A stretch of 36,851 nt of DNA from a virus, in the IMG/VR virus record IMGVR_UViG_3300029267_000784, positions 1-36,851 of that record; one strand, 5' to 3'. Under the pieces are notes generated by a model that worked only from the letters and a program-made list of their open reading frames with translations, did no database searches and was not told where the DNA came from. This document shows positions 1-36,851 of this stretch, piece after piece. Within the stretch, counting starts at the first letter, position 1; each line of letters opens with the position of its first letter. The translations under genes were made by a program, and so were the position numbers.

Positions 1-144
1 CGTGTTATCCTACGCACCGCCCGCTCATATAACTTTTATAAGCCGCTGGTCTTGCCCATGTTCGCTGGAAATTACGCCAATCTTTTGAATACTTCTTATT
101 GCTTCCGTTTTTATATAGCTGTGCAAAAGGATAAAATCCTAATC
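1..144. repeat. Terminal direct repeat, copy 1 (identical to 36708..36851)
   Basis: Compared base by base: cgtgttatcctacgcaccgcccgctcatataac...ggataaaatcctaatc occurs at both window ends. Confidence 0.95.
4..22. repeat. 19-bp direct repeat GTTATCCTACGCACCGCCC (second copy 830..848; 36711..36729 is the terminal-repeat image)
   Basis: Exact match read from the sequence. The two copies bracket the radical SAM gene. Confidence 0.9.
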
Positions 145-808
145 CGTAAACTGTTTTTAATCGTTCTTCTTCCTCCTGCTTATTAAATCCAATTAGCACA
201 TAACATCTTTTTTTATACGAAGGGAAAACCTTTAACTTATCAACGATTCTGCGAAGTGGCTTTATTGATTCCTTCTGATCACACGCAAACCATAATGATT
301 TAATTCTTAACCCTCTCATTTGGTCTATGTCCCAATCGGTCAACAACCGGGCATCAATTCCACCCTTAAATTCAATAGCTCTCTGTGTTCTTAACATATC
401 ATATACCTTCGATCTGTGCTGTTTTGAACACGCAAGAAAATTGTTATCTTGTATTGTGCTCCCCTCTTTAATATCCAATTCTCTAATCCGCCCTTCACGT
501 TTCGGCACAAAACAAAATTTACAGTTAAACGGACAACCTCTGGATGTTATTGTTATGCCATTTCTAACATATATCCCTGGTTTAAATTCTCCGCCTCTAT
601 CGTCATAGGCACACCCACCAATCTTAACCCTGCCGTAATGCTCCCACGCAACCGCTAATCGTTCGGCTCTTTCTTTATCCCAAGTAAATACTGTTGATAT
701 ATGCACCTCGTCGTATTTCGGGGTAAACAAATCGGGATATGAATAATAAGCATCTTTATCAATCGGTGTCATATTCGTCTTCGCTGGGAAAACCCTTGCA
801 ATTCTCAT
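5..808 (-). CDS. Radical SAM superfamily enzyme, 267 aa, substrate unknown
   Basis: C92-x3-C96-x2-C99 cluster motif inside TSRGCPFNCKFCFV. The N-terminal DEVHISTVFTWDKERAERLA..VKIGGCA resembles a cut-down B12-binding-type Rossmann segment. The start ATG overlaps the stop of the upstream mini-ORF (ATGA). Confidence 0.85.
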   Translation of the reverse strand: MRIARVFPAKTNMTPIDKDAYYSYPDLFTPKYDEVHISTVFTWDKERAERLAVAWEHYGRVKIGGCAYDDRGGEFKPGIYVRNGITITSRGCPFNCKFCFVPKREGRIRELDIKEGSTIQDNNFLACSKQHRSKVYDMLRTQRAIEFKGGIDARLLTDWDIDQMRGLRIKSLWFACDQKESIKPLRRIVDKLKVFPSYKKRCYVLIGFNKQEEEERLKTVYGLGFYPFAQLYKNGSNKKYSKDWRNFQRTWARPAAYKSYMSGRCVG

Positions 809-939
809 ATCTCAATCTTAACTCTCCTCGTTATCCTACGCACCGCCCAGAAGAAACCCAGCCCCCAGCCTACCGCTAAACCTATCCCGATGCCTAACCA
901 GTAACTTGATAATGGGCAGATGTGGGGGATGAAGATCAT
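805..939 (-). CDS. 44-aa hydrophobic mini-protein (MIFIPHICPLSSYWLGIGIGLAVGWGLGFFWAVRRITRRVKIEI)
   Basis: Hand-translated; below the 60-aa ORF-track cutoff. It has a Gly-rich hydrophobic helix and ATGA overlaps with both neighbours. Confidence 0.55.
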   Translation of the reverse strand: MIFIPHICPLSSYWLGIGIGLAVGWGLGFFWAVRRITRRVKIEI

Positions 940-1109
940 TCTTCTATTTCCTTTCCTAATTTCGTATAACTATCAAACATTAATTTTAAAATTTGTAAAG
1001 CACCTTCTATATCATATAATGCCTTATCAAAATCTTTTCTATCTTCGTAATGTCTTTCAATGTATATTTCGCAATTATGGAATGTTGCTACTTTCTTACA
1101 TAGTTTCAT
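936..1109 (-). CDS. 57-aa hypothetical protein (MKLCKKVATFHNCEIYIERHYEDRKDF...)
   Basis: Hand-translated. SD AAGGGGGTGGGGT lies upstream; the stop overlaps the next start (ATGA). Confidence 0.55.
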   Translation of the reverse strand: MKLCKKVATFHNCEIYIERHYEDRKDFDKALYDIEGALQILKLMFDSYTKLGKEIEE

Positions 1110-1121
1110 ACCCCACCCCCT

Positions 1122-1259
1122 TTATAGTAACCCCAGCTTATACCTGCAACAATCAGCACATATAACCATTTCATGGTTTTTTAATTCAATGTATGCACCG
1201 TACTTTATTAAACATTTCTTTTTGCAGGATATACAGATTTTATAATTTTTCTTTTTCAT
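1122..1259 (-). CDS. 45-aa zinc-ribbon mini-protein (CxxC...CxxCC)
   Basis: Hand-translated: MKKKNYKICISCKKKCLIKYGAYIELKNHEMVICADCCRYKLGLL. The ATG overlaps the upstream stop. Confidence 0.5.
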   Translation of the reverse strand: MKKKNYKICISCKKKCLIKYGAYIELKNHEMVICADCCRYKLGLL

Positions 1260-1384
1260 GCCTTACCCCCTTTATTCCTCTTTTTCTTTCTCCTGTGCTT
1301 CACATACGGACAGCTGTTCCGTGCGTTATAGCCATTCTTCCAGGCGTTCTTTAGTATCGGGCATTTACTCCATTTTGGTTTCAT
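1256..1384 (-). CDS. 42-aa basic mini-protein (MKPKWSKCPILKNAWKNGYNARNSCPYVKHRRKKKRNKGGKA)
   Basis: Hand-translated. It starts inside the 23-bp repeat and has ATGA overlaps on both sides. Confidence 0.45.
   Translation of the reverse strand: MKPKWSKCPILKNAWKNGYNARNSCPYVKHRRKKKRNKGGKA
1362..1384. repeat. 23-bp direct repeat CATTTACTCCATTTTGGTTTCAT (second copy 1632..1654)
   Basis: Exact match. On the minus strand it reads ATGAAACCAAAATGGAGTAAATG, that is a stop/start junction plus the codons MKPKWSK. Confidence 0.9.
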
Positions 1385-1436
1385 AACGGTAGATACTCCT
1401 GCCGCAATCGTTTCTCCACAGGCTTAATAATTTCGT

Positions 1437-1598
1437 TCATTTATACAATCTCTCATACATAGTAAATCTTTTCAAAAAATAAAAATTAATAATAATACGT
1501 TTGCGATTGTAAAAACCTAATCCTCTATCAAACGATAATCCGAAACCCTTCACACTATCTCCTTCTTCGGCAAAAAATAATCCTAAGTAAATTTTCAT
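1437..1598 (-). CDS. 53-aa hypothetical protein (MKIYLGLFFAEEGDSVKGFGLSFDRGLGFYNRKR...)
   Basis: ORF track 1437..1634. I prefer the internal ATG at 1598, which follows the SD AAGAGGAGGGGTGAT. Confidence 0.45.
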   Translation of the reverse strand: MKIYLGLFFAEEGDSVKGFGLSFDRGLGFYNRKRIIINFYFLKRFTMYERLYK

Positions 1599-1650
1599 AT
1601 CACCCCTCCTCTTAATTCGTTCATGCTCCCCCATTTACTCCATTTTGGTT

Positions 1651-1962
1651 TCATTGTGCCTGCCCTATAACCTCATACCAGTGCTTCATTTTGTTGACTG
1701 CTTCAAGTCTGCTGTGCGCTTTCGTGGTACATTCTACGCCTTTGTACTGTACCGTGTAGTTCTGCTGTTCATTCTGTAACGTCCTAAAAAGTTCTTCCGC
1801 AAGGTCTAATCCTTCCTGCTCTCTACCCACAGGCACACTAACCCTAATATTATTAATGCCGTAACCGTCCGGCAGTCTATACTCTACTCTTTCGTTATGT
1901 TTTATTTCTTTTATGCTCGGTGGGGATAGCATTATCATTATCGCTGTAATTACCGTAAACAT
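1651..1962 (-). CDS. 103-aa hypothetical protein
   Basis: ORF track. It sits in the coupled minus-strand operon and overlaps the VRR-NUC gene end. Confidence 0.6.
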   Translation of the reverse strand: MFTVITAIMIMLSPPSIKEIKHNERVEYRLPDGYGINNIRVSVPVGREQEGLDLAEELFRTLQNEQQNYTVQYKGVECTTKAHSRLEAVNKMKHWYEVIGQAQ

Positions 1963-2324
1963 TCTAATTTAAAATAAGAATCAATTATATTTTTTGCCTC
2001 ATCAAACCCATAACAAACAACCGCTTCATATCCCCGATTATGTAATCTATCTATCCATTCGATTTGATTTTTACTTAATCTGCCTTTGTTTGAATAACTA
2101 CTTTTTGGCGTTTTCAATTCTATCATCAAGCCGTTCTTACCTTGCCTCGGCTCGAATATTAATAAATCAGGCACGCCGGCCTTACAACCTATCTTTTTAA
2201 GATTCATTGCTGTAATAATCGGCAATTTTACCCCTGCTGGCGAGGCAGTAAATAATACCTTCGGGTATCGGTATTGAAGATATTGAATAACCTTTTTTTG
2301 TTCTTCTGATTCAGGATGTTTCAT
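1950..2324 (-). CDS. VRR-NUC family nuclease (PD-(D/E)xK fold)
   Basis: Motifs GVPDLLIF and GLMIELKTP followed by LSKNQIEWIDRL match the VRR-NUC layout. Its ~124-aa size is typical. Confidence 0.8.
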   Translation of the reverse strand: MKHPESEEQKKVIQYLQYRYPKVLFTASPAGVKLPIITAMNLKKIGCKAGVPDLLIFEPRQGKNGLMIELKTPKSSYSNKGRLSKNQIEWIDRLHNRGYEAVVCYGFDEAKNIIDSYFKLECLR

Positions 2325-2455
2325 TTTTCTTTCTCAAGATATTTTTTCAATATATCCCGCAAATCATCCTCTTTGATGATAAGCCCAAATGAGGACAGCA
2401 GGCTCTTTTTGCGTATTTCATAGATGATTGTTATTAGTTCTTTCTCGGTAATCAT
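2321..2455 (-). CDS. 44-aa hypothetical mini-protein (MITEKELITIIYEIRKKSLL...)
   Basis: Hand-translated, with ATGA overlaps to both neighbouring ORFs. Confidence 0.45.
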   Translation of the reverse strand: MITEKELITIIYEIRKKSLLSSFGLIIKEDDLRDILKKYLEKEK

Positions 2456-2655
2456 TTTACGTCTCCGATATACGGTACAAATATTATCCCCTTCTTACCG
2501 GCAATCCAGAGATATTTTGCAGTCGGTGATAATCGTTCTATATGCAAAGGGTGTTTATTGCATTTTTGTTGTATTTTTTGCATTATGTGATCCATGGAGG
2601 GATGCTCGAACATATCCCATGAAAAATATTGTTTACTTGATTCAAGGTTAATCAT
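2452..2655 (-). CDS. 67-aa hypothetical protein
   Basis: ORF track; coupled to its neighbours. Confidence 0.5.
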   Translation of the reverse strand: MINLESSKQYFSWDMFEHPSMDHIMQKIQQKCNKHPLHIERLSPTAKYLWIAGKKGIIFVPYIGDVK

Positions 2656-2876
2656 TTCTTCCTCCGATTTTTCCTTCGGCTCATACGTGCTATCTTATTC
2701 CGTATCTTCCGCAAATGCCTTTTCTTACCGTAATAATTTTCATGCTGTTTTTGTTCATACGTCTTATCTTGCTTCTTTGGCAATACCGGGCTGGGGTCTG
2801 TTACCGGCAAAGGTTTTTGTTCTTTTACCCTTACAAATAACTTTTTAAACAGCCGTACAATGTAACCCCAAATCAT
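2652..2876 (-). CDS. 74-aa very basic protein (C-terminal KIRNKIARMSRRKNRRKK)
   Basis: ORF track; ATGA overlaps on both sides. Confidence 0.5.
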   Translation of the reverse strand: MIWGYIVRLFKKLFVRVKEQKPLPVTDPSPVLPKKQDKTYEQKQHENYYGKKRHLRKIRNKIARMSRRKNRRKK

Positions 2877-3109
2877 AAAAATGCCCCTTGCCCGGTATCG
2901 TCAAAGTTTATTGCCTGTGGAATTGAAATTAGATAATATCTGAAGTTATTCTTTGTAATACGTTCGGCTGGCGGTATGTTATATCCCTTATCCCGCAAAT
3001 CAGAGATTGCCCGCCTAAACTCAAATGCGAGGTTATACGGTATATCTTTTGTCTCAAACTGCCCGCCGTTATCAGCGAATAACTTTAAGATTTCTTCTTC
3101 TTGTGTCAT
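2873..3109 (-). CDS. 78-aa putative winged-helix DNA-binding protein
   Basis: The pattern ILKLFADNGGQFETKDI...AISDLRDKGYNI looks like a wHTH. Motif-level judgement only. Confidence 0.4.
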   Translation of the reverse strand: MTQEEEILKLFADNGGQFETKDIPYNLAFEFRRAISDLRDKGYNIPPAERITKNNFRYYLISIPQAINFDDTGQGAFL

Positions 3110-3314
3110 GGTTACGCTCCATTTTCTTTCTCAATTCCCGCTTCATGTTGAACATAGGCAGATCAAAATCCTTCTTGTCTGAAACATACATTTCCGTGTC
3201 CTTCGGAATGTAACCTCTAAATTGCAGATAAAGAATAAAAATACCGATAAGCGCAATAATCAAACATTGCTGAAACGTAGAGCACAATTTCCAAAATTCA
3301 ATAATCCAGTTCAT
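3072..3314 (-). CDS. 80-aa membrane protein
   Basis: ORF track. SD AAGGGGGTGATAGT lies upstream; hydrophobic segment CLIIALIGIFILYL. Confidence 0.55.
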   Translation of the reverse strand: MNWIIEFWKLCSTFQQCLIIALIGIFILYLQFRGYIPKDTEMYVSDKKDFDLPMFNMKRELRKKMERNHDTRRRNLKVIR

Positions 3315-3329
3315 ACTATCACCCCCTTT

Positions 3330-3500
3330 TTATAATTCTGTTTTTAACCAATCCCTGAATGTCTTTATATTCTGCACACCTTGCGAGTATAAAACCCTGT
3401 AAACATACGCCTGATAATTATCGAGCGCAATATCCAGCGAGATAAAGTGATATTTATTCCGGGGATTTACACAACAAAGTTTTTTAACGTAATATTTCAT
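3330..3500 (-). CDS. 56-aa hypothetical protein (MKYYVKKLCCVNPRNKYHF...)
   Basis: Hand-translated. The start shares one base with the upstream stop (TAATG). Confidence 0.45.
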   Translation of the reverse strand: MKYYVKKLCCVNPRNKYHFISLDIALDNYQAYVYRVLYSQGVQNIKTFRDWLKTEL

Positions 3501-4039
3501 TATTGCCTACTTTTAGAGCAATTAATAATTTCCCTGATATGTTTTGAATACGATTTTGTTAATGCACAGGGGTAATTGCAACACGCACCGCAGTGCCGGT
3601 ATATCGTCGCATTTCTCATATCGCCATACCAGTTTATTTCTTGACGGGTAAATTTGTTATTTGTTGCATCAAAATGCATTACCCGATATGCAAAGTTCTG
3701 GTTTTTTTCAAGCAATTCATATTCTTTTTCAAAGGCGTTTTGGAATATTGTTTGCTCATTTTTTGATAAAGAAGATAACCCCGGATCCACCAGCCTGTTT
3801 TTCCATACCCGTTTAACATTTTGAATTATCCTCTTCCGTCTTTGCTCGTCGATATTATTGACTTTCATCAATCCTAATTCTTCTACAAAACACAGCATGA
3901 ATATTTGACGGGCTTCTTTCTTTGCGCCGCATATATCACACACCCTGTAATCGGAATCCTCGCCGCATATATCACAACCGGCATATCCGCCCGCTTGAAT
4001 ACCGTCTAAAACCTCGTCTGTATTTGTCTGTTGTAACAT
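3500..4039 (-). CDS. 179-aa Cys-rich protein with an N-terminal zinc ribbon (CDICGEDSDYRVCDICG) and C-terminal CGACCNYPC
   Basis: ORF track 3500..4168. I prefer the ATG at 4039 (MLQQTNTDE), which follows the SD GGGAGGT and sits just after the stop of the upstream gene. Confidence 0.6.
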   Translation of the reverse strand: MLQQTNTDEVLDGIQAGGYAGCDICGEDSDYRVCDICGAKKEARQIFMLCFVEELGLMKVNNIDEQRRKRIIQNVKRVWKNRLVDPGLSSLSKNEQTIFQNAFEKEYELLEKNQNFAYRVMHFDATNNKFTRQEINWYGDMRNATIYRHCGACCNYPCALTKSYSKHIREIINCSKSRQ

Positions 4040-4041
4040 TA

Positions 4042-4836
4042 TTACCTCCCTGCGCTTGCCTCGGCCTCTGCCATAGCCCGGATACGTTCGATTTCTGATT
4101 CTTTGTTTTCTTTTACGCCACGTGTTGATAATGGGTTTTGTATCCAATCCTGCCAGTTGTTGAACCATGTAGAGCCCATTTTGATATATTTCTTTTCGAT
4201 TTTATTTTGAATGATATGATTGATGTAATTATTTAATGCAGTATTGATATTTTCGAGGTCTTTATCATTAGCTACAGAAACATTGAAATGCTTTAATGCC
4301 TCTTTGTAACCTTCTTTTCTGGGGTACTTGTCCCATAAAGTTTTAAAACAATCGACATTATATATATTCCCTTCCCTTCCCTTCCTTTCCCTTCCTTTAC
4401 CTTCCCTTCCATTACAGAGCGAGCCCTCGCCGAGTACTCGCCGAGTACTCGGCGAGTCCTGACAATTATTAATGGATTTCTGCAGGTCTTTTAGATTAAA
4501 TCCGTCAATTAAGGGTTGGGAAGGGCGATCTACTTTTTGATGTCGGTTGAAGTTACGTATAAGTAAATAGGGCTTTGTGTCATTATCCCATTTAAACAAT
4601 ACCACAAGCCCTTTTGGCAGTAATTCATCAATCAGTGGTTTGCTGACACATTTAGTAGATGTTGATTTTTCGTAAGGAAAGATTTTTACTTTTAACATCG
4701 GGATGTCATATTCAATGACACCATAGTCATCAGAAAAATTTAACATTCCGATTAATAATTTAGTCGCATTACCGGATAATGTCCCGGTTTTGCTATCACT
4801 CCAAAATTCAGGCTTTATTGTTCTAATCCTTGCCAT
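4042..4836 (-). CDS. Putative replication initiator / replisome organizer
   Basis: The N-terminus MARIRTIKPEFWSD..LLIGMLNFSDDYG and the C-terminal TLWDKYPRKEGYKEALKHF motif recall phage replication-organizer families (from memory, not searched). The central linker carries repeat DNA. Confidence 0.5.
   Translation of the reverse strand: MARIRTIKPEFWSDSKTGTLSGNATKLLIGMLNFSDDYGVIEYDIPMLKVKIFPYEKSTSTKCVSKPLIDELLPKGLVVLFKWDNDTKPYLLIRNFNRHQKVDRPSQPLIDGFNLKDLQKSINNCQDSPSTRRVLGEGSLCNGREGKGRERKGREGNIYNVDCFKTLWDKYPRKEGYKEALKHFNVSVANDKDLENINTALNNYINHIIQNKIEKKYIKMGSTWFNNWQDWIQNPLSTRGVKENKESEIERIRAMAEAEASAGR
4366..4456. repeat. Origin-like block: pyrimidine/purine CCCTTCC repeat tract (4366..4413), then an 11-bp tandem repeat and a perfect 20-bp palindrome (4426..4456)
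   Basis: ttcccttcccttcccttcctttcccttcctttaccttcccttcc, then ctcgccgagta ctcgccgagta ctcggcgag. The 20-mer 4437..4456 is its own reverse complement. Confidence 0.5.
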
Positions 4837-4882
4837 GCTGTAAATAAAAAGAGTAAGCAGGGGAGCTTTACCCTATCGTCCG

Positions 4883-5215
4883 TTACTGCTCCCTGTATCC
4901 AAATTCCGAAACTTCAATCATGCTTATTGCGTCTTTATTGCTTTGCCCGTACTCTGTATCAATTCTTCTTTCCGGCATTGCACAGCCCGAAAAAAAAGCA
5001 CATATCACAACAAACGAAAGTAAAGCAAAAGCAATAATACACCCATACATAAACTGCTGTTTCATCATCACCCCCTCTGTTTTGTAAAGTGCTTTCCCTC
5101 TTAAATATTCAAATATTGTCACTAGAAATATCCCAATAAAAATAATCGCAAAGTACAATAAAATCAACAGACTGCCAACAATCAAAATATTTATTGCAAT
5201 GTTAAATATGCTCAT
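4883..5215 (-). CDS. 110-aa membrane protein with an in-frame internal lipoprotein-like start
   Basis: ORF track. The N-terminal half is two hydrophobic helices. The internal MKQQFMYGCIIAFALLSFVVICAFFSGC has its own SD (AGAGGGGGTGATG) and a lipobox-like FSGC. Confidence 0.55.
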   Translation of the reverse strand: MSIFNIAINILIVGSLLILLYFAIIFIGIFLVTIFEYLRGKALYKTEGVMMKQQFMYGCIIAFALLSFVVICAFFSGCAMPERRIDTEYGQSNKDAISMIEVSEFGYREQ

Positions 5216-5880
5216 TTGCCTGCCGCAACGGTATCCTCCGCATAAAACATTATCCCAGGAATCGTTATTGTACCCTTGCCCGCCCTCGCAATCTCACCAA
5301 GTAACTTTACGTTCGGAATCATATAATTACGTGGGATGTCATCTTCTCTGGTGATTTTAAATTTCCAAATCTTCTTCATTGCGATGCCCTTCACCTGCTC
5401 AACCCGGGGGGCAAGCACTGGCGCAACCACACCGTTGGCCTTATCTTCGTACTTTTCCGCTTTTACCTCCTGACCATTAGCTCGGGCAGTTTCAGCCTTC
5501 TTAAGGGCTTCCTGGCGCTTCCTGTCGGCTTCCTGTTGTAGTTTGCGCTCCCGCTCTAATCTTATTTTTTCCTGATTGTTTATGAATGTTAGCATTGCTT
5601 TCTTTGTCATGGTTTCCGCATCGATAAGGCATGATTGCGGCTTGCTAAATAAATCCATGACGGCACGTTTGGCCACATCAAGAGGCTTCGTAATTTTCTT
5701 CCTCATCTCATCAAGCTGTTTGTATTTCTCTTTGACAGTTTTAAGAAAGGTTGCCGCCTGCTCATAATGATGCTGATTATTGATGACGATATTCTGCGCA
5801 TTGGTAAGCATAAGATCAGCCTGCGATTGCGCCTGTGATGCCTGCGAAACATCTATTGGTTTAACTTCTATTAATGACAT
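5212..5880 (-). CDS. 222-aa coiled-coil protein next to the recombinase pair (Gp157/DUF1351-like by position)
   Basis: ORF track 5212..5913. I prefer the ATG at 5880 (MSLIEVKP), which follows a perfect SD AAGGAGGT. Function is unsupported beyond position. Confidence 0.4.
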   Translation of the reverse strand: MSLIEVKPIDVSQASQAQSQADLMLTNAQNIVINNQHHYEQAATFLKTVKEKYKQLDEMRKKITKPLDVAKRAVMDLFSKPQSCLIDAETMTKKAMLTFINNQEKIRLERERKLQQEADRKRQEALKKAETARANGQEVKAEKYEDKANGVVAPVLAPRVEQVKGIAMKKIWKFKITREDDIPRNYMIPNVKLLGEIARAGKGTITIPGIMFYAEDTVAAGK

Positions 5881-6467
5881 ATAACCTCCTTGTAATTGGC
5901 AACTGATAAACATGACAAGAATACATTCATATCATTGCTTTTTGTAAAATGCTCAATCTTATAATTGCCGTCCGGCTTCAATAACACCCCAGCCCGCCGG
6001 GTTGCTTTCTGCTGTTTATACATTTCATTATGCGCAATGATATAAGCGCCTGTTTGTATTGCTGTTGTCTTTGTGTCAAGATCGTAGGTAGATTTAATCT
6101 CAACAATAGTACGCATTCCTTTCAAAATTCCCCGCCGGTCAAGCGTCCCTGCAAACATATATTTTTCAGAACCTATCACCTCCTCTATTAATTCGTTTTT
6201 GAAACCCGTATCACCTATAAACTTTTTCCATGCGTCAAGATACGGTTTCAGTTTCGGGTCAAGTTTTGCCTCATCAAGAATCCCTTTATCATACAGTTCG
6301 CAAGCCTTATGAACGGCTGTGCCAAATTTCCGGGCAATCTCAAGCCGGGCTGGCGGCACTTTTGAAAAATCCGTCAAGCCTACATTTTCCAAGATTCCCG
6401 TCGGATGCGGTACTTTTATACCGTTTATAAAGTATTCGTGCGTTTCAGGTTTGAAAATAATATCCAT
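5871..6467 (-). CDS. PD-(D/E)xK exonuclease, partner of RecT
   Basis: Motifs GTAVHKACE, GTLDRRG and IVEIKST fit a D..ExK nuclease core. It lies immediately downstream of recT. Confidence 0.65.
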   Translation of the reverse strand: MDIIFKPETHEYFINGIKVPHPTGILENVGLTDFSKVPPARLEIARKFGTAVHKACELYDKGILDEAKLDPKLKPYLDAWKKFIGDTGFKNELIEEVIGSEKYMFAGTLDRRGILKGMRTIVEIKSTYDLDTKTTAIQTGAYIIAHNEMYKQQKATRRAGVLLKPDGNYKIEHFTKSNDMNVFLSCLSVANYKEVICH

Positions 6468-6469
6468 TA

Positions 6470-7300
6470 TTAATTTTCTGCGGTGTTGTTAAAAGCTTCT
6501 CCAGCTTCATCAACCGCTTGCTGTTCTTTTTTTTCTTCTTTATGATTGTCCGTGATTGCCTGCGGCATCTGTACGTTTGCTTTAGGATTATCAACTACCA
6601 CGCCGTTTATAATATCAGCGGGCACATCATAATCCTTGTCAATCGCTTCCTGAAATTCCGATGATACCGGCAACCATTTCGAATGCCTGCGGAATACGGT
6701 CTTTTTTGCCATTTCGTTCCAGTCCGTAACCCAGGGACCGGAATTGCCAGCCCTTGACCGTTTCCGTATTGCGTCTATTTCGTCAATGTTCATTACCTCA
6801 TAACTGCTTGACCCGTCTTTCAATCGCACATAGGAATACGCCGCAATAGGCTCGCCCTTTGATTTTAATGCGGGTTTATGTAAAAGCCTGCTATCCGTAC
6901 CGAATGAGTAAGTAAAATCGTCATTTTCAAACACCACGTCGGCATGAATGTCCGCAATCTCACCGCTCCGGCGGGCAAGCGCAACCAATCCCTTATAATC
7001 GATGATAAGAGTGCATTTATCACCGTAAGGGATTAAATGCGCATTCCTGCCGTCCGGCTCTATGCCAAGCTGTGAACAATCGAGCAGGCAACCCAGCAGG
7101 CTTTCCTTTGTGCATACTAACAATCTGGGATTCTTGTTCAGTGCTGTTAATGCTATGCGTGCAAACCTGTCCGGCTTTAAATGCTTCGGCAGTGCAAGCG
7201 CAAACTGCTTTTTCATCTGCTCGGATAGTATCAGACTTTTAATGTCTGAATTCCCTCCAACCTTCAGCCCCTTTTCCTTTGACACGTTTTTCGTGTTCAT
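6470..7300 (-). CDS. recT: RecT-family single-strand annealing recombinase
   Basis: LLDCSQLGIEPDGRNAHLIPYG...IDYKGLVALARRSGEI...VVFENDDF is the RecT core pattern. Confidence 0.85.
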   Translation of the reverse strand: MNTKNVSKEKGLKVGGNSDIKSLILSEQMKKQFALALPKHLKPDRFARIALTALNKNPRLLVCTKESLLGCLLDCSQLGIEPDGRNAHLIPYGDKCTLIIDYKGLVALARRSGEIADIHADVVFENDDFTYSFGTDSRLLHKPALKSKGEPIAAYSYVRLKDGSSSYEVMNIDEIDAIRKRSRAGNSGPWVTDWNEMAKKTVFRRHSKWLPVSSEFQEAIDKDYDVPADIINGVVVDNPKANVQMPQAITDNHKEEKKEQQAVDEAGEAFNNTAEN

Positions 7301-7312
7301 GCTACCCCCTCC

Positions 7313-7522
7313 CTAATCAATAAATTTTTCCTTCTTTTCTATAAGCCCTATATCCTGTAAATCCTTCCATGTTCTCCTGAATTCATCCGTCGCAAAATTC
7401 TTGTAACATTTATTTTCCCAGAAATTATCAAAGATTGTTTTGAACCATTTTCGTTTCGGCACTTTTTTGCTTTTTAAATCGTGTTGCCATTGAAAAATAA
7501 ACTTTGCGATTTCTTTATTCAT
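7313..7522 (-). CDS. 69-aa hypothetical protein
   Basis: ORF track; in the operon. Confidence 0.5.
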   Translation of the reverse strand: MNKEIAKFIFQWQHDLKSKKVPKRKWFKTIFDNFWENKCYKNFATDEFRRTWKDLQDIGLIEKKEKFID

Positions 7523-7532
7523 GCACTATGCC

Positions 7533-7658
7533 TCAAAAAGAAAAGATAACAACAGTCAAAACATAAAAAAGAACGAACATAAATAATAGAAATAACCCCA
7601 GCTTTACCGGATTCTCTTTCTCCTGCTTCCTATTGATACCCCAAATAGGATTTCCCAT
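7533..7658 (-). CDS. 41-aa membrane mini-protein (MGNPIWGINRKQEKENPVKLGLFLLFMFVLFYVLTVVIFSF)
   Basis: ORF track 7533..7742. I prefer the internal ATG at 7658, which follows the SD TAGGAGGCAC. Confidence 0.5.
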   Translation of the reverse strand: MGNPIWGINRKQEKENPVKLGLFLLFMFVLFYVLTVVIFSF

Positions 7659-7668
7659 TTTGTGCCTC

Positions 7669-7827
7669 CTATTCTTTCCAGGTTCTGATCTCCTCACCCG
7701 TACCGTTGCAATTATCACATACACTACCGTCAAGCTCACCATTGCCGTTGCATTCCGAGCAGATAAACGTTTCTTTCATGTACCTTATAGGATATGCTTG
7801 TTGGCTTTGTAATTCTGTGATTCGCAT
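7669..7827 (-). CDS. 52-aa mini-protein with two DnaJ-type CxxCxGxG zinc-finger motifs
   Basis: Hand-translated: MRITELQSQQAYPIRYMKETFICSECNGNGELDGSVCDNCNGTGEEIRTWKE. SD AAAGGAGGCAC lies upstream. Confidence 0.6.
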   Translation of the reverse strand: MRITELQSQQAYPIRYMKETFICSECNGNGELDGSVCDNCNGTGEEIRTWKE

Positions 7828-7838
7828 AGTGCCTCCTT

Positions 7839-8231
7839 TTAAAAGTAATATCGTAAGCTCAATAAAAGATCATGCCCGTATTCATTTATTTTCGTTTCGT
7901 ATAATTCAAAAGGAATCTCATTTATTGTTGTATTCGTGTTGATGTGGATATAACTAAAATCAACCGTAAAGCCCGGACTCCAGGGAATACGTATATTTGC
8001 GCCTACACTGGTTGATTCTTTTATGCCGGTCTGTTTTGCAATATCTCTATAAGGGAAATAATTTAAAAACATATACCGCCAGCCTGCATACTCATAGGTA
8101 AGGTCAAGGCTTCGTCTTCCTATTAATAGGGCAACCGAGATTCTCCTGTCCGGGTTGTCTTTGATTTCAAACGATCTCACCGTTGTAGTTAAGGCAATCA
8201 GCATCAGAATGATAGTTATTATCTTTTTCAT
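7839..8231 (-). CDS. 130-aa secreted protein with an outer-membrane beta-barrel-like signature
   Basis: Signal peptide MKKIITIILMLIALTTTVRS, alternating hydrophobic strands and a C-terminal ...LSLRYYF ending in Phe. Confidence 0.5.
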   Translation of the reverse strand: MKKIITIILMLIALTTTVRSFEIKDNPDRRISVALLIGRRSLDLTYEYAGWRYMFLNYFPYRDIAKQTGIKESTSVGANIRIPWSPGFTVDFSYIHINTNTTINEIPFELYETKINEYGHDLLLSLRYYF

Positions 8232-8294
8232 GATAGTGCTCCTTTTGTCTTTAACAACTCAACAGGCAAGTGCTTATAGATTTTTGTTCAGTGC

Positions 8295-8516
8295 TTATTC
8301 GGCGTTTTTTAGTTTTGCAATTTCGGATTTTAAATAACCATTTTCATTATCAAGATGCTTAATATCTTCTCGTAACTGCTTAATCATCAAGTTACGCTTG
8401 CGGATTTTTTCTTTGAGTTTGTCGTTCTCTGTTACCATATTTCTGAAATGGTTATGAGTATAACAAAAACCATTTTCCTGTGCTTCACCAATACATTCGC
8501 AGTATCTACATTTCAT
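8295..8516 (-). CDS. 73-aa protein: N-terminal Cys/His cluster plus coiled coil
   Basis: ORF track 8295..8537. I prefer the ATG at 8516 (MKCRYCECIGEAQENGFCYTHNH...), which follows the SD GAGGTG. Confidence 0.5.
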   Translation of the reverse strand: MKCRYCECIGEAQENGFCYTHNHFRNMVTENDKLKEKIRKRNLMIKQLREDIKHLDNENGYLKSEIAKLKNAE

Positions 8517-8574
8517 GATATTCACCTCGTTCCGCACTTGCCTATTCAGTTGTCAAAGAGCCGCACTTCCTATA

Positions 8575-8778
8575 TTAATAAGGCTGGTATATTTTCTGCC
8601 CTTCCTCGCCTTTGCGGTCAAACCATTGCTGTATTTCGTAAGCATCAAAAAAGAATTGTTTCCCGATTTTACGTGGGGCTGGCAGGTCTTGTGTTCTAAT
8701 CCAGCGGCCTATAGTATTGGTGTTAACGTGGAATATTTTTGAAAGGTCTTTGATAGTAAATACTTTAAAATCCGGCAT
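8575..8778 (-). CDS. Cro/excisionase-like HTH DNA-binding protein (AlpA/Xis HTH_17 type)
   Basis: FTIKDLSKIFHVNTNTIGRWIRTQDLPAPRKIGKQFFFDAYEIQQW. It is the first gene of the leftward operon, divergent from the repressor. Start chosen at the ATG at 8778 after GAGGTG. Confidence 0.6.
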   Translation of the reverse strand: MPDFKVFTIKDLSKIFHVNTNTIGRWIRTQDLPAPRKIGKQFFFDAYEIQQWFDRKGEEGQKIYQPY

Positions 8779-8801
8779 TATAAAACACCTCAAGATTTTA
8801 C

Positions 8802-8830
8802 TTGAAATTCGTCAATAAATATTGTATAGT
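8802..8830 (+). promoter_or_regulatory. Sigma70-like promoter TTGAAA-17 nt-TATAGT pointing right (lysogeny operon)
   Basis: The -35 is at 8802..8807 and the -10 at 8825..8830. This is the best consensus match in the immunity region. Consensus match only. Confidence 0.45.
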
Positions 8831-8881
8831 GCGGGGGTAAAACGAACCAGGTTAGGGTAGGTTTTTTTAAAACCCCCGCAC
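8829..8881. repeat. Perfect 10-bp inverted repeat GTGCGGGGGT / ACCCCCGCAC separated by 33 bp
   Basis: Arms at 8829..8838 and 8872..8881. The left arm overlaps the predicted -10. Confidence 0.8.
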
Positions 8882-9006
8882 ATTTAAATTTTGATTTTTT
8901 GAGTTTGTTAACCTGGCTCATTTTTTTTACCTCGCTCTTTGATATGTGGGTTAAAACTTCCGCGGCTTTTTCTTCATCTTCTATTTACTTCCTCTCAGTC
9001 TCCCCG

Positions 9007-9067
9007 GGGACCCTTTAAGTCCCTAAACCGATCTTCTGATCGGTCCCACGTGTGGAGATTGGGACCG
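9007..9067 (+). other. Three consecutive stem-loops just upstream of the SD of the Arg-rich ORF
   Basis: GGGAC-7 nt-GTCCC (9007..9023); CCGATC-TTCT-GATCGG (9028..9043); CGGTCCCA-11 nt-TGGGACCG (9041..9067). GGAGG follows at 9071..9075. Confidence 0.5.
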
Positions 9068-9083
9068 GAAGGAGGAAAGAAGC

Positions 9084-9200
9084 ATGAAGAGACGTAGACG
9101 TAGAAATTCAGGTAGTCGTGAAGTCTTCTGCCCTTTCATTAGGAAAAATGGTCGCACCATTTATCCGAAGAAAAGCAGAGTGTTTCACTTTTGGGTCTAA
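9084..9200 (+). CDS. 38-aa Arg-rich peptide (MKRRRRRNSGSREVFCPFIRKNGRTIYPKKSRVFHFWV)
   Basis: Hand-translated. A strong SD GGAAGGAGGAAAG lies 8 nt before the ATG. Confidence 0.5.
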   Translation: MKRRRRRNSGSREVFCPFIRKNGRTIYPKKSRVFHFWV

Positions 9201-9267
9201 CTTGACCTGATTGCCGCCCACTTTCAAAGAGCTTTGTGTAATACTATTTTCTACTTTGTTCTTCTTT

Positions 9268-9296
9268 AGTGTAACACTTTTTTAGATATTTGTCAA
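9268..9296 (-). promoter_or_regulatory. Sigma70-like promoter TTGACA-17 nt-TACACT pointing left (lytic direction)
   Basis: The -35 is the reverse complement of 9291..9296 and the -10 the reverse complement of 9268..9273. Consensus match only. Confidence 0.35.
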
Positions 9297-9341
9297 GTGG
9301 TATTTTTAGAATTATTGGATATAGTTTTTCCGACGAGGAAT

Positions 9342-9911
9342 ATGAAAAACATAAACGGACGGAAAATAATGCTTGCAAGGCGTGAACGTAATTTAACGCA
9401 AGATGAACTTGCCAAAAAAATAGATATATCCCGCTCAACAATCATTAACTGGGAAGCTGATAGATTCGATCCCGATGAGTTTAATTTAAAAATTCTTTCC
9501 GAAGTCTTAAACAAACCAATCTCCTATTTTTACGAAGGACAGCAACCTTCAAATCAAGAAAATGAATTACCCCCTGGCGCATATTCGCTTACTGACGGTA
9601 ATACGATTCGCTTGTATATTTTCTCTAAACTGCATGAAGGAGAACCTGTGGACGCCGAGAGAGAAGGTTACATCGACTTACCCCGTCATCTTGTTCCGGG
9701 AGCGGCTTTTGTATACCGCTGTGAGCAGAGCAATGTAGCATCAATCCCGAAAGGAGCGCATTGCATCATCAGAAAGGAGACTATTCCGTTAGACAACAAG
9801 ATCATGCTCATCAAAACACCTGCCGGTTACACAATCAAAAAAATCACATCTAAGTTACCAGCCGAGCAGAAAGTGTTCGGGGAAGTTTTAGGAATAGTCA
9901 GCGTATTTTAA
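9342..9911 (+). CDS. CI/LexA-like repressor: XRE-type HTH plus an S24 peptidase-like C-terminal domain
   Basis: NGRKIMLARRERNLTQDELAKKIDISRSTIINWE is an XRE HTH. The C-terminal ...EQSNVASIPKGAHCII...MLIKTPAGYTIKKI follows the LexA/CI fold pattern with a non-canonical Ser motif. ORF track 9297..9911; I prefer the ATG at 9342. Confidence 0.7.
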   Translation: MKNINGRKIMLARRERNLTQDELAKKIDISRSTIINWEADRFDPDEFNLKILSEVLNKPISYFYEGQQPSNQENELPPGAYSLTDGNTIRLYIFSKLHEGEPVDAEREGYIDLPRHLVPGAAFVYRCEQSNVASIPKGAHCIIRKETIPLDNKIMLIKTPAGYTIKKITSKLPAEQKVFGEVLGIVSVF

Positions 9912-10030
9912 TAATATCCTTTCAAAATTTTAATTTTTAATAAAGGAGTGTTTTGGGGTCAAGAGAGTACAATATATTATACTGCTATTCCAACCAAAAG
10001 TAGATAATATTAAACATTAGGGAGGATGTC

Positions 10031-10186
10031 ATGCCAGATTTAATAGGGTTTGGAGCAGTCGCTTCTATACTTATAGGAGCAATAATAGTTATCATTGGAA
10101 TTATGTTAATTATTGCACCGCTAAAACTATTCAGCATCGATAAAACATTGAAAGAAATGTTAAAGGAAATTAAAAAACAAAAGTAA
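10031..10186 (+). CDS. 51-aa membrane peptide (MPDLIGFGAVASILIGAIIVIIGIMLIIAPLKLFSIDKTLKEMLKEIKKQK)
   Basis: Hand-translated. SD GGGAGGATGTC lies upstream; the stop TAA shares a base with the integrase ATG. Confidence 0.6.
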   Translation: MPDLIGFGAVASILIGAIIVIIGIMLIIAPLKLFSIDKTLKEMLKEIKKQK

Positions 10187-11220
10187 TGTTTCACCACCGC
10201 CGCCGAGGAAAAAAAGGAATGTATCACGTGTACTGGAGAGAAGATAACCGCCAGCGCACTAAGGCTGTAAGTACGGATATACAAGTTGTAAGAGAATTTG
10301 AGCGTCGCCTTGCCTCCCGCCTGCACCGTAAACAATCAGGGCTTATCATTAAAGATGTATCTTTCCGTGAATTCTGTGATGAATACATCAATATTTATTC
10401 TTTTGCAAACAAACGCCCGTCCAGCGTCAACCGTGATCTCCGCACCATAACACTTTTTAAAAACCGATTCCCTTACATTAAAAAAGTAGAACAGTACGAT
10501 ATAAATATTGTTGAACAGTATAAAGCCCACCGCCTGAAAGAAGGCGTCAAGGAATCATCTATTAATAGAGAATTAAATACACTTACTAATATGCTTAAAT
10601 ATGCCGAAAGAAAAAAATATATTGAGCCGAGCATAGAAAAGGTTAAGCGATTCCAAATAACACAATCGGCTCGGGAAAGGGTGTTGACAGATGAAGAAAT
10701 CAAAAAGCTTATCAAAGAAACGTGGGACCCGTTCAAAACGGCGGTCATGCTCGGGCTTTATGCGGGGCTTCGTAGCGGCGAGGCGTGCAACCTTGAATGG
10801 ACAGACATTGACGCACAGAACCGGATTATTAGGATACGGGATAAAAAAGAATGGAAAGCAAAGAGCAGGCCTTCTGTGCGGAATATCCCTCTCCACCCAG
10901 TCCTTAGTCGATTCCTTAGCAAAAAGTCAAAAAAAGAGGGCTCTCCGTTCGTCTGTGCGTATGCTGACGGATCAAGGCTCACGGAAAAAGTCCTCTGCGC
11001 AATGAACCGCAAATTTAGGCTCAAGCTGGGAATCCCCGGCTATTGTCATCATATCCTGCGGCATACCTTTGTCAGCCGCATGGCCGGGGCCGGGGCTGAT
11101 CTGTATGCTATCTCAAAAATTATAGGGCACAGCAACACCAAAATAACGGAGTCAACCTATACGCACCTTAAAGATAAATACTACCATATTAACATCAACC
11201 GGCTGAAAATCCCCGCTTAA
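10186..11220 (+). CDS. int: Tyrosine integrase (phage integrase family)
   Basis: N-terminal SAM-like/core-binding region, then catalytic LRSGEACNL...HHILRHTFVSRMAGAG...IIGHSNTKITESTYTHL (R..HxxR..H..Y pattern). Confidence 0.9.
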   Translation: MFHHRRRGKKGMYHVYWREDNRQRTKAVSTDIQVVREFERRLASRLHRKQSGLIIKDVSFREFCDEYINIYSFANKRPSSVNRDLRTITLFKNRFPYIKKVEQYDINIVEQYKAHRLKEGVKESSINRELNTLTNMLKYAERKKYIEPSIEKVKRFQITQSARERVLTDEEIKKLIKETWDPFKTAVMLGLYAGLRSGEACNLEWTDIDAQNRIIRIRDKKEWKAKSRPSVRNIPLHPVLSRFLSKKSKKEGSPFVCAYADGSRLTEKVLCAMNRKFRLKLGIPGYCHHILRHTFVSRMAGAGADLYAISKIIGHSNTKITESTYTHLKDKYYHININRLKIPA

Positions 11221-11224
11221 AAAC

Positions 11225-11424
11225 TTGCAAACAAGTTGCAAACAAATATTGTAAATAATCGCATTAAAACGAAACTAATATAAACTATTAAAATATACGT
11301 TTTATCGTCAATAGATTAGTCTTAAATATGATTTTCGTCTATGGTAGGTGACATCGTCTATAATGCCCGATAGAGGAAGCAAACTTCGTCGGTATATCCT
11401 CTATTTGCAAACATAATGCAAACA
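11225..11424. promoter_or_regulatory. attP-like region: two pairs of TGCAAACA repeats at 11-bp phasing, flanking ~160 bp of AT-rich DNA
   Basis: TTGCAAACA at 11225 and 11236; TTGCAAACA at 11405 and ATGCAAACA at 11416. All have the same orientation and lie directly after int. Confidence 0.45.
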
Positions 11425-11510
11425 AACCTTGATTTTTATCATCCTATAAAGATATAGCCTATCCTCTAATAAGGATAAGCTATATTATATAATTAACAAA
11501 AATCTGTCAA

Positions 11511-11726
11511 TTATTTCTGCTCACCAGCAATACCAGCAATCTCTTTTAGCTTTGCAACAACCATATCATCAATCTTAGTATCAGTCTTCTGCGCAAGGGC
11601 TTCAGCCTGTTCCAAGATCAACGTAATCAAATTGACAATATTGTCTTTTGTCAATAGATTGACCAGCAGTATTGCAACTGCTTTCTCACCGATTGCCTTT
11701 TTCAGCCATTCAATTAATGCTTTCAT
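11511..11726 (-). CDS. 71-aa protein at the end of the lysis region (function unknown, possibly lysis-associated)
   Basis: ORF track 11511..11756. I prefer the ATG at 11726 (MKALIEWLKK...), which follows a G9-containing SD. It is only weakly hydrophobic, so a holin call is not supported. Confidence 0.4.
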   Translation of the reverse strand: MKALIEWLKKAIGEKAVAILLVNLLTKDNIVNLITLILEQAEALAQKTDTKIDDMVVAKLKEIAGIAGEQK

Positions 11727-11743
11727 ATTACCCCCCCCCTTTC

Positions 11744-12079
11744 TTATATATTCCATTTCTCTATTTTTTTTAAAGCGAATGACGGGATTGTATAATATCT
11801 ATCTTGCGAATCCCACCGGCAACCAATACGCATATACCAGCCCGTTTTCCCGAATGTTATAGTAAAATACAAGGGTATACTTAAATACCACGCCCACGCC
11901 TTACGCTGGCACGGGTCAACCCCACCATTCGTATATATATACGTTCCACTTCCTATTAATACCTTCGGCGGCTGAAACAGCTTGTAGCTTGTCCATGCAC
12001 GTGGTATATAACAGAATGGGAAAAACCAGTCATCATGCAGTTTTCCTTTTAAGTGGTTTGGTAATGCTGAATCCGGCAT
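11744..12079 (-). CDS. 111-aa hypothetical protein downstream of the endolysin
   Basis: ORF track; SD TTGAGGTATAT lies upstream. Confidence 0.55.
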   Translation of the reverse strand: MPDSALPNHLKGKLHDDWFFPFCYIPRAWTSYKLFQPPKVLIGSGTYIYTNGGVDPCQRKAWAWYLSIPLYFTITFGKTGWYMRIGCRWDSQDRYYTIPSFALKKIEKWNI

Positions 12080-12086
12080 ATATACC

Positions 12087-12656
12087 TCAAATCACGTATT
12101 GACACCATTCAAAATGCATGGGATCAGGAATTGTAAAATCACCGCCATAATAAAAACCCCATTTTTTGAATATTGATATTACATTATCCGGCAATCTATA
12201 TGATGATGAATAAGGATATTTTTTGGGATTGAAATCATGCGCAATCCCCCAAGAATGCGAGCTTAACGAACGGTCAATATCCCAGCATTTATGTCGAGCG
12301 CAATAACACCCGCCCCCCTTAATATCAAGATAATCCCACAATCCTGCCGCCAGCATATCAGCAAATGCACCAGCGAATTGATGAGCAATTTTCTTATTGC
12401 ACCATATCTTTTTATAATTTATTTCAAGCCCTATAATATTTTCATTCCGCCAGTTATCAGTTACCGTGATACGCCCGCCGCCTGCTTCGGTATATTTAAA
12501 CTCGCCGAATTCCTGTATTATTTCTGATACCGATAAAACTTTAAATTCTTTTTCGTTTACCATGTTTAATATCCCGTTTGCTTCGTCGTTTATTATTGCG
12601 AGCATATCCCGCATCTCTTCTGCCATGTGTTTTATTCTTTCGAGATTGCTTTTCAT
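12087..12656 (-). CDS. Endolysin, peptidase M15 (VanY / L-Ala-D-Glu peptidase-like)
   Basis: Zinc-ligand motifs SHSWGIAHD (HxxGxAxD) and DPMHFE (DxxHxE). Confidence 0.8.
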   Translation of the reverse strand: MKSNLERIKHMAEEMRDMLAIINDEANGILNMVNEKEFKVLSVSEIIQEFGEFKYTEAGGGRITVTDNWRNENIIGLEINYKKIWCNKKIAHQFAGAFADMLAAGLWDYLDIKGGGCYCARHKCWDIDRSLSSHSWGIAHDFNPKKYPYSSSYRLPDNVISIFKKWGFYYGGDFTIPDPMHFEWCQYVI

Positions 12657-12811
12657 GTTTTTTCTTTTGCCTGAACCCTTTCAGTTTTAGCCGTACAATG
12701 GGGACAGATATGCGACGCAATCTGTCCATGAAAGTATATAATCCCATAATCACCTTTTGTATTATCGAGATCGAACCAGTGTCCACAGTGATGACACATC
12801 ACCCATGACAT
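12653..12811 (-). CDS. 52-aa zinc-ribbon mini-protein (MSWVMCHHCGHW...HICPHCTAKTERVQAKEKT)
   Basis: Hand-translated. TAATG and ATGA overlaps link it to its neighbours. Confidence 0.5.
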   Translation of the reverse strand: MSWVMCHHCGHWFDLDNTKGDYGIIYFHGQIASHICPHCTAKTERVQAKEKT

Positions 12812-13005
12812 TATTTTTCCTGCTCTTTTTTCTGTTTTTCGTTGTACTCTTTTATTAATGCCTCTACTGCTTCGATTGCGCCGAGCGTTGCGTTGATTGT
12901 TGCCCGTGCTTTATCTCTTGCTTGTGATAATTGCGTATAATTCTGCTGGTGTGTTTGTAGCTGGGTTTTTAATTCTTCAAGCTTTTTTGTTAGAATGTTT
13001 ATCAC
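12811..13005 (-). CDS. 64-aa coiled-coil protein
   Basis: ORF track. The GTG start overlaps the fibre gene stop (GTGA). Confidence 0.5.
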   Translation of the reverse strand: MINILTKKLEELKTQLQTHQQNYTQLSQARDKARATINATLGAIEAVEALIKEYNEKQKKEQEK

Positions 13006-14078
13006 AATTTAGCCTCCAATGCTTTCAATCTTTCTTCTGCTTTTTTTGCCCAATTAGCTATTCCGATAGCAATCTTTGCCGGACTTTTACTGTATTTTTT
13101 AATTTCAGATTTAACTTCTTCTTTAGTGCCAAAAGCTGACGGGTGTTTATCATCTTTATCTCTGCGTAAGCGAGGTAGCCCCTCATAAGGTTTTACTGGC
13201 TTCTCGGCATCTTGTAAAGCCCACAATAAATAATCCTGATCTGTAATCTTTTTTCTTTTTAAATCTTTATTTATATCCGGCGAGAATGTATCCCAGTCAA
13301 CATCAGAATGAGCAGAACCAAACTCGTCAAAATAATACCTCAAGGTTGTATCATAATAAAATTCTAAATTGTCGCCATTCGCCTGCGGCTTAATATTCCA
13401 ATAGTAACCACCTCCATAAGTATTATGTAATTTTATACCGTCACCACCTGCACCGTTACTTATATTCAATTCTCCAGCAGGTATTGTTATATCTTGCGCC
13501 GCACTAATTTTTAGAGCATTTGTGCCTCCAGTATAAAAATCCATAACGTCGCCGGAGGATTCTACAATATAGGTATTATTCCCTGCTGTTCCGTCAAGAT
13601 ACAATTTCTTTGTTGCAGTTATTTTCATATCCTGCTTTACATAAAATACTGAAGGTTGCAAGGTCAATACCGATGTCCCGCCCACAACCATATCAACATC
13701 ATCCTCCGAACCTTCCTCGATATATGTATCTAAATCGCCGCCACCGTCGAAATATAATTTTTTTGTTGCCGCAAGGTAGGTGTCTTGTTTAATGTCAAGA
13801 TTAGCTGTCCTGAATGTTACGCATATACTGCCACCTACATAGAAATCAACGTCATCCTCTGCACCTTCAACAAAATATGTATCATCATCGCCGCCGCCGT
13901 CTAATATCAGCTTTTTTGTTGCTGTTATTTTATGCCCTTCGCTGAATACAGATGCAGAGCTAAACGTCTTAATTCCGGCAATAGTAACATCACCAGTCAA
14001 TAAATCTGTGCGTAGGTTATTGTAATGTGCGGCTAATATATCGTCTCCTGGACTTACTGCACTACTTAAGATAGCCAT
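13002..14078 (-). CDS. Tail fibre protein with three ~45-50-aa tandem repeats and a chaperone-like C-terminus
   Basis: The repeat ATKKLxxDGGGDxDTYxxEGxEDDVDxxVGG occurs three times. The C-terminal ...IAIGIANWAKKAEERLKALEAKL resembles the ends of intramolecular chaperone domains. Confidence 0.65.
   Translation of the reverse strand: MAILSSAVSPGDDILAAHYNNLRTDLLTGDVTIAGIKTFSSASVFSEGHKITATKKLILDGGGDDDTYFVEGAEDDVDFYVGGSICVTFRTANLDIKQDTYLAATKKLYFDGGGDLDTYIEEGSEDDVDMVVGGTSVLTLQPSVFYVKQDMKITATKKLYLDGTAGNNTYIVESSGDVMDFYTGGTNALKISAAQDITIPAGELNISNGAGGDGIKLHNTYGGGYYWNIKPQANGDNLEFYYDTTLRYYFDEFGSAHSDVDWDTFSPDINKDLKRKKITDQDYLLWALQDAEKPVKPYEGLPRLRRDKDDKHPSAFGTKEEVKSEIKKYSKSPAKIAIGIANWAKKAEERLKALEAKL
13491..13934 (-). 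repeat. Three tandem coding repeats inside the fibre gene
   Basis: Residues 49-196 of the 358-aa ORF align as three units. Confidence 0.8.
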
Positions 14079-14235
14079 TATGTTTACCTTCCTTGTTTAA
14101 AAATAGTAAGTATTCAAATATAGTTTTGTTTCCCGCTTCAAGATTCTGTAAATACCATGCTTCAAAATCCGCACGGTCAAAGTATTTTAAATTCTTAATC
14201 ATTATTTCTGCCTGCTGTGAATATCTTATTCTCAT
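14065..14235 (-). CDS. 56-aa hypothetical protein (MRIRYSQQAEIMIKNLKYFDRADFEAWYLQNLEAGNK...)
   Basis: Hand-translated. ATGA overlap upstream; its end overlaps the fibre gene start by 14 nt. Confidence 0.4.
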
Positions 14236-14720
14236 GATACGGTGATAATAACCTCCACGGTAAGCGTCTTTGTATTATCCTTTGTCAAATCAATATTAGC
14301 GTGTTCCATTAAAGTACCGCTATCCGCCGCCGCTGTTGCGGCTTCACCAAAAAGCCCGTACTCTTTTAATGCCCCGTTGCTTTCAGCAGTGGTAAAAAAT
14401 ACCCGTATAGTACAAGTTCTTGTACCCGCATCATACGAAGTTGAAGCAATAACTTTCCTGGCAAGCTCTGTGCCAAGAGTAGTATCACCTACCGCAACCG
14501 TTGTATTATCTGTTCCGGTTGCCCCATAGGTTACTTGCGATTCGTTAGCATATAAAGCTGTACCGGCAAGCCTGCGGGCAATAGCAACCTTCCCGGCATT
14601 CGTTATCAGGTTTTTATATTCTTTGACTTCCTTCTTGCCAGTATTCACATCCTCAAGCGTACATCTGACAATGCCGGTTATTTTTAAACCTTCGGGTTTT
14701 AATTTCATCGAATCATCCAT
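14232..14720 (-). CDS. 162-aa tail/baseplate-associated protein
   Basis: ORF track 14232..14792. I prefer the ATG at 14720 (MDDSMKLKPEG), which follows GAGG. It lies between the distal tail protein and the fibre. Confidence 0.4.
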   Translation of the reverse strand: MDDSMKLKPEGLKITGIVRCTLEDVNTGKKEVKEYKNLITNAGKVAIARRLAGTALYANESQVTYGATGTDNTTVAVGDTTLGTELARKVIASTSYDAGTRTCTIRVFFTTAESNGALKEYGLFGEAATAAADSGTLMEHANIDLTKDNTKTLTVEVIITVS

Positions 14721-16125
14721 ATTGTGCCTCATTATAAACACCCTGCGGACTTCCTCCGGGGCCGTACTGAAAATTAGGCGTATATTGCTCAAGTGACGGC
14801 GTCCCGTCGGTAATTGTTACCTCATCAATTCCGGTAATGACTGCCAATTCATCAAGTATCTCATCATCTCTAATTTCACCTTTTTTAAGGTCATCAAGTA
14901 TCTTTATCAACAACCATGTAAACCCTTGCTTCAAGGTTGCAAACGTAACATGGTACAGCATCTTTTCACCGCCGATGCATTCAATCTCAACCTCACGAAT
15001 CATGTAATATTCGTCAATATTCCTATCAGTTAAATCAATATGCAATCTCTGCCCTGTACGCCAGCCCGCATTATGAGATGTAAAAGAACCTTCAACAATC
15101 TGGTAAGCGTACTCCATTAATTCAGCCTGTCCCCGCTCCCTGGCCTGGTCTAACGTGCTGATTTTATCCTCTTTGATATATTTCTCATGGATACCGTCCC
15201 CGCCTTCTGCCGCTACACATATCGCCTGACTAACCGTGTCCTGTACCATTGAAAGTATAGGTACTTCAAACTTATATTTCATCACAACCGCTTCACCACC
15301 GCTCATGGTGATAGTATCAACCTTCAATAATTTTTCATTGTAGTTAAGCAGGAAATCATGCCCGCCTGCATCGTCAACAAATTCAATGCCTACTGTTTTA
15401 GCAACCCCGCCAACGGTAACACTCAATTCATGCGGGAAATACACAATAGGGAATTCAGTCTGTCCGGCAACCGCCGTGATTGTATCCTGCGTATATTCAG
15501 CAGAATAATAATACCCGCCTCGCACCCATATCCTATTTGCAATCTGCGTATTATCAGGCGTTATAATCAAATCAGCAAAATGGGTTCCATTATCCGTTAA
15601 TTCATACGGCGCATCATTCGTTTCAATCGGGAAAAAATGTATATCTTTGGCATAGTCAACGTACCAATCATAGCCCGTTAACTCTGCCAATTCTTCAAAA
15701 CATTCTGAAATATACTGGTAATTGAACTGCACTTTATCCAGCGTGGGGCCGGGATTCGTTACGTTTGTAACCGTGAATCCTGAAGTATAACGGGTTATAA
15801 GATCGTTTACTATGTAATACAATGATTTATCCTCATAAGTCTGCACTGCCAGCTTTTTATCAAGGTCAACCTGCCAATCAGTGCATTCGATAGTAAACAT
15901 AAAGTTTGAGCCCGCTATCTTTTGAGCTTCTATTGATACAATCCGCCCATTAAATATCTCTGTCCCGTCCTTTGTAATTTCTACTTCCTGCCCTTCCGTC
16001 GGCCGGCTGGCGTATGTATCATAATAAACGAATGACGCTGTATTAGCTTCTTTCGTCAATAAATCAGATATAACTAATTGACTTATTTCTTTAGATACTG
16101 CATTGATATTGCATACCAGAGCCAT
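14713..16125 (-). CDS. 470-aa distal tail / tail tip protein
   Basis: It lies immediately downstream of the tape measure and overlaps its stop. Assigned by position. Confidence 0.45.
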   Translation of the reverse strand: MALVCNINAVSKEISQLVISDLLTKEANTASFVYYDTYASRPTEGQEVEITKDGTEIFNGRIVSIEAQKIAGSNFMFTIECTDWQVDLDKKLAVQTYEDKSLYYIVNDLITRYTSGFTVTNVTNPGPTLDKVQFNYQYISECFEELAELTGYDWYVDYAKDIHFFPIETNDAPYELTDNGTHFADLIITPDNTQIANRIWVRGGYYYSAEYTQDTITAVAGQTEFPIVYFPHELSVTVGGVAKTVGIEFVDDAGGHDFLLNYNEKLLKVDTITMSGGEAVVMKYKFEVPILSMVQDTVSQAICVAAEGGDGIHEKYIKEDKISTLDQARERGQAELMEYAYQIVEGSFTSHNAGWRTGQRLHIDLTDRNIDEYYMIREVEIECIGGEKMLYHVTFATLKQGFTWLLIKILDDLKKGEIRDDEILDELAVITGIDEVTITDGTPSLEQYTPNFQYGPGGSPQGVYNEAQYG

Positions 16126-17822
16126 TATATACGCCTCGATTTTTTTACTTTTCTGAAAATAACATCCCCAATCATCCGTGCCTGCGCTTCGGCCTCATGA
16201 CGGGTATGTACTTGGTTGACGTTTACAATTATGTTTCCCATATTAGTAGTTGTGGAATGATTAGGGATTATTGTTTCTCCACCGTGTACGATTGCGAGCT
16301 GGGGCTGTCCTATTGCACCCGGTACAATGCCGCCTTTGTCGAAACTGCCTATGATTCCCTGCAAGCCTGCACGTGCCGCTGTAAAAGCCGCTATTACACC
16401 AGCAATCTGATAAGAAGCAACCCCCCATGTAGTAGTTGCTTCCATTATTGCTCTTGCTTTCTGATATATAAAATCTGCTGTAAGTCTATGCATTAAATAT
16501 TCTGTTGTTTTAATAAGCGTTTGTTTATATGCTTCACCAAGATTCTTCCATGTAGTTAATTCAGCAGTGCTAATTGTAGATAATGCTTGCAACCATGCAC
16601 TCTTAAACAAGTCAATACGGTTTTTTCTTTTCTCTGAAAGTTCTTCTTCTTCTTCATTGCTCTGCTCTCTTAATTCCTTTATTATCTGGTCAGCTTCTTT
16701 TTCTGCTTCCGTCATAGCATTTAATCTTTCTATATCTCTTTCTTGCACTTCATCTTTTACGATAGTTTTTTCTTCTTCCTTCAATTTAAAAGATTCAAGC
16801 TCAAGTTTATTCATATTGTCTATAGTTATGCCAGCTTCAATAATTGATTCTGTCAAATCTTCGGTCGCATCTTTTGCTTTTTTACTATGGTATTCGGCAA
16901 GTTTCCCGAATAATTTAGCGGCTGCTGTATTGCGTGATAAATACATTCTTACCTGATTGATACGCATCCCCCAAGCTGTAAACGTATCTTTTGCAATCTT
17001 AACAGCATCAATAGTAAGCGTCACGATTTTTGTAAAGCCATATATAGCTTGAGCGGCTACTTTTACAGCAAAGGATACCTTTCTTATAATGGATTCTATA
17101 TTGCCGGATTCGTCAATCCATTCTTTGACTCTCGGGACAACATTTGTTTTAACCTCTTTTATATATTCTTTTAATGTAGGCAAAAGTTTGAACCCGATAG
17201 CTTCAAAAACGTCATCACCAATAATATTGCCTAATTGAGACATCGCTCCTAAAAATGTTTGAGCGTTTGCTTCTGCCGCACCACCGAATATTTTTGAAAT
17301 ATTATCAACTGCCATTTGCAACCGTTCTGTTGACCCGACATCACCCTCAACCACTATGCCGTAACGGGTTAATGCATTCGTTGTGCTACCAACCGATTTA
17401 GCAACAAGATCAGCCGCCGCTGTTAAATCCATTTTTTTTGCGGCTGCTAAATCAAGCGTCGCCGCTGTTAACTTGTCAAGCATTTCTCCTTCAACCCCAA
17501 AATTAGTCAGCATTTTTTGAACGCCGAGGATTGCTTCGTCTCCATACTCTGTCATTTTTTGCAATGAGCTTGCGTATTTTTTATTATGTTCAAAAGCTTC
17601 CTTTGTAAACGTACCTGCTTGCTTCATAGCTTGCGCAAGCGTAAGCTCAGCACGTTCCTGTATTCCGGCCGCCTTCGCCGCTTTATATCCTACCGCCGCA
17701 AGAGCCGCACCCATAGCAAGCCCTACTTTTGCCACATCATTCAATTTTTTACGTGCGGCATCAAACCCTTTTGAGTCGAGTTTTGAGCCGATAGTAACGA
17801 AAAACGATCCGACCTCTGCCAT
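16125..17822 (-). CDS. Tail tape measure protein (565 aa)
   Basis: It follows the G/GT chaperone pair. It is long, Ala/Lys/Glu-rich and helical, with an N-terminal AKVGLAMGAALAAVGYKAAKAAG segment. Confidence 0.8.
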   Translation of the reverse strand: MAEVGSFFVTIGSKLDSKGFDAARKKLNDVAKVGLAMGAALAAVGYKAAKAAGIQERAELTLAQAMKQAGTFTKEAFEHNKKYASSLQKMTEYGDEAILGVQKMLTNFGVEGEMLDKLTAATLDLAAAKKMDLTAAADLVAKSVGSTTNALTRYGIVVEGDVGSTERLQMAVDNISKIFGGAAEANAQTFLGAMSQLGNIIGDDVFEAIGFKLLPTLKEYIKEVKTNVVPRVKEWIDESGNIESIIRKVSFAVKVAAQAIYGFTKIVTLTIDAVKIAKDTFTAWGMRINQVRMYLSRNTAAAKLFGKLAEYHSKKAKDATEDLTESIIEAGITIDNMNKLELESFKLKEEEKTIVKDEVQERDIERLNAMTEAEKEADQIIKELREQSNEEEEELSEKRKNRIDLFKSAWLQALSTISTAELTTWKNLGEAYKQTLIKTTEYLMHRLTADFIYQKARAIMEATTTWGVASYQIAGVIAAFTAARAGLQGIIGSFDKGGIVPGAIGQPQLAIVHGGETIIPNHSTTTNMGNIIVNVNQVHTRHEAEAQARMIGDVIFRKVKKSRRI

Positions 17823-17828
17823 TTAATA

Positions 17829-17978
17829 TCACCTGTCAAACGTAATAATTATTTTTGTTATCCCTTCATTATCAAATAAAAGTTCAAATTCACCATTGCT
17901 GTTATCAACCAATCCTTTTACTAATTCAGTTATAAACTTTTTACGTTCTTTCTGATTTTTAAGATTAAAAGAAATCAT
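17829..17978 (-). CDS. 49-aa hypothetical protein between GT and the tape measure
   Basis: Hand-translated: MISFNLKNQKERKKFITELVKGLVDNSNGEFELLFDNEGITKIIITFDR. ATGA overlap upstream. Confidence 0.4.
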   Translation of the reverse strand: MISFNLKNQKERKKFITELVKGLVDNSNGEFELLFDNEGITKIIITFDR

Positions 17979-18331
17979 CTGTTTATTACCTTTGTTCTGC
18001 TTTTCTTACCTATATGAAACCCGAACCGTTCTAAACTTAATTTGCTCGGCTCATCTTTTTTCAATTCTTCTTCTGTTTTAAATTGCCGTTCAAATTCAGC
18101 CCGCATCTTTTCAATCCTATCCGGCGGCACTCCGTTAATTGACAACTGCATCAGATTGCTTTCAAATTGTTCCCGTGATACGATTTCTTGCATTTTTCTT
18201 ATCCAATCTATACTATGGTCTGTTACTTCCTCAACCGTATAATTAAGATAATGTGCTATTTTGACGCATATTTTTATTATGGCGTCTTTATCAGTTTCGT
18301 TGCTTTTAGTATCCGTTGAATGTTTTTTTTT
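17975..18331 (-). CDS. T-extension of the tail assembly chaperone, reached by a -1 frameshift (GT product)
   Basis: The -1 frame is open from the A9 run at 18323..18331 through to ORF 17975..18193 (frame checked codon by codon). Confidence 0.65.
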   Translation of the reverse strand, partial: KKKHSTDTKSNETDKDAIIKICVKIAHYLNYTVEEVTDHSIDWIRKMQEIVSREQFESNLMQLSINGVPPDRIEKMRAEFERQFKTEEELKKDEPSKLSLERFGFHIGKKSRTKVINR

Positions 18332-18684
18332 ACAAGGTCAATGTCATTATGCTCGCATACTATCGCAACAATTTCAGTGCTTTTTGTTAATGACAAATTC
18401 TTTTCAAGAAAATCAATATCATCCTCTTTAAGTAATATTCCCAGAAATGATACGGTGTCTTTATCGTCGAGAAGGTCAAGAATTGTCAATATATCTTCCG
18501 TGTTAGATGTGTCATTGCTGGTTTTATCTTTCAATTCCTTTAGTTTTTTCTGGCTTGAAAGCACCGTTTTAGCAAGAAACTTTGACAGCTTCATAAATTG
18601 ATTAAGGGATAACTCACCTATTGAGTATGTACGCCCGCCAACTTTTACAACTTCTTTTTCCGGCAACAACACATTGTCATTCAT
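18277..18684 (-). CDS. Tail assembly chaperone G (135 aa)
   Basis: Acidic small protein between the major tail and tape measure genes. It contains the slippery run near its 3' end. Confidence 0.7.
   Translation of the reverse strand: MNDNVLLPEKEVVKVGGRTYSIGELSLNQFMKLSKFLAKTVLSSQKKLKELKDKTSNDTSNTEDILTILDLLDDKDTVSFLGILLKEDDIDFLEKNLSLTKSTEIVAIVCEHNDIDLVKKNIQRILKATKLIKTP
18323..18331 (-). other. Slippery site A-AAA-AAA (A9 run) for the G/GT -1 frameshift
   Basis: The zero frame reads GTA AAA AAA AAC; the heptamer is in canonical X-XXY-YYZ register. Confidence 0.65.
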
Positions 18685-18764
18685 AGGTTTTTCCTTTCGG
18701 GGCTCGGGGAGAGGGGCAATTCATCATTACCCCTAACTCCCCCAGACTTTGCTCCCCTGATTTA

Positions 18765-19649
18765 TTAGGCAGTTACGCTGAACTGCTCTATTTTCAAAGC
18801 GGCAAGATGATTGCCCGCTATATCCCGCAACCCTGTGGTAACAATCGCCTGAAACGTATCGCTTGCTGTCCACGTTGCATCAGGCGTAAATGTCACGGTT
18901 TTAGCCGCCGCATCATAGACAATCGAACCGGCAACCAGAGCCGCCGATGCCGGCGTTGTGGTATTGATAATCATAAATGTGGCATTATCATCATCACCAT
19001 ACTTAACCGTATTCTCATCAATAACCCCTGCGTCAGTGATTGTCCATACAACCGTGCCCGATGTGTCTTTTGTAACCGTCCCGCCGTCAACTGGTGTAGT
19101 AAGCTCAACCGTCGGGGCTGTGGTATCTGCGCCTGAATCAGTAACAATACACATCTGCTCATTTGCGGCCGCACTTGTATCCTGCAATACCAGGAATTCA
19201 AACTCAATCATTGTTTTGTCATTCTTTTTATATGAGTGAGTACCAGCCGCAATCGGTACAACTTTAAGGAATTCATATTTACGTGTACCGCCGCCGGATG
19301 AATTGCAGTTTATAAACAGTGTTAATTCTGTTACGGTTGAATTGCCGCCAGTGGTCAAAACACTGCCAACCAGAGCCGTTGAAGGATAGTCCCATGCCAG
19401 CCTAAGATTATCAAGCGTCGCCTCGGCAATAGAGAATTTAACCGTCATTCTCTCGCTTACTTTATCAGCACCCAGCACCCCGATATATTGATCTGCTTTC
19501 CGCTCGAAATACTCCCGGGCATTGCTTATTTCAATACCCCCTTCTGTCAATCCTAACTCCGTACAACTTCCTTCTGCTGTTCCATACGTCCCTACTTTTA
19601 CAGTGTTGGATGTTTGTAATCCCACTGTAATATTTGATGCTGTAGGCAT
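18765..19649 (-). CDS. Major tail protein with a C-terminal Ig-like domain
   Basis: It lies upstream of the chaperone pair. The C-terminal TAPTVELTTPVDGGTV...TVTFTPDATWTASDTFQAIVTTGLRDIAGN looks like a bacterial Ig-like domain. Confidence 0.65.
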   Translation of the reverse strand: MPTASNITVGLQTSNTVKVGTYGTAEGSCTELGLTEGGIEISNAREYFERKADQYIGVLGADKVSERMTVKFSIAEATLDNLRLAWDYPSTALVGSVLTTGGNSTVTELTLFINCNSSGGGTRKYEFLKVVPIAAGTHSYKKNDKTMIEFEFLVLQDTSAAANEQMCIVTDSGADTTAPTVELTTPVDGGTVTKDTSGTVVWTITDAGVIDENTVKYGDDDNATFMIINTTTPASAALVAGSIVYDAAAKTVTFTPDATWTASDTFQAIVTTGLRDIAGNHLAALKIEQFSVTA

Positions 19650-19666
19650 TGTGTTACCCCCCTTTT

Positions 19667-19843
19667 TTAATTATCTCTTTTTAATTCGACGTTTATACCT
19701 TGCGCTTGTAATATCTGTTGTATATCTTTCATTATTTTATCTTTGTTGGCTGTACGTCCTTCTTTTAACCCGAACCTGTATGAAATGTAAATACTGCTTG
19801 CAAAAAATAATATGAATATCAATAATAATTCAATCTTTTTCAT
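19667..19843 (-). CDS. 58-aa N-terminally anchored mini-protein (MKKIELLLIFILFFASSIYISY...)
   Basis: Hand-translated. ATGA overlap with the upstream gene. Confidence 0.5.
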   Translation of the reverse strand: MKKIELLLIFILFFASSIYISYRFGLKEGRTANKDKIMKDIQQILQAQGINVELKRDN

Positions 19844-20208
19844 TGTTTAAATATCTTTACAATCGTTGTTGCCACACCAATTATCAATGCAACTGTTGTC
19901 CCGTATAACCCGAATAACCAGTTTATAAGCGTTCGGTTTTGCTTCGGCGCATCTTTAATATCACGGGTTAATTCCCTTATTCTTAACTCCCGTATCTCAT
20001 CATTCTTTTTTATTAATTCAGAATGTACATCACAGGGAAGCGTATTTACTTTTTGCCATATTCTATCCACTTTAAGCGTTAACCCGTTCTCCATTTTCTT
20101 TTTTAAATCTTCAACCACTCCGGCAAGATATAAAATGTTTACATCGCCAATCCGTTTATTCGGCGTGTCTTTTAAATTATCCTCTATTCTGTCTACTATA
20201 TCGCCCAT
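19840..20208 (-). CDS. 122-aa protein with a C-terminal transmembrane helix
   Basis: ORF track; C-terminal LINWLFGLYGTTVALIIGVATTIV. Confidence 0.55.
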   Translation of the reverse strand: MGDIVDRIEDNLKDTPNKRIGDVNILYLAGVVEDLKKKMENGLTLKVDRIWQKVNTLPCDVHSELIKKNDEIRELRIRELTRDIKDAPKQNRTLINWLFGLYGTTVALIIGVATTIVKIFKQ

Positions 20209-20217
20209 ATCACCTCT

Positions 20218-21369
20218 TTATGGTACTATTAACTGCGTGCTCCATTGTGCTGGTGTTTCCCCACCACCTGAGGGGGTGTAGGTAACATATATTGAATAAA
20301 CATTATCTGAATCAGAAAATCCTCCTGTAGGCCAGTTCCATTGTCCTGAATCGTAATCGTACTCCGCATCACCCAAATCCTCGTCGTCAAACCATATCTT
20401 TACATCATACTGCCCAGAACCGCCCCAAATACAGAGCAAATATTGTTGTGCCGCTATGGTCGGTGCTGAATTAAAATTAAAGTCAATCCAGCCTGCTGTG
20501 GTAGAACTATTCTTACGTTCAGTTTCTCCGTTAGTTGTTTTAGTGTTTGTGTCGTCGTATAAATAACATCCAAGCTCATGTATAGGGTCATCCCCTGTTG
20601 ACTGTACATACGCACTCATGCTCGTTCCCGTACCCGCACTGCCGGCAGTTGCGTACGCACCTATTACATAATTTTCAAAGTTACCGCTTGATGCTCCTAT
20701 AGCATTGTCACCAAATGTATCATTTGCATATATCGGGTACACCGCAGAATCTAAAAATTTCTGTGGAATTGTTACTGTATATATTCCTTCTTTAATGTTT
20801 AAATTAGCCCACGCCTCTTTACCATTAGCGTCAACAAACTTCGGTCGATAAATATGAAATGCCTTACCTGTTTCATAATTAGTTTGCCCTGTGATATGAT
20901 TTCTTTTTGTCTTATGATATACCGCATAACTGCCAACCACGTTATCAGGTCTATGTGCTCCCATTGCTATATCTTCCGGCTGCAATTCTCCCTGATAATA
21001 AAAATTAAAGTTTTCCCAGTTTTCTATCTCAAAAGAATAAGTGTTTTTCTTGGGTTTTTTGTTGAAAATAACAATAATTTTCATACTGTCTTCTTCGGTG
21101 TAATACTCTAATGTCGTATCTTCGTTGCTTACTCTGACTTTATTGTCTAAAGTCTTTTCGTCTGAGGTAAACTTTGAACTCCCTTTAAAAGTGAATCTCA
21201 AATATTCCTCATCATTCCATTTACTCATTTTTAAACTTGGGTCAAATTTACCGTTTCCGTCTTTTAGGGTGTATATAACCGCCTTGTTGCCTTTTATATT
21301 CGTTTCATAATAGTCAGCACCGTTACATACAGACGCTATCAATAGAATCAAAACAAAGAATAAATTCAT
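20218..21369 (-). CDS. 383-aa secreted protein of unknown function
   Basis: ORF track 20218..21372 (TTG). I prefer the ATG at 21369. Signal peptide MNLFFVLILLIASVCNGA. Confidence 0.6.
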   Translation of the reverse strand: MNLFFVLILLIASVCNGADYYETNIKGNKAVIYTLKDGNGKFDPSLKMSKWNDEEYLRFTFKGSSKFTSDEKTLDNKVRVSNEDTTLEYYTEEDSMKIIVIFNKKPKKNTYSFEIENWENFNFYYQGELQPEDIAMGAHRPDNVVGSYAVYHKTKRNHITGQTNYETGKAFHIYRPKFVDANGKEAWANLNIKEGIYTVTIPQKFLDSAVYPIYANDTFGDNAIGASSGNFENYVIGAYATAGSAGTGTSMSAYVQSTGDDPIHELGCYLYDDTNTKTTNGETERKNSSTTAGWIDFNFNSAPTIAAQQYLLCIWGGSGQYDVKIWFDDEDLGDAEYDYDSGQWNWPTGGFSDSDNVYSIYVTYTPSGGGETPAQWSTQLIVP

Positions 21370-21417
21370 CAATCTTTTGTCCTCGCACCTTTAATTTTTA
21401 TTGTCCCGACATTCCCT
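21365..21417. repeat. 53-bp direct repeat, copy 1 (copy 2 at 21726..21778, 3 mismatches)
   Basis: Copy 2 encodes the last 16 codons of the 929-aa gene plus the start of the next gene. Copy 1 is a relic reading KGNVGTIKIKGARTKD-stop. Confidence 0.9.
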
Positions 21418-21421
21418 TTAA

Positions 21422-21730
21422 TTAGTCTTTTGTCTTTTTTAAATTTAAATCAAAAAAAGGTCTTAATATTTTTCTCATATCAATACTTAAAATATCAATA
21501 ATATCCTCTATTAATTGTTCATTCGTTTTCTTGGCGGTTTTTTCAGATGCTTCTTTAAATTTATTATTTTCAAGAAATAATCTTCTTATGCCTTGCATTT
21601 TATAACGATTACATTTAATATCAGCATTCATTAAATTATGCTCTATTTCGTTCATTTTCTTATAGTGAACAAACGTTTTTTTAGAGACACAACAAGGCAA
21701 CAACAATAAAATAAGTAGTATTTTTTTCAT
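21422..21730 (-). CDS. 102-aa secreted/lipoprotein-like protein
   Basis: ORF track 21422..21733. I prefer the ATG at 21730. N-terminus MKKILLILLLLPCCVS. Confidence 0.55.
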   Translation of the reverse strand: MKKILLILLLLPCCVSKKTFVHYKKMNEIEHNLMNADIKCNRYKMQGIRRLFLENNKFKEASEKTAKKTNEQLIEDIIDILSIDMRKILRPFFDLNLKKTKD

Positions 21731-24519
21731 CAATCTTTTGTCCTCGCACCTTTGATTTTTAATGTGCCGACATTCCCTGTTCCCGAAGTCGGTATATAAA
21801 ATAATCCATACATTGAAGGAACGGTTGCATCATTGAACGTACCACCCCGCCACGTGGTGTCTGCCGTTACATCACCACTCCATACGTCCGTACCTGCTGA
21901 ATCAGGCGTATCCATTGAACGCTGTTCCACCATTCCCGTTATTGTCCCGCCGTTTACAGTCATTGTCATTGTCGTTATGGTAGTAGCAAATTCCCAAACA
22001 TCATCTATCGGTCCGTAAGCAACCCCAGCAGTCAAATTATTTGGTGTTGATATACATACTGTAAAGGTTGAGCATAACTGTTCAAATACATAGTCAATGA
22101 CCCCTGCGGACAGGTGTTCATAATCTATCGAACCGTCGTTGTAGTGTTCAGAATCAATACTATTATCAGCAAGTTTTGTCTCATCAATTACGTCCGCCGC
22201 AAGATGAACAGCGTCTATTGACCCGTCATTGTAATGCTCGCTGTCAATACCGTTGTCAGCTATTTTTGATTCATCAATTACATCTGCCGCCAAGTGTTCA
22301 GCATCTATAGATCCTGCCGCATAATCGTCCGAATCTATCGTATCGTTTTTAATATCTGCACTTACTATCATACTGTCGGTCAATGCCCCTTCTGTTATTG
22401 TTACCGCTCCGGCAAAATTAGCCGTTGCGCCGGTTACCGTGCCTGTTGATTCTATGTTCGTATTAATCTTAAGGTCACACCCTGTTCCAACATCAATCCG
22501 GGCATCTGTTCTGTCGTGATATAAACACATATAATCAGTCGTTGAATCAGTCGCTCCACGCCCTGACATTATGAAAAATTTGGGGTCAATGGTTGTAGGA
22601 TGCCCATAGGTATTTTGTTTATTGTCTATCTGTAAAAAGTATAAATTCCCGCTTTTCGTAACGCCGTTCGTGTCTACCGCAATATAAGCATGGTCGTTCC
22701 CCGAAGATGTCCATCCAAATTCAGCATTGCCGTTTTCACTGTCTACAAGAACAGCATCGCATTGTATATCATCTGAAGCATACACTTTCCCTTGATAATT
22801 TATGCTAAACATTGTTTTAGGTGTTCCGTCGGCATCATCTGAACATTTTATATATGCCGCATTAGCGTCATTGTTATCAGTATATTTTAAATCAAGTAAA
22901 TACATTGTCCCCGTAACATCACCCGTTGTATTATGTATAGTAAATAAAGAATCTGTCCCAGAAATACTTGCCGCCATAGTATCAGATGAATCGCTGGTTA
23001 CATAGTTGCCGCCGCCCCCTGCATTATCATCAACATATTTTTTGTTTGCAACCTCATAATCAGCATCAGGTGCGGCACTTGGTGTAACAGGAAATGTGCC
23101 GAAAACTAAATCATCTTTTAAATCATCGCCAGTAACGGTATTGTCTGCCAGAGAACCTTCTGTTACCATAGGCTCGTAGTTTCCGTTTACAAAGTCATAT
23201 ATTTGATCGCAGTTTGATATATGGGTTGTATCACCGTTAGAAGGTGTCGCTGTTGATAACCTGATATACGTTGTTGTACCGATTTTATCCCCCTGAAATT
23301 GATTTTGAAAACTTATTGCCATTGTCGGGGATGATTTTTCTACATCATCAACCCCTACCCATAATGAAGATGTGCCCCCGCCGGATACGGCACTTGTTAC
23401 CCAGTTTGAACCGTTCCATTGTATATACTCACCTGAACCCGGCGCACCTGAAACAAAATCATGCAGATTAACCTTACCAGCAGTGTTGTCAGTTGCAAAA
23501 TCAATATCCCCGTCATCTACATCATCAGCAACATCATCATCAAGGTAATTCTGGGCTGAATGATCGCCCCACCCATAGGCAGTATCCCAGTTGCCGGAAT
23601 CCTCAACTTTACTTTTGCTTAACGTACCATCTGCGAGATCAGTCAAATCATCATCAGCGGGCTGATATACTCCCGCATGCGTATGAGTACCGGCCGCAAC
23701 CTCATTATTTCCAGTCCCGGTATCACTCCATGTCAAATACCCTGAATCATTTGTCCAAACTGATATATTCCCGCTCATACTGGCATTGCTGAAATTAGGG
23801 CTACTGCCGCTTGTTACATCTTGATCTATATAGGTATGATCTGTTCCGTTTGATGTTCTATGGGTTGTATTTAAAGCTGTTGCAGTTTCAAGGGTTTGTG
23901 TTGATGTCCATAGGCTTGCGATATAACCGTCAAGCGTAGATGTGGATGTTTCAAGATTTGTGATACTGGTTGCCAGTGTTCCCGTTGACGTTTCCAGGTT
24001 TGTAATAGCCGTCTCTAATTGTGCATGAGTAAGCGTCCCTGTAGATGTCAGCCCGGTATGATCGGTTATACCCCCGCCGCCTGCTGTCGGGGATGATACT
24101 TGTATTGTACCGTCGCCCCATTTAATAGAATCAAGGATTAATTGTATTGTTGCTGTTATTGATGAACCGTCATAGGTAAACCCCGCTATCCCGCCGAATG
24201 AACCAGCATTATTATATTGTATTTGTGTATCTGCTCCACCCGGTGATGTGCCTGCGCCGCCCTGTGTTAAATCGTACTCTGTCCCTGCATCATTCTTGTA
24301 GTACATTTTGCCGTCCGGCTTTATAAATAAATACCCTTTATTTGCCGCAGGCGTTGAAGCCCCGTCCATTTCTGTAAACCCGAGAGCATACATAACCGTT
24401 ACCGAAGGCACGTCAATAATATAATCATCTGAACCCAGCCGGTAGACTATGGCAAATAACGGGTTGCTGAATAACAGGATTGATATTGCTATTATTAATT
24501 TACTGATATTGTATTTCAA
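21730..24519 (-). CDS. 929-aa tail-fibre-like protein with an N-terminal signal/anchor sequence
   Basis: Fibre-type motifs are present: GADTQIQYNNAGSFGG, GTHTHAG, and ~22-aa repeats IDSEHYNDGSIDAVHLAADVIDE at residues 715-810. A TTG start follows the SD GGGAGGAACGA. N-terminus MKYNISKLIIAISILLFSNPLFA. Confidence 0.6.
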   Translation of the reverse strand: MKYNISKLIIAISILLFSNPLFAIVYRLGSDDYIIDVPSVTVMYALGFTEMDGASTPAANKGYLFIKPDGKMYYKNDAGTEYDLTQGGAGTSPGGADTQIQYNNAGSFGGIAGFTYDGSSITATIQLILDSIKWGDGTIQVSSPTAGGGGITDHTGLTSTGTLTHAQLETAITNLETSTGTLATSITNLETSTSTLDGYIASLWTSTQTLETATALNTTHRTSNGTDHTYIDQDVTSGSSPNFSNASMSGNISVWTNDSGYLTWSDTGTGNNEVAAGTHTHAGVYQPADDDLTDLADGTLSKSKVEDSGNWDTAYGWGDHSAQNYLDDDVADDVDDGDIDFATDNTAGKVNLHDFVSGAPGSGEYIQWNGSNWVTSAVSGGGTSSLWVGVDDVEKSSPTMAISFQNQFQGDKIGTTTYIRLSTATPSNGDTTHISNCDQIYDFVNGNYEPMVTEGSLADNTVTGDDLKDDLVFGTFPVTPSAAPDADYEVANKKYVDDNAGGGGNYVTSDSSDTMAASISGTDSLFTIHNTTGDVTGTMYLLDLKYTDNNDANAAYIKCSDDADGTPKTMFSINYQGKVYASDDIQCDAVLVDSENGNAEFGWTSSGNDHAYIAVDTNGVTKSGNLYFLQIDNKQNTYGHPTTIDPKFFIMSGRGATDSTTDYMCLYHDRTDARIDVGTGCDLKINTNIESTGTVTGATANFAGAVTITEGALTDSMIVSADIKNDTIDSDDYAAGSIDAEHLAADVIDESKIADNGIDSEHYNDGSIDAVHLAADVIDETKLADNSIDSEHYNDGSIDYEHLSAGVIDYVFEQLCSTFTVCISTPNNLTAGVAYGPIDDVWEFATTITTMTMTVNGGTITGMVEQRSMDTPDSAGTDVWSGDVTADTTWRGGTFNDATVPSMYGLFYIPTSGTGNVGTLKIKGARTKD

Positions 24520-25252
24520 TCGTTCCTCCCTCGCCGGGCTCGGTTGTACCTATGCTTTTAATCTTTATGCCGAATTTCTCTGAAGCCGTGTAATTTATAT
24601 CCGTTATATCCGTTAATTCATCCCGTGAGCCTGCTGTTAACGTAGCAACCCGTGACTGTTCAGCATCATCTTTCAACAAATCAACCGTTATATTCGCACC
24701 CGTCGGCGCAGTATCAGTATGTATGCCAATCTTTTTTATCGTTACTGCATACGGGAAATATAACCCGTTAATAATGGTTTTCTCGTCAACAAACGTACCG
24801 AATACCGGGATTGTTAATATTTTATTAATCACGTCAATATACTCCTGTGCCAACTCAATATATTTGAAATCAAAGATCGCCACATGATGATAAAATCCCA
24901 GTTCCGGGTCATTAAAACACGACCCGCCCACGTTTTTAGCCCATAATACCCGGTATGATGTGCTGGTAATAAGGCTCTGTATAGAGTCCTGCTGGTCAAG
25001 CAGAAATAACACCCTATCCCTGACAGATTTTGACGTGCTGATACTGTCATCAATACAGTTAAATGCCAGCGATATTTCTTTAATATTTTCCTCACTTGAG
25101 CCGATTGCATTTGTTGATATGATGATATAAGGGTCAGTCGCACCATGCGGAGCTTGTGACGGATATATTTTAGAATCTGAAACCGTCGCACCGAGTAATG
25201 ATTTAAGTGTATCATCATTTTTTAAATATGAAATAACATCCAGTTCGATCAT
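24500..25252 (-). CDS. 250-aa tail completion/terminator-like protein (DUF3168-like N-terminus) with an extra C-terminal domain
   Basis: The N-terminal pattern MIELDVISYLKNDDTLKSLLG...KIYPSQAPHGATDPYIII, plus its position after the gp10-like gene. Confidence 0.45.
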   Translation of the reverse strand: MIELDVISYLKNDDTLKSLLGATVSDSKIYPSQAPHGATDPYIIISTNAIGSSEENIKEISLAFNCIDDSISTSKSVRDRVLFLLDQQDSIQSLITSTSYRVLWAKNVGGSCFNDPELGFYHHVAIFDFKYIELAQEYIDVINKILTIPVFGTFVDEKTIINGLYFPYAVTIKKIGIHTDTAPTGANITVDLLKDDAEQSRVATLTAGSRDELTDITDINYTASEKFGIKIKSIGTTEPGEGGTIEIQYQ

Positions 25253-25611
25253 TTAATTTTCTTAATTTCACTTGTCAGTTTTTGTTTTAAATAGTTATTT
25301 CCTGTTTTTAATGCTGGGAATAGATACGGTTTTGCTTTCCTTTTTTGTGTGCCAAACTCAACAAACGGAGCATATATTACATTTGTACCAACCTGCCCAG
25401 TATGTTCTTTTCTTTTATTAATTAATTTATGCGTTATTGAGCTTCGCAGTCTTCCTGTCAATACGGGGCAGTCCTTCTTTGCCTCCCCCTCAACCTTAAT
25501 CGTTGTATTCCTGATAATATCCTCAACTTTACCGTCGCATTTCTCCGATAAAATCTGTAATTTTCTCATGACTTCTTTATCGCCGGTTACCTTAGTCTGT
25601 ACTTGTAGCAT
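25249..25611 (-). CDS. HK97 gp10-family head-tail joining protein
   Basis: DCPVLTGRLRSSI...VGTNVIYAPFVEFGT...AKPYLFPAL is the gp10-family signature. Confidence 0.75.
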   Translation of the reverse strand: MLQVQTKVTGDKEVMRKLQILSEKCDGKVEDIIRNTTIKVEGEAKKDCPVLTGRLRSSITHKLINKRKEHTGQVGTNVIYAPFVEFGTQKRKAKPYLFPALKTGNNYLKQKLTSEIKKIK

Positions 25612-25949
25612 TATGTCACCTTCTTAAGTAAAATCTCTAAATGATGCACGCCGATAGAATCGTATATTTCCTCAACTAATAGAATCGAGTAATTTTCACT
25701 GTCAATAACAATACGGTGGTCTTTACTGTTAATTGTCGGAGCGGCTGGCTTTTTCATAAACAATACATGGGTTGCCGCTTCGTATATTTCCCGGGGTGTA
25801 CCTACCAGCCCGCCGCCTGCTGAATCAATCCGGCATTCAATACCCGTCAATGTATTAGCCCAGCTTTCAATCTTCTGCCCGTAGCTATCCTGTGTCGGCG
25901 TATTGGTCTGTAATGTACACGTTATAGGTAGAAGCCCTGTAAAACTCAT
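25611..25949 (-). CDS. Head closure / head-tail adaptor protein
   Basis: 112 aa, between the gp6-like and gp10-like genes. The pattern ..QDSYGQKIESW...HRIVIDSENYSIL.. fits this family. Confidence 0.55.
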   Translation of the reverse strand: MSFTGLLPITCTLQTNTPTQDSYGQKIESWANTLTGIECRIDSAGGGLVGTPREIYEAATHVLFMKKPAAPTINSKDHRIVIDSENYSILLVEEIYDSIGVHHLEILLKKVT

Positions 25950-26530
25950 ATATGCCGCCTGCGGTATTGATTAAGAACCCCTGCTATATCAGCAGGAACA
26001 GGAATCCCCATTATTAAAATATCGCCTTTATCATAGGTTACGGAATATTTACCCATGCTCTCGGATTTTACTCCTGATTTCATTTTGTTTGTATAGACAA
26101 GCCCTGCTAATTGAGCGCACGCATTACGCAAATCATAGGGCATACTGCCGATTACATATCCGGCGGTATAGGTAACCTTATAATTCTTATGCCCCACTGA
26201 CGTATTATTCCGCATATAGATGTAACCCTCATTCATATATGCCAGGTACTCCTCATTTTCCGTATATGCGTATAATTGCACGTTGTTGTAGGTGTCCCAT
26301 GCTTCAACAAGCGTAAGAGCGGTTACAGGATAGTTTTTTAAATAAATATAATGTGTCCCGTCGCCGTCGTGCGTTTCTTTTGAATGTTCTTGTGATAGAA
26401 ATTTCCGGTTAGTAAAGTTCTCGATAAAATCCGAAGCAATCACAATCAGCATTGTTTTAAGGCTTGCGTCGGATATAGTAGTCTGGAGTATCAACTCCAG
26501 GTCAGCCGAAGTTATTAGAGCATCAGCCAT
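25946..26530 (-). CDS. gp6-like head-tail connector protein
   Basis: N-terminal ..LKTMLIVIASDFIENFTNRKF...YLKNYPVTALTLVE pattern, plus position. Confidence 0.55.
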   Translation of the reverse strand: MADALITSADLELILQTTISDASLKTMLIVIASDFIENFTNRKFLSQEHSKETHDGDGTHYIYLKNYPVTALTLVEAWDTYNNVQLYAYTENEEYLAYMNEGYIYMRNNTSVGHKNYKVTYTAGYVIGSMPYDLRNACAQLAGLVYTNKMKSGVKSESMGKYSVTYDKGDILIMGIPVPADIAGVLNQYRRRHI

Positions 26531-26542
26531 AAATAAGCCCCT

Positions 26543-27136
26543 TTATGGATTTATTTTTTCGTAAAAATCCAAATATACGCCTATATCAGCGGCGGCTTGC
26601 CCGCTTTTATTAACAACTTCGATGATATATAGCGAGCCTGTCCCCACATATTCCGCCTCATTAGCGAACCAGTTAGCAGAATTGAAATATCCTACTGAAT
26701 ACGGAATTAATATCGGAGGCGATACTTGCGTCCCAATATCCGTTATCGTCGGAGTATGATAAAATATAGCTTCCGCATGATCGCCTATGGTATGATTCAA
26801 ATTCCATGAATCCACAACCGTGCCGCTTGATGTAGTAGTGGGATTCATGTAAATATTGACATAGGATTCGGCTGTTGACACAATCGTAACGGTTGCGTGT
26901 ATCTCATCTGAAGTAAATGCTGTTGTAGCAACATCAATCATAAAATATGCTGTTGCATCATTCGCCACATCTTCAAACAGATGCCCGGTACGGTACAACT
27001 GCCCGAGATGTACCTTTGCATGATATTCAGTAACCTCGCCCGTACCTCGGAATGGTTTTGCCGGAACAGTACCTGCATGAATGACAGGAATAATTATTGT
27101 AATTATCCCTAAAGACAGAAGAATCTTTTTAAACAT
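26543..27136 (-). CDS. 197-aa secreted protein of unknown function
   Basis: ORF track; signal peptide MFKKILLSLGIITIIIPVIHAG; SD ATGGGGGTTAACCA. Confidence 0.6.
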   Translation of the reverse strand: MFKKILLSLGIITIIIPVIHAGTVPAKPFRGTGEVTEYHAKVHLGQLYRTGHLFEDVANDATAYFMIDVATTAFTSDEIHATVTIVSTAESYVNIYMNPTTTSSGTVVDSWNLNHTIGDHAEAIFYHTPTITDIGTQVSPPILIPYSVGYFNSANWFANEAEYVGTGSLYIIEVVNKSGQAAADIGVYLDFYEKINP

Positions 27137-27153
27137 TGGTTAACCCCCATTTA

Positions 27154-27193
27154 CCCTATGGGCTGTCGGCGAGAACGCCAGCAACCCATAGGG
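27154..27193 (-). other. Intercistronic hairpin (9-bp outer stem CCCTATGGG/CCCATAGGG with a partly paired interior), no U-tract
   Basis: Arms at 27154..27162 and 27185..27193, between two secreted-protein genes. Confidence 0.6.
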
Positions 27194-27208
27194 ATTTATT
27201 CTTTACGT

Positions 27209-27622
27209 CTACCGGTAGAATATTGTCACGTTCACGGTGCTATTTAAAGAAGATTTTCTCACACAGAGATCATTAACATACCACGGTGATGCCGGTATAG
27301 GGAAATCCATTTGGAATAACCCCTCGGTGTTCGTTGTCGTTGACGGCAAATTGACAACAAACTCCGATGTAACCGTTGTGGTACTGTCTGATTCTGAATA
27401 GAATGTAATATTCTGCGGCTCTGACACATCACTATTTGTAATGACAATCTTGTGGATTTTTGCATACCCGTCAATCTGGGCGGCTGTAGTTTCAACCGTA
27501 GTAACCGCATAGGTAGGAACAGCCACATGGTACACGTCCAGATTTCTTTGATCTGCAAATACAGGAATTCCCTGCATTATCAATAGCGAACATACTGCTA
27601 AACAACTAAATAATTTCTTCAT
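27209..27622 (-). CDS. 137-aa secreted protein of unknown function
   Basis: ORF track; signal peptide MKKLFSCLAVCSLLIMQGIPVFA. Confidence 0.6.
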   Translation of the reverse strand: MKKLFSCLAVCSLLIMQGIPVFADQRNLDVYHVAVPTYAVTTVETTAAQIDGYAKIHKIVITNSDVSEPQNITFYSESDSTTTVTSEFVVNLPSTTTNTEGLFQMDFPIPASPWYVNDLCVRKSSLNSTVNVTIFYR

Positions 27623-27807
27623 TTTATTTTTCTCCTCCCTTTCTTATATTGTTTATTTGGAACATCATCAGTAGAATTTACCGCTTCGCTGTCCACCGGC
27701 TCAATTAAATGAGAATAACGGACAGCCTCGGCATCAGTAAATTCCCTGATTTCACCGATCGAAAAATTAAGATAACCGCCGAAAGCCCTCTTAACTTTAT
27801 ACCGCAT
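27619..27807 (-). CDS. 62-aa hypothetical protein following the capsid gene
   Basis: ORF track 27619..27816. I prefer the ATG at 27807 (MRYKVKRAFGG). Confidence 0.45.
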   Translation of the reverse strand: MRYKVKRAFGGYLNFSIGEIREFTDAEAVRYSHLIEPVDSEAVNSTDDVPNKQYKKGRRKIK

Positions 27808-27808
27808 A

Positions 27809-28978
27809 TTAAGCAACCCCTGTCAGTTTTACAAACCCTTCAGGATTGACTACAACAACACTCCGGCGCATAACGAACCGATAACCGGTCTGGTCAGTCG
27901 TCCAGTAGTTAGCGGCCGCCGCATCAATAGCACTGTTGCTCGTATCAACCTGAATCCCTGCACCTGCACCGGAGGATTTGTACCCCAGCAATACGTTTTT
28001 CCAGTTACCGTACAGTATCTGTGTTGCAACACACTGGCTGGAAAGGTTAATCGGAATCCCGAGGCAGGTCATCTGCATTTTGCCGTTGATTGACTGTAGA
28101 TTCCACAGCGGACGCCCGTTGCCGTCAACCAGCCCCATAATAAGGCTTAATACTGCACGCCTCATATACAGTTCTGCTCCCACATGGTAACGCTCTATAA
28201 GCGCATAATTAACCACGTTTAACAGATCGCTATACGCAAGGTTTGCGCCAGCCTGTGCAACCGCATTCACGCCGGCATCATATCCAACACCCATGAACGG
28301 ATCACCACCGCCGGTGTTACCGGCAAGCACAATCCGCTCCAGCTCAATCGCCATATTTTCACCGACCAGCCGTGATACCTGTTGAGTGATATTTGACGTA
28401 TCGTCCGCAAGGTACTCGTCGGTAAACGTAACGATTGCCGCCATTTTATGGAGAATAGATTGCTTCTGTTGCAAGGTAGGCTTGGTATAATTCTTCGTAC
28501 CTTCCTCATCAACCCATGCAACAACCAGATCAGTAAGCCACTTCGGGATATTTTTTGTAAACCCGTCAATCTGGCCGTGCGGGTACGGTGTACATTTCTG
28601 CACCACCGTAGGCAGGTCATTAAGATACCCCTGAATCACGGTGTCATGCCCGGTAGGTACTGTATAACCGCCCTGCGCTGACGTTCCTTCGGTCATAGAT
28701 GCTTTCAGTATGCTATGATCGTGTTGTTTACAGGCAAGCAGGAATTTGTTTAGCGGAATTTCCTTTTTTTCCGACTCCTGATTTTCAGGTGATTTATTTT
28801 CCGTAAACTTTTTATCAATGTCGGCAAGTATATCTGCCTTCATCTTTTCAAGCTCATCCCGTTTAATGGCATCGGCTTTTACATTGCCGTCATCCTGCCC
28901 TTTTTCTTTCGCTAACGTCGCAAGTAAACCCTGCATATCGTTTACTTGCTTCATTAGTGAGTCTAACTGTACGTCCAT
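27809..28978 (-). CDS. Major capsid protein, HK97 family
   Basis: N-terminal coiled-coil delta-like region, then TSAQGGYTVPTGHD..., at ~390 aa. It directly follows the HK97-type protease. Confidence 0.85.
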   Translation of the reverse strand: MDVQLDSLMKQVNDMQGLLATLAKEKGQDDGNVKADAIKRDELEKMKADILADIDKKFTENKSPENQESEKKEIPLNKFLLACKQHDHSILKASMTEGTSAQGGYTVPTGHDTVIQGYLNDLPTVVQKCTPYPHGQIDGFTKNIPKWLTDLVVAWVDEEGTKNYTKPTLQQKQSILHKMAAIVTFTDEYLADDTSNITQQVSRLVGENMAIELERIVLAGNTGGGDPFMGVGYDAGVNAVAQAGANLAYSDLLNVVNYALIERYHVGAELYMRRAVLSLIMGLVDGNGRPLWNLQSINGKMQMTCLGIPINLSSQCVATQILYGNWKNVLLGYKSSGAGAGIQVDTSNSAIDAAAANYWTTDQTGYRFVMRRSVVVVNPEGFVKLTGVA

Positions 28979-28986
28979 TGCTCCCC

Positions 28987-29880
28987 CTATTTATTCACCA
29001 AGCCGGTAATCCCGTCCTGGAGTACATTTAACTTCTCCTGCAAATCTTTTATTGCTTTTTCGTTCTCCAATTCTGCTTGAAGATTCTTTATTTCCTCGTC
29101 GATAGACTGCTCTGCTTTGCGCAGTTCTTTTTCTCGCTGTAACGATTCAAGTTTCTCCCGTTTTTCTGTCAGTTCCTCAAAATCATAGCTTGCCTGCCCG
29201 GGCCCGGGACGTTCAGCCCTGCGCATCTGCCCGCCGCATTCGGGGCATTTCAAATCTTTGCAGTGCTTCTCCGATTCCATTTTATGGCCGCATTCTATGC
29301 ACTCGCATTTATAGGTTGCCTTCGATATATCAGCAGAAGGAAATAACCGGGCATTCTGCGCAAGATAACTCTTAACAACGAAGTCATGCATTTCCGGTGA
29401 TTTTAACGCTTCGGGATTTGCTGGAATATTCACCGCTGATATTTCAAGCAGTTCCTGGGATTTAAACTCTCTCCCTGGTCTTAATACGGAAGCTGTATTC
29501 TGCTTCCCTTCCTCCGGCTCTATATCAGCCCAATCTATAGGGTCAAACCGTACAGAAAACGCCCGTAAAAACCCTGCTTTGAACATCTGAAATACCTGCT
29601 CGGCAAACGGATTCTGTTCAGCGGTTGCAAACTGCGGACGGAATACCAGCTTTGTGTCATTAACTCTTATATCTTTAGCTTTCGCAACCGGCAGAGATAG
29701 CGAATCATGCCCCCACAACACAACAGGATTCCTGCGGTAATTTTTAAGTTTCCAGCCGTTAGCCCGCAATATATCGCCGTCCCTATCCTTCGATTCAGTT
29801 GAAGCAATGGCAGTAAACGCCCGTTCTTTCTCGCTGAAATCCTTCAATTCGCAATCGTACATCTTTACTATTGGTTGCAT
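28987..29880 (-). CDS. HK97-type prohead protease (S78-like) fused to a zinc ribbon and a coiled-coil scaffold-like tail
   Basis: ASTESKDRDGDILRANGWKLKNYRRNPVVLWGHD is the protease core. YKCECIECGHKMESEKHCKDLKCPECGG sits at 29218..29313, followed by a coiled coil to the stop. Start moved to the ATG at 29880, which follows GGGGAGGAAGAAAGA. Confidence 0.8.
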   Translation of the reverse strand: MQPIVKMYDCELKDFSEKERAFTAIASTESKDRDGDILRANGWKLKNYRRNPVVLWGHDSLSLPVAKAKDIRVNDTKLVFRPQFATAEQNPFAEQVFQMFKAGFLRAFSVRFDPIDWADIEPEEGKQNTASVLRPGREFKSQELLEISAVNIPANPEALKSPEMHDFVVKSYLAQNARLFPSADISKATYKCECIECGHKMESEKHCKDLKCPECGGQMRRAERPGPGQASYDFEELTEKREKLESLQREKELRKAEQSIDEEIKNLQAELENEKAIKDLQEKLNVLQDGITGLVNK

Positions 29881-29973
29881 TCTTTCTTCCTCCCCTGTCG
29901 ATAAATTTATTAGTCTATTTCCTTCCGGCAGTAATTCTTCAGCCCAGTCTTTATTTCTCACGTTTACCTCAAT

Positions 29974-30019
29974 AAAAAAAGCCCAGCAATACAGGTATTT
30001 AACCTGTACGGCTGGGCTT
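29974..30019 (-). terminator. Strong rho-independent terminator between the portal-side genes and the protease
   Basis: The minus strand reads AAGCCCAGC-CGT-ACAGGT-TAAAT-ACCTGT-ATT-GCTGGGCTT followed by a T run. Confidence 0.75.
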
Positions 30020-30040
30020 GATTTTCTCAATACCCCTTAT

Positions 30041-30199
30041 TTAATTGTTAAGGGCTTCCAATTTCAAACTTTTCTCCTCGATAATATGAGTAACCTTTCC
30101 GCTCTGAAATACAATGATAACCTTTCCGAAAAATCGGGCATCAACCCTGCTCATTAAATATTTAGCAATCTTCTGTTTTGCCTCTGCATCCGTTATCAT
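30041..30199 (-). CDS. 52-aa YezD/DUF2292-like mini-protein
   Basis: Hand-translated: MITDAEAKQKIAKYLMSRVDARFFGKVIIVFQSGKVTHIIEEKSLKLEALNN. The G-hydrophobic strand...GKV...EK..K pattern recalls DUF2292 (from memory). Confidence 0.45.
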   Translation of the reverse strand: MITDAEAKQKIAKYLMSRVDARFFGKVIIVFQSGKVTHIIEEKSLKLEALNN

Positions 30200-30411
30200 T
30201 TCAAATCCTCAACCGTCTTATTCGGGATATGTATTATAATGCCCGGCTTCTTCTCAATATTGAAATTCATATCAAGCATGATGCAATCCTTCTGATTGCA
30301 CCCCTGCCATGTGTACGCCCATTTTTTATCAGAATACACAAAGCAATGACTGTTGACTGCTTTCTCTATCAACTCTTTAATCTGCTCTTTGCTGTAGGTT
30401 TTTTCGTGCAT
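30196..30411 (-). CDS. 71-aa hypothetical protein
   Basis: ORF track; coupled on both sides. Confidence 0.5.
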   Translation of the reverse strand: MHEKTYSKEQIKELIEKAVNSHCFVYSDKKWAYTWQGCNQKDCIMLDMNFNIEKKPGIIIHIPNKTVEDLK

Positions 30412-30542
30412 TATTTATCCCTATTTTGCGATTTATAAATTAAAAACATTAATTTTCCTATTTCTTTCCCTAATAAATGCGCCGAGTAAAAAAACAAACT
30501 TATTAATCCTATAAGAACAATAATCCCGAGTATAATATTCAT
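30411..30542 (-). CDS. 43-aa membrane mini-protein (MNIILGIIVLIGLISLFFYSAHLL...)
   Basis: ORF track 30411..30620. I prefer the ATG at 30542, two nt after the portal stop. Confidence 0.5.
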   Translation of the reverse strand: MNIILGIIVLIGLISLFFYSAHLLGKEIGKLMFLIYKSQNRDK

Positions 30543-30544
30543 TT

Positions 30545-32656
30545 TTAATCCTCTATTACAGGAATTATACTGCATCGGCAATTTATATCTTCCTCGGCCA
30601 GTCCGATATTGCCCGGGCACTCTCCCTGCCCTCCACCAACTTCAAAATCTTCATCAACCGGGATTGCGTTCTTTTCGCTGTATTGCTGTCCAGCCTGAAT
30701 ATGCGTATCTCGGGCATCCGGCTGTGCTAACCATGCCTTTTTCTCAACCTTTGCCTGTTTGTATGCCTCCAGTGCGCCCCTGTTGCTCGTACCGATAACC
30801 TCTGTCCGGGCTATCCGCTCGGCTTTATACCCCTGGTCCGTGTATGCCGTAAACGTCGCCTGTATGCGCTTCTTTAGCTCTGGGATACCCTCGCCTGCTT
30901 CAACCCCCTGTATAAGCGTCTTTTTGACAGCTTCCCGGGCATTCCCTATTACTTCCTTTGCTTTCTTAAGTCCGTACACTTTCAGGAATGCTTGCACTCT
31001 CGGATTCGATATATTAAATACCTCGCCTAATCCCAAGTTTACCAGTTCCCTGTTAGCATTGGTTTTCATTGACAGTTCATGTACTTTTTTTGATTGCTTG
31101 CTCCAGCGGTTAATCTCGTCGCCTTCATCAAACAATAATGTTTCAACATTAATCCCTTTTTCAATAGATTTCTTTCCCGATAATCTGTGCAGTATTCCCA
31201 TTTGCAACCCGGCAAAATACGTCCCGATTATTGACATATACCGCCGCTCAATCATCCGGGTAGTACGGTCAAACTGTTTCCATATCGCCTCTTTTTTCTC
31301 TTTGTTGTACGTCAACCGTTTTAATGATTTGCTCTTGCCGCCGTCCTCGCCTTCATCTTCACTGCCCGGGGCAGGATTTGCCGAAGCCGGAGCAGGCTCG
31401 CTGTTTGTCTGCACCATATTAGCCGGTTGTAAACTGAACGGTAAATACCCTATATCCCCGCCCTCTACATCCTCAAACCCGAGATTCAACCGCTGATTTA
31501 TTTTATTGAACGGTACGCCCATATTGAAATATATCTGCGCTGTTTTTGCCTTCTGTTCCTCGTTCTCTTTCAATACTTCTTCGTTTGATGTGTCAAACTC
31601 AAAATATAGATTGCTGTCAAACTTCTGTACAATCGTTGTTATAGCTTCATTCAATCTGTGCAGTTTCGGAATAATCGTAAAATAATAAAATACTTTCAAT
31701 GCGGTTTCATAATTACTGTAACTTGCCTGATCAAGTATGCCAACTAATAGCGGCGGCACACCATGCACGGCGCATATATCCTCACGGCTTAACTTAATCC
31801 CGTTCACGTATTCAAGGTCTTTCATATTGCCAGTTATTGCATTGTATTTCAATCCCTGCTCAAGAATAGGCGTTTTATGCGCATTCGCCGAGCCCATATA
31901 TTTTTCTTTGAATTGCAATTTAACTCTATCATACGTTGCCTGATTCAGCGTCTGTTCCGTCTCAAGATATGCGTCAATCATCGTGCCATTCTTGAACATA
32001 TTAAGATTTGTTTTCTGCGCTTCTTTTATCACGTCAATAGAATATATCGCCGGATTAAAACTGCTCTGTCCGTAAAAATAATTGTCCGGTGACATATACC
32101 GGAAATGCGTAATCACTTCGGGCTGATATGATAAATCATTCCCTGTGCCAGTTATGAATTTATACCCGCTAATCATCCCTGCTTCAGCACCCTTGATAAC
32201 CCGTATCTTTGATGATAAAAGATTTATTAGTGCTTTCGGTTTTTTAGGATTGCCGTATAACTCATTGTTCAACCAGTATGCATTACCAATTAACTCAAGG
32301 TTTGCAACCGTCCACTCTATTAAACTGTAAAAGGTTGAATTCGGGTCTTTGTAATTAGGTTTTTCCAGCAGTGTTTCAATCTGGTCATTTGATACAATAT
32401 CTTTCTCAAACTTTCCTTTTTTCATCTTCCATTTGTACAGATGCCAGGGCAACCCCGCTATGGTATTCGCAATAACATAGACACACGCATACACCCATAC
32501 CTCATTACGGTATGCAGTTATATTTTTAGAAAAATTCTCCGGCGTATTCTCGCCGTATGAAGGGTAATACCGCATCCCGATAGCTTCGACTAACTCGGCA
32601 AGCCGTGACGCCTTTTCATATCCGAACCGTTTAAATACTTTGTCAATTAGTTTCAT
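30545..32656 (-). CDS. Portal protein (HK97-type) fused to a MuF/SPP1 gp7-like minor head protein domain
   Basis: The N-terminal ~417 aa are portal-like. An acidic Pro/Ala linker NSEPAPASANPAPGSEDEGEDGG follows (31319..31405). The C-terminal ERIARTEVIGTSNRGALEAY...DARDTHIQ...INCRCS is the MuF signature. Confidence 0.8.
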   Translation of the reverse strand: MKLIDKVFKRFGYEKASRLAELVEAIGMRYYPSYGENTPENFSKNITAYRNEVWVYACVYVIANTIAGLPWHLYKWKMKKGKFEKDIVSNDQIETLLEKPNYKDPNSTFYSLIEWTVANLELIGNAYWLNNELYGNPKKPKALINLLSSKIRVIKGAEAGMISGYKFITGTGNDLSYQPEVITHFRYMSPDNYFYGQSSFNPAIYSIDVIKEAQKTNLNMFKNGTMIDAYLETEQTLNQATYDRVKLQFKEKYMGSANAHKTPILEQGLKYNAITGNMKDLEYVNGIKLSREDICAVHGVPPLLVGILDQASYSNYETALKVFYYFTIIPKLHRLNEAITTIVQKFDSNLYFEFDTSNEEVLKENEEQKAKTAQIYFNMGVPFNKINQRLNLGFEDVEGGDIGYLPFSLQPANMVQTNSEPAPASANPAPGSEDEGEDGGKSKSLKRLTYNKEKKEAIWKQFDRTTRMIERRYMSIIGTYFAGLQMGILHRLSGKKSIEKGINVETLLFDEGDEINRWSKQSKKVHELSMKTNANRELVNLGLGEVFNISNPRVQAFLKVYGLKKAKEVIGNAREAVKKTLIQGVEAGEGIPELKKRIQATFTAYTDQGYKAERIARTEVIGTSNRGALEAYKQAKVEKKAWLAQPDARDTHIQAGQQYSEKNAIPVDEDFEVGGGQGECPGNIGLAEEDINCRCSIIPVIED

Positions 32657-33879
32657 ACAAACCTTATATTAAGATCGCCCTCGCTCGCTAATTCAGTGAG
32701 TGCCCACACGCAAGCGTCAAGCCTATTCGGGCTCTTTGTCAAATCCTCAAATTTCGTTGTGCAAAGCTCATCCTCTAATTCGGGAAACTCCTCGACATGA
32801 TATACAAGCCCTTTTTCGTATAATGCTGATATAGGCTCGGCACGGACAGCCTTCCCTCTGGTAGCTGTCACCAGTTTTACATTGATCTGCTGTTTGCCGA
32901 ATTGCGTAATCGTTGATTCAACCATTTCACCGCCGTAGTTTTTCTCTGCCGTAACCGCATCCGCTTGCTTATGGTTATACGCCGCTATAACCTCATCACT
33001 CCATTCCTTCGGTGTACCATGCAGGGTATAATCACCAAGTATGTAATACTTACCTTCCGCATCCCTGCCCGCCGCTATAATACCGATCTCATCCCCTGCT
33101 TTCGAGCCGGACGGGTCTACGCCGATAACAACACGCTGTAATGATTCTGGCGCAGTCCTGTATTTGAACCAGCTCCGCTTCCACAGTGCGCCTTCCTCAT
33201 CGCCGTATTCGCCATGCAGGAATCTTTGCCGTTTGCGCCCTGATAATTGTTCAAGCTGGGGTATGTATGTCGACGCAAGGTTTTCTTTATTATCTTGTGG
33301 ATTAATCTGTATATGCCCGTAATCGTTATCAGGGACAGGCCGGCCGTCCGGGAATACCCGCTCATGAAATATTTTATATCCCCAGTGTTTTTTTGAAGGC
33401 GGGTTGTAATCAAATAAACATCGAGGCGGCACATCTTTTGGAGGGTTTATTCGTGTCAACAATGTCTCGATTGAATCAAAAGAAACTTGACTGGCTTCGT
33501 TTACAAATATACTCGCCCATTCAGTACCAAGTATTTTCTCAACCCGGTCTTTATCATCAAGCCCGCCTATTACCAGCCGGGATTTATTCGGGAATGATGC
33601 ATAATAATCAGAATGGTTTAATTTCACTTTACCTTCAATATTCATTGATCGTAAAGCCTCCGGTAGTGTCTGTTGCCACAACGATATTTTTGCATGACTG
33701 AACCGAAGCCGGACGCTTAAATGCCATGTTAGAGGATATTTCATTGCCCGAATGCATAACACCCGCATTATCAATATCGTTTTCCCTGATCGTGCGCCGC
33801 CTTCCAGTAATGTTTTTTCGCATTTTGCTATTAACCTCGCCGCTTGCTCCTGCCTCTCTGTCTCTCTAAACATCCTCAT
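32653..33879 (-). CDS. terL: Terminase large subunit
   Basis: Walker A GGARSGKT, Walker B-like SIFVNEA, and a C-terminal nuclease-like region with VIGVDPSG. It follows terS. Confidence 0.85.
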   Translation of the reverse strand: MRMFRETERQEQAARLIAKCEKTLLEGGARSGKTILIMRVLCIRAMKYPLTWHLSVRLRFSHAKISLWQQTLPEALRSMNIEGKVKLNHSDYYASFPNKSRLVIGGLDDKDRVEKILGTEWASIFVNEASQVSFDSIETLLTRINPPKDVPPRCLFDYNPPSKKHWGYKIFHERVFPDGRPVPDNDYGHIQINPQDNKENLASTYIPQLEQLSGRKRQRFLHGEYGDEEGALWKRSWFKYRTAPESLQRVVIGVDPSGSKAGDEIGIIAAGRDAEGKYYILGDYTLHGTPKEWSDEVIAAYNHKQADAVTAEKNYGGEMVESTITQFGKQQINVKLVTATRGKAVRAEPISALYEKGLVYHVEEFPELEDELCTTKFEDLTKSPNRLDACVWALTELASEGDLNIRFV

Positions 33880-34390
33880 AGCATTTATTGAAAGATATAT
33901 TTATATTGCCGGAATGTTCAACTTTATCAGTGAATATATTTAAGTGTTTACCAAGCATTTCGAGAGCACGCACTTTGTCAGATAATCTTATTTTTTTCGT
34001 ATATCCTATCTTTTCTCTATCATTCCCTCTGCCGTCATATAATTCCATAACCTCAATCCCTGCCATAGCATGAGCAACATCACTGGGAATATCTGATAAA
34101 TCTCTAAGCATTCCTTGATCTGTAAATGCTCCTCGAATATCCAAGAATGCAATTTTTTTTAATTCGTTTATAACATCATCGGCATCAATAAGAGTACGTT
34201 GTTTTTGAAGTGAAATAAGTTTGTTTATTGCATCTTGAATTTCAGGTTTTTTAAGGTTTTCATCGCCTATAGAACCGGCTGTTTTTTTTGAGTAACCGGC
34301 ACGTATCGCCGCTTGAGTAGCATTTTTGTCAATAAGATATTCGAGTATAAATGATTTTTGTTTTTCGGTAAGTTTATTTTTCTTTTTCAT
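33866..34390 (-). CDS. terS: Terminase small subunit (Terminase_2 / P27-like)
   Basis: KLTEKQKSFILEYLIDKNATQAAIRAGYSKKTA is the family signature. I prefer the ATG at 34390. There is no SD upstream. Confidence 0.8.
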   Translation of the reverse strand: MKKKNKLTEKQKSFILEYLIDKNATQAAIRAGYSKKTAGSIGDENLKKPEIQDAINKLISLQKQRTLIDADDVINELKKIAFLDIRGAFTDQGMLRDLSDIPSDVAHAMAGIEVMELYDGRGNDREKIGYTKKIRLSDKVRALEMLGKHLNIFTDKVEHSGNINISFNKCYEDV

Positions 34391-34397
34391 AGGCAAT

Positions 34398-34448
34398 AAA
34401 AAAAGGGGCTTGCCGATAGAAGGAAAAATCCTTTTACCAACAAGCCCC
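34398..34448 (-). terminator. Rho-independent terminator directly upstream of the terS start codon
   Basis: The minus strand reads GGGGCTTG-(28 nt containing an inner AAGGA/TCCTT stem)-CAAGCCCC-TTTTTTT. The terS ATG begins 7 nt after the T run. Confidence 0.7.
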
Positions 34449-34501
34449 CGGGAATAATCAGACAGAGCTAAAATATTAAATTGTCAAATTGTTCTATACT
34501 A

Positions 34502-34530
34502 TGTATAGCACATTACTGCACTTTTGTCAA
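34502..34530 (-). promoter_or_regulatory. Sigma70-like promoter TTGACA-17 nt-TATACA (candidate late promoter)
   Basis: The -35 is the reverse complement of 34525..34530 and the -10 the reverse complement of 34502..34507. Consensus match only. Confidence 0.5.
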
Positions 34531-34688
34531 GTATTTTGATTAATAAAGCGGGCAGTATCCCCGCCTTTTAATATACATTCAACTCCTGAATTATCGGCTC
34601 TCCGGCGTACAGAGAATATCAACTCCCCCTCCCCCTGCCGGAATATCTCTTGAGCCCTGCGCAATAGTTCTTTTTCCCAGTCTTTCAT
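34527..34688 (-). CDS. 53-aa second YezD/DUF2292-like mini-protein
   Basis: Hand-translated: MKDWEKELLRRAQEIFRQGEGELIFSVRRRADNSGVECILKGGDTARFINQNT. ATGA overlap with the upstream ORF; its stop lies inside the -35 hexamer. Confidence 0.4.
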   Translation of the reverse strand: MKDWEKELLRRAQEIFRQGEGELIFSVRRRADNSGVECILKGGDTARFINQNT

Positions 34689-34972
34689 ATAGTAGGCCAA
34701 TAAAACATTTTAGTTTTCTTGCCGCCCTTTTTTCTTTTTCGTATTTCATCAAATTTTGGTTCGCTTTTTGCATTAACAAATTCAAGCCCGAGATGAGCAT
34801 ATAAACTATTTACTTTTTTCTCTAATTGTTCGAATCTATCAAGTTCAACCTTTTGTTTTAAAGTTTTGCAGATATTATCTATTTTGTGGCTTGCAAGTCT
34901 TGTTGTTCCTCCGTAACTGCCTATTTCTTCAATTTCGCAATCTAAGCAATTTCTCAATTCTTTATCTTTCAT
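34685..34972 (-). CDS. 95-aa hypothetical protein
   Basis: ORF track; ATGA overlap with the upstream ORF. Confidence 0.55.
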   Translation of the reverse strand: MKDKELRNCLDCEIEEIGSYGGTTRLASHKIDNICKTLKQKVELDRFEQLEKKVNSLYAHLGLEFVNAKSEPKFDEIRKRKKGGKKTKMFYWPTI

Positions 34973-35205
34973 TTTTTTCCCTCCTCCTTCTCTTTTAAAT
35001 ACTCAATCAAAGCATTAAGCTGTGCAATCCGGTATTTAAGATTCTGAATAGCATCCTCATAGGCTTTGATACCTTCCTGCAATTCTTTTCGTTCTTTTTC
35101 AAACTTTACGATTTCCTCTTGTCTTTCTGTCATCTTTTTTTCTTTTGGATAGCCGTAGCCTGCCAACAAAATAACTGCCAAAAGTATAAAAACTGCTTTT
35201 TTCAT
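34969..35205 (-). CDS. 78-aa secreted coiled-coil protein
   Basis: ORF track; signal peptide MKKAVFILLAVILLAGYG; SD ATGGGGGGTATGT. Confidence 0.6.
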   Translation of the reverse strand: MKKAVFILLAVILLAGYGYPKEKKMTERQEEIVKFEKERKELQEGIKAYEDAIQNLKYRIAQLNALIEYLKEKEEGKK

Positions 35206-35312
35206 ACATACCCCCCATTAGTTTATTGTTTATTGTCGTGATACTCCATAACATTATTTGTGCGTAAAAATCAAAAATTAGAATTAAATATTTTCTCATT
35301 TTCTTTTATCTG

Positions 35313-35597
35313 TCACGGAAATGTTATCACCTCATCTGTTGACGTCGCCGGAGTATATGTCCCTTCAATTTCCTGAATAAACATTATATCCCCGGATGAA
35401 TCAACCTCATACTCATGCTTGTAAACCCTGAAAGTAGAATCCTCTTTGTCGAATGGTGACGTTGTCTCTTTCCAGATAAGCGTAAAAGAGCTTTTGTAAA
35501 TATCAAAACTCTTTAACTCCATTGTTACAATCTGGCTCTGCGACCGGTACAGCGTCAGTCCGAACAATACTGTCAACAACAATGCTACTCTTTTCAT
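35313..35597 (-). CDS. 94-aa secreted protein
   Basis: ORF track; signal peptide MKRVALLLTVLFGLTLYRS; SD AAAGGGGGTAGGT. Confidence 0.6.
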   Translation of the reverse strand: MKRVALLLTVLFGLTLYRSQSQIVTMELKSFDIYKSSFTLIWKETTSPFDKEDSTFRVYKHEYEVDSSGDIMFIQEIEGTYTPATSTDEVITFP

Positions 35598-35616
35598 ACC
35601 TACCCCCTTTTATTTT

Positions 35617-36084
35617 TTACATCTCTTCCAGTTTTTGTCTTGCTTGTTTTAATAAATCACAAGCATCTTTAAATGAATAATTATATATATTACACTCATC
35701 AACCTTCTTCTTCGCCAAGTCTATTATTTGTTGTTTGAATTTATCAACAGCATCCGTACTGGTTGTTCCTTTGTTTCTATTTTCTCTATCGTAAGCAATA
35801 ATACGATAAATAATATCTTCCACGTCTTTCGGTTCTTCTTGCTTTTCTTCCTCAAATGTTTGAATTGCTTCTAAAGTGTTTACTACCTGTTGCATTGCAG
35901 TAACAAAATCATCTAAATCCTCTTTCTTTACTCTAATATCACTCATCCTTATAAATTCCCAATATGGCATAGCAACAATATCCAAATCATCTGATAAATA
36001 CTTGCACAACGTGCGTTTACCTATTACGCCATTCTTAAAATCTTTTAAATCAAGCTCGATACATCTTTGCCAATTTTCCTTCAT
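35617..36084 (-). CDS. 155-aa hypothetical protein
   Basis: ORF track; ATGA overlap with the upstream ORF. Confidence 0.6.
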   Translation of the reverse strand: MKENWQRCIELDLKDFKNGVIGKRTLCKYLSDDLDIVAMPYWEFIRMSDIRVKKEDLDDFVTAMQQVVNTLEAIQTFEEEKQEEPKDVEDIIYRIIAYDRENRNKGTTSTDAVDKFKQQIIDLAKKKVDECNIYNYSFKDACDLLKQARQKLEEM

Positions 36085-36473
36085 CCCTTCCCCCCTATCT
36101 TTGTGCGGTAGTATTCTCGGATGTCGTCTAAATCAACCCAATAACCTGTTTGTTTTGGGTATATTTTTTGCTTTTTTTTCTCAATCTCCCTCAAATCCTC
36201 CTCCCGGGTCTCTTTACGTGTGGCTTGGCTGATAAGTTGAATAAGTTGTTTTGATATTATACCACCAATCTTTTCTAATTTATTCCCACATTCTGCGGTT
36301 GTTGTCTTTCCTGCTTCAAAATCATCTCTCGCATATCTCACCTCTGCATCAAATACCCACAATATTTTATCTACCTTCTCCTCAAGTAAACTTCTTTTTG
36401 TCTTATCGGTCATAGTTTCCTCTTGTTCGATATATTTTTCCATTTCTTCTGGCGTTAAATCTTCGTTATCCAT
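36081..36473 (-). CDS. 130-aa acidic hypothetical protein
   Basis: ORF track; SD GAGGAGGTAAA. Confidence 0.6.
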   Translation of the reverse strand: MDNEDLTPEEMEKYIEQEETMTDKTKRSLLEEKVDKILWVFDAEVRYARDDFEAGKTTTAECGNKLEKIGGIISKQLIQLISQATRKETREEDLREIEKKKQKIYPKQTGYWVDLDDIREYYRTKIGGKG

Positions 36474-36491
36474 TTTACCTCCTCAAGTGTC

Positions 36492-36689
36492 TTATCGGTC
36501 ATATCTCCCTCCTGTAATCAAATTAGAATATGTCGATATGTATGTATTCGTTCTCGAATCTCTCGGTAATTGATAATCACAATATCCGCAATAAGTACAC
36601 AAATATCCAACACTTCCAGGCCCTATTGCTCTATAAATGCAAGGATGAGCCGCACTGCACGTTTTTTGGTCATTACCACCTATACTCAC
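36492..36689 (-). CDS. 65-aa Cys-rich mini-protein (C11, C17, C31-x2-C34-x2-C37), directly downstream of the radical SAM gene across the circular junction
   Basis: ORF track. A GTG start follows the SD AAAGGGGGAATT, 22 nt after the radical SAM stop (36712..36714, equivalent to 5..7). Confidence 0.6.
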   Translation of the reverse strand: MSIGGNDQKTCSAAHPCIYRAIGPGSVGYLCTYCGYCDYQLPRDSRTNTYISTYSNLITGGRYDR

Positions 36690-36707
36690 AATTCCCCCTT
36701 TACCTTC

Positions 36708-36851
36708 CGTGTTATCCTACGCACCGCCCGCTCATATAACTTTTATAAGCCGCTGGTCTTGCCCATGTTCGCTGGAAATTACGCCAATCTTTTGAATACT
36801 TCTTATTGCTTCCGTTTTTATATAGCTGTGCAAAAGGATAAAATCCTAATC
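36708..36851. repeat. Terminal direct repeat, copy 2 (identical to 1..144)
   Basis: Exact match to the window start. Confidence 0.95.

Follow-up and report, generated by a model that had tools for sequence, protein, structure and literature searches.

The window, i.e., the whole stretch of 36,851 nt analysed here, represents the circular 36,707-bp genome of a temperate phage. Its two ends are identical over 144 nt (positions 1..144 = 36708..36851), which indicates that the contig is circular or circularly permuted. The temperate lifestyle proposed in the first-pass annotation is borne out by the presence of an integrase, a CI-like repressor, RecT, exonucleases, a replication initiator, VRR-NUC, TerS, TerL, a portal, a protease, and a major head protein. 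On the minus strand, positions 5..808 hold an ORF with an ATG start that encodes a radical SAM-type protein of 267 aa. Its codon score is 0.175, vs -0.24 for the best alternative frame, and its stop codon at 5..7 is equivalent to 36712..36714 in circular coordinates. Scans for promoters and terminators around the gene gave nothing above chance, and the gene thus appears to lie within a long minus-strand operon. Since the genome is circular, its downstream neighbour is found at the opposite end of the window.

Two small ORFs flank the gene on the same strand, and both are of uncertain gene status. Upstream, a hydrophobic ORF of 44 aa (805..939, minus strand) shares the four nucleotides ATGA with the start of the radical SAM gene, and downstream, a GTG-started ORF of 65 aa with five cysteines, including a CxxCxxC motif (36492..36689, minus strand), follows after 22 nt. 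The overlap and the short gap, both pointed out previously, are real in circular coordinates. It is doubtful that these ORFs are genuine genes: neither was called as a gene in the public record of this phage, and their codon scores (-0.04 for the 44-aa ORF and 0.01 for the 65-aa ORF) compare with 0.08-0.5 for the long genes of the phage. The 65-aa ORF matches phrog_29275 (E 7e-7), no match to it was obtained in the phage collection (tblastn) or in a database of 5.8 billion proteins, and no record of its product was found. The first-pass annotation had named conservation of the neighbourhood beforehand as the check on a functional link; homologues of either small ORF were present in 0 of the 114 other non-redundant loci, which removes the 65-aa ORF as a partner or substrate. 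A 19-nt direct repeat, GTTATCCTACGCACCGCCC, brackets the radical SAM gene. The upstream copy (830..848) falls within the 3' end of the 44-aa ORF and is located 25 nt upstream of the ATGA junction. The downstream copy (4..22 = 36711..36729) is positioned 25 nt ahead of the GTGA with which the 65-aa ORF starts, and it provides the final codons and the stop codon of the radical SAM gene, whose C-terminal tail SGRCVG is absent from its homologues. The repeat found no match in any of 100 shuffles, and the 19-mer was absent from IMG/VR. The two copies appear to mark a recombination junction from which the adjacency to the small ORFs arose, and the tight spacing is in that case incidental.

The protein sequence reads TSRGC92PFNC96KFC99, in agreement with the motif reported earlier, and the CX3CX2C segment (512..535, minus strand; TGT CCG TTT AAC TGT AAA TTT TGT) encodes the putative ligand set that would bind the SAM-cleaving [4Fe-4S] cluster. 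All six distant homologues and 92 of the 93 close ones retain each of the three cysteines. Homologue P0206 carries an intein precisely within this motif, an insertion of a kind typical of indispensable active sites. A second signature is the 'GGE'-like pair G149-G150 (359..364, minus strand) followed by D/E152, of which G150 is kept in 91/93 close and 6/6 distant homologues, with an acidic residue (D or E) at position 152 in 86/93; from general knowledge of radical SAM enzymes, these residues are presumed to bind the amino group of SAM. Furthermore, D121, N123, D177, and R216 are essentially universal. C127 and C202 are invariant among close relatives, and roughly 20% of the 93 members differ at these positions, mainly having A, T, or V. 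They are thus replaceable, on which ground an RlmN/Cfr-like two-cysteine mechanism was rejected, and no C-terminal Cys motif is present, so that the protein indeed lacks a second Cys cluster.

The gene had been described as an orphan, which it is not. At E<=1e-3, full length, and 260-300 aa, its homologues amount to 2,696 clusters at 90% identity, and a profile search retrieved 2,388 representatives at 50% identity. A sister subfamily, PHROG 9298, adds more than 8,000 clusters, e.g., from C. tetani, C. difficile, and Bacteroides phages, and the two subfamilies together exceed 10,000 sequence clusters. Thousands of these phage and prophage relatives are already labelled 'radical SAM protein' or PHROG 9298, and the gene is therefore neither rare nor unique; no paper on this phage radical SAM family was found in the literature. 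The family is restricted to phages and prophages, the hosts of which are nearly all anaerobes and span more than 10 phyla, with archaeal viruses included. Its members are strongly basic, with a median pI of 9.1 and a pI above 8.5 in 83% of them, vs 42% of the neighbouring proteins. Homologues that are longer than usual carry the intein (P0206), tails without a Pfam match, or, as judged by eye from the sequence, what is probably a read-through fusion with a resolvase-like fragment, and none of them offers a domain fusion that is informative for function.

The PHROG 9298 profile matches the window protein over residues 85-251 (E 8.2e-29), and hhalign against an alignment of phiCT453B-type members gives 99.9% probability (E 1e-31) over residues 30-259. 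Named examples of this sister subfamily are gp19 of Clostridium phage phiCT453B, the 'radical SAM protein' of C. difficile and C. botulinum prophages, and QVQ57207 of the Bacteroides LoVEphage. The two subfamilies share invariant residues (R-G-C..C..C-x-V...E-G, D-x-N, G, D, R), a size of about 270-300 aa, and a location between replication genes and the terminase. However, identity is only 22-28%, the first ~29 residues of PHROG 9298 members carry an extra beta-alpha Rossmann unit (MKIxxxDxDxxxFPNLALMKIS...), and C127, H131, and C202 are specific to the subfamily of the window protein. This latter subfamily includes a homologue of 48% identity from a prophage of Sporomusa ovata DSM 2662.

Searches with the single protein and with profiles against Pfam, NCBIfam, PADLOC, and PDB sequences confirmed that there is no confident match to a characterised family. 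The Pfam Radical_SAM model (PF04055) scores 23.9 bits over residues 87-115 only, below its gathering threshold of 29.5 bits; 65 of 99 family members match it at E<=0.01, the best at 1.3e-8. The matches in NCBIfam and PDB sequences are confined to the cluster loop, and PADLOC yielded no meaningful match. Among curated B12-binding radical SAM models, the best for the window protein is TIGR04013 (18.7 bits vs a cut-off of 251), and the best across the whole family is a ladderane protein (E 4e-6), far under its cut-off. Assignment to NrdG or other glycyl-radical activase families is not supported, as the motif lies at residues 92-99 rather than at the N-terminus, the profiles fail (NrdG2 12.8 bits vs a cut-off of 131; PFL-AE 11.9 vs 174), and NrdD is absent from the scanned ORFs. 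QueE finds no NCBIfam match and only a weak structural one (Foldseek TMq 0.42, E 0.04), and QueC, QueD, FolE, and DpdA neighbours are missing from the 115 loci. Likewise, a SPASM/twitch maturase is not supported, given the lack of a SPASM Pfam match, of an auxiliary Cys cluster, and of a conserved precursor gene. A relationship to phage Gp37/Gp68 (DUF5131) was rejected given an hhalign probability of 13% over 20 columns only. A DUF5131 gene co-occurs with the radical SAM gene in 10/115 loci, which shows that the two are distinct. The scanned ORFs contain no NrdD, Que, or DpdA-type gene and no thymidine-hypermodification partner, and the protein is short and devoid of an auxiliary cluster, all of which had been anticipated from the window.

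COG1032-type B12-binding/radical SAM proteins and MiaB/RimO share with the phage protein the cluster signature (T/S)RGCxxxCxFCxVPxxxG, but the similarity extends over ~30 residues and scores 10-20 bits, vs cut-offs of 250-700. The phage protein is half as long and is without PF02310, UPF0004, TRAM, and a C-terminal domain. MiaB/RimO itself was excluded as an assignment, since only the cluster loop aligns (E 0.07) and the UPF0004 Cys set and the TRAM domain are missing. The spore photoproduct lyase SPL is a radical SAM enzyme whose CX3CX2C motif also starts near residue 90, and gp53 of Pseudomonas phage M6 is a phage-encoded radical SAM enzyme that modifies DNA (PMC8989533). Neither, however, has a detectable sequence or fold relation to the phage family: lyase_spl_fam is matched by one of 99 members (E 0.0094), and SPL falls outside the top 50 Foldseek matches of both models. 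Moreover, M6 gp53 relies on 5-hmdU pathway genes (5-HMUDK kinase, aGPT-Pplase, and a PLP enzyme) that are absent here.

The AF2 model of the window protein (pLDDT 89.3) consists of alternating strands and helices from residue 86 onwards and is predicted to form a partial (beta/alpha) TIM barrel with a GGE-type motif, i.e., a radical SAM fold. Against the PDB, Foldseek ranked AprD4 first (PDB 6fd2; E 1e-3, TMq 0.56, prob 1.0), with QueE next (prob 0.94); an independent model of the sister subfamily also retrieved AprD4 first (E 1e-4), followed by BlsE, SuiB, and LAM. Against BFVD, the best match was a 'B12-binding_like' protein, and none of the searches with the two models against PDB and BFVD reached an E below 1e-4. 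The N-terminal alpha/beta subdomain (residues 1 to ~70; 599..808, minus strand) is modelled with three strands and one helix, ending in a KIGG motif, and resembles a truncated B12-binding-like Rossmann domain. It comprises 3-4 strands in about 65-70 aa, with one more beta-alpha unit in the sister subfamily. The proposal of a cut-down B12-type Rossmann segment is thus upheld at the level of fold, by AprD4 as best match of two models and by the BFVD match, and not at the level of sequence, as PF02310 (B12-binding) is matched by 0/99 and 0/14 members (0/113). The classical B12 motif DxHxxG is not found in the window protein, which reads D33-E-V-H36-I-S; H36 is not conserved in the sister subfamily, which has Y there, and alignments of homologues contain no conserved Cys in this domain. 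AprD4 has the same order of an N-terminal B12-binding-like alpha/beta domain and a radical SAM partial barrel, but it is 450 aa long vs 267, and the similarity is remote (TM 0.51-0.56, identity 10-11%, E 1e-3 to 1e-4). AprD4 is the radical SAM 1,2-diol dehydratase of apramycin biosynthesis, acting on an aminoglycoside together with the reductase AprD3, and is not known to use cobalamin itself. It belongs to a biosynthetic cluster, whereas the phage protein stands alone in a replication module.

The neighbourhood of the gene was assessed by clustering the ORFs of 115 non-redundant loci. No neighbouring gene cluster is found in more than 13 of them, and the enzyme is stand-alone, with no obligate or fixed partner gene. 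Replication/recombination genes are present in 39/115 loci, mostly upstream of the radical SAM gene, and TerL lies downstream of it in 12 of 12 cases. DNA methyltransferases are encoded in 30/115 loci, 14 of them within two genes, which is a raw count for genes that are common in the replication module of any phage. The annotated phages phiCT453B, LoVEphage, BKO1-TP3, Dulem virus 39, and MCV1 show the same placement, and the 'reductase' adjoining the Dulem virus 39 homologue resembles a PAPS reductase. The conserved context is a replication/recombination/DNA-methylase module upstream of the terminase, and the earlier assignment of the gene to the DNA-metabolism part of a temperate phage genome holds.

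It is tentatively proposed, at a probability somewhat short of even, that the gene product is a functional AdoMet radical enzyme that works alone and acts on DNA or on a (deoxy)nucleotide, its large family being confined to phages and prophages. The lack of a partner, the occurrence across many phyla and archaea, the basic pI, and the position in the replication module together make a universal substrate of the nucleic-acid type the most likely, placement and pI being weak and non-specific pointers to the substrate. In the mechanism that we infer, C92, C96, and C99 would hold a [4Fe-4S] cluster reduced by host flavodoxin or ferredoxin, and SAM, bound with the help of G149-G150-x-D/E152, would be cleaved to the 5'-deoxyadenosyl radical. 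This radical would then take a hydrogen atom from a substrate held by D121, N123, D177, and R216, to which H131 and Y203 may be added in the subfamily of the window protein. As in AprD4, the N-terminal subdomain would be what remains of a B12-binding-like domain, without cobalamin, and it probably serves as a lid or substrate-binding element. No phage-encoded partner would be required, and the reaction, a covalent modification or a processing step, would most likely aid phage DNA in replicating or in escaping host nucleases. Several observations weigh against this proposal, namely, the lack of similarity to SPL and M6 gp53, the two radical SAM enzymes known to act on DNA, the fact that the closest structure, AprD4, acts on a sugar, and the score of the window protein below the Pfam gathering threshold.

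Other activities have been weighed against this proposal. The enzyme might be an AprD4- or viperin-like nucleotide or sugar dehydratase that alters the nucleotide pool or makes a modified precursor for incorporation, given that both subfamilies find their best structural match in a 1,2-diol dehydratase, that the enzyme stands alone, and that D121, N123, and D177 would suit a hydroxyl- or amino-rich substrate. However, the likeness to AprD4 is one of fold (TM only about 0.5, identity about 10%), and a conserved reductase partner is lacking, the neighbour in Dulem virus 39 being PAPS-reductase-like, so that this activity is considered distinctly unlikely; it overlaps with the preferred reading, which admits a nucleotide substrate. 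Alternatively, a class B cobalamin-dependent radical SAM methyltransferase with a miniature B12 domain could methylate an unactivated carbon, e.g., in DNA. Nearly all of the weak sequence matches fall in B12-binding/radical SAM families (TIGR04013, PhpK, the ladderane protein, MJ0865, HpnJ/HpnR), the fold matches are to AprD4 and the BFVD 'B12-binding_like' protein, and anaerobic hosts usually have corrinoids. Yet these B12-family matches are confined to the cluster loop and lie far under the cut-offs, not one of the 113 members matches PF02310, the N-terminal domain has the small size given above, H36 is not conserved in the sister subfamily, and AprD4 itself is not known to use cobalamin. 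Cobalamin-dependent methylation is considered improbable.

An activase or modifier of a host protein, e.g., a glycyl-radical enzyme activase that would boost the anaerobic ribonucleotide reductase or PFL of the host, or an anti-defence enzyme with a host protein, a tRNA, or the SAM pool as its target, would be in keeping with anaerobic hosts, with the absence of a phage-encoded partner, and with the weak cluster-loop matches to the NrdG, PFL-AE, and MiaB/RimO families, and host factors are frequent targets of early and middle phage genes. Against it stand a cluster motif located 91 residues in from the N-terminus, the failing NrdG2 score, the absence of a UPF0004 auxiliary cluster or TRAM domain and of a meaningful PADLOC match, and a bacterial and archaeal range that makes a conserved host protein harder to envisage as a target than DNA or a nucleotide; a host target is thus thought unlikely, though by no means negligible. 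Far less credible is a peptide maturase that modifies the Cys-rich 65-aa or the membrane 44-aa peptide in a RiPP-like or protein-crosslinking reaction. The ATGA overlap and the 22-nt gap, the five cysteines with CxxCxxC in the 65-aa ORF, and the appearance of the RiPP maturase SuiB as a weak fold match of the sister subfamily would fit such a role, but the small ORFs have no homologues in the 114 other loci, the 65-aa ORF has no match in the phage collection or the 5.8-billion-protein database, and both are left uncalled in the public annotation and score near 0 in codon usage. In addition, the enzyme has no SPASM/twitch auxiliary cluster or peptide-recognition domain, and the 19-nt repeat points to adjacency by recombination.

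Proteins of this phage radical SAM type give weak BchE-like matches, and viromics papers at times count radical SAM genes of viruses, 'bchE' among them, as metabolic genes (e.g., PMC13452462). Given these weak matches, viral 'bchE' and similar metabolic labels need to be treated with caution.

Radical SAM enzymes perform chemistry that other enzymes cannot, and the family described here is carried by prophages of C. difficile, C. botulinum, and C. tetani and by gut Bacteroides phages. Only two kinds of radical SAM enzymes that act on DNA are known (PMC8989533). A more specific form of the preferred reading, judged unlikely at present but with a real chance, is that the gene constitutes a single-gene, oxygen-independent system for a new radical-derived modification of phage DNA or the dNTP pool, by which phages of anaerobic bacteria and archaea would evade restriction-type defences. 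If DNA or dNTP modification is true, the family would represent a third kind of DNA-acting radical SAM enzyme after SPL and M6 gp53, and the first such enzyme without accessory pathway genes. If a host factor turns out to be the target instead, a new takeover or counter-defence mechanism would emerge. A modified DNA or nucleotide, in turn, would amount to new anti-restriction chemistry and would bear on how phages of anaerobes are sequenced, engineered, and used in therapy.

The radical SAM gene occupies positions 5..808 on the minus strand and encodes, from an ATG start, a protein of 267 aa that carries the CX3CX2C motif noted in the first-pass annotation, namely C92-P-F-N-C96-K-F-C99 (512..535, minus strand; read from the sequence, inside ITSRGCPFNCKFCFV). 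An exact match between the first and last 144 bases (1..144 = 36708..36851) shows that the window represents an entire phage genome of 36,707 bp, circular or circularly permuted; the gene spans the assembly break point, and circularity explains how a gene ending at base 5 could be assigned a downstream neighbour. In circular coordinates, a GTG-started ORF of 65 aa with five Cys (36492..36689, minus strand) begins 22 nt past the radical SAM stop codon, and a hydrophobic ORF of 44 aa (805..939, minus strand) overlaps the radical SAM start codon by ATGA, both as first described. PHROG scans identified an integrase (10186..11220, plus strand), a CI-like repressor, RecT, two exonucleases, a replication initiator, and a VRR-NUC nuclease upstream of the gene, and TerS, TerL, portal, protease, and major head protein downstream, which bears out the view of a temperate phage with the gene towards the early/late boundary; among the scanned window ORFs, NrdD, Que, and DpdA genes were indeed absent. 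The switch from early to late transcription may in fact lie at a GC-rich hairpin with a trailing T-run (34551..34565, minus strand), located upstream of the TerS gene (33866..34396); the hairpin is on the downstream side of the radical SAM gene, from which approximately 2.3 kb and 6-7 small ORFs separate it. Two long same-strand ORFs (3500..4168 and 4042..4836, minus strand) overlap by 127 nt; since the upstream member is a replication initiator and the 222-aa member has no PHROG or Pfam match, the true start of the latter is probably further downstream.

No curated family claims the window protein. Pfam Radical_SAM scored 23.9 bits against a cut-off of 29.5 and covered residues 87-115 only; NCBIfam matches reached only 11-19 bits, all fell on the cluster loop, and most involved MiaB/RimO, activases, or B12-binding/radical SAM families; matches to PDB sequences, with single-protein and profile queries, were confined to the same loop, and PADLOC returned no meaningful match. 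PHROG 9298, 'radical SAM domain protein', matches at E 8e-29. Queried against 5.8 billion proteins, the window protein matched 2,696 clusters (E<=1e-3), which with few exceptions are full length, 260-300 aa, and either unnamed or called 'hypothetical'; a profile run against 1.84 billion representatives at 50% identity gave 2,388 matches, of which 283 fall below 1e-30. A sister subfamily of the PHROG 9298 type comprises at least 8,000 clusters. Among its members are Clostridium phage phiCT453B gp19, C. difficile and C. botulinum proteins entered as 'radical SAM protein', and proteins from phages of Bacteroides, Phocaeicola, Marinitoga, and Methanomassiliicoccales. The two subfamilies align over residues 30-259 (99.9% probability, E 1e-31), and the sister one carries an additional N-terminal beta-alpha unit. 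Thus, the earlier label of an orphan, uncharacterised enzyme holds, and no characterised member of, or paper on, the family was found in the literature, but with thousands of homologous clusters the enzyme is not rare. The gene as such is no discovery, since the family is already visible in databases under the generic name 'radical SAM protein' or PHROG 9298, and the window protein is one more member. Tests for membership of the class B methylases, NrdG/PFL activases, QueE, SPASM maturases, MiaB/RimO, SPL (spore photoproduct lyase), and DUF5131 all failed.

A confident AlphaFold2 model based on 30 homologues (pLDDT 89.3, pTM 0.83) begins with a small alpha/beta unit (strands 3-6, 34-38, and 60-64; helix 42-58), after which strands and helices alternate, as is typical of a partial TIM barrel. 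In a Foldseek search of the PDB the best match was the radical SAM 1,2-diol dehydratase AprD4 (6fd2; E 1.1e-3, prob 1.0, TMq 0.56), with QueE (TMq 0.42) next and no match below E 1e-3; in BFVD it was a phage 'B12-binding_like domain containing protein'. AprD4 was also the top match (E 1e-4) for an independently built sister-subfamily model (pLDDT 78), ahead of BlsE, SuiB, and lysine 2,3-aminomutase. The reading of the N-terminus as a cut-down B12-type Rossmann segment is therefore fair as a description of the fold, but nothing indicates cobalamin binding, with the B12-binding Pfam domain matched by 0/99 and 0/14 members of the two subfamilies. The window protein is best described as a minimal, phage-restricted, new variant of the B12-like-domain radical SAM architecture.

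In 93 close and six distant sequences, G65, D121, and D177 never vary, and G91, C92, C96, C99, N123, R216 (at most one exception each), and G150 (two) almost never do; F41, R90, V101, E105, and G106 are shared by all six distant sequences and by 88-97% of the close ones, and H131 and Y203 are conserved inside the close subfamily. G149-G150-x-D/E152 lies at the place of the 'GGE' motif and would contribute to SAM binding. C127 and C202 are invariant in the 30 closest relatives, but are replaced, mainly by A/T/V, in roughly 20% of the wider family; the family therefore has no auxiliary cluster, as the first reading of a single Cys cluster had it, and an RlmN/Cfr-style cysteine pair was ruled out. 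One homologue from the profile search (P0206, 550 aa) carries an HNH-containing intein exactly within the CX3CX2C motif (GCPNK-[intein]-CWFC); to our knowledge, inteins are unusual in radical SAM enzymes.

For the genomic context, 80 viral, 64 genome-derived, and further loci were collected together with the circularised window, their ORFs were called and clustered by BLASTP, and the set was cut to 115 loci, non-redundant at 90% radical SAM identity. No gene family regularly accompanies the enzyme, the commonest neighbour cluster occurring in 13/115 loci. Frequent neighbours, identified by reading representative sequences (Pfam confirms only PAPS reductase, in one phage), include N6/N4 and C5 DNA methyltransferases, PD-(D/E)XK exonuclease, RecT, VRR-NUC, replisome organiser, SSB, DnaB, YopX, PAPS-reductase-like proteins, and a DUF5131 (Gp37/Gp68) three-Cys protein. 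Some DNA methyltransferase is present in 30 of the 115 loci, at most two genes away in 14 of these, replication/recombination genes are present in 39, mostly upstream, and the large terminase lies downstream in 12/12 loci where present; the deposited annotations of phiCT453B, LoVEphage, BKO1-TP3, Dulem virus 39, and Marinitoga camini virus 1 give the same placement. The genome records name hosts of many phyla, the great majority anaerobic, i.e., Bacillota (including a Sporomusa ovata DSM 2662 prophage), Bacteroidaceae, Planctomycetota, Omnitrophota, Dehalococcoidia, Aminicenantes, Atribacterota, Synergistaceae, and Desulfobacterales, and also archaea. The family is basic (median pI 9.1; above 8.5 in 83% of members vs 42% of similar-sized neighbouring proteins; window protein, 9.6). 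In 10/115 loci (L010, L026, L029, L032, L033, L036, L049, L074, L075, and L078), the DUF5131-type protein, recognised by sequence, is encoded no more than 6 kb from the radical SAM gene, usually two genes upstream; its homology to the radical SAM gene was rejected (hhalign, 13%). PAPS-reductase-like genes recur close to the radical SAM gene, in L150 (1855..2631), in L153 (2557..3624), and in 5/51 full-flank loci; they occur in LoVEphage, several metagenomic loci, and Dulem virus 39, where the neighbour annotated 'reductase' matches Pfam PAPS_reduct at E 2e-15.

The small flanking ORFs have a homologue in 0/114 other loci, where the immediate upstream and downstream genes differ almost everywhere; the 65-aa ORF is thus not a constant neighbour, and the idea of a peptide partner is not sustained. 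The public record's gene calls for the same phage include neither ORF, and on a log-odds measure of codon usage, with the phage's long genes as training set, they score -0.04 (44-aa ORF) and 0.01 (65-aa ORF), vs 0.18 for the radical SAM gene and 0.08-0.5 for long genes. PHROG offers only a weak match for the 65-aa ORF (phrog_29275, E 7e-7), which has no tblastn match in 50,697 phage records and no homologue in a large protein database. The radical SAM gene is bracketed by a 19-nt exact direct repeat, GTTATCCTACGCACCGCCC (plus-strand sequence), at 830..848 and 4..22 (= 36711..36729); 100 shuffles gave no match, and the 19-mer is absent from IMG/VR. The first copy is part of the 44-aa ORF's 3' end, with the ATGA junction 25 nt further on; the second, 25 nt before the GTGA of the 65-aa ORF, is read in another frame and provides the radical SAM gene with its stop and final six codons, a C-terminal tail (SGRCVG) that homologues lack. 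The equal 25-nt stretches past the copies are about half identical (14/25, hand count of the alignment), and with the 826 nt between the copies deleted on paper, the 44-aa ORF would finish in ...RRITRKVKGEL and overlap the 65-aa start by GTGA. The repeat looks like a recombination or cassette-insertion scar. We infer that the radical SAM gene reached its position by recombination at a stop/start junction, and that its tight coupling to both small ORFs is therefore a by-product rather than a sign of functional partnership.

Computational evidence establishes the gene, its family, motifs, fold, and context. In the proposed mechanism, C92, C96, and C99 would hold a [4Fe-4S] cluster, which a low-potential electron donor of the host would reduce; SAM would then be cleaved to the 5'-deoxyadenosyl radical, and D121, N123, D177, R216, H131, and Y203 would bind the substrate that gives up a hydrogen atom to this radical. 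The absence of a partner gene, the occurrence in bacterial and archaeal viruses, the basic character of the family, and its steady placement among replication, recombination, and DNA-methylase genes point, tentatively and at somewhat under even odds, to a universal, nucleic-acid-type substrate, i.e., phage DNA or a (deoxy)nucleotide. Among radical SAM enzymes, action on DNA has been reported only for SPL and the Pseudomonas phage M6 protein gp53 (PMC8989533); the support is circumstantial, since no similarity of the family to either was found. About half the weight of the preferred substrate goes to an enzyme that activates or modifies a host protein or RNA, or that serves anti-defence in some other way. 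Slightly less likely still is chemistry like that of AprD4 or viperin, with a nucleotide or sugar as substrate, which overlaps with the nucleic-acid-type explanation. A miniature cobalamin-dependent methylase is improbable, as the N-domain is very small for cobalamin and B12-binding Pfam matches are lacking in both subfamilies. Least probable is a peptide maturase acting on the neighbouring ORF, against which stand the missing small-ORF homologues and the lack of an auxiliary cluster.

Viral 'bchE', 'ahbD', and 'other radical SAM proteins' have been listed as auxiliary metabolic genes in a viromics paper (PMC13452462), and automated pipelines could mislabel proteins of this family as BchE-type, because the window protein weakly matches the BchE family (NCBIfam, E 0.05). 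As homologues occur in cultivable Clostridium, Bacteroides, and Sporomusa systems, the family is a good, experimentally tractable target.
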